NCBI GenBank assembly: GCA_030704615.1
Contig: CM060734.1
Coordinates: 12,214,001-12,278,000, forward strand
Direction: 5' to 3'
From: Takakia lepidozioides
Taxonomy: Eukaryota > Plantae > Bryophyta
Length of the DNA stretch: 64,000 bases
Both the position numbers and the translations under genes were made by a program. Of the stretch, positions 1 to 64,000 are shown piece after piece. Each line of letters starts with the position of its first letter. Within the stretch, counting starts at the first letter, position 1. The notes beneath the pieces were generated by a model that was given only the letters and a program-made list of their open reading frames with translations, did not search any database and was not told the DNA's origin.

Positions 1-429
1 GAGATAAATCTCCGGAACCAGGCTCAAAGCATATCAGGTTCGAAATGAAACAATCAGCCACTCATGCCTTGAGTTCATGAAGTTTTTACCTCGGTTGTCC
101 CACCATTGACTGGGGTCAGAAAAGTATTCATTCCACGGCTTTTCCTCGTCTCAGCTATTACCTGTTTCTGGATACTTCCCTGTTGTCACATTGGCAGTAC
201 TCGCACCAAACTATCAAAGGCTCACTCAACCAGCTAACTTGCAGAATTCAACATGAAAATTTAGGGCCGATTCTGATAAGATGGAAAAACAAGGTGAAAT
301 GTGTTGAAGAAGGTGCCTTCATTACCAGTGCCTGAGTTTATCATTGTGCCGCTGCTGCTGCGGCTTCTAGTTGACCAGTCACCATCTACCCATGCAAGTT
401 TCTTGTAGCTATTGATCCATCTGGTACAT

Positions 430-2475
430 TTCCAGCTTTGGTGATGCAACCATGCACCTCCGATGCCCTTTTCCAGGCCGCTGCCAGGCTTGCACACGCA
501 CTGCAAACGCACACAAACATGATGTGGTCGAACTTCACCCCTTCCCCCATCATTTGCTTTCAGGTCTCCAAAGCCCCATACATCGCCTATGCTCTACACA
601 CCCTGCAAACATCACATTCCACAACACCACATCTCATTCAGCCATAGTGTTGAACACTCCCTTGGCATCCTCAATGCTACCATATTTGGCATACATGGCC
701 ACTAGAGCAGTGTTCAGGATGACATCTGGAACAATTGCAGATTTGATCATGTCACCAGGGATCTCTTTGCCCTTTTCCAGGGCTGCCAAACACACTGCAA
801 ACACACACAAACCTTATGTCGGCGGGCTTCACCCCTTCCCCCATCATTTGCTCATAGGTTGGAGCCTCCATCCCGCACCCCTGCTGTGCATACCCCGCAA
901 GCATCGCACTCCACGACACCACATCTCGTTCAGCCATAGTGTTGAACACTCCCTTGGCATCCTCGATGCACCCACATTTGGCATACATGTCCACCAGGGC
1001 AGGGGCAGTGTTCTGAATGACATCTGGTAATCTGACAAACATCCTCCTTTTAGAATTGTTCCAGCAAATGCCCCAACCCTACTGATTTAGAGGCTGTAGT
1101 GTCCAAAGCCATGTCCGTTTCCAGAAAATTGTCTGATGAAAATGAAGTTAGGCAGAAAACTTCCCTGGACTTGTTTCCAGTCTGTGACATGGGGGAGGAC
1201 ATCATGGATGACCTCAAGGGTCTACCCACTCTCGGCACCAGAGTTGACCAGTTGGCCATCGACCCACTCGTAGCCATTGTGCTATTGAAGAAGGTGCCCT
1301 CCCTTCCCCCATCATTTGCTCATAGCTCTCCAAAGCCTCCATCCCACGTCCTTGCCATGCATACCATGCAAGCATCGCACTCCACGACACCACATCTCGT
1401 TCAGCCATAGTGTCGAACACTCCCTTTGCATCCTAGATGCACCCACATTTTGCAAACATGTTCACCAGGGTTTTGTTCAGAATGACATCTGGTACAATAA
1501 TAACTCTGAAGATGTCGCCATGCACCTCTTTCCCCTAAGCTGCCAGGGCAGTGTTCAGATTGACATTTGGCACAATTCCAGCTTTGATGATATCCCCATG
1601 CACCTCTTGCCCTTCTCCAGGCCGGCTGCCAGGCTTGCACAAGCATTGCAAATGCACACAAACATGATGTGCTTCCCCCATCATTTGCTCATAGCTCTCC
1701 AAAGCCTCCATCCCACGTCCCTGCCGTGCATACCATGCAAGCATCGCACTCCACGACACAACATCTCGTTCAGCCATAGTGTCGAACACTCCCTTTGCAT
1801 CCTAGATGCACCCACATTTTGAAAACATGTTCACCAGGGTTTTGTTCAAGATGACATCTGGTACAATTCCAACTCTGAAGATGTCGCCATGCACCTCTTT
1901 CCCCTAAGCTGCCAGGGCAGTGTTCAGATTGACATTTGGCACAATTCCAGCTTTGATGATATCCCCATGCACCTCTTGCCCTTCTCCAGGCCGGCTGCCA
2001 GGCTTGCACAAGCATTGCAAATGCACACAAACATGATGTGCTTCCCCCATCATTTGCTCATAGCTCTCCAAAGCCTCCATCCCACGTCCCTGCTGTGCAT
2101 ACCATGCAAGCATCGCACTCCACGACACCACATCTCGTTCAGCCATAGTGTCGAACACTCCCTTTGCATCCTAGATGCACCCACATTTTGCAAACATATT
2201 CACCAGGGTTTTGTTCAGAATGACATCTGGTACAATAATAACTCTGAAGATGACGCCATGGACCTCTTTCCCCTTTTCCAAAGCTGCCAGGGCAGTGTTC
2301 AGATTGACATTTGGCACAATTCCAGCTTTGATGATATCCCCATGCACCTCTTACCCTTCTCTAGGGCTGCCAGGCTTGCACAAGCATTGCAAATGCACAC
2401 AAACACGATGTGCTTCCCCCATCATTTGCTCATAGGTATCCAAAGCCTCCATCTCACGTCCCTGCCATGCATACC
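430..2475 (-). pseudogene. Degenerate PLS-class pentatricopeptide repeat (PPR) gene fragments
   Basis: Minus-strand translations contain typical PPR motifs (ALVDMYAKCGCIEDAKGVF, RDVVSWSAMLAGYAQQG, GQEVHGDIIKAG) broken by many frameshifts. There is no long ORF. Confidence 0.9.
1303..2475. repeat. Tandem repeat of about 369 bp, roughly 3.2 copies, within the PPR remnant
   Basis: The anchor cttcccccatcatttgctcatag recurs at 1303, 1672, 2041 and 2413 (periods 369, 369, 372). ORF pairs 1401/1770 and 1535/1904 are near-identical and offset by 369. Confidence 0.95.
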
Positions 2476-3179
2476 CTAGACCAAGCTGACTCTCCCAAGA
2501 ACCTTGTAAACATCAGCGAGGACTTAAGTGCACAGCAGCGATAGGGCTTAGTGGGGCTTAGTGCTTGAGGGAAAAAAAAAAACATCGCATTGGTCCATGA
2601 GAACCACCATGGTGCAGCTAAGCGAGCAGAGATTGAAACACGACCTGCTAAGACCAAGCTGACTCTCCCATGAACCTTGTAAACATCAGGAAAAATACCA
2701 ATCATGGTACTAACAGGAGCCAGAAGCCCACATTTGCAGGATGGACAAACTTCTTCACATCCTACATTAAGAAAAAACCACACCTTGCGACTGCGATTGT
2801 CCCACCATCATGAAGGATCTGTAAAAAACTCATGTGAGCTCTGCTCCGTGCTGCAAATTCAGGGCCGAGTCTGATGAGAGGGCAAAACAGGCTGAAATAG
2901 GTTGAAGAAGAAGGTGCCCTAACCACATTGTCGTCGACCTTGTGTCATGACCCATGGAGGATTTGACAGACCATGAACCCAAACAGACCTCTTGTGTGTG
3001 CTGCTTGTGTCTGTAGTCAGGTAATGTTGGATTGTCCATGAGAACCACCACGGTGCAGCTGAGCGAGCAGAGATTGAAACGCGACCTGCTAAGACCAACT
3101 TGCACGAGGACTTAGTGTGCACAGCAACGATATGGCTTTAGTGGGGCTTAGTGGGTTAGTGCATGAGGGGAAAAAAAAC

Positions 3180-3250
3180 AACACGAGGAGTTTGAACTCG
3201 CGACCCCGTGACACACAGGAAGAGCCCTTACCAGTACGCTACATGCGCAC
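3180..3250 (-). other. tRNA-like remnant, probably a SINE head with Pol III A/B boxes
   Basis: The minus strand reads TGTAGCGTACTGGTAAGG...GAGTTCAAACTC (A-box-like and B-box-like). I could not fold a proper cloverleaf. Confidence 0.45.
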
Positions 3251-3371
3251 ATTTGAAATACCCCCCCCCCCCCCCCCCCCCAAAAGTATGTATATATTGT
3301 ACATACGTGATGGGCAACTTTTTAAGTTTTTTAACCTTTTCACAAACCCTATAAGCAAATTTTTTTTAAAT

Positions 3372-3560
3372 TTTTTTTTTTTAAAGGAAACCTCAGGCCC
3401 TTGAGGAGGGGGAAAAATTAACCCCCTTTCATTTATGGGCCATGAGACCTACAGGAGGATCAACGCCGTCGTCACAAACAATCCCACACATGGGGTAATA
3501 CATCGGGTTTGAACCCTGAACCACCAGGGCGACACACTCTGCATTTACCAGCCGATGTGC
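3372..3560 (-). mobile_element. tRNA-derived SINE
   Basis: B box GGTTCAAACC, an A-rich tail after GTTTCC, and the flanking direct repeat TTTTTTTAAAT (3361-3371 and 3561-3571). It shares the core CATAAATGAAAG-GGTT with the SINE at 12429. Confidence 0.7.
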
Positions 3561-3630
3561 TTTTTTTAAATCTTTTGCACTTTGATTTTTTTTTTTAAAT
3601 TCATTTTAGTGGTTACAAGTGAGTACATAG

Positions 3631-3985
3631 ATGTATTCCATGGAGATAAACAAAACTGTTCATCTGGTGTCTTCACGGTGGATGTATCCCATGGAGCGTT
3701 ACACGAAAGTTCTTAAGGGATACGTTAGGAATTACGGAAAGCCAGAAGGGAGTACGGCTGCAGGGTATGTTCTGGATGAGGCCATGGGGTTCAGGATTGA
3801 GTATATGCAATCATTTGATGCAACTCAACGGCGGACTTGGGATGCAACTCAACGGCGGAAGGGGTTGAGGACGAGGTCTTCGAAGGTGTCGGCAAAAAGC
3901 GGGACATGACTGGAGCTGGGAGAGATGCAGCACAAATTTTGTATGTGCTGAACAATACCAATGTCATGGCTTATTGGGTGCAGTG
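3631..3985 (+). pseudogene. CACTA/EnSpm transposase fragment (DUF4218-like region)
   Basis: RWMYPMERYTKVLKGYVRNYGKPEGS matches the conserved TnpD-type motif and is homologous to part of 59309-59767. Confidence 0.85.
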
Positions 3986-5172
3986 AGTACTTCTTTTCAT
4001 TGCACCTTATTCATATCAAGTTCAATTTCAATTCTGACTGTCACCAGTGTAATCAAACCACCCACAAAGTCACAAATGTCAGTGGTTCATTCTGATTATA
4101 ACCAATGCTGTAGTAACGGAATGTCTGAGTGAGTGACTTGTTGGAAGAGCATGTTCTTTTACAAGTCATTCTGCTCACTCCTCCAGTGGTTTGAAACAGT
4201 GGTTTTCAAAGTATCATTCATGCTAGGTATTTTTTGCTAAGTAATGCAATACTTCATTGCTAACATGTATCATTCTTGTTGCCATTTTGTGACAAAAAGT
4301 ATGCAACAGATAAGGCACAGTCACAGCAGACAGAGAGGCATGTGGTGATGAGTGGCGTGCCAATCGACGTCTACCTTATCAGATCAGCCAATACCTAGGT
4401 CATTAGATGGTCCCACGGCTCTAAATAAAGAAGACCTGGCTATGTTGGCTACCATTCAAGCGGCATTTGTGCAACCAACCGCTATTCCAGTTGAGCAAAG
4501 TGATTTAGAGGGTGACGAATATGTTTCAGATTCAGAATAAAATTTATTGTTGGACAAAGCTGTAGCTCCAAGCTACACAAACCACTTAAAGTTTTTCATG
4601 TATCACCCAAAAAGTGGTACCAATCACTGTTGTGTAGGCAACCACTCATGAGCAACCACTAGCATAGTGGTTCCAATTACTGCAGTATCTTTCACCACCC
4701 ACTCTCCACCACTGTCAAAGTGGTACAAATCAATGAGGTGTCTTTAACCACTCAAGATCAACGTGCACTGTCCCTGGCCGCGTGGAATATTATATTTATA
4801 AATTAAAATATATTTCCAAATCATAAATCACAAATAAATTTTGAATTATTACACGTGGAGTAGTAAGTGGTTTCAACCACTTCCCATCACTGAGGTGTCT
4901 ATAACCACTCACAATGTACCACTGCACTCGTCCACGTGCAATATTATATTATATTAATTAAAATGTATTACCAAATAAATAATAATAAATAAAAACAAGT
5001 TATTACACGTGGACTACCGAGTGGTTGAAACCACTTCCAACCACTGTCTGTGATGCCACCGTGGCATTTCATTGGGATTAACCACTGGCAAGTGGTTACT
5101 AGTGGTTTATAGAGTGGAAAAAGACAGTAGTGGTTAAAGGGCCAGTGGTTATTCCACGTTTTTCTTCTAGTG
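3631..5172 (+). mobile_element. Right portion of a CACTA element, with subterminal repeats and terminal inverted repeat (TIR)
   Basis: Dense ACCACT/AGTGGT motifs at 4580-5150 end in ...TTTTTCTTCTAGTG at 5172 (reverse complement CACTAGAAGAAAAA). Ty3 protease sequence begins immediately after. Confidence 0.85.
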
Positions 5173-7632
5173 GTATGATACGACGTTGTTTAGTGGATGA
5201 TGGGAGCTCAATCAACATCATGCCACTCTCCACCTTGTCAAAGTTAGGATTGAACATGACAGGGGAGTCTCCATTAACTATCAGACTGGCTGACCAACGG
5301 AAGATCAGACCAGTGGGTCACTTAGCGAATGTTCGGCTAAAGACTGGAGGCTACACGTACGCGGTAGATTTCCAGATCATAGATTTCCCCATTGATGAGT
5401 ATTCCTACGCACTCCTACTAGGGAGGCCATGGTTGGTCCAGTCCCGAGCTCGAACGGACTGGGGGGATAAAACCTTACACGACTACAGTCGCTTTTCTTT
5501 CGGGAGCACCTCACCACGAAACAGATGAGGATGAGCTCAGCATGATTGGTTCTGAAGAGGAATCTGAGGACTTGAGTGAGGAGGACTGGTGGACAGATAG
5601 AGAGATCCATCCAACGTCACATGCCCACCGAGTATTAGCAACCAGCACCGTGCCTCGCAGGGAGGTTAAGCGAAGGAAGGTAGGACTAGAGGACAGCGTC
5701 AAGTCCCTAGGTCCGGGTTTATATGAATGCGAGTCTGATACAGACTGCATCGCCTGGTTGTTTGGAGAAAACCAAGGCAAGGAGGTGATGATACACTCGG
5801 TATCAACCGAGGCACTTCTAGAGTTCAAATCACTAACCGAGCTCTTCTCGATATCCGCCAAACAGATTGGTCTACAGGAACCGGAGATTCCTCAGGAGGA
5901 GAACGGCGAGACTATTGAAATGAGAATTGTAGAGGAGGCCGACCTAGAAAGGGATGTGATGAAACATAGTGCCCCCTACATTCCATATTTACAACAAGGG
6001 TCAAACGGATCAAGGTTTGAACCAGGATCAACCTTCACAGCCGAGCCAACAACGCAATTGGTCGATATGGCGGTGGGAGGAGAATCACCCAAGATGGTGA
6101 AGGTTGGATCCCATTTGACAGTAGAACAGGCGGCAGAGTACCAGGCCTTGTTCAAAGAATTTAGAGACATCTTCGCGTGGTCCTACACTGAGTTGAAAGG
6201 GGTGCCCTCTTATGTGGCCATGCACTCTATTCCCCTGATTCCGGAAGCTACACCACGACGACAGCGAGAAAGAAGGGTGAATCCCAATTTGGCTCTTCTC
6301 ATCAAAGCAGAAATCGAAAAACTGCTAGCCGTTGAGTTTATCTTTCCAGTGGAGACATCAGCCCGGATGTCCCCCATGGTGATCGTTCGGAAAAAGAATG
6401 GAGGATTAAGGGTATGCGTGGACTTCCGCCCCCTTAACAAGGTAACGCACAAGGATAATTTTCCCTTGCCGTTTATAGACACATTAGTGGAAGAGGTGGC
6501 AGGGAAGGAACTCTACTCTTTCATGGATGGATTCTTGGGCTACAATCAAGTGTTGATCGACCCGAAAGATGTGCTGAAGACCACATTCATCTCACCCTGG
6601 GGAACATTTGCCTACACAATGATGCCCTTTGGCTTGTGCAATGCACCCCTGACATTTCAGAGGGTCATGACGTATGCTTTCTCGGACATTGTGAGAAAGA
6701 ATCTAGTCATTTTCTTAGATGACTTTTGTTGCAACGGGGATGCGAAGGATCACGTTGTGGCACTACAAGAATGCTTCATCCGCTGTAGAGAAAATGGGAT
6801 ATCTCTCAATCCAATGAAGTGCGTATTCGCAGTCACACATGGACTGCTCCTGGGACACATAGTGTCCAGAGATGGCGTGGCGACAGACCTAGCAAAAGTA
6901 AGCGCCATTGTCGAACTTCTCGCACCATAGACGTCATCCAAAGTGAAGGGATTCCTTGGCTGCCCCAAGGAGATAGTGAGTGACAGGGGCTCTCACTTTA
7001 TTAATGACATCATCGAAGAAATGATGGCAGCATTCTCCATCAAGCATCACAAAGGCTACCCCCTATCACCCTCAGACAAGTGGTCAAGTAGAGCGCGCCA
7101 ATCAGACCTTGTGCAACATCCTCTCCAAAACAATTAGGGAGCACAAGCGGGACTGGGACACCAAGTTGATCTTAGCTTTGTGGGCGTTTCGCACTACACA
7201 TAAGGTAACCACTCGACACACCCCCTTTTCATTGGTTTACGGGGTGGAGTCCATTATGCCCATCGAAACAGAGATTCTCTCATTGCGACTGGCCATCACC
7301 GAGAGATTGGCAACATCCGAGTCCTTGAAAGAACGACTCGAGATGCTGGAGGGGTTAGACGAGCTTCGGCAGGCAGTAGCTCAACACATTGAGGCCATCC
7401 AGCGAGGAGGAAGGCTCGGTTTGACCTGAAGCGCAAAAAGAGGCTAGGAGATCTGGTATTATTGTTCGACAGTCGGAACGAGGAATTCAAGGCCAAGTTC
7501 GACTCATACTGGATGGGGCCCTATCTTGTCAAGACAGTCTTTGACAAGGGCTCATTACAATTGGAGACACTGAGGGGAGTGGAGTTCCCCAATCTGGTGA
7601 ACGGTGTCCGGTGTAAGCACTACTACATGTGA
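5173..7632 (+). pseudogene. pol: Ty3/gypsy pol remnant (protease, RT, partial integrase; RNase H deleted)
   Basis: Protease LVDDGSSINIM; RT motifs RVCVDFRPLN, KDNFPLPFID, GYNQV, MPFGLCNAP and FLDDF; integrase motifs IVSDRGSHF, ALWAFRT and TPFSLVYG. Stops and frameshifts are present. Confidence 0.93.
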
Positions 7633-9238
7633 GTTCCTTTAACCAAAGAATTATCTTTCCCCCCATTAAGGGAAAGGTGCTAAGGAAGATCTTAGTGGCC
7701 TTTGCCTTGTCGGGAGAGATCTTTAGGATTTCTACCTGGTTTTTCGGAAGGAAATGTTGGTATTTCCTATCCATGATTCATTGGATATTGGAGCTCCATA
7801 ACAGGTGGAGTGCGGGGCAACTAAGTTGCAATCATCCAATGAAACTTCTCCATTGGGAAGAGGTCAATAGGACTCTTACCCGTTAGGTTGTTGTACACCC
7901 TTTATTGGAGTTCCAAAGGTAGACCTTGGGATGCAGGGCAACGTCGTTGCAGTAAAGAGGTGATTTGTTCTCCACTTATGTTTTGGGTAGTTATTGGAAT
8001 TCACAAGGAAAGACCTTGGGATGCGGGGCACATAAAGTGCAGTAATCTAACCCACGTTGTAGAATTAGAAATTTGTTGATATGGCATAAGCTATGAAAGC
8101 TATGACCATCCAATTGCCAATGTAGAAGACTTCATACATCTTCGTTACTAATCACGTGTTGTGAGTTTCTCTATTTTTCTTCTTCACCAAGTGAAGAACC
8201 ACAGGTGCAGGAATGGGAGCAATGGGATGGCTAATATATGCACTCTTATTCAATGCACACTGTCAATCATTACTTGTCTTTTATCACAAAATATATCTGT
8301 GTTTGCTCAAAGCATATCTCGAAAAAAAAGTAAGTGCTTGCTGCATCAAGCACTCTGCAGTATACTGATGCTCCCTGCATGGGGCACAACGACTTCCCGC
8401 ACGGGGATTCTAACCTTAAACCTTTTGTCATTTTCACCTTGCCCCGCTGCAGCATTCCTCGAAGAGAGAGAAAAGTCAGAAGCAGTGAGGGGGTAAAAGG
8501 TGAGTTGTAGAGCAGTGGTTGCTACTCCCCTCACATGAGTGAAGGATGTTCGGCACAGGAAAACCCAGAAGGGCCTGTGACCTTTTAGCATTAGGATTAG
8601 CATATGTTGGTTTGTCTATTACCAGAGTGTGGTCCTCTGAGGTTCAGAAAGTATCCAATCTTTTTAGGTGTCTCACCATGAACTCTGCGATCCTGCGAGT
8701 CATGAGGATAGTTACCAGAGTGTGGTCCTCTGAGGTTCAGAATGTATCCAATCTTTTCCGTTGACGCGGGAGCTGCTCTTTAGCCCTCCCAGATGCTTCA
8801 TGTTTAGGGGCATTTAGGCCCACCCGAGCTTGAGTCGAGGCCCTAGCATTTTACAATGAGCTGTGCAAATCCATGAGAGGTCTCTGCAGCCATATTAGTA
8901 GTAGTATAGAACCAAAGTCCTTCCAAGGCTGTTTTAGAATAGAATCATCAAATTGCACCGCGCATATCTCTCTTGCATCATCTAGGGGATTCGAACCAGT
9001 CCGGTGGGGGAGAATGGTGGTTTTGAAGTATTTTTTATCTGGGAACTCCAACTCTCTCCGAAGAGGGCGAGTCGGGTGGTTTTGAAGTATTTTTTGGCTT
9101 GTTGCTTTTATTTTTCCCTCCTCTCTCCCGGAAGACTTGTACTCTCTCCGAAGAGGGAGAGCCAAAGGGAAATTACTCATCATCTTTTTCATGTCACTTA
9201 AAAGAGTTGTTGACTCCAAGGGATATCAATGATACCCT

Positions 9239-10517
9239 AATAGGGGGATTGTGCGAACCAGAGATTCTGAGTTCTTTTACACTCGGGGCGAGTGTTCCCC
9301 ATTGGTCGCCATATATGTAGATGCATATATTGGTACATATTTATTTTCAGATCGTTTTTTATCTTAAGGCAGACAGTTTAGGCATTATATTGCCAAAGCA
9401 GGGCAGTTTGTGAGTTATCTGGGAATCGCTGGTAAAGCACGTAGGAATTTAGATTATGTCTGAGACGACCATGGAGATCTGGCGTCAAAATGACCGTAAG
9501 GAGCTGCATCGACAACGAGTTAGGTTGCCAATTCGGTACCAGTAACGACAACATGCACATGTTCGAAACAATACATGACAACTGTTCCAGTCCTGGATTG
9601 CAATCTCTCTATTCTCCTGCCTTTCAAGTCCAGTAGGAGCACGCGGCGAGGAGTCTTGGCAATTGGAGGAAACAATCTGTACAGCGATGAAATATCGCAA
9701 CAAAGCAAGTGCTGCATCGGAGCAAACGACGGGTGAAGGAGCTTCCCGGCAAAGTTTTGAACTCCTCAGCGATGCAAAGTGTGTAGGAGGAAACTCCAGA
9801 TGATCTGTGATCCAGTGGCAGGGCCAAAGATCCCTAGGGGCACCACCAGTATTTTAACTGCCAGGAAGCGGCAAACTGCCTATATGGCAAAATCATGGAA
9901 ACCAACCAAAGGTGTGGCTTTTCTTCCCCGATTCCCTTGAGATTTTGTGGGCAGCTATGGGCCATCTAATTATAATTTGTCACCAAGTTTGAGGATTTTT
10001 GGAGGTGATGAGAGACGACATCAAATTATCACGCCGGAGGCAGTTGCGAAAGGCGATTAAATGGAATTCTAGTTCATCCAATGAATGAAAACTGGAAATT
10101 CGACCTGCAAGCTGGAGGGATGAGAAGACAACCTAGCGCCAACTGGTCATCCATTGGATGGATGAAAAACCAGATTTATCATTAACACTAAGGTTTTCTA
10201 TCCATGGTTATTATTTTATGGTGTTCTATCGTTTTTAAATTATAGATTCATGTAGGAAATAATAGTTTAAGACTATCCTTCACTAGTTTAAGAGGCCCCA
10301 AAAACACAATAAAAGAAGAGCAGGCTCCTCTTATTCTTCAATCTAGTCTCATTTCCTTGTTTAAGCCTCTTGCTTGTGTAGTTAGTTTTGAGCTTGAGGG
10401 AGCTAGTTCCTAGAGAGTTGAGCTTGTGGCTCTCTAGTATTAGAAGCAAGCATAGTGAGAGCAGGATAGTCCTAGCTCAAGTCCTTGTGGCCATTTGAGG
10501 CAAGGAGTAGAGGAAGC
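9239..10517 (+). repeat. Probable polypurine tract and truncated 3' LTR of the first Ty3 element
   Basis: AATAGGGGGAT is followed by TGTGCG at 9250, about 1.6 kb after the pol stop. Sequence character changes abruptly at about 10518. There is no second LTR in the window to confirm this. Confidence 0.5.
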
Positions 10518-10744
10518 CAGGATTGCACACGTCAGTGACGTCACGTCACGTCGGACCTGACGCTGACGCGACCAACGTCACGTTAGTTTTGCCGGAAAAT
10601 CAGTAAAACATGAGTTAGGTGAAAAATATGTCACGTAGGTAGACACGTTGTATTCCAAGCGACACCTTGGCAAGTGAATGAATTGTTTTATAAATTACTC
10701 CATCCGCCAATAGTTGAGGTCATTTTTAAATCATTATTGTTAAA

Positions 10745-11395
10745 TTGGTGCGACCTCCAAATGGTGGTGGTCGCAAAATTTATCTTATTTTCTAATAGTT
10801 GCGACCACCAGTAAAGGGGTTGTCGCAGCATTTTTGTTTTTTAAAAATAGATGCGACCACCAGCAGGGGTGGTCGCATTTTTTTCTTTTCTTAAACAGTT
10901 GCGACCACCGCTACTGGTGGTCGCACAATTTTTATTTTATTTGTAATAGGTGCGACCACCATCAGGGGGGTGGTCGTAGATTTTTTTTTTTTTTTTTTTT
11001 TTTTCTTTTTGTTTTGTTTTTAAGAACTATTCTCGTGACCACGAGCATGGGGGTGGTCGCAGCATTTTTTATTTTTTTTACTAGGTGCGACCACCAGTAG
11101 GGGGTGGTCGCAGAAATTTTCTATTTGTTTAATAGGTGCAACCACCAGCAGGGGGGTGGTCGCAGAAATTTTCTGTTTTTTTAATAGGTGCGACCACCAA
11201 CAGGGGGGTGGTCGCATCACTTTTTTTTTAAATATTTGTATTTTTAATAAATAATCTCTGTGACCACGAGCATGGGGGTGGTCGCAACATTTTTATTTTT
11301 TTTAATAGGTGCGACCACCAGCATGAGGGTGGTCGCAGCAGTTTAAAAAAATAAATAACATGCGACTTCTTCGTGCGACCTGGAGCGGTCGCAGC
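10745..11395. repeat. Array of short palindromes GCGACCACC-N(6-9)-GGTGGTCGC with AT-rich spacers, period about 60 bp
   Basis: About 11 hairpin units read directly, immediately upstream of the TATA box at 11441. Confidence 0.95.
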
Positions 11396-11440
11396 ATTGG
11401 ATCTGATTCGTCGAGCGTGTGAGGCTTGGAGGCTGGAGGG

Positions 11441-11470
11441 TATATAAGGTGGTCCCAATGCCCCTCACTT
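11441..11470 (+). promoter_or_regulatory. Putative core promoter of the unit-1 transposase (TATATAAG plus CCCTCACTT initiator-like motif)
   Basis: The same TATAAG...CCTCACTT layout occurs at 15903, 20765 and 49801, each directly after a palindrome array and before a gene. Confidence 0.6.
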
Positions 11471-11759
11471 CTTTTGTGGCAAACACTTTTGTGGCGAGTG
11501 AATGTTCTCTATTCCTTGAGCAAGAGTGTAAGCCCAAGAGGAGGGTGCGGACTTTTTGCTGTTGTGGTTTCCACCACAGCCACTGCAGTAAATTGTCAAA
11601 AAGCACAATACTACATGGTGCATTGATCCACTTGGATTGACGCCGTAGTGTTGGGCCATCGCATTCTGTTCTAACTTCTATTGCTCTTGACAAATCTACC
11701 AAGTACACTAGTGTTCTTCGTTCAAGCTTAAGTCTGTGGTTAGGGTTTTGGGTGTGAGG

Positions 11760-12247
11760 ATGAGGGAGGAGTGGATCCATTGGTTCACCATAGACCCGCA
11801 CAAAAAGGACGGTGTTCAATGCAATCTTTGTGCATTGAAGTTGGCGGGTCGCAAAGATCACATGTTATATCACCTCGGCTACAGAGATGGGAAGAATGCA
11901 GGGGTTAGTTTGTGCCCAAAAGCCTCCATGCGAGTGAAAGCCCACTTTGCCCAATGTGGAGGCAATATCCCACCGTCTCTTGATGTGGCCACGGCTTCTG
12001 AGCCAAACACTCCAGGTTCGAATCAAACTGTTCCTCAGAGTTGTACCCAAGGGGATTCTTGCGAGGCGTCTACTGTTCGTGGAGAAGCCGGTGGGTCAGG
12101 AGCAACACCCGATTGTACGCCAGCACTTGTACGGACCAGACCATTGAGGCAACAATCAATGCAAGAAGACTTAAATTTGTCGCATAGGATGACTCTGGAT
12201 AAGAAGTGGGCCCAATTTTTCTACGAGGCCAATATTCCATTCAATGT
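11760..12247 (+). pseudogene. hAT-type transposase copy 1, N-terminal part with BED-like zinc finger
   Basis: MREEW...VQCNLC...HMLYHLG...CP through WAQFFYEANIPFNV. Homologous to 21089-21582 and cut at the inversion breakpoint. Confidence 0.85.
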
Positions 12248-12257
12248 CTATTTATAG

Positions 12258-12810
12258 GCGCGACCACCAACAGAGGGGTGGTCGCAGAAATTTTGTTTAA
12301 AACAAATAGGTGCGACCACCACCTGCTGGTGGTCGCACTATTTTCCTTTTCTTTAATAGATGCGACCACCAGCAGGGAGGTGGTCGTAAGGGGGTGGTCG
12401 CATAATTTTCCGATTTTTTAATATCTACCAACAGTTAGTAGCTCAGTTGGTTAAGTGCACTGAGTGTGACCCGGACGATTCTGGGGTCAAATCTTGCTAC
12501 TTGATGGGTGTGGTATGGTTCGTATGTGGTGCCCCATTCCTACGCCTCTTGGCGCATAAATGAAAGAGGTTATTTTCTCCTCTCACTACTAAGGGGCATG
12601 ATTTGTGAGCTGTCGCTCCCAGGTGTTTCCCAAAATAAAATAAAATAAAATCTACGACCACCAGCAGGGGTAATCAGTAAATCAGTAAATATGTGCGACT
12701 ACCAGCAGGGGGGTGGTCGCAACATTTTTCTTTTATTTTAACAGTTGCGACGACCACTACTGGTGGTCACACAATTGTTTTTTTAAAAATAAGTGCGACC
12801 ACCAGGAGGT
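12258..12810. repeat. GCGACCACC palindrome array (inverted part of the inter-gene array), interrupted by a SINE
   Basis: Same unit as 10745-11395. Confidence 0.9.
12429..12649 (+). mobile_element. tRNA-derived SINE
   Basis: A box TAGCTCAGTTGG, degenerate B box GGGTCAAATC, (TAAAA)n tail, and TSD ATCTAC at 12423-12428 and 12650-12655. Confidence 0.78.
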
Positions 12811-13130
12811 TGGTCCCCTTGCACCTATATGTATGTTTGGAGAGGCAGATGAAAAGCACATGTATTGACTCCCCATGGATTTGTGAAGGGGAAGATGAAT
12901 GTTAGGAGCTGCACTTGGCTTTTGTGGCTTTCGAAACCATAATAGAAAATCAACAATGTAAAGGTAATGACGAAACACAAACACACGCACAACCACCAAA
13001 CCCTTTCTTGGGTACACATATTCCACCATTTTTATTTCCGTACACGTATGCATATACCCAAACTGAAGCATGGATATCCATGGAAACATACTACACATCA
13101 TGTGACAGGTCACAGAAGTTATAGGTGTAC

Positions 13131-15565
13131 CTAATTCCGTCTGGCACGACGACGATGGTATGATCTCACGTCTAGTACAAAATCTTCGTCCCCACTCACT
13201 TCACCCCCGTTCCCATGATCAGTGCTAGAATCATGATCTCCATCTGTTCTTTCGTTTCCAGACGCAACTGGCCGTTGGACCTGTAGTCGTCCTCGGAGTA
13301 CGTTCAGTTGTCTCTCTGGTCGATTTCCACTCCTATCATGAATACCATGTAGGGTATCAGGCCTGTTCACAGGTTGGTCACCAACAAAAGGTTGCATAAT
13401 TCTTTGCCGTTTATGGGCTTGTCCCGGATTTCGTGGTGGCCTTGGAGCAGGTCTCGTATAAGGAAGGCTACTCGCACGTACATCAGAGGGGTCGACATGA
13501 GAGGAAGGGGCATGAGATGGACCAGCGAGGGTCGAGGGAGCACGGTTCACATGTGGACGTCGTCGGGCCAGATGAAACGACAATGGCCGGTCGTCGTCAT
13601 CCGATGGTTTGACTTGCAGAAGTCCCGCAGCAGAAGAACCATCTCCCAATATCGGAGTAGCGATGGAAGGAATTACATGAGGGGGAAAGAGACTAGATGG
13701 ACCAGCATGGGATGGACCGGCTTGAGAAAGATAAACATGAGATGGAGCGGGGTGAGATGAAGCACGGTTCACAGGGGCACGATGTCGGTGAAGGAATGAC
13801 AACGGCCGGTTGTCATCATCCGACGATTCGACTTGCACATCTCCCGCAGTCCGTGGAACTTGTGGTGGGGGAGAGTTGACCTCAACTTCATTGTTGAGAG
13901 TGTGCTCCACTGGGGGAAGGGGGTCCGCAATTGGGATGATACCATGTCATAGTTCATCAACAACAAGGTCATCAACGGATGATGCATTGCAGCATCATCG
14001 TCATTAAATTCATATGGGTCATGTGGAGGATTGCCCACATCATCGGACCCATCCCAACCGTCGGAGTCGAAGTCCCTCGCAGTGTCAGTGTCATCATTGC
14101 TGTTAGATTGGACCTCTGAGGTAGATTCTTCAGACAAGAGATTCTTCTCGTACCATATAGATGCGTCACTTGCTCTCATCTCTCGCAGTAGCCTACAATT
14201 CGTGTAGACATAAACCAATTTGTTAGCCCTGGCAGGATTCAAGCTGTTGCGAATCTTGTTGTGAACAAACGAGTAACTGCTCCAGTTCCGCTCACAGGAC
14301 GAGGTAGAGCACACTTGAGCAAGAATACGCTTTGTAATGGGAGCTAACGTTCTTGCTCCTGCTCCAATCAGATCCCACCATTCATGTGGCAACATGTTCA
14401 TTGCTTTTGGATCCGGCATGTCATGGAAAGGATTCTGCCGATCCGAGAAGCACTCGTACTCGGACAACGCTCGCTCTGCCATGTTCAAGGGCACAAGTTG
14501 CATGATGACCCGTACAAGCCCGGCTTTGGCATCCACATCGTCTCTCAAATCCGTATTGTCCAGCAATAATGGATTCAGCAAGGCCCCCGCATAATGCAAG
14601 TCCGTGCGAACCATCCGTTTGCGGTTGTAAAATGCATCCTCGGTCCTTGCCGCCAAATCATCGTCCATAGAAAATGGAGGACGCCTCAAGGATTGCACGT
14701 GATTCTCAAGGTTTTCCAATATCAACCATGCTTTACCCATTATTGGTTGTTTTCCATCAAACTCCCGCAAAGCAATCAACACTGGCTCCACCATGTATAC
14801 AAAATTTGCACATTTCGCCCAGAAATCGTCGGAGCGAATGATTGCGCGGACCCTCCAATTTTTGCTCAAAGACTTGGACTTACGAGAGTCGCGTAAGGTG
14901 CCCACATACGCATCCCATTGAGGGTCAATGATCACCTGCTCCAGACCCGCCCTCACAGTCACCAGTCGATCCACCATCAAAAAATTTGTGGCAAAGCGGG
15001 TTTCACCCGGGATCCTAAGGCTGTATTTGGGTTCATGTTTTCTAAACAATGCCAGAGGGATGTGATGTGTACGAATGAACGTCACAACCGACTTTGCCCT
15101 TTTTACTAGTTGTTTCATCCATGATTCTTTTCCCCAATCCTCCAAAAGGAGATCAAAGATATGAGCAGCACACCCTTGGTAATATAGATGGGGATATCGT
15201 ACAATCAAAATATCGGCCATATTAACCATGTTAGATGCATTGTCCGTGCACACTTGGACAATTTTATCAGCTCCAATTTTATCGATGTAACTCGTCAACA
15301 ACCCTGCTTGATAACGTGCATCTTTTCTCTCCCCGCTTGTGTCAACGGATCCTAAAAATTGTTCCCCCGCATGACAGACCAGCATGACATTGAACAGTGG
15401 TCGATTAGTAACAGAACTCCAACCGTCCGCACATATAGTGCTTCCATATTTCCGGAGAGAATCACCTGTCTTTTCATTCACCTTTTGGGTGAGGTCAGAC
15501 ATAGCCTCTTCTAGCAATCTCGTGCGGAGATCGCGATAACTCGGAGGTGTGTATGTGGACTTGGA
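13131..15565 (-). pseudogene. hAT-type transposase copy 1: catalytic core (DUF659-like), dimerisation domain and low-complexity tail, inverted
   Basis: ICADGW, VCTDNA, CAAH, ETRFAT, EWW and SSCERNWS. A frameshift near 13960 joins the 657-aa ORF to the 259-aa ORF. Confidence 0.92.
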
Positions 15566-15570
15566 TATAT

Positions 15571-15843
15571 ATGCGACCACCTCCCTGCTGATTAAAAAAA
15601 ATAAAAATCTACGACCACCCCCTTGCTGGTGGTCGCACCCATTAAAAAAAAAAAAAATCTGCGACCACCCCCCTGCTGGTGGTCGCATCCATTTAAAAAA
15701 AAAAAAAAAAAACTGCGACCACCCCGTTGCTGGTGGTCGCACCCATTAAAAAACATAAACAAATCTGCGACCACCCCCCTGCTGGTGGTCACATATAATA
15801 AATAAAAGAAAAAAAGATGCGATCACCCCTGCTGGCGGTCGCA
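15571..15843. repeat. GCGACCACC palindrome array upstream of the unit-1 RING gene
   Basis: About 5 hairpin units followed by a G-run, TTATAAG (15903) and CCCTCACTT. Confidence 0.92.
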
Positions 15844-16271
15844 GCTATTAATAGCGTGCGCAGTCATGATGACAGCGCGCGCCCCGAGTGTGGAGGGGGG
15901 GCTTATAAGGCCTTGAAGGCCATTCTCTCCCTCACTTTTCTCCACACCAGGACTTGGTGGGCGATGGGATGTTGTATTCATTGTCATTGAGTCCAAGTGG
16001 AGAGGGGTGCTATTGGTTGGGTGGGGGGTATTCTGGGCCGTTGGATTCTACGAAATCGATGCTGAGTATCTCCCGGGAAGCCCTCCTCTAGCACCCATGT
16101 TTTTTTCATTGCACATTGCGTCATATCACTTAGAACCGTCGAGGGAGTGACACGTGCCTCTAGTACTTGGGGAGGATTCATTAGGGAGTAGGATTAGGTA
16201 CGATTTAGGAGGGTTGGGAGAACATTTTTCTTAGCAAACACCTGTCGAGTAGGGGTAAGCCAAAGCCATAA

Positions 16272-18655
16272 ATGGCGGAGGAGAAAGACAGAGGAGGTCA
16301 TCCCAGGGATGACGATAATGAACCTGGACCTCCCAAAAAAAAACCAAAAGGAGCCAGGCGTGAACTTCGTTGGGACATATACAATGACCCCAACATTCTT
16401 GCGGAACCAGGTTGGGAAGTTTGGAAGTTGGGGCAGCGGTGGTCGCTTGGTGACTGCAAGAAATTTGTGGACTGGTGTCACATAAATCGTTTGTGGCCCA
16501 GAGATAGGCATGATCCACAAACCAAACAAAATCAAAGCTAGCTTGCATTCCTGCGCCAACCCGCATTTCCGCCACAGGGCAGAGGAGGTACATACAACAT
16601 TGTGGGGTCAACCGTTCGTCAACAACAAGGTCCCGTATTTATTTGCGGCCATGTTGTTGATTTTATTGCGACCAGTGGATTGGCAAACTGCCACTGCGAG
16701 ACAACGTACTAGACTATGCATGTTCTCTGATATCCCAGACTTGTATATACGTCAGGGGCAGGACATCATACGGTTCGATGGAAACGACGAGGTGGAAGAA
16801 GGAGGAAAGACGGATGGAAACGACGATGTGGAAGAAGGAGGAAATGCAGACCAACCTCCAGATTATACGCCGCAATAGGTCTCCGCAGCCGGGCCTTCAA
16901 CGTCTGAGGTGGAGGGGGGCGAGGTTGCTCTCCGTTGGAGGAACAGTTGGCCGCACATGAACAACACATCAAAGACCTGCAGGACATTGTTCATTTGCAA
17001 CGGTGGCAAATAGCAAAGTTGCTTGATAGAATGGGGTTGGGGACTCTCGACAGCGTACGCGGTGTGCTTCAAGATCCGAGGCCAATCACCAACGAGCAAG
17101 ACATATTGGCGCGTTTGAATATGCCACCAATGGACATTGACCGCGTCATCGACGGGGTTGACTCAATCGGGCATGGGAATGAAGTGCAAACGTCTGAATT
17201 GGACCCGGCGAGGGTTGAGGAAGAAAGACTTGCGGCGGAGAGGGCAAGAAAAGGGAATGACCCCATAGTGGAAACTGGGGAATGTTCAGCCGTGCAAATT
17301 ACATCGGCCCAAGAACAGGAATTAGAGCAGCTTGTGGGGGAACGCGAGCAAGCTAGGGCTGTTGTATATCGGTACTCAAATGCCATGCAAATCCGATCGT
17401 GGCCATGGTTGAAGGGGAATTGGCGGAATTGGGTGACATGGGCGGGCCATCTAGCATCGCGGGAAACACGGATAGAAGAAGCGTTGTCCTCCCTCCAACG
17501 TGCAGCACGTTTGTCGAATTGAAGCGTAGATAACATCTATGCTAATTTGCACGACACTGTGCGTGATGTATTCACGTAGTACACTGGATTCACCACATGG
17601 GGTGATGTGCATGCCATGTTTGAGCACTGTGTGCATATAATTTCCGATACCAATAACAGCATAAACTGGGATTTGGAAGTAGAGGAGGAGTGGGACACCA
17701 GGCCGAGGATGTCATCCTACATTAATGAGGATAAACGGACGTGGATACCACAGAGCAATCCAGCGTCATAAGTAACAGATGGTACGGTGTGCACAATGTG
17801 CCTAAATCCTTATGGACTGGAGGGAGGCTATATGTTTGGTTCATGTGGCCATTTGTTCCATCCCACATGTCTCAGCCATGCGAGCCAGCCAATGCCCTGA
17901 CTGCCGTGGACCAATCCATCGACGTTTCTACGAGTTGTTTGGGTTGCAATACAATATGCCCACGAGATACGAGTACAACCGGTACAACACGCCATTGGAT
18001 GTATCGCCTTACGATTTTTTAAATTGGCAGCACTGGGGGGAGACAATGACATGGGATGCTCCAAGAGAGATGCACACCTTGGATGCGAAGACGTTCACTA
18101 GGGTTAAAGATCCGGTGACCTTTTGGGTGACATCCAACTGGGAAATAACCGTGCGTGCTAGAGGCATACGGGACCTAGTCCAAATGAAGTTTTTTTGCCG
18201 GAACTTGGGAGGGCATTGGAACTGTACCAAACAAAGATTCTTCCGACTGCCTGAGGATCCGTGGGTGCCAGCGGAAAACGCCCCATACAATCGCGAACCG
18301 ATTGGGAGAGACCTATTTCTGAGGAAGTTGGAGGCCGCTAGCATCCGTTGGAGGATATGAATGAGACGTACTGGGTGCCTCGTCGGATGATGGGCCATTT
18401 CTTCTAGAGTTGCGCAGAGACCCCCAGCAGGAGGAGGTGTTGGACAATTTCAAGGCTGTCATCACGAGTGTGGAAAAGTATTGGCAGAACACATGGCGTG
18501 ACCAAGTTGCCCCTATCCCAGGGGTGTTCTTGCCACTTCCAAACATATCGGATTTAATTGAAAAATTGCATGTCGCCGTAGCAAGAGCGACACAGAGGGC
18601 ATGTACAATGCAATGGCAAAGTTTGAAAGCATTTAGAAATCGGCACATCAAGTAA
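16272..18655 (+). pseudogene. Accessory gene copy 1: unknown N-terminal domain, coiled coil and RING-H2 finger
   Basis: ORF pieces at 16272, 16510, 16935, 17812 and 18410 align in order with 50123-52304. The RING motif CTMC...CGHLFHPTC...CPDC lies at about 17790-17905. Confidence 0.8.
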
Positions 18656-18845
18656 CCATTGGTTCCTCCTGTGAACCATTTTTTATTGATCTCATACTTC
18701 TCCGGTCCATGTATGAGGCATGTAGAACATATTGGTAAAATTTCAAATCATTCAATTTTTTTTTTATCAATGAACCTTTGGTTTATCCTTTCACACCATT
18801 AATGATTAATCACATAAATGAACAGACGCATAAATCATTTGCCTC

Positions 18846-19656
18846 CAAATGATTTTGGTTCGCTTTCAGACTTGGCCAGTATCTTCAATGTACCATGGAA
18901 GAGGCCCGAGAGTAATATGAGATCAATCGAAATTCGTTCAATGGGCCAACGGATGGTTTCCCATCCAAATGATTTTCGTTCACTTTGAGACTTGGCCAGT
19001 GTGTTCAATGTACCCTCTGATAAGTCCCAGTGTAATATGAGATCAATCGAAATTCGTTCAATGGGCCAATGAGGCGTTCATCTGGTTTTTGTTCATTGCG
19101 AAAAAAAAATCCTGCAATGCGTGCACGGCTATTGCACCCATTGAACGGATGTGGTTGAAGCCCCTCTTTTGCCCGCATATGCTTGAACATGTGCGGAGAC
19201 ACAACAGACGAATAAATCATTTGCCTCCCCATCGACACCAAGCCATTCCATAATGTAATTGAATTTGAATTAATTTTAAGCCAATAAATAGGTTTGCACT
19301 GCCTTTCATTGGGGGTTTCTGGCACGTATCGATTTTGTTTTTGGCTCAATTTTGTTCTGCGGCTTCCAGCATCCCACCACTACTTCCCCGCCAAAATTTG
19401 GACCAATTAAAAATGCCCCCAAAAGAAAGTGTTCTCTTCGCTCACTATTGCAGAACTCTCTATGAAGAGTGCATGAAGTTGAACACAAATCAAGTTTGGA
19501 GTGCAAAACAAGGAAGAAACTGTGGTTTTGGGTCCAAATGAATTATGTTCGCTCCCAAATTTGGCACACACGTTGCATATGGCTACATTACACGCCCCAT
19601 TCAAAAATCAAATGAAAAAAAAAATCGTGAGCAAGCGAAACACAGTCCAACATGTC
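18846..19656. repeat. Left arm of an inverted repeat of about 0.8 kb; partner is 53291-54132
   Basis: Reverse-complement match throughout, for example ORF 19005..19349(-) versus 53597..53899(+) and 19407..19604(-) versus 53341..53640(+). Confidence 0.9.
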
Positions 19657-20662
19657 GCGACCGCCAATTATGGCGGTCGCTTTGTTTTTCGAAATTAAAA
19701 AGGAAGTAGCGACCGCCATATAGGCGGTCGCTTAAAATTTGTTTAAAAAAAAAGCAAGATTGGTGGTCGCACTGGCGGTCGCTTTATTTTTTGAATTTTA
19801 AAAAAAGAAATAGTGACCGCTATCTTGGCGGTCGCTTCAATTTATTTTAAAAAAAAAACAAGATTGGCGGTCGCATTGGCGGTTGCTTAATTATTATGGC
19901 GGTCGCTTTGTTTTTCGAAATTAAAAAGGAAGTAGCGACCGCCATATTGGCGGTCGCTTAAAATTTGTTTAAAAAAAAAGCAAGATTGGTGGTCGCACTG
20001 GCGGTCGCTTTATTTTTTGAATTAAAAAAAAGAAATAGTGACCGCTATCTTGGCGGTCACTTCAATTTATTTTAAAAAAAAAACAAGATTGGCGGTCGCA
20101 TTGGCGGTTGCTTAATTTAAAAAAGAAAACAGGCGACTGACGTATTGGCGGTCGCCTAATTTTAAAAAAGAAAACAAGCGACTGCCGTATTGGCAGTCGC
20201 ACAATTTTGTAAATATGTACAGAACAAGCGACCGCCATATGGTGGTCGGATAATTTCAAAAATATATAAAAACAGCGACCGCCATTGGGCGGTCTCTTAA
20301 TTTAAAGAATATATAGAAAAACAAACGACCGCCATAAAATATAAAGATTAAAAGCGACCACCTTACTGGCGGTCGCGTTTTTTTTCAAAATATTAAAAAT
20401 AAAAGCGACCACCATATTGGCGGTCGCTTTATTTTAAATATATTAACAAATGAAGCGACCGCCATACCGGCAGTCGCATTATATTTCGAAATAAAAAACA
20501 ATATTGACCGCCATACGGGCGGTCGCTTAAATTTAAAAATATACAAAATAGAAGTGACCGCAATATTGCACAAAATGAAAGGAAATAAAAGTGACCGCAG
20601 TAGTGGCGGTCGCTTGTTTTTTCATAAATAAAAGTACGGACCGTAGTATTAGCGGTCGCTTA
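19657..20662. repeat. Palindrome array GCGACCGCC-N(4-7)-GGCGGTCGC upstream of the unit-2 transposase
   Basis: Many hairpin units with AT-rich spacers, including an internal duplication of about 225 bp. Confidence 0.95.
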
Positions 20663-21088
20663 ATTTCAAAATTACAACAAATATGGTTGTACAGCCTTTT
20701 TCGGGTGGGCGCAATTGGTTCGTTATTTATTCATTGCACTTTCACTTTCATCCCTCTTTGATCATATATAAGGGAGGAGGGTCACCAAGCTCCTCACTTC
20801 TTTTGGCGCAAATACTTGAGGTTGCTTTGGATGTTCTCTTCCATTGAACGAGAGTGTAGCCCAAGAGGAGGGTGCGCACATTTTGCCGTTGTGGCTTCCA
20901 CCAAAGCCACTTCAGCAGATTGTGTATAAGCTCAACACTACAACCCACATCGACCCACTTGGGTTGTTGACAGGTGTAGAAGTGTTGGGCTATCGCATTG
21001 CACTCTACATTCACAACACGTTCATTTATAGGTGACTGTTTTTTGTTGCTTACATCGCTAGGTCCCAGGGAGTGGATATTGGGTGAAG

Positions 21089-21976
21089 ATGAGGGAGGAA
21101 TTGAGCCCTTGGTATACGACAATCCCGAACACTGTCAGTGCCACTGGTAGTGTTTAGTGCAACCTATGTGGATTAAAACTTTCTTATCGTAAGGATCGGT
21201 TGCTCGCTCACCTCGGCTATAAAGGTGTGAAGAGCGCTGGGGTGGGTTTATGCCCCAAAGCATCTATGCTGGTAAAAAACCACTTTGCCCAGTGTGGAGG
21301 CAATATTCCAATGTCTTTGGATCTGGACATGACCTCCGAGCAGAACACTCCATCTTCCCGTTAGGATGCCCCGATTAGTACCCAGGGCGACTCTTGTGAG
21401 GCTTCGGGTGTCCTTGGACAAGTGGGTTGTGCCGGAGCAATACCTGCTTCAACACCTCTTTATACCCCTACACTTCAATGGAGTAGAGGATTACGGCAGC
21501 AATCCATGCAAGAAGGTCTTAACTTGTCTGCGAAAAGACAGTTGGCGCAGTTTTTCTTCGAGGCCAACATACCATTTAATGTGGCAAGGCTTCCGGCATT
21601 TGTTTCTGCCGTTAGAGCAACCTCGGAGTCCAGATCCACGTACGTACCTCCGACTTATCACAATCTCCGCACATGATTGCTAGAAGACGTCATGACCGAG
21701 CTTACCCAAAAGGTCAACGATAGGATGGGCGAGTGCATCAGAAAATATGGAAGCACTATATGTGCGGATGGTTGGAATTTTGTCACAAGCAGACCGTTGT
21801 TCAATGTCATGCTCGTATGACTAGCTGGAGAACAATTTTTGGGATCGGTCGACACTAGCGGCGAGAAGAAATATGGACGTTATCAATGCCAACTATTGAC
21901 GGACTTCATCGAATAGGTCGGAAGTGATAGAATCGTGCAAATATGCACAGACAATGCCACTAACATGAGAAACACT
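21089..21976 (+). pseudogene. hAT-type transposase copy 2, segment 1
   Basis: MREE...CNLC...LAHLG, FFFEANIPFNV, TICADGW and ICTDNA, with several in-frame stops. Ends at the retroelement TSD. Confidence 0.9.
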
Positions 21977-22063
21977 TGTCGTGTGCATACATATCGCTAC
22001 ACAACTACATCGCTGTCCAAACCACACCACACATATATGCACAATAAAGTAGTCTGCCACAAT
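21977..22063 (-). repeat. Repeat B2 (terminal copy, about 87 bp)
   Basis: Near-identical to 22420-22505. Confidence 0.93.
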
Positions 22064-22417
22064 GATAAAAAGCTAAAGGACACACACTCTCAACACAAGA
22101 AATATGAAATCCATTGCTATCACTTTTTAAAATAGAAGTCGAGCCAGGGGCACCCCAAGCTATGGGGACTCCACCCCACAACAACCTACACTCCCATCAT
22201 AAGCACACACAGCTTTTAAACGCAAGAAGGAGCTCGGTCGCGCAGGCTCAACTCGAGAGAGATGAGCTGCGCGACTGCCGCTCTCGTGAAGATAAGACGG
22301 ACCAGGTGTCAAACTAAACTTGACACCTGATTTAACACTTGACCTAAATCCAAGTGTTAAATACAAATAACTAGTTTTATTCTAGCTGTTTTCACACTGT
22401 GCTTATTTAACTTGACA
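22063..22417 (-). repeat. Repeat A2 (about 355 bp)
   Basis: Direct repeat of 33391-33749, with about 9 substitutions plus small indels by eye. Confidence 0.95.
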
Positions 22418-22419
22418 GC

Positions 22420-22505
22420 TGTCGTGCGCATACATATCGCTACACAAACTACATCGCTGTCCAAACCACACCACATATATATGCACAATAAAGTATCTGC
22501 ACAAT
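22420..22505 (-). repeat. Repeat B1 (internal copy), separated from A2 by GC within the palindrome GACAGCTGTC
   Basis: 22414-22423 reads GACAGCTGTC. Confidence 0.93.
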
Positions 22506-22516
22506 CGCCCCCCTAG
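22505..22516 (-). other. Polypurine tract of the DNMT retroelement
   Basis: The minus strand reads CTAGGGGGGCGA followed by TTGTGC, directly abutting B1. Confidence 0.7.
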
Positions 22517-22764
22517 CTGGTGGATAGGTCCCTCTACCTCCAGATAGCTACAAGATGTAATAGCCACAGCCGTACTAAGTCCTCTATCACTGTCCCTATT
22601 GTACTCAAACTCTATAGACCAAGAGGCCGGGTACAAGAGTAGCCCCATCGTTAGTCGCCGTCTTGCAATCTGTGAACTTGAGCCAGGATCTCGTGTGTTC
22701 AAGGTCTCCTAGTAGCTGGGCCTTGCGTTTCTTGTTAGCCTTCCATGGTTGTATCCACTCCCAC

Positions 22765-22905
22765 TATCCAATGCAATGTGGACATAACCAATCCCCATCG
22801 GAACCATCTCAAGAGGTGGTCAAGCATCCCATATGCCAACCTCTAGAGCATCGATCACACCCAGCATGGTGGCTGCCCCTTTAGCAGACCCACAACATGC
22901 ACCTC
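22765..22905 (-). pseudogene. PHD finger at the C-terminus of Pol
   Basis: Across several 1-bp indels the sequence reads CMLCGSAKGAATMLxCDRCSRGWHMGCLTxPLEMVPMGDWLCPHC, a C4HC3 pattern, followed by a stop. Confidence 0.85.
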
Positions 22906-24180
22906 AAACCTGCAGATACCACTGCCAGGTTTGGGTCAATCCTGCCATCGACATTCGGAAGGTGACATGGCGCACAATTACGCACATGGTCCTTCCAAGT
23001 TATGCCATCCCGACCCTCCAAGACCAAGACGCCTGAGGGCAAGACCTCTCGAACCCTCAAAATAACACGTCCTGCAGTCACATCCAGGGTCGTAGGAGCA
23101 GTCTGCTGCAGATAGACATAGTCACCAGGGTTGAATCTCCGAACCCCAGGACGATAGCCCCCACCACGTATGGTAGCATACCTCAACGTATCACGGTGTT
23201 GTGCAATGGCAAGGTTCTCGAAAGCCATGGCATGACTCTCTTGAACAACTCTGCACGCTGCTCACATGCACGTGCCCACACGTCCGGATCGTCAAGGTTA
23301 AGAACTGTAGCAGCTTCTCTGCGAATGGATGTAGGCAAATCCGGCTCTCGGCCAAAGAGAAGAAAGTATGGTGAGAAGGAGGCAAGTGATGCTTGCTTGC
23401 TGAACCTGTAGCCCATGGCTAACCAGGGTAACTGAAGGTCCCAATCTCCTAGTGTCCCTTCTGCAAGCCATACTTGCGCAAACCCCTCTTTACTGTCTGA
23501 ACAACTCTCTCTGCCAAGCCATCGGCCTCAGGATGATCCCGAGAAGTGGTGCGGTGGTCTATCAAGGCCTTGTCACACAAAGCCTGAAACTCCCCCAAGA
23601 ACTCTCTCCCTTGGTCCGTGAGTACCTCAGCTGGAGCACCGAATCGGCTAAGCACACAATCCAGAATGCATACGCAGCTCCCTCACTAGCCTTATCAGGC
23701 AATGGAACCAATTCAATCCACTTGGAAGTGCTCCACCATCACCAACACGTACTTGTTGTGGCGCATGGTCAGTGGCAACGGCCCTGCGAAGTCAAGACTC
23801 CACCTGTAGCCCAATCCCATGATCGGAAGAGGGTGCAATTGTGGAGTAGGGGCGTTGAATGAAGCACGCACCCTGTCACACACCATGCACCTAGCCACAA
23901 TTGTTGCACCTCTGTGTGCATACCACGCCACCCAATACTGCCCCTGCAGTAGACTATGAGTGCGTCGCACCCCAAAATGCCCCAACTCCTCATGGGCATG
24001 CCGCACTAACCGTGCCCGCTGTGTTGGGTGAGGCACAATCCTCACTCGACCATCCTCCCACACTCGGAGCAGGTGTGTCCCCTCCCACCTGAACCTCTTG
24101 GCTCGTTGTAGGATCCGATCCCTCTCCTTGGCAGTCATAGTGGCTGCCGTGTCTCCAGTGCGGAGGTAGTCCAACACAAC
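22905..24180 (-). pseudogene. DDE integrase
   Basis: HEELGHFG...CMVC zinc motif, WSLDFAGPL, VLTDQGREF, ADGLAERVV and RFNPGDYVYL. Confidence 0.93.
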
Positions 24181-24199
24181 TGAATCCTCATGTATATCT

Positions 24200-25800
24200 T
24201 TGGCGCCACCTGCTCATTGCTGGCCTCAGGGTCCTCAGACACTTGATCTACAGTCATCCCTGTTGCAGGTCCAACCTGGCCTTCCGCTGCCAAGATACAC
24301 AGAAATGCAGATGCATGCCATCCGGGCACCATCTCCTCGTCCGTCTCACCATGCCACCGAGCTCCAGTGTCATCCTGCTGGCTCGTGCATGGATTGCGAC
24401 TCAACCCATCTGCATTGCGATTGACCAAACCCGGTCGATGCACCACCTGAAAGTCATACTCTTGAAGGATGAGTGCCCACCGTGCAAGCTTCCCCGTAAG
24501 CTTGTCTGACTCCATCAACCACTTGAGTGGTTGGTGATCCGTGACAAGGGTGAAGAGATTGCCGTATAGATAGCACCTGAAGTGTGCCACGGCCCACACT
24601 GCAGCTAAGCATTCTCCCTCATATGAGCTATACTTAGACTCTGCAGCATTGTTCGAGCGGCTAGCATAAGCCACTACGAACTCTCTTCCCTCATCATCCA
24701 CCTGTGTGAGCACCGCTCCAAGCCCCAGCATGCTCCAATCTGTATGCAGCTGAAAAGGACGCCCCCTGATAGGTCGTCTCAAGATGGGCGCCGAGGTCAA
24801 CCTCGCCTTGAGCTCTTGAAAAGCTTGTTCTTGCTCATCTTCCCACTGCCACTCCTGGTCCACCTTGGTCAGCTTGGTTAGAGCCTTTGCAATGGCACTA
24901 AATCCCTTAACAAACCGTCTGTAATAGTTTGCTAACCCCATGAAAGCTCGAACTCGGCTCACATCCGTGGGGCGTGGAACCTGTGCAATGGACTCTACCT
25001 TAGTCTGCTGTACCCCCAATCCTCCAGGATATATCATGTGACCCAGATACTCAATCTGGTTGTGGAAAAACTTGCACTTGCCCGGATGTAACTTCAATCC
25101 GTGCGTCCTCAAGCGCTCAAATACCCCCTGAAGGTGTCTCTCATGCTCCTCCACCGTAGCACTAAAGATGATGATGTCATCTATGTAGCACCGAGCAAAC
25201 TCCACCCCTGCTAGAATCCTGTCCATGACTCTTTGAAACTCAGCGAGCGTTTTTAAGCCCAAATGGTAAGAACCGCCACTGGTATAGGCAATCCTTCCCG
25301 TGCTCATTGATCCCCCAGAATGCCGTCTTTTGCTTATCCGCCTCCTTGATCGGCAACTGGTGATATCCGGATCGTAAATCCAACGTGCTAAAGACCTTGG
25401 AATGCCCAATGGCATCAAAGATCTCCTCTGGTGTTGGCATGGCATACCTATCGGACTTGGTCTGACGATTTACAGGCCGGTAATCACCGCACATACGTCT
25501 CTCTCGTCCAATTGCCATAGACATCCTTCTTGGCTGGCATCACTGTGGCTGAAGCATACTCTCCACCAGAGAGCTCCACCAAACCTGCCTCCCAGAGATC
25601 TTGAGTCCTCATCTGAATCAAAGACCTCTCCATGTCACTGTATCTATAGGTCTCCGAAAGATTGGCGTGTCAGTGGCCAACTCAATACGATCTCTTGACC
25701 CTTCAGTGCTCCCAAGTCCTTCAAACTGAAGGCAAAGCAATTCCTGTAAGCCCTCAGGAACCGCCGTATACGTCGTCTCTCTCCTCCGGTGACAATGGGT
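24200..25800 (-). pseudogene. Reverse transcriptase and RNase H
   Basis: RMCGDYRPVN, LDLRSGYHQ, LPFGLKNA and YIDD; RNase H motifs LHTDWS, YASRS, ECLAAVWAV and VTDHQPL. Confidence 0.97.
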
Positions 25801-26179
25801 CCAATGTCAGGCTCCCAATTGTCCTCCGTAACTGCAACCTTAAGTCCAGTGGGCTTAGAGGTAGAGGACGTCCCGTGGTTGCTATGCTGCAACCTCTTGA
25901 GCAGTACCCCTTCCTCAGCAATGACAAGCCTCATCCTGCCCCATCATCTCATCATTGAGAACCTCCTCATCCCGAGAAGAATCCCCAACCTCATCCATCA
26001 CAGCTGCCTTGGCTGCCAACTCCCTCTGAACCTCGAGCACCTCCCACGTGTGCCATGGATGTCTACACCCCGTGGTCCTCACCGGCTCGCCCCCTCTCGC
26101 TGCCTGTACCGTCTCGGTAGGCAGAGAGACCGTCAAGGGAAGTGCACTCCGCACTCTACGTTGCTCAGCCATAGCCAAG

Positions 26180-27120
26180 CTGATAATCCAGGTCAAGCAA
26201 TTGAGATCCATTGCTTGCCCCAACACCTGACGACGTGATGCCTCAGAAAGAGAAGGCACCGCCGTGGTCCCAGTGGAAAACCCATAGCCCGCTCTCGCTC
26301 GTCGGCATTAGGCTCCACTAACTGCTGCAACTGCATCCCACAAGGCCAGGTCCACCATCCCGAAAAGCATGGGATCCTGGGAAGCTGAGCAGTGTAGGTA
26401 ATGCTGCTCGTGGTTGACCCACCCTGTTGACCACTGCCAAAGGCGAACGGTCATCGTGTCTCACACGTTGAGACTGCCTCCCTGTGTCCAAAATGCCATC
26501 CACGGTGAGGTGTGCTGGCCGCTGCACCCCATCATCATGCACGCTTGAGCAGTGCGGGTGGCATCAAGTTAGTCCACCATAGCCGTGGACGATGAGCCCG
26601 TGACCCACTGCAGCTGCATCCAGCAACACTGCTGACCCAAGCCACGACCGGACTTGATGCACACTGGCCATCACCCTGGCCCGAGAATCACCCATCAGTG
26701 GCACATTCTCCAAGATGTATGCTGGAGATACAGCTTGATGAAGCTGCAAGTGGCGCAAAATCCGCACCATCTCCCAAAACAGACCCGTCCTCGAGTCTCG
26801 CAATCCATTGCCATGCCCGGCTGATGAATGCCCTTGGCAGGGCCAACCTGCCACTACAGATCAATGGAGCCAACCTGCTCCAAATCTTGCGCCCCCAACA
26901 AAATGTCTGCTGGCAAGGCTTGTTGGTATCCACGAACTGCAGACACAGGCAACAAGTCAGGGTACTGCTGCCAACTGAGCACATGGCGCAGTGAGACGCG
27001 TCGTGCAGTCTCATCCCTCTCCACATACAGGTAACGCCTTACCCTACACCTGCCTGTAGCACAGCAGCCAATCCGGTGCTGATCCCGCCAAACAAGTCCA
27101 GAAGGCAAATGCCTTCATCC
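26180..27120 (-). pseudogene. C5 cytosine DNA methyltransferase domain, DNMT3/DRM-like motif style
   Basis: Motif I LLDLFGGISTGLAAV, motif II YLYVERD, motif IV AGWPCQGHS, motif VI ILENV, motif VIII AHRPRLWWTN, and motifs IX-X ERERAMGF...RRQVLGQAM. The domain is interrupted by frameshifts. Confidence 0.92.
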
Positions 27121-27449
27121 GGATTGCCACACAAGAGGTGTGGTGTCCAATGGCGACAACTGAGGTGGTCCTGGTGCAATCACCGCACTCTCCTCCTCTC
27201 CTGACGGTACAAAAGCTCTACCCAGGCTTGTTGCACCCGTCCATCAGCAGCTGCTGCAAATCCTTGCTCGTACCCCACAATGGAGTGTGAGCAACCATGG
27301 CAGGCAACTCCCGTACCATGCATGTCATCCTGCTCTGCTGGAGGTGGCACATCCTCTGCATGGGCATTGCCTTCCAGCAACTCTCCAGGCCAACTAACTG
27401 CAGCTGTAAGGCGGCTAGTGTTGGCATCTTGCCCCGCTGGGCAGCCGCA

Positions 27450-27860
27450 ATACCCCCAATGAATGTCACAGGGAGCTGTGCACGCGACCATCCCCTGACT
27501 GCCATCCAGGCCTGTAGGATGCTGACTCCTCCCAAAAGTCCAGGGTGAAGCCCATGGGGTATAAACACTGCCCCACCAACGAGGACATCGTAAGAGACCG
27601 CGTCTGTCACAATGGCCTTGGCTCGCATCACTGAGCCATCTAGGATGATCCGGCTGCAGTCTAATGGCCAACTGATGCCGTGTCATGCCCCGAGCCTGCT
27701 CTGATCCTCCCAGAGATGTCTGTATCTGGAAAGGACAAGGCTCCATATCCGCCTCCATGAGGCCCAAACCTGCAATAGCAGCTCTGCCCAACATCAGTGG
27801 CTGAGCTCCTGAGTCCAACAGACCCGCAGTGGCCGGTACTTCTTGCCTGCCGGTCCACTC
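27450..27860 (-). pseudogene. Retropepsin-like aspartic protease
   Basis: LDSGAQPLMLG and a downstream YDVLVGG. Confidence 0.8.
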
Positions 27861-28189
27861 AAAGTGAAAATGCCTCCCTGGTTGTCTAACAAGACAACTC
27901 CAGGTGTCACCATGGCGCGCTCAAAGGCTGGCCTAGCTGGCAGCTCCGTCAACCTGGCAGCTGCAGCTTGCCAGGGCCCCGTGGCAGTCTTGACCCTCAA
28001 ATCCGAGGATCCCTCTGCCACTACACCTTCCACTAACTCCGCAGAAGATGAAGTGACCTCCCCACTCTCACAGAGTGTTGCTGCTAGTCTGAACACTGCA
28101 GCTGGTCTCCCCCCGGCGTCGCAATCATGGTTGCCGAGAACAGTGGGGCTTGACACACAGAGGTGGCTGCCCCAATAACACACCGGCTG

Positions 28190-30055
28190 CACTAGCCTTG
28201 GTAGCAGGTGTCAGTGCTGCACGTGTAGCTCTCTCTCCCCAATGGCATAGTAACCTCCGCCTCGGTAACAGTCGGGCGAGAACTAGGTGCCATGGATGGC
28301 GTTGACACTGTCTCCGCCAAGGTGAATGACTGAGGCAGCCTTGCCTGACGGCTTGCCTCCCCACGTTGTGGATCCAACTCCACCTCTGCACCTCGTGGCT
28401 CAGGAACTCGTGCTGCTCCTCGAGTCACGGCTGCAGCAGACTCCACCTGCTCTAGTGGTAGTGCTGCTCCGCACATGAATCCCATGCCTCCCATATCTCC
28501 TCCCTCAGGAGCAGGAGGTGGACCATCCCGCCTGGGAGCCGGTACCGCCTGAGCTATAGCCATGGCAGCGAGCCTCTGCTCTAGCTGCTGCTGAAGCCGA
28601 TTGGCCATGCCTTGGTCAACACCCTGACCTCCGCGTCCTTGGCCATGTGGAGCTTGCCCTTGGCCTGCACCTCGTGCCCGACCACCTCGTCCTCTTTGGG
28701 CTGGTCCACCTCGCCCCCGGCCACCATTGTTCCCTTGGAACTGGCCTGGGCGCAACTCAGGATGCAAGTCATAACACTGGGCATCTCCATGCCCATACTT
28801 GCCACAATGCCCACACTGCAACTGTGCAGGCTGTGCTTGTGCCGGCCTTTTGCCACTCTCTGGGCAATCTCTCTTGACATGGGGTCCTCCACATGTCCAA
28901 CATATCACCCCTGGTTGCTGTTGGCCTGCAAAAGATGCCACGGGCCTCTGCACCTGAGGTCCCCTGTAAGCTCCATGGAACTTGGGCTGGGCAACCTTGC
29001 CCCCCTGACCACGCTGTTGGGCAGTCCCTTGTGCCTGTGGGCTGACAGCTGCCCCGTAGCGCTATGGGCCTGTAAAGGCATGTCTTGCCAAATCAATTGT
29101 AACAATCGCTCCTCCACCATGTTGAGCTCAATCCGCTCAGCCAAAGAAGAAACACATCTGCTAATGTGGTTGGGGGTGCTTGTAACAGGGTTGCATCTCG
29201 CACCCTTCTCTTGAGCTCCTTGTCCAGAATTCCATACCAAAACTGGATTGCCTGAGCTTCAGTAACCCCTTGGGTCACACTTATCAAGCGCCTCATACGA
29301 GTTTACGCCTCTCGCAGGCTCTCACTGGGTTTGCACTGGAAGTCTTGCAAACTTCGCAGCTTCTCTGTCCGTACACCTTGGTAGTTCCTCCGCAAACTCC
29401 TGGAAGAACTCCACCACCGGGTTGAATCTAGGCACATGTGTTGTAGTCGTGGCAGGAGGAGTAGTTAGCACTTTTGAACTGGTTACACCTACAGAAAGTA
29501 CCAGCACTACTTGCTCCACTACTAGTGCTGGCAGTGGGAGCTATTGGTACTGATGCAGCTACTGTTCGCGTCGTGCCTCGAGTAAGGGGGAAGACGTAGT
29601 CAGGTGACCAATATATCCTCCACTCCTCAATCTCTGCTTCATGTCCTCGCCTGAACTCGTGGTAATTGTCCATAGGCGGGCCTTCCAAATGCTGGAACAG
29701 TCCCTTCCACGCCATGAATGGGGGTGAATAGCTGTGGATTGCGCATCTGCTGAAATCACACCAGCTGTCGAACTCTTGGATAAAGTCATCCAACTCAATT
29801 GTGCCCACAGCTCCAGAGTACCTACGAGGCCCCTTGGTAGCTCCATACATCTCCTCCATGTCGTCCCACAACAATGGCGAATGAAAGTGCACACCTGTTG
29901 TTTGAAGCCTCCGAGTCTGTGTCTGACTCTACAGTAATTGGGGTAGCGGTGAAGGTGGTCTGAACCGAATACCTCGTCTTGTGAACCCACGCTCACTGTT
30001 ACTGCCTGTAGCCGTACTCCCCTCAAAACCCTTGGGTAACTCCGTAATAACACTC
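28190..30055 (-). pseudogene. gag: Gag with two zinc knuckles
   Basis: LDDFIQEFDSWCD capsid-like region and QFWYGILDKELKRRV; CWTCGGPHVKRDC and CGHCGKYGHGDAQC; an RGG-rich tract. Confidence 0.85.
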
Positions 30056-30593
30056 ACAATGTGCACCTCCTCCACGTGACACTATAAAGGCTCTAGTACT
30101 AATCTAATAGTGACACGGGTGGCACCTGTTGCAGTCTAAGGGTCATATCCCAATGGCTCAGGGCACCTGCACCTGCATCCACCGCAAGAACTCCTATGGT
30201 TGGCTGGTCATCAACCCAGCCTCACCATAGAAGAAACACTGGTGGTCTTGCTGGTCATCACTCCAGCCTCACCACCGACAGCATACTCTAGGATTGACCG
30301 GTGATCAAATCCGGCCTAATCCCTATGAAAGCAAGCGCCCACACAAAACCAACATGGCGCACAGTCAAGCATGCAGGTGTTGGGGGGATCCAAACACAAG
30401 AAATCAAAATTTCAACACCCCCACACCAAAATCCAGCTGCAATGCTGATCCTGCATAATAGCCCAGCCCAAAACCCCGGACTGACTGGCCTCCACCAAGA
30501 GAGGCTTTGGCAACTACAAGTACAAGGTAATGAAAATAGTACAGAGATGGAGGGGAAGAATAGAAGCCCGCCCAAGCAAGATCTAATCCTGAT

Positions 30594-31345
30594 CTATGCT
30601 ATCAACTTCCAGACTTCTCTCAAAGTGCCTCGCTCTGCGTGATGGTAAGGTGTAGGAGGTATATCTATGTCCAGAAACCTGCCACTAACCTTGTCCCAAG
30701 CTACAGTAGCTCGCTCTAACCAACCCTCCTCCTCTTTCTGCCAGGTAGAGACAAAGCAATACTCCCCTATCTCCCGCTCACTGAACACTAAAGAAAACAT
30801 AGGTAGGGTCTGATAGTCTCTCAACTCGAAAGCTTTGAGACGGTTGCGGGTGTCCTCATTGCGAATGACTGCATCTCCTTCACGCACAACAAACATGTCA
30901 TTGCTGATGAACCCCCGCTTGTGGTTGCCCTGTGCAGAGCGTATCCGGCTGCAACCGTGTCTGATTGCACAAACTTGTGTAGCTCCTGCTCCTCTGCTCC
31001 AGTACACCACGGCCTTGTGGCTGAACACCTTGGTCCCCGGGGCTGTCTTTGGCTGTGTGTTCCAAGCCTAGATTTCACCCACTTTGGTATTTCACCTACA
31101 GCTGCAGAACTGCTGGCTCCAACAGAGTTCTGACTGTCCAAGGCGATATTGAGGCCCTCAACGCCAACTACAGCTGTCTGTTGTCTACTGCTAATGCCTG
31201 ACTCCTAGTATGCAATCAACTCGTCCAACTGTTCTCCACTCAAATCAGTCTGAGTTCCTTGGGAAACATAAATCCTGTCCCCTTGTGTGCACAGGCTAAG
31301 AGAAGAGACCTGCCCTTCAATTACGTCCTCATTTCCCCCAGCCAT
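30594..31345 (-). pseudogene. Extra ORF of unknown function upstream of gag
   Basis: Overlapping protein-like frames (30594..31028 and 30821..31141) extend to an ATG at 31345. I recognised no motif. Confidence 0.45.
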
Positions 31346-33376
31346 GCAAGGAGTACATCCACAGATTTGTCTCTCATATAGACCAGCACAGGTTCTAGAG
31401 ACAGGATTGTGGATCTTTCATGGCACACTCACACTCTAAAAATTCCATAGATTTTTAGCAGAGTCCCAAAAACGAAAAACCAGGTCTAGATAGGTAGATT
31501 TCCCTTTTCTGTAGGTCCCTGCGCAAGTTTTGGGTCCAACGGCCTTGGTAGGCCAAAGTTATGGCCAAACAGGCTCTATCTAATTTAAATTAGATCAAAG
31601 AACGATTTTTTTTTATTTTTTATTTTAAAATACTTGTCTTGGTTCCTGTTCCCTGGTTACCTACGGGTTCCCGAGGCCGTTCCCCTCGCACTGTGAGCAC
31701 ACTACTGCCCCATTTCCGAGCGCACTCCACAGCAGCAGTCTTCCGTGAGAGAGAGAGAGAGATAGAGCTATGGCGGGACTTACAACAACAGCACAGGGCA
31801 TCACCGCGGCCCTTGGCATCAGCGGGCATGGGGGCATCTCCTATTTGAGGTATTCGGATTGACCTAACCTGATCTTCACAAAACCGCAGTCCATCAGCGT
31901 TGGTTGTCAACAGAACCTGATCAATCATGCCACTTTCATTGTGGCGCAAGCATGTGCTCTGGTCACGCTTGGTGTAGCGTTGTGCTTGACTGGCATTGTC
32001 ATCCTCCACATGTTCATATCATGCCTGCGATCACCACCCAAGTCGACCCCAACCAGTATTGACAGTGAGTGCAACTCGGTTGTTCTCCACACGCTCCATC
32101 ATGCCTGCGATCAGCTTCCACACAAGGTGGTCCATTTCCGATGCCTGGCCTCCGCCCTCAATGTAGATGATACTCTTAACTCCCAAATGTATGGGCCTGA
32201 GCAGCTCTCCAGCTATCCATTTCACTCCAGGCACTTCGTATTCATCCTAGGGACGTTGTGGTAGTACAGATATCAGCGTTCATAGCTTGCGTGGCAGGTT
32301 TGAATCTTTCTTACAGTAGTCACATTGTAACAGAGCCATCAAGCAACAAATTGCAGTAGGCAATCGTTTACTGGATCCTTGCAACAGCCTTCCTTGCAGG
32401 ATTCTTTACCTAGTTGGTTCACATTAGCAAATGAATCAGCATCTTCATCTCGTTAAGTGGTTGGAATGCCTGAGCGGTCACTGCCCATCAATCAAACTCA
32501 GACGGAGAACGATTTGCTTGGTCTGCAAGGACACTCTTTGTCAGTAGGTGTTTGCCCCAAACAGCCAGAGCTGCAGCAGGTCTGCACACCCAGCCCGCAG
32601 GTGGAGCAAGACTGCAAGATATTTGGGTTCACGTTGACAAACAAGCGGACATGGCCAGTCTCCAGTCCCCAGATCACTCAAGGTGAGGATTCTGAAAGCT
32701 CAAGGCATTGCCCAGTGGCAGAAATAGCTAAGCCTTCTACCTATGGCAGCTTGGGGACAGGAGCATCACTTGTCATGGTTGAGCAAGAGATAACCCCACA
32801 ATCCACGGGCCCCAACACCAATCTTGGAGGGCACGGACGACACTCGCAAGGCCTGACCACTCAACAACCTCTACTGCCGCACAGCATCCTTGCCTGCAGC
32901 AGGAGTCACCAAGGCCCTGGCAGCTACGGTCGCTATGGTCGGTTTTCCCTGCATGTGATAGTATCGCGCAGCTGGTGGGTGCACTAAAGGCTGGCAATGA
33001 AAGAGCACAGAAAGCAGCACTTGAGGCTTGTTTCCTACTACGTCAAGCCTGATCCTCCAGTCCTGCCGAGGTAGAAAAAGCACAAGCCATGGCAGCGTCA
33101 GAAGCCATCCCTATGCTACAACTGTTGATGAGGACATGCCCCCCACGCTTTCAGAACAAGGCAGACAGCCTGCTGCAATGCCTGCCAGAAGGACGAGAAT
33201 ATTGTTGGCTTTGAACTGTTGCAGCGACACTTCGAGTGGTTCCCGCCTTCCTGTTATGCTCCACTAGGCACACATAGCCAGTCTACCTGCAGGCTCTCGT
33301 AACCAAGCTATATTATAATAGTGCTTAAAAACAGGAACGTCACATTTAGCTTAGCCCTAGAAAACTAGATACAGTT

Positions 33377-33391
33377 TCATCTCTCTCGAGT
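33377..33391 (-). other. Putative self-priming primer-binding site (PBS)
   Basis: TCATCTCTCTCGAGT (33377-33391) is the exact reverse complement of 33583-33597 inside repeat A1. No TGG-type tRNA PBS is present. Confidence 0.75.
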
Positions 33392-33749
33392 GATAAACAA
33401 AAGCTAAAAGGACACACACTCTCAACACAAGAAATATGAAATCCATTGCTATCACTCTTTAAAATAGAAGTCGAACCAGGGGCACCCCAAGCTATGGGGA
33501 CTCCACCCCACAACAACCTACACTCCCATCATAAGCACACACAGCTTCTAAACGCAGGAAGGAGCTCGGTCGCGCAGGCCCAACTCGAGAGAGATGAGCT
33601 ACGCGACTGCCGCTCTCGTGAAGATAAGACGGACCAGGTGTCAAACTAAACTTGACACCTGATTTAACATTTGACCTAAATCCAAGTGTTACATACAAAT
33701 AACTAGTTTTATTCTAGCTGTTTTCACACTGTGCTTATTTAACGTGACA
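33391..33749 (-). repeat. Repeat A1 (5' terminal, 359 bp)
   Basis: Direct repeat of 22063-22417 with no adjoining B segment. Confidence 0.95.
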
Positions 33750-34291
33750 CACTGCAGACATGTTGGTGGCACGTTATCCCCATATGTACTATCAAGGTTG
33801 TGCTGCTCATATCATTGACCTCCTTTTGGAAGATTGGGGAAAAGAACAGTGGGTTAAACAACTTGTCAAGCGAGCGAAGACTGTTGTGTCGTTCATCCGC
33901 ACACACCACATCTCTTTGGCAATATATAGGAGGCTCGAACCCAAATACAGCCTCCGCAATCCAGGCGAAACTCGTTTTGCCACTAACTTCTTGATGGTGG
34001 ATCAGTTCGTGACGGTGAAGAGCAGTCTGGAGCACACCATCATCGATTCTCAATGGGATGCGTACACAAGGACATTGCGGGACTCCAGAAAAGCCAAGTC
34101 ATTGGGCAAAAGTCGAAAAGTTCGAAATAACATTCGCAACGATGATTTCTGGAAGAAATGTGAAAACTTTGTTTGACAACCAGTAATGGGCAAGGCATGG
34201 TTACTAATGCAAAATCTTGATAAGCACGTCCAATCCTTGAGGCATCCTCCCTTCTCCTTGGAACCTGAACTTGCGGACAGTGCTGAGGATG
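33750..34291 (+). pseudogene. hAT-type transposase copy 2, segment 2
   Basis: TADMLVARYPHMYYQGCAAH...ETRFATNF...FWKKCENFV continues segment 1 in frame across the TSD. Confidence 0.92.
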
Positions 34292-35014
34292 GGGGGATGC
34301 CTCGGCGTGAGCCTGGTCACGTGAGCGCGTGAGCACAACTGTGCTCACGCCACGTCACCTTGCGCCAATGCCACATCACGAGGCTCACTCCACGTCATCA
34401 CACTTGAAGACCGCGTCACCACGCGCCCAGGAAGAAGTGGAGTGTATTCCCGCGGATTGGCACCATTTATCGCGGAAACAAGGTGGACGACATAATAAAA
34501 GGCAGTGGTCATTCCCACCTAAAAGCAACAGATGAATAAAGGATGGATGAATGTACAGTTGGATAATAAACAGATGGATGAGTGTGAAAAATGAATGTAG
34601 ATGGATGAATGAGGGATGGATAAGAGTCAAATGGATGAATGTATAATGGATGTTGAGCAATGAAAAATATTCATGACAGGAAGATGCATGACTAAAACTT
34701 TAGACGAATGCACAACGTATATGACATGAGTGTGGAAGGTTTGGGGTGGATTAAAGAGTACAGAGGATGAATGTACAATGGATGTTGAACAAAGGAAAAC
34801 ATTCATGAATGGAGCACGCATGAATACATTGTAGATGAAAGCACAATGGATATGACAAGAGTGAGGGAGGTTTGTGAGATGGATTCATACATATTGCAAT
34901 TTAAATGGTAGTTGATTCTTTGATTATTTTTCTTTCCAAAGGAACAACTACGGTGGAGGAAGGGGATTCAACGTTTTCCAAAGAGGATGAAACAGAATAT
35001 TAAAAGAACATAGT

Positions 35015-38000
35015 TCAGTCTGACTCAGAGTCAGTACAATGTATCCCCGCTTCCTCTGCATCTAAGTCTAAGTATTTAAGAACTCCGGATCTACGCTGGC
35101 TACACCTACGGCCGGGCAGTAAAAATTCAGGGGATAGGGACTCGGGCGCGTGAAGTGTCATTGCTTCGGCATAATCAGGAAGCAAAAAATTGGAAAGGGG
35201 CTGTCGAAAACAGACTCGCCACAAATGACTGTATCTCCTGAAGATCCACCACTGCCTTTCCTGAAAGACAGCCTGAAAAAGTTATTACTGTAACTTTGAT
35301 GTTATTGAGAAATTGAGTATGACTCCCAAAGTGGGTTTAGCACTTACTCACATGAAAAGTCGTTGTCGACCTGCTTATCTTCGGGATCGTCATCATTTCG
35401 AATTTGAATCCGATCAGTCTGTGTGCCTGAAGTGGAGCCAGACAAAAAGGGGAGGAGCACTATGTGTTGTAGAGGTCAGAATCACCCTCCATACCAAAAA
35501 GGCTTCTTCCGCCTGCCTTGCATGCATGATAAGTTGCTCCTGCACCAGATAGGAGGACATGAACAGTTCGGTGGGGGGGATTTAAGCAGATGGAACTGGT
35601 GAAAGAAAATCAATTCAAAAGGGAGAGAACGAACTTGTGGACACAGAAAGATCGACCACCCGTGCAGAGTGGTGGCTGCATGACTCCAGCAGTATTTGCA
35701 TGAACGCTGGGGATTTTTCTTTTGCACCTCTCCAGGGAGTGCCATCTGGTCTCTTCAGAGTCTGACTGGACTGCATGAAGTTGTACAAAATGTCATCGAC
35801 ATGCGGCTCATAGGGGGGTTGACGAAAAAACCCTGGTCAGAAATCTCAAAGCTGCGGATGGAGGATAGTGTCTTTGAGGTGCGAATCCTCCGCAGGCAGA
35901 TCGCCTCGAACATCCTCGTCTGCCAAAGATAGCAGGTTAGTGTGGTAAACACAATCTATAGTGGAAGTGTGTACATCGGCTATATTCAGAACTCAGGCAC
36001 AAAACAATCATTTTTATCACGAATCGGTGATGATCGGTGTCGATCATGACAGATTCTTCTAGAGTGGAGTTGTAGAGAACATTGAAAATCATCATGAAAG
36101 CACAAGCAGAAGGGAGACGGCATACCAGCTGACCAGGGAAACCCCCTTTCACAAGGTAGAGAGGCTGTTCACACAATTCCATGTGTGCAAAACTTCAAAC
36201 CCTGAAGACTTCAGGTATGATGCCAATGCCCGACGACTATCTTGTCACATGACTGAAAAAGCAGAAGTGTCCCTACATCAGAGAGGAAATTATTACAGAA
36301 CCCGAACACCCAACTCCAGTAGTTGTCCTCGAATTTGTTCCAGCCTGGCGTCTTGCCCTTTGGAAGAACTTCTGGCACAGCCTGGCCATTCGGGATGTCG
36401 AGAATGACAATGTCAGCCGCATATGTTTTGTGCACACCGCACACGAAGGTGGGACCTGTGCTCACCTGCAACAGACATGTTTTTTTTAAGAACGGTGGAA
36501 AAAATGTTTTCTAAGAACCAGACTGAAATACTGCCAATGAAACTTTCAGAGAAAAAAGAAAGAAACTGGAATTCTCACCAGATTGAGGAATGAGATTATG
36601 TTGTCCCAGGTAGGCGAAGGCACCCCAGTGTATCCTCTCTTTCGACTCTGCATCATCGACAGCCAACCCTCATTGACAATTTTAATCTTTCCTGCCCGAA
36701 TCAGAACGGGAAGGGTGTGGCTTGGCATCGAACACGCACTGAACTGTGCGGGTATATCTTCCAGCAGTGAAGTCCTACCCACTCTCCATCTCTTTTTCTT
36801 TCTCCTTCCCCTTGTCCTTTTCCTTCTCTTTGGACTTGTCTTTGTCCTTTGGCTTTGCTGGTGAGATGGTTATGACATCAAGAGCCTTGTCTTTTGGTTT
36901 GCGGCCCGCCTTCTTTCCCTTCTGCGGCGTTCCCTGAGCATCAGGCTCCTTGGCAGCCAATGTTGCTATGTTTCTTTGGTACTCTTCGTCAATCAGAGGC
37001 GCCAGCATCTTAGCATTATTGTTCAAATATTTCATATGTTGTTCTTGAAAGGTCGTGTGCTCCGGTGGGGCAGTCAAGGTACCAGCCACAGTCTCTGAAG
37101 TGAGAAGGACTCCAGTCCTTCAATATCCCTGCAGTATACATGGTTGGATCGTTTGCAGGGTCCGACCACATGTCAAGATAGTCTGGAATACGCTCTTAGG
37201 TGATTTCCTTCCATAAGCACATATTTCGTGTACCTGTTAAACAGAGATAAATCCCAACCCACCAAAAAGCGCGAAGTGAGAAAGATGCAAGTAGCACAGA
37301 ATGAAAAAAACATGGAATGAAATGGCTCTGAGAACTGCTCCAAGGACCTTTCGGGACCACGCGACAGCTCCGGATGTGAATGTCGTAAATGCCATTCAAA
37401 ACATTCCATTCAATGATACTATGAATACACCCTAATCCACGTGAATGCAAACTCTCGCTTTGGAATGACACAGACATAGAAGTGAATGTCGTCAACGACA
37501 TTCACTTTGGATTTGTGAATACACTGCTAATCAAGCCTATTGATTTCTCAAAAGAGGCAAAATCATTGGATGGAAATCAGAAACTCGAGTAAGGAACCCT
37601 CCCCAAAAACTCAATGGACATTCATAACGAACATAACACTGAGGACCTCATAATAACACTGGATGTGAATGGCGTCAACGCCATTCACAAAATTACGAAC
37701 AAGGAACCAATTAATACACCCTTAGCTCCCAATCCATGTAAATTCAAATTGTCGTTGTGAATGACACAGACATAGAAGTGAATGTCGTCAACGACATTCA
37801 CTTTGGATCTCTATAACACAGCTAATCAAGCCTCAAGATTTCTCGCAAGAGCATGCAGAACAACTGAATGTCTGCATTGACATTCAGCAAACTGAAGTGA
37901 GGAACCCTCACTGTAAACTCTATGGACATTACAAAAACTTACATAACTCTGAGGACCTCTCACAACAACTTTGGATGATGGAATGTCGTCAACGCCATTC

Positions 38001-41000
38001 AGGGACATTATCAATTCTAATCAGGGACACTATAATTACACCCTAAGCTCCTAATCCAGGTGAATTCAAATTCTCGCTTAAGAATGACTCAGACAAAGAA
38101 GTGAATGTCGTCAACGACATTCAATTTGGATCTATGATTACAATCCTTATTAAGCCAAATTATTTCCCAAAAAGTGCAGTAGAGTTTCCAGTATGATATT
38201 GCACCTGTACACAACTCGCATCATGGCCCACTCTCCTCCAACCTGACTGTCAAAGTCGTTGGACCGTAAAATGTTACCATCTTTGGAGAACTCCCGGAAA
38301 AAACAGTATCTCCAGGTGAGACCTCTCCACTTCCTTATGTATGCCTCCAATGACATTTGGGGAGGGAAACAATCGAAATGTTCAAGTCCTTCAAAGTCTG
38401 ATCCAGATCAGCACAATGACGGCGCGCTTTTTGAGCTGCAAATTGTATATTTGTCAGTATTGCAAGTAAGATACTCATCACATAATTGAAGAAAAGAAAA
38501 CGGCTTATTTGAATACACACCTGACTCCAAAATGTAGCTTTGTGAGCCAGTTATCAAACACCAAATCACTGATTCCTTCCACCTTTGTGCCAGGCTGTAT
38601 GGTGCTCTTTGGGAACTGATTCAAGTCATTACTGTCTGATCTGAGTTCCATATCTCCAACCACCTTATTTTTTGTTTGTGGGGTCGACCATGGATATGGC
38701 CAGCCGGTGCAATTTCTCCTGCTGCATCTCCGGTGCACATGCTTTCATAGTGAGATTTGATCTGCTGAAGGAACTCAAACCAAGTCCAGGATCTACTATT
38801 CTAAGCTGCTTTCCGAAGGCGGACATCAATTTGGTTCTTCGCATTTCAAACTCCTTCTTTATTGCTGCTTCCACACCCTTTGATGTCCTCAGTTCCTCTG
38901 GTGTAGTGCGGTAATATTCGGATTTTCCCTTCTCAGCTGCCTCTGCCAGTTCTTGCTGCATTGATTCAAATAGTGATTAGCACCGAAGGGACTACAAACA
39001 TGTATTCGAAAAGTAAACTGAGTACAGACTCGGGCTTACCGCATACATGTACTCCAGAAACGCCTCTCGAGTCAAAGAATACCAAGTGCCTGCAGCTCTT
39101 CCTGTTTCGCACTTCTTGATTATATTGGGGGGGAGTACTGTCCGAAAATCATCCAGCTTCATCAGACCAATCCTCTGAATTCGGAATAGTGTGTGGACCA
39201 AGCTTGTTTCACACATGCGATTTCTCTGTCGATCTGCAAAAACATTGGAAACATTGCATTCCTTAACACTGTTTTTTTGGGTTAACAAGACACTACAGAG
39301 GGAATGAAATCTCTAGGATGACTTACTTGTTCACGTTGTGCATAGCTGTAAGAAGCCTATCGATGTGGTTTCCTGGATCCAAAACCATTGCCTCCACAAC
39401 AACATGCTTGTCTTTGTCTTTCGCATGGTGTTTCTGGATGTATCCCATCCATGCCAGCAATCGGTGGTTGCCGTCCCAGACGTAGAACATGTGGTTGCAG
39501 AATTGCTGGGTGTTCTTTCCCATCATGAGGCCCAGCTCGAACTCCTCATTGGCATCTTTCCAGCACTCATCCCAGGTATCACTGATCTCTGGAGACACTA
39601 ATGTGCTTTCCCATTTATATCCGTCAGTGACACATAAAAAAACTTGTGCACCAAGTCTGTATCCATGCACGAAATCACTCTCCAATTTTGTTATGTCATG
39701 GGAAAGAGGTGGACGCACAAACTGCATAGATATCATCCGGCACAGAGGGATGTCCAGACGCCCTCCAGATACGAGCATGTCCCTTATAACCTCCTGAGAG
39801 TTACCTTCTGGAATGACATGAGTTCTTTCACCTTGTCAAGGTAGTGCACTTCAGATTCATCTGCTTCATCGTTATTCTCTGAGCTTTTTCCAGATTCGTC
39901 CCCATCTCCAGATCCTTTCCCCTCTGATCCTGTGGGCTTGGACCTCAAAGTTTTCTGCACAATGCCATTCAAATCTGACTGAGTAATGTGCAAATAGTGA
40001 ACGGCAGTAACGACCATCACTCTGTCTCGACGAAACTCACAATGAATGGTGTGAAACAAATTCAGAACCATCTACACAAGCAAAGCTGATCCTGCCGAAT
40101 TCTAAACAAAAGCGAGAGCGAGAGCGAACGGCGTTAACGACAATCACAAAAGACAAGGACCTGCCGGATCGGTGTTGTGTAATGACATATATGTGTAAGT
40201 GATTGGTGGCAACGACATTCAGTATAGTTTAGGACGGACAGTAAGTGCAGATTATTCAGATTGACTCCATTGTGATTACCGTCGCAAGCATTCACGGTTT
40301 CTTGTCTATGTCGAGAGTACTTTCAATCGATACTCTACCTGAATCTACAGTATGGTCTTCAAATCTTTGATTAGCGGTACCGCCTTTCCACTTCTCTATC
40401 TGTTCAACCTCATACAAAGAAAATGCATTGCAATACATTATGACTGAATATGCCGACCCTCACTCTCTCTTCAAACACATAGGTACATAAATCTCATGAG
40501 GAGAATCGAATTGTTAACGACGCTCGCAATTCAGTAGACTTCAATCACATGTTCCTGCTAAAGAAGGGAAGAGGAAGGACTGCTTGAAAGGCAATCAGAC
40601 AGACTGTATGATCTGAACAACAGTGAATGACGGTACCGTCAGTCACCCACTCATTGTGATGTAAACCCTTAACAGAGGAGTAGAAAGCAAATCACCGTTG
40701 TTTCATGGTGATGGTCGGTAACGACAATCCCTTTCTGGGACATTCCACTCAATCTCTACGCAGATCTTCAACAATGAAATGTAAGTTAGAGAAAACTTAC
40801 TGGCGCCTTCTTAGGTTTTGAAATTGGATCCCCTTCTGCAGCTTTCCTCTTCCCTCTCACATCTGCTGGAATTTCTGTCTGCTCTAGGGTTTCTGGACCT
40901 TCTCCCGGTTCAGCGTTCCTCGTACTTCCACCTCCTTCAGTTTCCCTGCGAGTCATCTCTGCATCCACAGGCTGGTTTCCAACGCGCACACTGTTATCGC

Positions 41001-41108
41001 CGACTGTGTCACAGCCGCTGCCTCAGTCTCGGTCTGCTCTTGTGAATCAGTCTCCGCGTTCACCTGCTGCCTTGGCCCTGTGTTCTCCAACAAACGACGC
41101 CTCGTCAT
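35015..41108 (-). pseudogene. Multi-exon gene: ParB/sulfiredoxin-like domain plus C-terminal beta-class N4C/N6A DNA methyltransferase-like domain
   Basis: YVWDGNHRLLAW (about 39460-39490); ADIVILDIPNG (about 36390-36420); EKSPAFMQILLESCS...VVDLSVST joined across an intron to GATYHACKAGGRSLFGMEGD (about 35470-35720). GTAAG donors at about 40800, 39327 and 39040. Stops and frameshifts are present. Confidence 0.65.
37450..38135. repeat. Intronic tandem repeat of about 300 bp with hairpins GAATGTCGTCAACGACATTC
   Basis: AAGTGAATGTCGTCAACGACATTCA occurs at about 37479, 37776 and 38099, with variants at about 37667 and 37981. Confidence 0.85.
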
Positions 41109-42100
41109 TTGCTCTCTTGCTCTGCGTCTCTCTCTAAGGGAAGTAAAATAAAGAGACTTTCTTCTCTTTCGTATTGTAGAAGGAACCCTCTCCAGCTTGA
41201 CTACCACTCTCCCTCTAAGCGCGAAAAGTAGAAAAACGAAGTGACTCCCGATTTCTTGCGGGATTGCGTGCGTTGTTGCTTGTCTCTAGAAGCATCGGAT
41301 TCCCTCTCGCGTGACCGTTACACATAGTCGTTCCCTTAATAGTGCACATGCCAGCAATTAGTGTACAGCTGTTCGTATTCAGTTATCGATGTCTGACGTG
41401 TGTCGCCCAAAATAAACGGCGTGTTCTTTATTAGAACAGTTTCAATATTTAAAAATAACAGCGAATCCCAGAAATCTTGGCGCACAGTCTTAGACAAATA
41501 TATGTAAATGAACGAGAGTTTGATGACAAATTTTGGGATATCATACACGTTCATCCTTGTTAGCCAACCCCACGTTCGTTTCACTTTTGAACTTTCCAGG
41601 TGCGCATGATCATTGGTAGTAGTATAAAGATACATTTACTTAATCTGCAATCCCACCCTCAGATCATGTGGCATGCTTCCAGGAAGTCGGCTTGTTATTG
41701 TGTTTATTGATGAGGTTCTGATTAACGGTTTAACAGCTGCCGACATTGCTCCTAGGGATACTCTGACCACTGGGCCCACAAAAAAGTAATTAAAATGGAC
41801 GGCTGCATATCTGGAAGGAATAACAGAATATGCACAGTCGTCGTCTGAGCTTCCTCCGCCATATTCTCTGCTTATTCTTCAACTGTGTTCTGGAGACATC
41901 AGTAAACCGATTTACACTGAAAGTCTGCGATAGCAAGGTATCAACGTACGCGAGGAAGGAAGATGGCTTCCTCTGAAGCGGAGTTCTTCTCTAACGACAA
42001 ACCAGTGCCGTTCTCCCATGAAGTCCTTGACAATGGATTTGCAATTGTTCTGGAACATGTCTTGGCTACCCGTTTTTAGCTTCAGAATGGCTCCATCTTT

Positions 42101-45100
42101 TTGGAGAAAGAGGTGTACGATTTGAAAGGGAAGTTGTTGAAATACTCTTTCCAAAATCGTGATGAGACGGCTCATGTCAGCCAGTGGAGAGTGCGCCCTG
42201 GTCGATACAGAGTACTTGGAGAGCCTCGGCGAAAGTCCCTTGGGTCATATGTGACGCCCGGGACTGCTGCTTCGGTCGTTGAAGACAAGAGGGAGGTGGT
42301 GGTGAAAAAAGAACAGACGTCCTCCACTCCAATCGTTGAGCTTTCAGATTCGTCCGATGATGACATAAGTGAAATTCCAAATCCAGTCCTTCCTACTGTG
42401 GTTGGAGAAGCTGATGAAGAAGAGATTTGTAGTGTCATTCCCAAAATTACGGGTGATGGGAGGAATGGCTGGATTCAAAAGTGAGTTGCGAGGAATTGAT
42501 TGGGAATCTTTGAAGCAGGTGCCTGTGAAGTTCTTGCCAGAGGCTTTTGATGGCGATATCCTATTCGAACTGCCTCCTCCTCCGCGAGTTAGAGGTGTAA
42601 CAATCATGATGCATGGAATGGACAAAAAACACGGCGGGCACCCGTGGTGCAGAACAAAAACATCCAATATTCAGAATGATGACAAACTTGTTTTCAGGAG
42701 AACAGTTTGCAATGGACACCTTAGGTGTGATAATTTGAATTGCAGACACTTTCTTCAGTCTGGGGTTCATAATCAAAGCGAATGGGAGGGTCTGGCGGAA
42801 AATCCATTTCAGCCTGGGACTGCCCCACCACCGGCAAACACTTTCGTCTGCAAATTCTGCAAACTTGTGCCATCCTGCTTGGCGCTCTGCGGAGCAAGAA
42901 TGTACTATGTTGTCCACCGTTTGGAAACAATGACAAGAGCTTGTGTGCATTTCGGATTCCATAACCATCCCGTCTCGAAGGGGGATTATAGGGACAGTGT
43001 TGAGACACTATCGAGGTTGATTAAATAGGAGTTCGGGAGAAACCCATCCGCAACAACATCTGCAATTGCTCTTGGCGCAAACAAGTCCTTCTTGGAAAGC
43101 CATATTTTGAGTGAAGGGGATTCTGTGGGGACTAAACTTGACGGTGCAGCATTGGACCTGGTCATGGATCATTTCTCTACTTTGAGTTCACCTAACATTC
43201 GGCATCAGATCAATGCATTAAGAATGGGCTCTGGTATCAGAGGCTACATAGACAACATTTTGGAGTTGAAACGAGTGAGCAAGTACGATTACATCCAGGA
43301 CAATGTATTCCCAGGTCAAGGTGCCATCAAAGTTTTTCTTTTCAAAATGTCGACTGTTGGGGAGGGCAGTGGGGTTAGCCTTGTGAAGCGGATGCAGAAG
43401 ACTGGGGACTTGTAGAACTGTTTTCTTATGTTTGATCATGTGAAACGAGTGAAGGATTGGACGACAATGGCTTGTCATGTCTACGATCCAGTGTACCAAC
43501 GAGTTATGACAATTGCAGTTTGTGACATGCAATCCGAGGATACGAAATCCCAGAAGCTCATGTGGAATTCCCTGATACGTGTCATGGGCTGCCATCTCCA
43601 AATTTCGCAAGTTTCATGGCGGATAGTGCTCAAGCAAATTTCAATGCTGTTCGTATTGTCTTCGGATCGGGTGACCCAAAAGTGCCAATGCGAGGAAGAG
43701 AGCGTACATGTCTATTCCATTGGACACAATCTCTGGAAAAACATACAAAGTCGGACATCAAACCAGAGATGCAGACTCAGCACCGTAAATTGTGCAAAGA
43801 GTACAAAGATGCTAGAACAATGAAGGAGGCGGACACTTTGTTCCAAACAATTCGTGCCTGGTGGTTCTCTTCTGGAGCTGCATCACTTGAGAGTATGAGA
43901 GCATTGGAAGATTGGCTGGCGTTTTGGCACTTCCGGTATAGACAGTGGGGAGCAGCCATGGCAGTGGTACGAGGCTTATATTTCTTGCTTTATTCATACA
44001 TTTACTTTCCATTTTATTGTCTCCTCGCTTTCTTTATGTTGTTTTCTGTTCACTGTTTTGAAGTGTGGTTCTCTACTTTGCAGAACATGTCCATTGAGGA
44101 AATGGCGGACATGCCATCTTGCAATTTGGCAGAAACTGTGCACAACGCATGGTTGCAGCAGTCTGGGAAACGAGGTCGGGATTTGTATGTGGCAACAACA
44201 GATGATTTGATACGTGCCTTGCAACAACAAACCCGATACCGCGATTTCTTGCGAGGTGGGGTTGGTGGCAAGGGTCCGGACAAATGGGAGTTGATGTTGC
44301 GTGCTGCAAACAGATCTGGGGATCCAATCAAGATAGCACGGGCGGTGAGCATGTATGCCCAGGGAACGCCACTTGTTTCTAGATTTCCACATCTTGAAGG
44401 GGAGGAGAGATTCGGCTCCTGTAAGAGGAAATTGAACACTCCACCTGGTTTGGATTTCGATTCGCACAGGGCAGACCGTGATAACTTCTCGAAGCCTCGT
44501 GTTCCCCTGCATGACAGCTCCATGTCCGGAACCTCCATTGTGGAGGAACCTCCAACACGACGGCAAGCTCCAGCATCAAACAGTGCCACTGAAATGGTGC
44601 AGGAGAGAAACAACCCCCTTGATGTGCTTGAGTCCGCATGCCCCGACCACGTTTGGCACATAGAACGCACAAGTGTAGGGTTTCGTGTGAAATGTACAGC
44701 GATCAGGGCAACTAATTTCGAGAAGTGCACTTCATCTATATCCAGAGGTGGTGCCCGAATTTCTGCTCCGACTTTCACGGGTTTGATGCGTCCATACGGT
44801 CAACCATAAGCCAAGAACCACAAGTTCTGGTTTTGCGCAGATGATTGTGCCAGATGTGTGCATGGAACTGTGCGTCCTTCCGTAGTGATGAAGCCATCTC
44901 CTCCAACCGTTTGGCCCGTGAAGGTGGGAACACATCTCAGATTTCAGGAGATTGAAATGCTGGAGGAGGCAGGCTTTTCCCTTGCGAGACAACCCCAACT
45001 CCATGCATGTGCTACTACTTCTGTGTCCTCCCGGGTCCCCCCGACAAATCCTGACATGTGGCCAACCAAACGAGATGGAAAGCTCGTTCGGCGTTTCCCT

Positions 45101-45469
45101 CCAACCGCTGAACACTTTGGCAAAGTGGAGTCCGCAAGAATGCTCCAAGCTCGTGTTGGAAGCACCACGGAAGTACCCAATCCAGGATATGGTCGGGTAT
45201 TCACAATCATCACTTCCACATCTACTGTTCATGACAGGATCTACGACATCACGGTTTCCAATTTCCCCAATTGCACATGTCCTGATTTTGTGAATATGCT
45301 ATCAACCAATTTGGGCAAGAGAGGTAAATTCATACCCTGCAAACATTTGTATTTCATATTTTTGAAGAGGATGATTTGCGATCCCAAACGTGACAACTTC
45401 ATTCACCAGGCCACTATGAGTTTCAACGAGGTCGATACTCTATTGCAGCGGGATACAACACATGGGTAG
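42101..45469 (+). pseudogene. MULE-family DDE transposase with an N-terminal Cys/His zinc domain and a C-terminal SWIM finger
   Basis: FDHVKRV, FMADSAQA, CLFHW and CNLAETVH (D, D, CxxH, E pattern); SWIM motif YDIT...CTCPDF...CKH; probable 117-bp GT-AG intron at 43967-44083; several stops. Confidence 0.85.
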
Positions 45470-46070
45470 CATCAACTATGCAATGTGGTATGTGGACGAC
45501 CATGATTTGAAATGTGTAATTCACATCAATTCGTCGGCGGTGCAATGATATGGCCTCCAACTATACGGAGTGAGCTCTGAGTGGCAACTTTTAAAAGCAC
45601 ATTTGTCATTGCACCGTTCGAAGTCTACATGTCTTGCTGTCACTATGCACTACAATCATCTTTTGAAGAATATCCGAACTCTCATTGTTATTTGAGGAGG
45701 GAGGAAGGTCTTCCCGTGGCAGCCTCTATGGCGCACACTTTGTGAGGATATTTTCTCGTCCTCGTAATTGTAAAAGTGAAACAAGCATTTGCAATTGCAC
45801 AATGTTGGATGTTACAATTGTAGGCCTGATGGTAGTCTTGATTCTATTTAGGCAAGATTCCCTGCATTAATTCCACGGTCATAGGACCATCCTCGGTTAT
45901 AGGCGGCGCATGTTAATGCTGACGTGGCAGATGACGGACAGTGCCACATCATCATTTGCCGCCACATCAGCATGCTGACATGACGCTCACGCCACGTCAG
46001 CGTGGGTGCAGGCTCACGCCACGTCACTCCTGCGTGAGCGTACGCTCGCGCGCTCACGCCATTGCGTCGT

Positions 46071-47598
46071 TGCTGAGGATGCATTTTACGACCGTCGTTC
46101 GATGCTTCGAACGGACTTGCATTATGCGGGGGCTTTGCTCAATCCATTCTTGCTCGACAATACCATGCTCCGAGACAACGCTGATGCCAAGGCCGGCCTC
46201 GTGCGAGTGCTCATGCGACTGGCTCCGCCGAACCATGTAGAAAGAGCTATATCCGAGTACCAATGCTTCTCAGATCGCCGCGACCCTTTTGAGGACATGC
46301 CGGATCCAAAAGAGCTCAATATGTTGCCACCTGAATGGTGGGATCTGATTGGAGCTGGAGCAAGAACATTGGCTCCCATTGCGAAGCGTATTCTTGCTCA
46401 AGTGTGCTCTGCCTCATCTTGCGAACGCAATTGGAGCAGTTACTCATTTGTTCACAACAAAATTCGCAACAGGTTGAATCCCGCGAGGGCTGACAAATTG
46501 GTGTATGTGTATACCATTTGCCGATTGCTACGTGAGAGGACAGTGGATGATGCTGCAACATGGTATGAAAGGAATTTGCATTCCAAAGACTCTACTTCTA
46601 AGGCTGATTCGATGAGTGATGATACTGAGCCTCAGAGAGAATCATCTCAGAGGGAATCATCTTTTCGATAGTGAAGATGGATCCGATGATGCTCCCGAAA
46701 ATGCGTATGACCCGTTTACATTCACAGAGGATGATGCTTATATCCAGCCGACCTTTGATGACTTTCTTGAAGAAGTGCGTATTGCAGATGAAGGTGAAGC
46801 TGCAATTGTGTCATCCCCAGAACATGGTCCTCAAAATGAAGTTGGGGTCGACCCTCGCCCCCCACTACACGCTGAAGCCACTGGTAGTGCCCCAATGGAG
46901 CTTAAGGGTGATGTACTGCCAGGACCAATCGACGTACGCAACCATGTTCATACAAACGATGGTGTCGAACCCATTGTACAGTCGACGGGACGGGATCATG
47001 CCTCACCGATATGACCAACTCCACCACAATGTCAAAATCGATCAGCTCTCCATCAACACAGCGGGCATTAAGGAGCAACAAGATTGATCTGTTTTCCACA
47101 CGCATGCATCATTCTGCTGCATTGGACCGGGCGGAAGTTGAAGCCTCGGATGATGACAACCTGCCACTACAATTCCACCTTAACCGACGTGTTGCGCAGC
47201 AGACCCGTGGTTCCTCACATGCTGGACCATCTAATGCCGGTCCATCTCAGGCAGTCCCCCCTCCGGTACCTCCTTCGAGACCACCTTCGATTGCGTCCCA
47301 AGTCCATAAACGATAGAGAACAGTCCAACCTTTTGTAGGCGATCGGCCCACAAACAGGCCAGATACCGTGGATGGTATTCAAGACCGAAGCGGGAGTTGA
47401 CCTCAGAGAGAACTAAATGTGGTTCGAGGTCGCTTGCAGATTCAAAGGCCTGGACATATGAGGTCGGATAGGGAGGACGATTCCAGCACTGATCATGGCA
47501 ACGGTGGTGAAGTCGAGGGTGACCCGGATTTTCAACCCATCGGAGCATTAGGATTATGATCTTCTTTGTCCCGCCGTCGAAGCAGTAGAAGGAATTGA
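46071..47598 (+). pseudogene. hAT-type transposase copy 2, segment 3 (dimerisation domain and tail)
   Basis: AEDAFYDRR...LHYAGALLNP...EWWDLIG...SSCERNWS. The tail ends STDHGNGGEV...RRN-stop, as in copy 1. Confidence 0.92.
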
Positions 47599-47871
47599 AG
47601 CAAAACAACTGTAGGCATGCATCAGCACTTTTTAGTGGATATGTTTATATTTCTGTACTGAAGTAATACCAATGTGATCATTGTCACTATGAGTATTTGT
47701 ATTGCTGTTGTGTATGTGTTGGGAAAAAAAAGATGTTGCCCACGTGTATACCAGCCAAAATGTCGGCCAAAGGCACCGTCACTTGCTCATGTTTGTGTTC
47801 GGTGATTTGCTTGTGGAATGGAGAACAATTGTGCCATGCTTCCAACTGTGCATTCATTTTTATTTAAATGG

Positions 47872-49745
47872 AGCGACCGCCAAGGTGGCGGTCACTTCTA
47901 CGAGGTCTGCCCCTCTGCGTGGAGCGAGGAATGAGGGGGGGGAGGGGGGCATATAAGCTCCCAGTCATTATTTTGGAAATGAAACGACCGCCGTTACTGG
48001 TGGTCGTTTTTTTGTTTTTTTGGAGCAAAATGGAGCGACCGTAGAGGCGGTCGCCGTTATTGTTGTTTTTTGTAATTGCAGCGACTGCCATTAGTGGCGG
48101 TCGCTTTTATTGAAATCTGGTTGGAAATGGAGCGACCGCCATTTATGGCGGTCGCTTTTATTTTAATTGTTTTGAAAATGAAAATGGAGCGACCGCTAAG
48201 GTGGTGGTCGCTTCTACGAAGTATGCCCTGCACATGGAGCGAGGAGTGAGGCGGGGGGAGGGGGGCATATAAGCTCCAGGACATTCTCCCCTCACTTCTG
48301 GTCGCTTGAAGTTATTTTTTGTTTTTATAAATGTAGCGACCGCCATTACTGGCGGTCGTTTTTTTTTTTTTTTTGGCGAAATGGAGCGACCCCATAGTGG
48401 CGGTCGCTTCTACGAGGTCTACCCTGCGCGTGGAGCGAGGAATGAGGGGGGGGGCATATAAGCCCCCAGTCATTCTCCCCTCACTTCCATTACTGGCAGT
48501 TTTTGTTTTTACAAAATGCAGCGACCACCATTTCTGGCGGTCGCTGTAATGGTTATTTTTTAAGATGCAGCGACCGCCATTACTGGCGGTCGCTTTTATT
48601 TTAATTATTTTGGAAATGAAGCGACCGCCGTTACTGTCGGTCGCTTTTTTGTTTCTTGGAGGAAAATGGAGCGACCGCCATTAGGGGCGGTCGCCGATAT
48701 TGTTGTTTTTTGTAATTGCAGCGACCGCCATTAGTGGCGGTCGTTTTTTTTTAAATTTGGTTGGAAATGGAGCGACCGCCATTTGTGGTGGTCGCATTTA
48801 TTTTAATTGTTTTGAAAATGAAAATGAAGCGACCGCCATTACTGACAGTCACTTTTATTTAAATGTTTTTGAAAATCAAGCGACCGCCATGATTGGCGGT
48901 CGCTTTTATTTTAATTGTTTTGAAAATGAAGCGACAGCCATTGCTGGCGGTCGTTTTTATTTTAATTTTTTTGAAAATAAAGCGACCGCCCATGTTGGCG
49001 GTCGCTTATTTTTTTTAAAGTTTTTGAAAATGAAGCGACCGCCTATGTTGGCCGTCGCTTATTTTTTTTAAATGTTTTGAAAATGAAGCGACCGCCGATG
49101 TTGGCGGTCGCTTATTTTTTTTAAAGTTCTTGAAAATGAAGCGACCGCCCATGTTGGCGGTCGCTTATTTTTTTAAAGTTTTTGAAAATGAAGCGACCGC
49201 CCATGTTGGCGGTCGCTTATTTATTTTAAAGTTTTTGAAACTGAAGCGACCGCCCATGTTGGCGGTCGCTTATTTATTTTAAAGTTTTTGAAAATGAAGC
49301 GACCGCCGATGTTGGCGGTCGCTTATGTTTTTTAAATGCTTTGAAAATGATGCGACCGCCTATGTTGGCGGTCGCTTATTTTTTTTTAAGATTTTGAAAA
49401 TGAAGCGACCGCCTATGTTGGCGGTCGCTTATTTATTTTAAAGTTTTTGAAAATGAAGCGACCGCCCATGTTGGCGGTTGCTAATTTTTTTAAATGTTTT
49501 TGAAAATGAAGCGACCGTTTATGCTGGCGGTCGCTTATTTATTTTAAAGTTTTTGAAAATGAAGCGACCGCTTATACTGGCGGTCGCTTATTTATTTTAA
49601 AGTTTTTGAAAATGAAGCGACCGCCTATGTTGGCGGTCGCTTATTATTTTATTTCCGGAAAATGGTGCGACCGCCGGTTCTGGCGGTTGTTGTTTTTTTT
49701 TTTTTTTTCCGGAAAATCGAGCGACCGCCAATTCTGGCAGTTGCT
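47872..49745. repeat. Long GCGACCGCC palindrome array; the part at 48980-49650 is a very regular tandem of 52-54 bp
   Basis: The unit TGAAAATGAAGCGACCGCC-NATGTT-GGCGGTCGCTTATTT recurs about 13 times in the regular part. Three extra TATAAG modules are embedded at about 47951, 48268 and 48456. Confidence 0.97.
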
Positions 49746-50122
49746 TCTAGAAGATTCGCCCTGCACGTGGCCCGAGAAATGAGGGCGGGGGGGGGGGGGG
49801 ATATAAGCCAAGGGAGGCTTATTCTCCCCTCACTTCCTTTCCACACAACTTCTGTGTGCGTGGCATTTCATTATTCCACGACACGTAGTCAAGTGGAGAA
49901 GGAGGCCATTGGTTGGGTGGGGGGTATATTTTGCCGCGATTTCTGTGAGGTCGTTGCAGAATGCTCCCATAGGCTCTCCTCTAGCCTCCAGGATCATTTT
50001 ATTCTACAAAATTAGCTTTTAGGAACTATTTCGACACCTACTCAAACCTATTTAACGGGGGAAGGGTTAAGAGTTACGTCTTTTTAGAAAACCTCGTTTA
50101 GTGTTGCTCCGATTGTTGTAGA

Positions 50123-52304
50123 ATGGCAGAGGGCCAGGACGATGACCGTCATGGAAGAGATGACCCCAATGAACATGGACCGCCCCCTAAGAAAATCAAA
50201 GGGTCAAGGCAAGACTTGAATTGGGAATGGTGACCCTAACATACTAGCAGAAGAGGGCTGGGAGGATATTCCGGAAGAGTTCCGGTGGCCGATGGCGAGA
50301 TGCAAAAAATTCGTGAAATGGTTCTACATCAATCGATTGTGGCCTTTGGATAGGCATAACGTGCAAACCCGAAACAATTACGTAGAGTCCAGGTCTTGCA
50401 CGAACTTGCATTTCCAGCATAGGGCGAATGAGGTGCATTGCACATTATGGGGTCAATCTCTCTTAAAGGGTCAAATCCCGTACACCTTGGCAGCCATGTT
50501 GTACGTGGAGGTCATATTTTTGCGTCCAGTGAATTGACAAACTGCTAGTAGGAGGAACGCAAGGTTGCTATACGATTTGGAGTACATCCCGGACACGTTC
50601 GGAATACAACCGGCTACAACGTTAGAGGAACAACTAGCGGAAAGAGACCAGCGAATCAGGACCCTGCAGGACCGACTAGACTGGCAAACACTACGCATAG
50701 CCGAGTTGGAAGCTAGATTGCAAGACATGCCTTCAAACAATGAAGGCACTGTTGTCCACAATGAGGATCGAACAAACGACGTGGACATGGACGCGGAGTT
50801 TGCGATGCCCGATCGCAGTATTGACCTCATCATTCAGGAAGTTACGGACTTCCTTGACCCTGTGGCCGATGAAACCATGGTTGAGGAACAACGAATTGCG
50901 GATGAGAGAAGGAGGAAAGGAAAAGAACCAGTACTGGAAACCGGGGAATGCTCGAGGGTCGCCATTCAATCGGAGATGAACCCGATATTAGATGTCGACC
51001 GCGTTACAAAGGAGCGGGACATTGCCATGGCAACTGCATGGCGCTTGTCCAAAACGCTGGAGATTCAGGCATGGGTCCCATTGAATGGCGATTGGGAGAA
51101 TTGGATACAATGGGCGACCCATTTGGCCTCCAGAGAAGCACGGGTAGAGCGAGCACTGTCAGGCTTGCAACGTGTCGCACGCATGTCGAACCGTAGCGTT
51201 GATAACATTTATGCCAACATGCAAAGGTATAACGATCTCCGCATTGCATCAAGCGTGTTCGCCGGGTATACCAATTGGGCAGATGTGGATTCTATGTTCG
51301 ATCGATGTGAGCACAGAATCTCGGGGTCGAACAGAAGCATAAAATGAGAATTGGAGATAGAGGAAGAGTGGGACACCACAACAAAGATGACCAGCAACAT
51401 CAAACCGGCCTAGAGGGAGGAGATACCACGAGGCGTTTTGCCGTCATGGATATCAAATAGCACAGTTTGTTCGATGTGTAGGAATCCATACGGCCTAGAG
51501 GGATGTCATGTGCTTGGATCATGTGGACATATGTTCCATCTCACATGTCTTATCCCGCAAGCCTTGCGGACGAGCGCTTGCCTAGAATGTCGTACACCAA
51601 TCCATCGCCGTTTCTATGAGCTGGTGGGCTTGGAGGATCGGATGCCCATAGGTTTTGAATACAATCGACACAACCTCCCATTGGATGGGCTACCATACAC
51701 ATTTCTAAATTGTGTACATTGGGGCAAGAACTTGGTATGGGATGCAGACAGAGAGATGCATGGCATACATGCCGGAAACCCGACATACGTCAAAGATCCC
51801 CAGTATTTATGGGTCACATCTGATTGGGAGATAACCATACGTGCGGGAGGTATTCGAGATTGGTGGGAGAGAGAGCAATTTTGCCGCAATCTGGGAGGGC
51901 ATTGGAGTCAAAGAAGGTCCAGGTTTATCTGACTCCCACAGGTTCCATGGGTGCCGGAGGAGAACGAATTGTATGACCGACAACCGATTGGGAGACATTT
52001 GTTGTTGTCCGAATTGGAAGATGTTATAATATGTCAATGCCGAATGAATGATGTGTACGAGGCGGCTTATCGTCGAAACGACACAATGATTAGGGACAGG
52101 GCCCGCGAGAGGCAGTTGGAAAGTTTCAAAAGTACCATCAAGGCAGTTGTAGAGAAATGGAGGCGATTATGGACAGACCGTTATCATCGTGTTTCGGGGG
52201 CTGTATTGCCGGATGTGGACGGCCTCGTTGCCGATTTGTATGCAGCCCGAGCACTTGTTCTCGATCCACCTCTGCCACGTCGTGAGAGTGAAGAAGAAAG
52301 TTAA
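50123..52304 (+). pseudogene. Accessory gene copy 2: unknown domain, coiled coil and RING-H2 finger
   Basis: CSMCRNPY...CGHMFHLTC...CLEC. Homologous along its length to 16272-18655, with in-frame stops. Confidence 0.82.
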
Positions 52305-52904
52305 TTTTCGCCGCGAAGTAGGCGGATGCATGCCAGAATTGATCACATGCCATTGGGCCTTCATTGACCACGAGATCACGGTCGCAAGCTCTGGCAATTG
52401 GCAGTGCAAATCAGGCCACAACATCAAATTCCACATCCTCGGACAGTGACGACTAGGCTTTTAATGACTGGCAGCGTAGTACATATACAATATGCATTTT
52501 TGTTGTACCTTGAATATTGTTGGAAAACACAGTGATGGCATTCCGCCAAGTTTGTATATCACCAATTTTGTTAATACACAATGCACATGTGCGGCACTTG
52601 CCAATTTCAATTGCATGAGCAGCATTTTCTTCACATTTACACTCGTGTGATGGGGAAGAAGTAGTTCACCCTGTAAACAAATTTACAATGGTGTCATATT
52701 TGGTCATGACGTGTATGTGGGTATTTGCAATGAACTCCGAAAGCTGGAGAACGAGGAAATTTGATGTTAACAAATAAGTTATAACGAGTTACGAATGGTC
52801 GTCTTCCAAACAAATTTCGTCTGGTCCCTGCGTATTTCATAATCATTTCGCAAAATCTATGATCTTTTACGAACATACCCACAAAGTTCTCAAAGCACAA
52901 AATA

Positions 52905-54330
52905 ATTTCGATTGATCTCATATTACACTGGGACGTATCAGAGGGTACATTGAACACACTGGCCAAGTCTCAAAGCGAACGAAAATCATTTGGATGGGCA
53001 CCATCCGTTGGCCCATTCAACGAATTTCGATTGAACTCATATTACTCTGGGGCCTCTTACATGGCACATTGAACATAGTGGCCAAGTCTCAAAACGAACC
53101 AAAATCATCTCGATGGCCAACCATCCGTTGAGCCATCGAATGAATTTCGATTGATCTTATATTAGTCCGGGACCTGTGAGAGGGTGTCTGGAACGTGTTG
53201 GCAAAGTTTGGAAGCTAACAAAAATAATTTGGATAGGCAACCATCCGTTCACCCGTTGAATGTATTCTGTTGGAATTGCTATTGCTTTGGGACCTATTGG
53301 ACTGTGTTTCGCATGCTCATGATTTTTTTTCATTCCGTTTTTGAATGGGGCGTGTAATGTAGCCATATGCAACGTGCGTGCCAAATTTGGGAGCGATCAA
53401 AATTCATTTGGACCCAAAACCACAGTTTCTTCCCTGTTTTGCACTCAAAACTTGATTTTGTGTTCAACTTCATGCACTCTTTATAGAGAGTTCTACAATA
53501 GTGAGCGAAGAGAACACTTTGTTTTTGGGGCATTTTTTATTGGTCCAAATTTTGGCGGGGGAGTAGCCGTGGGATGTTGGAAGCCGCAAAATAAAATTGA
53601 GCCAAAAAAAAAATCAATACGTGCCAGAAACCCCCACTGAAAGGCAGTGCAAACATATTTATTGGCTTAAAATAAATTTAAATTCAATTAAATTGTGGAA
53701 TGGCTTGAGGGGGGAGCGCGTCGATGGGGAGGCAAATGATTTATTCGTCTGTTGTGTCTCCGCACATGTGTTGCACACATGTTCAAGTACATGCGGGCAA
53801 AAGAGGGGCTTCAACCACATCCGTTCAATGGGTGCAACAGCCGTGCACGCATTGCAGGATTTTTTTTTCCGCATTGAACAAAAACCAGATGACAAGTGAA
53901 CGCCTCATTGGACAATTGAACGATTTTTGATTGATCTCGTATTACACTGGGACGTATCAGATGGTACATTGAACACACTGGCCAAGTTTCAAAGCGACCG
54001 AAAATCATTTGGATGGACAACCATCCGTTGGCCCATTCAACAAATTTCGATTGAACTCATATTACTCTGGGGCCTCTTACATGGCACATTGAACATAGTG
54101 GCCAAGTCTCAAAGCGAACCAAAATCATTTTGATGGCCAACCATCTGTTGAGCCATCGAATGAATTTCGATTGATCTGATATTAGTCCGGGACCTGATAC
54201 ATGGTATGTTGAACATAGTGGCAAAGATTGAAAGCAAACGAAACTCATTTGGATGGGCAACCATTCAATCGCCCATTGAATGAATGGGGTTTCATCTTCG
54301 ATTATACTGGGACCTGTTACATGGTATGCC
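52905..54330. repeat. 120-bp tandem repeats (two blocks of about 3 units) overlapping the right arm of the 0.8-kb inverted repeat (53291-54132)
   Basis: TTGA(T/A)CT-ATATTA anchors at 52911, 53031, 53151 and at 53931, 54051, 54171. Confidence 0.9.
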
Positions 54331-56351
54331 CTTTGAAGCTCTTTTTGTAGTGTCTCCTGCCTCGTAATGCGGTGCTTCTCCATGTCCACTTTATCCAATA
54401 TGTTAATATTCTCCACCTGGAACAGATTCACATATGTGTGCAGAAATCCTTAAAAAAACAAATGACCATCTCAACTTTTATAAGCCTCATCCCCAGCTTC
54501 CAGTTTTGATGGTCATTTGTTTTTTTAAGTTATATACGCATGTGTGGATATGTTCCAGATGGAAGATATTATCATTGGAAAAATAAGAGTTGGAGAAGCA
54601 CCTCATTACGAAGCAAGAGACATTACAGAAGACCTCAGCATGTTGAACATCTGGATGAAGAACCTTCCCCATCGTCGCTTCAAAGTTCTAGCGCTTCTGA
54701 AATGATTACATGTTTGTTGTTGGAAGCAGATCTCGTAGGCCACATTGATCTCGTACCCATCGAAGACTCCCGTAGGCCATATGGAACGGTTCATGTGATA
54801 CATTTTCACAAATGCGATGTGATACATTTGTGAAATGGTATCACATCAACCGTTTAATGTGGCCAATGCACGTCTTCCGCACCATGGCGGAAATGTTCGC
54901 CACTTGAAAGCACAAACACAAATAATCCGTGCAAACAATCTCAATAATCATATGTACTGCAAGGTGTTTCATACTGCCGATGTTAATGTAGCTGAATTAT
55001 TTAGGAATCGTTTTGCTACTCCCATGCCAACAACATCAGGTCCACTGCGACTACCATATTCCGAATTCCGTATCAGCCACCACGGACATGAAACCAGGAA
55101 CTTCGCACAAAATCTCTAATTCATTCAATTTATGGTGGGCCATGGCTGCAGCCTACAAGCTGGCCGGGGTGGCTGATACGTCCGTTTGAACATGACAGTC
55201 TCAGAGGACGTTGGCATGGGAATAGCAAAAAAAGTACTACAGAATTCAATTAGAGGAACAATGCTATGATACCTTCAGGCTGGCTGTTTTTTTAGGAAGG
55301 CGACTTATTCAAAAACTGGATTCTAAAACAGTAACCTTTATGGTCCAGCAAGTAGCCTAGCATGACAGTTTTAAATATTTTTTCATGGCCTAAACCTGGT
55401 CATGATACACCTTGCTAGGTGTAGAGATATTCTTACTTAGATAAGACTAAGCAAGAAAGACACTTGTTGCTTGAAGGGCTTGGTTCTGGAGATTATCTCC
55501 AGACCTGCAATCTGGTTTCTGAAACGAAGGTACAATCTGCAAGTATAGGGGAATTTTTTATTAAACCATGGTGCTTTCATGATATGATTGACTTGGAATT
55601 CTGAGTTATTTAATTTTTACCCTAGCAGAGCTGTTTATGAGGCCTTGGAATACCAATCCAGGCCTGCATATGCCTGAAAAAACTCAGCCCCGTTTCTACT
55701 TTATGAATCTTGCATGTGTCTTGGCACTGATAGATCGGTTTCAAGCCAACACAAGATGCCTTTTTAGGAAGATGAATGGCTCAAGAACTGGATTATGTAA
55801 GGCTTGACCCATGTCAACAAAAAATGAGGAATCATTATGTCAACAGGCAAATTCTTAAGACATGTATGGCTTGTTGTTTCAATTGCAATTTAAAGTACTA
55901 TGTGCTTGGCTCTCGAGATTTATCTCCAGACCTGCAATCTGGTTTTTGAAATGATGTTACAATTGGCAAGTATGGTGGTGATCGTTGTATGTCAAACTAT
56001 GGTGCTTTCATAATATGATTGACCAAGAATCCCACCCTCCCACCCTGTTTTTTCAGATACCCTGAAATGTAATGGGATATTCAAATGAGATGGTAAACAT
56101 GGAAGTGGTTGTTAGATGGTGCCCTGTAAAGGGCTGCTTTGTCTTTCAATGACAATGACCTTAGTGGTCTTGTCCGTGACTTGACAGGACATGTATATCT
56201 TCCCTCTCTTTATCTGATCAGACCTTACCGTAAATATGATTGTTGACATTGGTTGTGACAGCTCCAATCAATAAAGAACTCGCACCATCAGTTGCGTTCC
56301 AACAGCAGTACCGGTCCCCCGAGTAAATAAAATTCTGTTGTAAATAATAAA

Positions 56352-56828
56352 TTGCATACGCTCGAACCTCACAAATGTCATTTCAACAAAACCGGCCGTG
56401 TATTGTGGCACTGTTTGTAACTGCGAATGTTTCAATGTTTCTGACAGGGTACTGAGAAAATGATATATTGGATCCATAGGAGTTAGACAACAAACGTTCC
56501 ATATCTCATTCAACTGTGCGATACTACCATGAGTGGCATGGATAAAAAAGTAATAGGTGTACATGCGACCTCCGCACGTTTAAGTAGAGACCTAGTATCA
56601 AACGTTCGGAGGTCGCATGTGCACCTATTACTTTCCGATCCATGTCTCTCATGGTAGTGTCGCACAATTGAATGAGAGGAGACGTTTGTTGTCTAACTCC
56701 TACGGAACTAATACATCGTTTTCTCATAACCCTATCCGAAACCTTGGAACATTACAAATATAAACAGTGAGCCGGTACACAAACCATTTATGTTGCGATG
56801 ACAGGTGCCAGGGTCGAGCATATGCAAT
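56352..56828. repeat. Long imperfect inverted repeat (arms of about 230 bp, short loop)
   Basis: For example AAGTAATAGGTGTACATGCGACCTCCG versus CGGAGGTCGCATGTGCACCTATTACTT, and TAGGAGTTAGACAACAAACGT versus ACGTTTGTTGTCTAACTCCTA. Confidence 0.9.
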
Positions 56829-56989
56829 GTAATATTTACAATGAGACTTTATTTATTACATGCACGATCAAAATTGAGTTATGTCTTCATAAAGGAACCA
56901 TTATACCGCTAGAATTCTCATATCTACGAGACTATGGTCTACTCCGTCCTATATACGTCTTTCGGCTCAGGCCAATTGAATGGCTTGCC

Positions 56990-57875
56990 CATGAACTGAA
57001 GTACTACATGGGCTAATGTGACTCTCTCATTCTTGTTGTTGTCGTACAACCTTTTGTAGCATTAAATGCCAACAACCTCCCGTAAATTGGTCCTGGAACA
57101 TACTTTGATCATAATGAGCGCCGCCATTTATTCGTACCGCTATCTTCCCAATGGCAAATGCCTCCGACGTCATGTCCTTGGGAGGGGGGGGGGGGGGGGG
57201 TGGCATTCACATTGAAAACCGATGCAATATCTTTTTCCACCCACCATCTTTTCGGAGTTCCCGGTCCAGCTTGTCTTGGTTTTCAAACTGGTACGGTGAG
57301 GCTTTGTGTATGCCCAATGGGGTGGCTAAGCCCCAATCATACACCCCAATCTTGATCTCCTCGGTGTCATCTGGAAAATGCAACAAGATGTTGTCGGGGG
57401 ACAAGTCGTTGTGCAGGACACCGTTCTTGTAGACAACATCCATGATGCACACCAGTGCCGATGCAAGTTTACTGCACACTTTCCGGAAACGAAGCAAACG
57501 ATCGCATTCCTGGAATTCTGCTTTCGTTCCCCTTTGTTCCAAAATCACCCTGTTGTCCGAATCGTTGCCCCATTTTCTGTCAAGGTTCATCATGTCGCGT
57601 TTTGTCCCCCCATTTCACCAGCGAGTGTAACCCTCTACCTCACGTGCATTCACAACAAAATACGAGATGACACCCGGATGCTGGAACTTCACTGCCAAAC
57701 ACTCGTCGTTATGTTGTCTCAACGCCTTTTCTGGATTTTTGGACTTGGGTTTTTTTCCCGCTAGCTCCCAACGCTCCGGTATTCTAGAATCGCCAACAAT
57801 CCAATAGTGACAGACCTTAGCATACCCTCCTTCTTTGTAAGGGCCAATCTCTACCACCTTCGCAGTAGAGTTCAA
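56990..57875 (-). pseudogene. Protein kinase-like fragment
   Basis: EGGYAKV, LAGKK, FQHPGVI, VLHNDLSPDNILL, DWGLA and SEAFAIGKIA, with frameshifts at about 57600 and at the poly-G near 57190. Confidence 0.8.
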
Positions 57876-57964
57876 GTAATAAAGACCAGTTGTGCCTTCC
57901 CAACAATGACAATGGAATTATGCATGAGGATGTGGCAGCAATGGAGGACCTCTTAATGCATTAG

Positions 57965-60900
57965 ATGGTAGATGAGGCCACGGACTCTTTGAATGACATG
58001 GAAAAAGAAGCCAAAACTCCCTTATACAAAGGGGCCAAAGTGAGTAGACTTTCAACCATCTTGTTGTTGCTCAATTTGCAAATCCGGTTTGGCATAAGCA
58101 ATGTGGGTATGTCCGCCATAATGCGGACTATTGCGGACTACATCCTTGCCCCACATTTGAATCCGAGAATGCCACGATCAAGAAAAGAGGCAAGAGCAGC
58201 CTTGGATGCTGTGGGGATGGGCTATAAGATTTTTCATGCATGTCCATGTGATAAAACCCTGTACTACGGAGAGGATGCGAAACTCACCAGGTGTCCAAAG
58301 TGCAACAAAGACCGATATCGGGATGATGTTCAAGGAAAGAAAGCCCCGCGCAAGGTATACCCGCGCCACAATACACTTGTATATTGCATTCTACCTTTTT
58401 GCAACCGCTACAAGACGTAAGGTTTTATTTAGAGATATGAATGACACTGATTATGATATGGGGCCGACATGGGGATGGTGCCAGAAAATGCACTACTTTC
58501 CAATCATCCCGCGACTGCAGGCACACTACCGAAGCCCCTCATTGGCAAAATTGATGGGATGGCACGCCTCGCATCGGAGCCCCCCGGGAAAGGTGTGCGG
58601 GCCACAAGATTCACAAGCATGGAGGCATACTAAAGAGTTTTGGCATTTTCTCTTGGAGGACCCACGACATGTCTGCCTCGACTTCTTCTTGGATGGGGTC
58701 AACCCATACTCTGTCCAGTCATGTAGTCATTTCCACTTGGCCGGTGACCATGGTGAATTACAACATCCCTCCGTATCTTTCAATAAAAAAAGGCCATATC
58801 ATGTTGGCTGCCATTGTACTGGGTGAGTGTTCCCATTTCATGCTTATTATTTCTTTGGATTTTACATTAATCTTCTTCTCTTTGGCGCAATTCCGATGGA
58901 AGATTGATGAGTGACGTAATGATGGAGTAAAATGTGTCATTCATTATGAAGTCTAAATTTCATGGTGGAGCATTGAAACAATGATGTGAATGTCGGATAG
59001 GGAAAAACAAGTGAAACACATGGACACTTACTTGTGACCTCTAGTTGATGAACTTAATAAACTATGGAGGGGGGTGCCGGCATTGGATGCTTCAATTGAC
59101 CATATGGCTTGACAATCTTTTCAGATGAGAGGCATCTTGCTTTGGACAATGCATGATTATCCAGGTATATTCTGTTCCCCATGAGAAACCCGCGTACATT
59201 TACCTGTTAAGGGATATTGATGAGGATTGGGATTGATTGAAGTAGCGGCAACAGTCTTCTGCACCGTAGTGGGGTAGATGCACATAAAAACTTTTTGTCT
59301 TTGCTAATATGACGGAATATCTATTGCAAGACATCCTGACCATTGCAGTACGTGGGACATTGACTCTCGAGGTTCGCGAGACAGTCTATAGATTGGGAGC
59401 CTTGTTCCAGGGGATTTGCTCCAAAGAGCTGGAGGAAGCGGACTTTCCAAGCATGAAGAAGGAGGCGGCGGTGGTCATGTGTATATTGGAGATGCACCTT
59501 CCTCCCTCCTTCTTTGACATCCAAGTGCACTTGGTAGTGCACTTAGTGGAAGAGACTTCAATTGCTGGCCCCGTTCATTCTCGGTGGATGTACTACCTTG
59601 AGCGATACATGAAGACTTTGAAAGCACATGTAAGACAAATGGCACACCCGGAGGGTAGCATGGCGGAGAGGTATACATTGCAAGAGGCTATGTCCTACTG
59701 CCTGGAGTACTTGGCAAGGGTGGATAAGGAAGCCCCTCGGATGTGGAAGGAAGGACTTACTGTTTGATCGGGGTTGAGCACCAAAGGGTACCACACATGC
59801 CTGCATTGTGGCGATGAACTTGATGCACAAAGCTCCAGCAATCTTCGCAAGATGGTGTATCCCAACTACCGCAAGTTTCTTCCTATGAGCCATCATTGGA
59901 GAAGAAGAGACAAACACTTGTTTGATGGCAAAGTGGAGTCCCCAACCTGTGACACCATCCGGGCACTTTTGGGAAGACCGATGGAAGGAGGCCCATCCGG
60001 AGGGGTCCGGTGAAGTGGAGGTGCCCGGCATGAAGCGGCTTTCAATCTTCTACGAGTTGCCATATTGGGCGGTACATATTCCACAAAAACACTATCAATT
60101 TTGCTATGCATGCATGTGATATTGCATGTTTTGTATGATTGAGCAAGCGCATGAGTTTGTACTGAAGAACAGCCCATCCATACATGAGTGGGAGGCAAGA
60201 TACAATAACCTTGTTCAGCAACAACAGGAGGAGACGGTTGCGTGGAGGCGGAACCATGCAAGGGCGACTACACGCGCTCCGCGAGCAAGGGGCCGGCGTA
60301 GGAATGTTTTTTCACAAGATTCGCCCATGGAATTGCAGCCTCTAAGTTCATCCCGCCATTGGTTTTGGACTGAAGTTGAGGACACCATTGCGAAAGGTGA
60401 GGTGGTTTCAGATTTGGTATAAGACATTGCAAGGGGCCCCTCTCAATTTGCGACCTCATACACGACGGTTTGGATTCATGGTCGTCATTTCCGCATTCGT
60501 GCTCTTGACATGAAATGCAAAACAACGTCTGATTCTGGCTTGTGTGCCTCATATTGGCAAGACTCCGTGTGGGGCAGGGGAGATACATGACCTACCATGA
60601 GCACACTCAACTACATTGGAGAGCTTGAGAGCATACTCCAACTTCAGTATACAAGGCACCAGCCTCTTATCTTCAAAGGAAGGTGGTTCCACCCACATTT
60701 TGTGGGGCCCTCCGCAACACTAGTGGAAGACGAGTGTGGTTTCATACGCGTCAATACAGATAGGCTCGAGTCTACTCATCGTCCCTCCGATGAGCCTTTT
60801 TCATGGCCTTCAGACATGGAACAAGTTTTCTTCTCCGGATCAGGAAATTGGAAGGTGGTTGTGCATGCTCAGCCAAGAGGAAGACGTATCTATCATGGTC

Positions 60901-61223
60901 GGGAATCTACATTGGGCGAGGCAAATGCAGAGGAGGAAGAGACGGGTCATGATGACGCTGATGTTGGCCGAGGTTGGATAGAGGGGGTACAAGAGAATGA
61001 TGACGCCCCGGACAATGCATCCCGGACCCTATACGATGAGGCTCCATCAAATGCGGATGTTGGAGAAGAAGATGAAGACATGGTCATTGAAACCAAGGTG
61101 GAAGATGATTCAGATGTGCCTTTTGGTGACCAAGCCATTTATGACAATGACTCTGATGAGCAAGAAAACTTGCAGCTCGATGAGGACGAAGAAGCTCCGG
61201 ATGATGATGTTCAAGTTGATTAG
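57965..61223 (+). pseudogene. CACTA/EnSpm TnpD-type transposase (Transposase_21, DUF4218 and DUF4216-like regions), rearranged
   Basis: HACPCD..CPKC, YFPIIPRLQ, DGVNPY, WPV..YNIPP, WTMHDYPG, FFDIQVHL, RWMYYLERY, STKGY..CLHC, SIFYELPYW and YIGELESI...DEPF. Confidence 0.92.
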
Positions 61224-61779
61224 ACACGTAATCAAAGCTACATAATAATTCTCGCACATAACTGTACCCATCCCTTCGATTGATTGTACATGTACATGCA
61301 TGTAGCTTATTTCTATGATTGATCAATGAAAAATCCATGAAAAAAATCCTTTGGAGGTGTGGTGATCTAGGAATGATTCTAGTGAAGTTGTGACTCGAAA
61401 AGTGACTCTAGGATTGTTGAGTTTTTGTACGAGGGCAAGAATGTTGGAAGACATGGTTCTTGTTCTACAAGTGCTGACCAGGACTTACCCCTAGAAACCC
61501 TTCAATTGATTTGGTTACCATGATCTCGATGCAACAGAAAGAATCTTCGAAATTGGTGTGAAAGACAACAATGTTGCCAAAGCCATTGCCAAAGCAATTT
61601 ACCCTCAACCCTCTATTCCCATGGCCCTTCCTTTTTTCTTTCTAGTGCCCCCACCCCCTCTCCTTGCCCTTTGTCTTTAACAATAAGGCCGCCCGGGTTG
61701 ATCATGGTCTCCCACATGCAAGATAGACATGTTATATTGTAGGACAGAAGGAGGACTAAAAAGATTTGCAACAATGGAT

Positions 61780-63445
61780 CCATTCAGCTTGGCCTCTGCC
61801 ATGACCTTTGCAAAGACACAGAAAAGGCGATATTGCGATTCCCCACTATCGCAAACCTACTGGGGCGTCGCAATGCCGTCGCAATACCGTCGCAAGGCAA
61901 CCCTTGGAGGTCGCAACCCCCTGCATTTACAATATCTATGATTGCGGATTTTTCCTACGTTTTTTTTTTTTTTAAGCTCTTTTTTGTTCCGTGAATGCAA
62001 ACCCCACACCATTACATCCATGAAAAAGATTGGACCAAACAAAAATGAGAAAAAAAAAAACAAAGAGTTTTCTTCACTCACTATTGCGGAACTCTCTATG
62101 GAGAGTGCATGAAGTTGAAAAGAACTCAACTTGGGAGTGCAAATGAGGGAAGAAAATATAGTTTTCAGTCCAAATGATTTTTGTTCACTCCCAAATTTTG
62201 CATACGCATTGCACACGCCGTCATTAAGCATATGGCTTGGGAACGGAATAAAACAAAATCATGTGCATGTGCAAAAAAACAACATCCCACCTGAGGGGAT
62301 GAGGAGGAGGATGTGGCGGCGGCCGTCAAGTTTGCTGGGATCGGCACCAATGGTGGTAGAAAGAACTCTAACCCTTTTATACATCAGGACTAGAGAAGGA
62401 GCACTATAAAGATTGGAAGAAAGGGATCAATTGACCCAGGCATCTGCCATGACCTTTGCAAAGAGACACTAAACAGGGCCTCTTTGCGACTCCCGGACGT
62501 CACAGGCCCGTCGCATTATCGCTGACGGGTGACTTCTAGCAGTCGCAACCCCCGCGAGGTGGCGTGCAGCCCTCGCCACGTGGCGGCCAAGGGGGAAATG
62601 GCATCCTTGCGACTCCCCAACGTCGCTGCCCTGCTGGAGCGTCACTAGGCTGTCCTACCGACGACGGGACATCGCAATACCCCATCGAGCTGGGCGGCCA
62701 AGGGGAAATGGTGACGTTGTGACTCCCGGACGTCGCAGGGACGTCGCAGGAACGTCGCAGTACCCTCTAGCCTGGGGGTCTAGGATTGGGGATTTCTGGT
62801 ACGTAATGATTTTTTTTCTTACTCAAATTTGTTTTGTGAATTCAACCCTTGCACCACTACATTTGTGCAAAATTTTGGACAAAAAAAAAACAAAAAAAAT
62901 AAAAATTCTTTGCTTACTTTTTTAAACTATCTATGAAGAGTGCATGAAGTTGTAAAGAACTTAACTTTGGAGTACAAATGAGGGAAGAAAATACGGTTTT
63001 GGGTCCAGATGACTTTTGCTTACTCCCAATTTGTGCACATACATTGCATATGCTGTCATTAAGCATATGGCTTGAAAGTGGAATTAAAAAAAATTGTGTG
63101 CAGACGAAACGCAATATTTAGTCTCCACGACACGTAGTTTCGTTGAAATCTCGAATGACCCATTGACTGAACTTGGTTCAAGCTCATATTTGGTCCACAT
63201 GTGCTTAAGTATGTTCAGATCACATATGCAAAGTTGCAAATGACGAGCATCAAGAAGAAATATTCACCCCCGATGTCGTAGGCCCTGCATGAAGTTGAAG
63301 AAAACTCAACCTTGGAGAACAAATGATGGAGGAAAATATGGTTTTGGGTCCAGATGACTTTTGTTCACTGCCAAATTTTGCACGCACATTACACACGCTG
63401 TCATTAAGCATATGGCTTGAGAATGGGAAAAAAAAGAATCATGTG
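61780..63445. repeat. GTCGC/GCGAC-rich subterminal-type repeats plus three copies of a module of about 190 bp
   Basis: GTCGCA clusters at 61835-61920 and 62485-62760. The module (TGCATGAAGTTG...GTCCA-ATGA...CCAAATTT) occurs at about 62075, 62930 and 63285 and is related to 19430-19625 and, inverted, to 53330-53520. Confidence 0.75.
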
Positions 63446-64000
63446 AAACCACAAGTCTACTAGATCCTTCCAAACTTCGAAAGGATTGTCAGTTCAAAGC
63501 ACACACCACTTCTGGGTGGGGATCATGTCATTCGAGATAAGACTCATCGAGGTTATGTAGAAGTTATCTTATGTATCTAGATGTCAACGTTGTCTCCTCA
63601 CAATGGATGCCTGCTACGACTTAGGTGATTATGTCAAACAACTCCCACAAAAGCAACGCCGTGCAACTGGAGCACGTGATGCAAAATGACACCAAGACTC
63701 CGCGCTATGTAAATCACATGGAGGTTGAAATGTGAATGGGATATCCAGCAAATTACACCCATCATGTGCAAGTAAAGGGAGCCGACAATTACTTAAATGC
63801 TTTCATTACAAACATGTACGTAAATATTTTTAGCTTATATTTATGACCAGCATAGTGTATCTACGTGATTTTGTGGAGGGAAAGAATGTGAATTAAATAT
63901 GATGCAAGAGAGGCCAATTTACAATTGGTCTACATGAACATCACTAATCGCTTCGGTCGTTAATGTCATCCACTGATTGTACTTCATCCAGGCTTGAGGT

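Follow-up and report, generated by a model that had tools for sequence, protein, structure and literature searches.

How a retroelement with a DDE integrase could come to lie between split direct repeats is the question raised by an insertion in the moss Takakia lepidozioides (contig CM060734.1). In the textbook view, split direct repeats belong with tyrosine recombinases, while DDE integrases belong with complete LTRs and linear cDNA ends. The window referred to below is the whole stretch of 64,000 nucleotides that was analysed.

Architecture of the element and its insertion site

The element occupies positions 21977–33749 of the window with minus as its coding strand, and every coordinate of a preliminary description of this DNA was reproduced by blastn, repeat finding and direct reading. 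On the coding strand, the order is a1, PBS, genes, PPT, b1, GC, a2 and b2. The repeats, their junctions and the flanking host sequence are as follows:

21973–21976, unstranded: target-site duplication (TSD), left copy (CACT), identical to 33750–33753
21977–22063, minus: b2, terminal short repeat at the 3′ integrated end, coding strand ending in ...CACGACA; 94.3% identical to b1
22063 (or 22068)–22417, minus: a2, second long repeat, coding strand starting with TGTCA, with a head-to-tail junction to b2 near 22063; 97.2% identical to a1
22414–22423, unstranded: internal palindrome GACA-GC-TGTC with its central GC at 22418–22419; direct reading, junction recurring in relatives
22420–22505, minus: b1, internal short repeat corresponding to the U3 start, directly 3′ of the PPT; blastn, repeat finding and direct reading
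22506–22519, minus: PPT, G-rich, coding strand ...AGCTAGGGGGGCG then A|TTG, adjoining b1; direct reading
33391 (or 33399)–33749, minus: a1, sole repeat at the 5′ end, starting with TGTCA at 33749 and ending at the PBS; blastn, repeat finding and direct reading
33750–33753, unstranded: TSD, right copy (CACT); direct reading
33754–34173, plus: right half of an interrupted hAT-like transposase ORF, from reading frames; the left half ends at 21976

The identities between repeat copies extend over 351 nt for a1 and a2 and over 88 nt for b1 and b2 (blastn and repeat finding). Neither a second copy of the element, sought by both methods across the whole window, nor tandem repeats within the element were found. 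Judged from the positions of PBS and PPT, which adjoin a1 and b1, respectively, the LTR made by reverse transcription is b-NN-a, as had been proposed. The integrated repeat is a circular permutation of this unit with `a` alone at the 5′ end and b-NN-a-b at the 3′ end; two complete identical LTRs with their outer ends next to PBS and PPT are not present. Instead, the integrated termini are TGTC...GACA, the two halves of the palindrome GACAGCTGTC (GACA-GC-TGTC), which is intact at 22414–22423, and its central GC is absent from both. Together with the 4-bp TSD, these ends conform to the TG...CA termini and 4–5-bp duplications of Ty3/gypsy elements. At the a2/b2 join, the U5 end is fused to the U3 start with one A in common, which agrees with its earlier interpretation as a head-to-tail union of the PBS- and PPT-defined ends.

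Once the element is removed, the host frames of both sides join across a single CACT copy, and the claim that the TSD restores the host frame, which is hAT-like, thus held on reading across it. On its own, the right half of the host ORF scores 30.2 bits against DUF659, under the curated threshold of 34.7. DUF659 is a domain associated with hAT transposases.

Coding region and classification

The coding region is colinear with that of a near-intact relative from Calypogeia fissa (L001), yet contains at least ten frame changes. Its parts could be assigned as follows:

22770–29997, minus: degenerate gag-PR-DNMT-RT-RNase H-IN-PHD region; tblastn of L001 pieces and stop-to-stop map
26567–26860, minus: C5 cytosine DNA methyltransferase fragment; Pfam DNA_methylase, E = 2.4e-11
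24138–25469, minus: reverse transcriptase and RNase H of Ty3/gypsy type; Pfam RVT_1, RT_RNaseH_2 and RT_RNaseH
23500–24213, minus: integrase, H2C2 zinc domain and DDE core region, frameshifted here; Pfam Integrase_H2C2 and tblastn
22770–23225, minus: C-terminal PHD-finger region downstream of the integrase; tblastn to the C-terminal piece of L001, 73% identity

The order PR-RT-RNase H-IN, with RT_RNaseH, H2C2 and rve domains of Ty3 type, is that of Ty3/gypsy pol. The window integrase is 69% identical to residues 563–797 of the L001 integrase (tblastn), in whose core D, D and E line up with Ty3, and the PHD finger is detected by Pfam in L001. In near-intact relatives, the encoded domains are gag and protease, a C5-DNMT, RT with RNase H, H2C2 with a DDE integrase (rve), and a PHD finger; the best solved structural relative is Ty3 Gag-Pol 7Q5B (E = 8e-91). 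DNA_methylase matches were obtained by Pfam in the window, L001, L013 and L018, and precomputed ones exist on L020 and L021. Pfam detects no Phage_integrase domain in the window element, all frames of which were covered, or in L001, L013 or L018. The initial assignment to the Ty3/gypsy type, with a DDE integrase and no visible tyrosine recombinase, is therefore borne out by both Pfam and the Ty3 alignment.

Recurrence of the split repeats in relatives

Nine further independent insertions share the layout. They comprise four from Calypogeia fissa (L001, L002, L015, L016), one each from Riccia (L017), Closterium (L018) and Klebsormidium (L013), and two on ENA contigs (L019, L020); they come from six or more assemblies and represent three classes of streptophytes. 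Including the window element, the set amounts to ten insertions that were selected by RT similarity, a choice that should not bias the form of the repeats; for L013, L017 and L020, the evidence comes from the 3′ ends.

The junction GACA-NN-TGTC occurs in all ten (with the TGTC half mutated in L016), and NN is GC in eight of them. The a|b join is likewise exact throughout, save for later point changes in L015, and a PPT of sequence TAGGGGGGCGA or GGGGGGCAA adjoins b1 in the relatives, too. The prediction that independent insertions would end at the palindrome halves within 4-bp TSDs was confirmed by all seven complete copies, with a single mismatch in one TSD. From Klebsormidium to liverworts, the palindrome halves are kept, while the RT-defined ends are unconserved and mostly lack TG/CA. 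Because nine independent insertions repeat the a2/b2 anatomy, its origin by chance is excluded. Within one copy, b1 and b2 as well as a1 and a2 are closer to each other than between copies, and both repeats are thus remade from one template in each cycle. In the young copy L001, a1 and a2 are 99.4% identical.

The preliminary description had anticipated a mixture of the forms A..BAB, ABA..B and A..B. This expectation failed, as A..BAB alone was encountered (10/10 3′ ends, 7/7 5′ ends). Among the relatives examined, none has two complete b-NN-a LTRs whose outer ends, as given by PBS and PPT, are flanked by TSDs, the finding that would have marked the window copy as an aberration, and the flanks of the retrieved loci contain neither solo a-b copies nor other forms. 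The window element hence belongs to a real, ancient green-plant lineage of Ty3/gypsy elements, and on this sequence evidence a one-off event is ruled out as the source of its layout.

A metagenome scan (query P0001) returned only three loci, and a scan of viral contigs returned no relatives. Repeats were not detected, even at relaxed settings, in L006–L012 (one locus in several samples), L014 (Marchantia) and L021–L023 (again one locus), which are uninformative. L004 and L005, outside the ten counted, are AT-rich and old; they show an AACA-AT-TGTT junction and what may be a b...b pair.

Self-priming

Reverse transcription in this lineage appears to start from the element's own transcript. In the window, the two sites concerned are:

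33377–33391, minus: self-primer binding site, coding strand ACTCGAGAGAGATGA, starting at the last A of a1; perfect 15-nt complement of 33583–33597
33583–33597, minus: predicted transcript 5′ end and self-primer within a1, coding strand TCATCTCTCTCGAGT; complementarity, covariation and MFE fold

The primer sequence TCATCTCTCTCGAGT is present again in a2 (22251–22265). None of 300 shuffles matched as well as the window PBS does to 33583–33597, and in six copies the PBS adjoining a1 pairs perfectly over 12–15 nt with a site inside `a` (0–1 of 300 shuffles). Across four sequence versions, 11 of the 12 positions of the PBS helix covary and every pair is Watson-Crick; the pairs were counted directly, since the leaders were misaligned at their ends by MAFFT and RNAalifold consequently missed this helix. 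In MFE folds, the predicted transcript 5′ end pairs with the PBS, and the Calypogeia copies have a TATA-like motif some 31 nt upstream. Neither a tRNA-type PBS nor a tRNA gene was found in the window. The covarying pairs therefore indicate a Tf1-like self-priming, with the transcript predicted to start at 33597 and its polyA site expected further downstream within `a`.

Proposed route of integration

The reading that we consider probable is that a self-primed DNMT/PHD lineage of Ty3/gypsy elements, whose LTR is b-NN-a, has its integrase open joined cDNA at the internal palindrome. In the first step, reverse transcription, delimited by the self-primer site adjoining a1 and the PPT adjoining b1, yields the LTR b-NN-a. 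Before or during integration, the right LTR would then become linked through its U5 end to the U3 start of its left counterpart; the simplest putative intermediate of this kind would be a 2-LTR circle. The palindrome at 22414–22423 would carry both integrase attachment half-sites. At the palindrome of the PBS-proximal LTR, the integrase would nick both strands after CA, and nicks 2 bp apart would leave recessed CA-3′OH ends with 2-nt 5′ overhangs, equivalent to 3′-processed retroviral cDNA ends. Concerted strand transfer would then place a-genes-b-NN-a-b within a 4-bp duplication, with loss of the two central bases. Only the A..BAB form would retain a 5′ end with promoter and R-U5-PBS together with a 3′ end that contains U3-R in full, and such a copy should therefore be able to cycle again. 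The circle, the transcript end and the cDNA end are all deduced from integrated copies.

In all ten copies, it is the PBS-proximal LTR that was opened, which makes the process directional. A symmetric 2-LTR circle contains two identical palindromes, from which A..BAB and ABA..B would be expected equally; since A..BAB alone was observed, a random cut at either palindrome is disfavoured (binomial, about 0.001). A 2-LTR-circle model consequently needs a directional cue that is so far unexplained. In addition, end-joined circle junctions of retroviruses are usually less tidy than the exact a|b join. On the supporting side, the integrases of PFV and HIV-1 cut a palindromic LTR-LTR junction (PMC1180852, PMC1905944), and 2-LTR circles are able to feed integration (PMC4372172).

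It is conceivable, and we put it forward tentatively, that this represents an obligate third route of cDNA integration, in which a DDE integrase skips the ends made by RT and opens end-joined cDNA at a palindrome built into the PBS-proximal LTR, kept since before the split of Klebsormidium, Zygnematophyceae and land plants.

Alternative explanations

With a rather low probability, the same architecture and attachment sites could have arisen without any closed circle, either by (a) cutting of the palindrome in linear cDNA or (b) a template jump of RT. In version (a), the integrase would commit to the palindrome of the left LTR and integrate both halves, followed later by host end-joining, a course that passes through a broken chromosome. 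In version (b), the U3 start would receive RT after an end-to-end template jump that departs from the U5 end, and trimming by the integrase would follow at the next GACA; to our knowledge, such a non-homologous jump has no precedent in LTR elements. Both versions account for the strict directionality seen at every 3′ and 5′ end. For (a), the PBS-proximal LTR would become double-stranded first during reverse transcription, and (b) would also explain why a and b are joined exactly, with one A in common; yet both versions are themselves inferred, including the argument from timing. The ragged cDNA ends of Tf1-type elements, which need long processing, speak for this alternative as well (PMC11042837).

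A tyrosine-recombinase retroelement (DIRS, PAT, Ngaro), or mobilisation in trans by one, is suggested by the order a1-internal-b1-a2-b2, the textbook signature of PAT and Ngaro, in which, as in TOC-type elements, the internal b1-a2 junction corresponds to the joined termini. Of the traits compared, namely an encoded tyrosine recombinase, split repeats and the lack of TSDs, only split repeats are shared with this group. Instead of a tyrosine recombinase, the lineage has an integrase with intact DDE in the relatives; its RT and RNase H are of Ty3 type, and its methylase belongs to the C5 and not to the Dam-like kind. Neither the window element nor its near-intact relatives encode a Phage_integrase domain in any frame. 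In addition, 4-bp TSDs with TG...CA ends in all seven complete copies contradict this reading, as DIRS-type elements are described as devoid of a target-site duplication (PMC8969392). We therefore regard it as very improbable.

The single degenerate copy in the window might speak for an assembly artefact, for an aberrant integration as a one-off, or for an originally canonical a-b LTR element whose 5′ b was lost and which gained an extra b. The chance that this is correct is negligible in view of nine more independent insertions with the exact layout, palindrome and TSD pattern, and with PBS adjoining a1 and PPT adjoining b1.

Also considered and rejected was an origin of the TGTC/GACA ends or of the a|b join by reverse transcription alone, be it through an additional PPT, through a polyA signal located in b, through cleavage of the strong-stop duplex or through rolling synthesis with a 1-LTR circle as template. 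Each of these yields A..B or never joins a to b.

Comparison with known systems

The closest described counterpart is KnitGypsy-Dnmt3 of Klebsormidium nitens, for which the legend to Fig. 4c of de Mendoza et al. (2018) notes DIRS-like repeats together with Gypsy domains (PMC5890265). That report does not cover TSDs, palindrome, PBS/PPT placement, self-priming or mechanism. The architecture is thus not entirely new, while no published mechanism for it was found. KnitGypsy-Dnmt3 and the window lineage have in common a C5 DNMT within a Gypsy pol, as well as a repeat structure of DIRS type. In RT-RNase H, identity to the Klebsormidium locus L013 (KFL_000540030) is about 50%, and this locus has the DNMT, b-GC-a-b and the same CACGACA-GC-TGTCAC junction. 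Judged by its sequence, the window element is thus of KnitGypsy-Dnmt3 type, as it combines a C5 DNMT in the Gypsy polyprotein, DIRS-like repeats and relatedness to K. nitens; the window lineage differs in also having a C-terminal PHD finger.

With Tf1/sushi and plant Tcn1 elements, the lineage shares a PBS that is complementary not to a tRNA but to its own transcript start; here as in Tf1/sushi, the PBS helix is adjoined by another one (PMC6317226). This likeness concerns the mode of priming. The LTRs of Tf1 are of the ordinary, complete kind, and linear cDNA ends are the substrate of its integrase. The 2-LTR junctions of PFV and HIV-1 resemble the element in their CA...TG palindrome with both half-sites and in an integrase cut that gives 3′-processed ends. 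In contrast, the retroviral palindrome arises by joining of LTR ends, has four central bases and serves a side route, whereas in the window lineage it is built into the LTR, has two central bases and appears to be the sole route.

Implications

The lineage uncouples split repeats from tyrosine recombinases across at least three streptophyte classes. Should the proposed route be correct, split direct repeats would stem from cDNA topology and not from the type of recombinase, and the architectures of DIRS, PAT and Ngaro could be reread in this light. The old question of whether an LTR-LTR junction is a true integration substrate also becomes testable by means of a defined 10-bp palindrome, clean ends with TSDs, and near-intact copies; the covarying self-primer offers further access, independent of these, to the replication cycle. 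As these elements carry split repeats in place of two full LTRs, LTR-finding software that expects the latter will mis-annotate them.

Layout and host site of the window element

The repeat blocks of the preliminary description were returned exactly by repeat finding and blastn, i.e. long (a) and short (b) split repeats in the coding (minus) order a1 (33749-33391), genes, b1 (22505-22420), GC, a2 (22417-22063) and b2 (22063-21977), and neither approach found a further copy in the 64-kb window. On the coding strand, the element starts with TGTCAC directly after AGTG and ends with CACGACA directly before AGTG, which corresponds to the CACT target-site duplication (TSD) on the plus strand. The internal b1/a2 junction reads CACGACA-GC-TGTCAA, the polypurine tract (PPT) AGCTAGGGGGGCGA immediately precedes b1, and at the a2/b2 join the last bases of a (..TATCA) abut the first bases of b (TTGTG..). 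The TSD had also been claimed to restore a host frame; with the halves of the host ORF read one by one, each side on its own, the flanking frames indeed run on through one TSD copy. A DUF659 (hAT-type) match in the right half falls below threshold.

Just upstream of this interrupted hAT-like gene lie three 47-nt repeats (20500-20680, repeat family D2), each with a GACCGC...GCGGTC inverted core, which may be transposon-end or MITE-like repeats. Repeat a itself harbors a perfect 10-bp hairpin (22300-22326 and 33632-33658), whose arms include TGTCAAG and TTTGACA, a heptamer that recurs at the a2 terminus. The hairpin shows no obvious conservation in other species and could be an additional integrase-binding site or a coincidence.

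Relatives with the same layout

Relatives were found via the RT-RNase H piece of the window, and the DNA around the matching proteins was then fetched.

Closest proteins, RT-RNase H identity to the window
Calypogeia fissa (liverwort): 74-79%
Riccia sorocarpa: 71%
Marchantia polymorpha: 64%
Closterium species: about 50%
Klebsormidium nitens: about 50%

Insertions compared with the window element (NN, central 2 nt of the palindrome GACA-NN-TGTC)
L001, C. fissa: a..b-NN-a-b; GC; TSD GTCA
L002, C. fissa: a..b-NN-a-b; AT; TSD ATGT
L015, C. fissa: a..b-NN-a-b; GC; TSD CTTT
L016, C. fissa: a..b-NN-a-b, a2 start mutated; GC; TSD CCAT/TCAT
L018, Closterium sp. Yama58-4: a..b-NN-a-b; GC; TSD ATGA
L019, ENA contig: a..b-NN-a-b; AC; TSD AAAC
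L017, Riccia: 3' b-NN-a-b only, no a1 within the 12.5 kb of upstream DNA retrieved; GC; 3' flank CCTT
L013, Klebsormidium: 3' b-NN-a-b only, contig begins within element; GC; 3' flank ACGC
L020, ENA contig: 3' b-NN-a-b only, contig begins within element; GC; 3' flank TAAT

Among ten insertions, window included, b-NN-a-b occupies every 3' end (10/10) and a alone every available 5' end (7/7). Of the three forms anticipated, A..BAB thus occurs throughout, while ABA..B and A..B are absent from the ten, as is the canonical form. [quoted passage not shown] An assembly artefact or one-off event is ruled out by the recurrence of the layout in nine further insertions.

The permuted layout may also hold for a sublineage that is more distant and ends in TGTT/AACA, in that two AT-rich metagenome relatives (L004, 6641-7118; L005, 3783-4269) have a weak b...b pair spaced by 393 nt, whose junction reads AACA-AT-TGTT. 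In L002, b1 carries a ~22-nt internal duplication (12916-12975) absent from b2, which arose either post-insertion or through reverse-transcription slippage.

Coding content

Domain searches of the window element (Pfam) covered its stop-free pieces and returned:
24138-25469, minus strand, RVT_1 + RT_RNaseH
23716-24213, minus strand, Integrase_H2C2
26567-26860, minus strand, C5 DNA_methylase fragment

The coding region is split into many short frames. Mapping of three stop-free pieces of L001 recovered the L001 gene order from ~29997 to 22770, with at least 10 frame changes and identities of 69% (integrase core) and 73% (PHD region). Given a1/a2 identity of 97.2%, this decay plausibly fits an old, dead copy. 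In L001, a single frame with two in-frame stops encodes DNMT, RVT_1, RNase H, H2C2, rve and a C-terminal PHD finger (Pfam); Closterium L018 additionally has Retrotrans_gag, a zinc knuckle and an aspartic protease, and a DNMT is also present in Klebsormidium L013. The assignment to Ty3/gypsy with a DDE integrase holds: the best solved relative is Ty3 Gag-Pol in the Ty3 intasome (7Q5B; E = 8e-91), and both the YxDD box and the D, D and E residues of the integrase line up with it. Likewise, no stop-free window piece on either strand matches a tyrosine recombinase, as had been claimed.

The PHD finger follows the integrase (L001 12266-13009; window 22770-23225), at the position where chromoviruses carry a chromodomain; together with the DNMT it suggests chromatin-guided targeting or self-methylation. 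From the PBS to the first gag-like similarity, the window leader (30000-33376, minus) spans ~3.4 kb versus ~1.7 kb in L001. It contains no tandem repeats and no Pfam match above cut-off, with a sub-threshold RNA_pol_Rpb2_6 match at 31623-32018 (E = 9e-5, 22.2 bits versus a cut-off of 23.4). This stretch could be an unrecognised insertion or captured fragment.

In reviews, split direct repeats are still taken as a mark of tyrosine-recombinase elements without TSDs, whereas the window lineage combines such repeats with TSDs. Literature searches returned a single prior note of this layout, the Fig. 4c legend of de Mendoza et al. 2018, in which KnitGypsy-Dnmt3 has the repeat structure of DIRS elements and Gypsy domains; text and supplement give no TSDs, palindrome, PBS/PPT positions or mechanism (PMC5890265). 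Beyond that literature, the present analysis adds the end anatomy, the self-primer, the strict directionality, the spread over three streptophyte classes, and the mechanistic reading.

Predicted self-priming and the reverse-transcribed LTR

In six copies, 12-15 nt starting at the final A of a1 form a perfect complement to a segment of a lying 160-207 nt upstream, a length that shuffles of a match 0-1 times in 300. The sequences vary (window; three similar Calypogeia copies; L002; Closterium), yet pairing is kept: 11/12 helix positions have changed on both sides, and all pairs are Watson-Crick. In MFE folds of the predicted leaders, the 5' end is paired with the PBS and a second conserved helix forms; a TATA-like motif lies ~31 nt upstream in the Calypogeia copies. 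Judged by sequence, this is a predicted Tf1-type self-priming arrangement, as also predicted for the Tcn1 plant elements (PMC6317226). The second helix, AGTTGAGCC with GGCTCGACT, immediately follows the self-primer (A1 columns 13-21 with 145-153; leaders of window, L001, L002, L015 and L016) and recalls the additional stem of the Tf1 structure for priming.

The self-primer PBS places the U5 boundary where a ends, and the PPT places the U3 boundary where b begins; reverse transcription thus yields a b-NN-a LTR, in line with the proposed B-GC-A.

The a|b join and its directionality

In the Calypogeia copies, b1-b2 and a1-a2 are closer within a copy than to other copies (in L001, b1 and b2 are 100% identical, versus at most 91% to other copies). 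Hence, every cycle remakes each pair from one template and forms the a2|b2 join afresh. As homology-guided strand transfers are unable to put b after a, the U5 end must be joined to the U3 start. This join is exact in 10/10 copies, save later point changes in L015, and has one A derivable from either primer site.

A 2-LTR circle opened at the palindrome of the PBS-proximal LTR would give exactly the observed product. A cut at the second, identical palindrome of a closed circle would yield a-b-NN-a..b, which was seen in 0/10 (binomial about 0.001); the process is thus directional. The observed permutation is the only replication-competent one, which explains why the family persists; competence leaves the absence of dead permutations unaccounted for. 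Possibly, a circle is involved that carries a directional cue. Alternatively, no closed circle might form; integrase could then commit to the left LTR, the first to be made double-stranded, or the join could be the work of reverse transcriptase. Sequence alone does not separate the circle with a cue from these routes.

Proposed integrase action at the palindrome

The integrated ends always correspond to the palindrome halves minus NN with 4-bp flanks, so that the ends claimed for the window element recur throughout its relatives. Conservation of the junction halves, ..CGACA and TGTCA.., extends from Klebsormidium to liverworts. The ends defined by reverse transcription are variable (TTG.., GTAC.., AGTG..; ..TTTA, ..CTTA, ..TTCA) and mostly without TG/CA. 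In retroviral integrase chemistry, recessed CA-3'OH ends with 2-nt 5' overhangs are the normal strand-transfer substrate. Integrase may nick after CA on both strands of GACA-NN-TGTC, 2 bp apart, and such paired nicks would leave precisely recessed CA-3'OH ends and 2-nt 5' overhangs. By analogy, a precedent for this proposed nicking is offered by PFV and HIV-1 integrase, both of which cleave LTR-LTR junctions that form a palindrome (PMC1180852, PMC1905944).

Three Calypogeia copies (L001, ~13598-13604; L015; L016) carry CACGACA a second time, 7 nt ahead of the U5 end and matching the b terminus exactly. This extra heptamer may be left over from a canonical U5 end in an ancestor, or may serve as an alternative site of processing.
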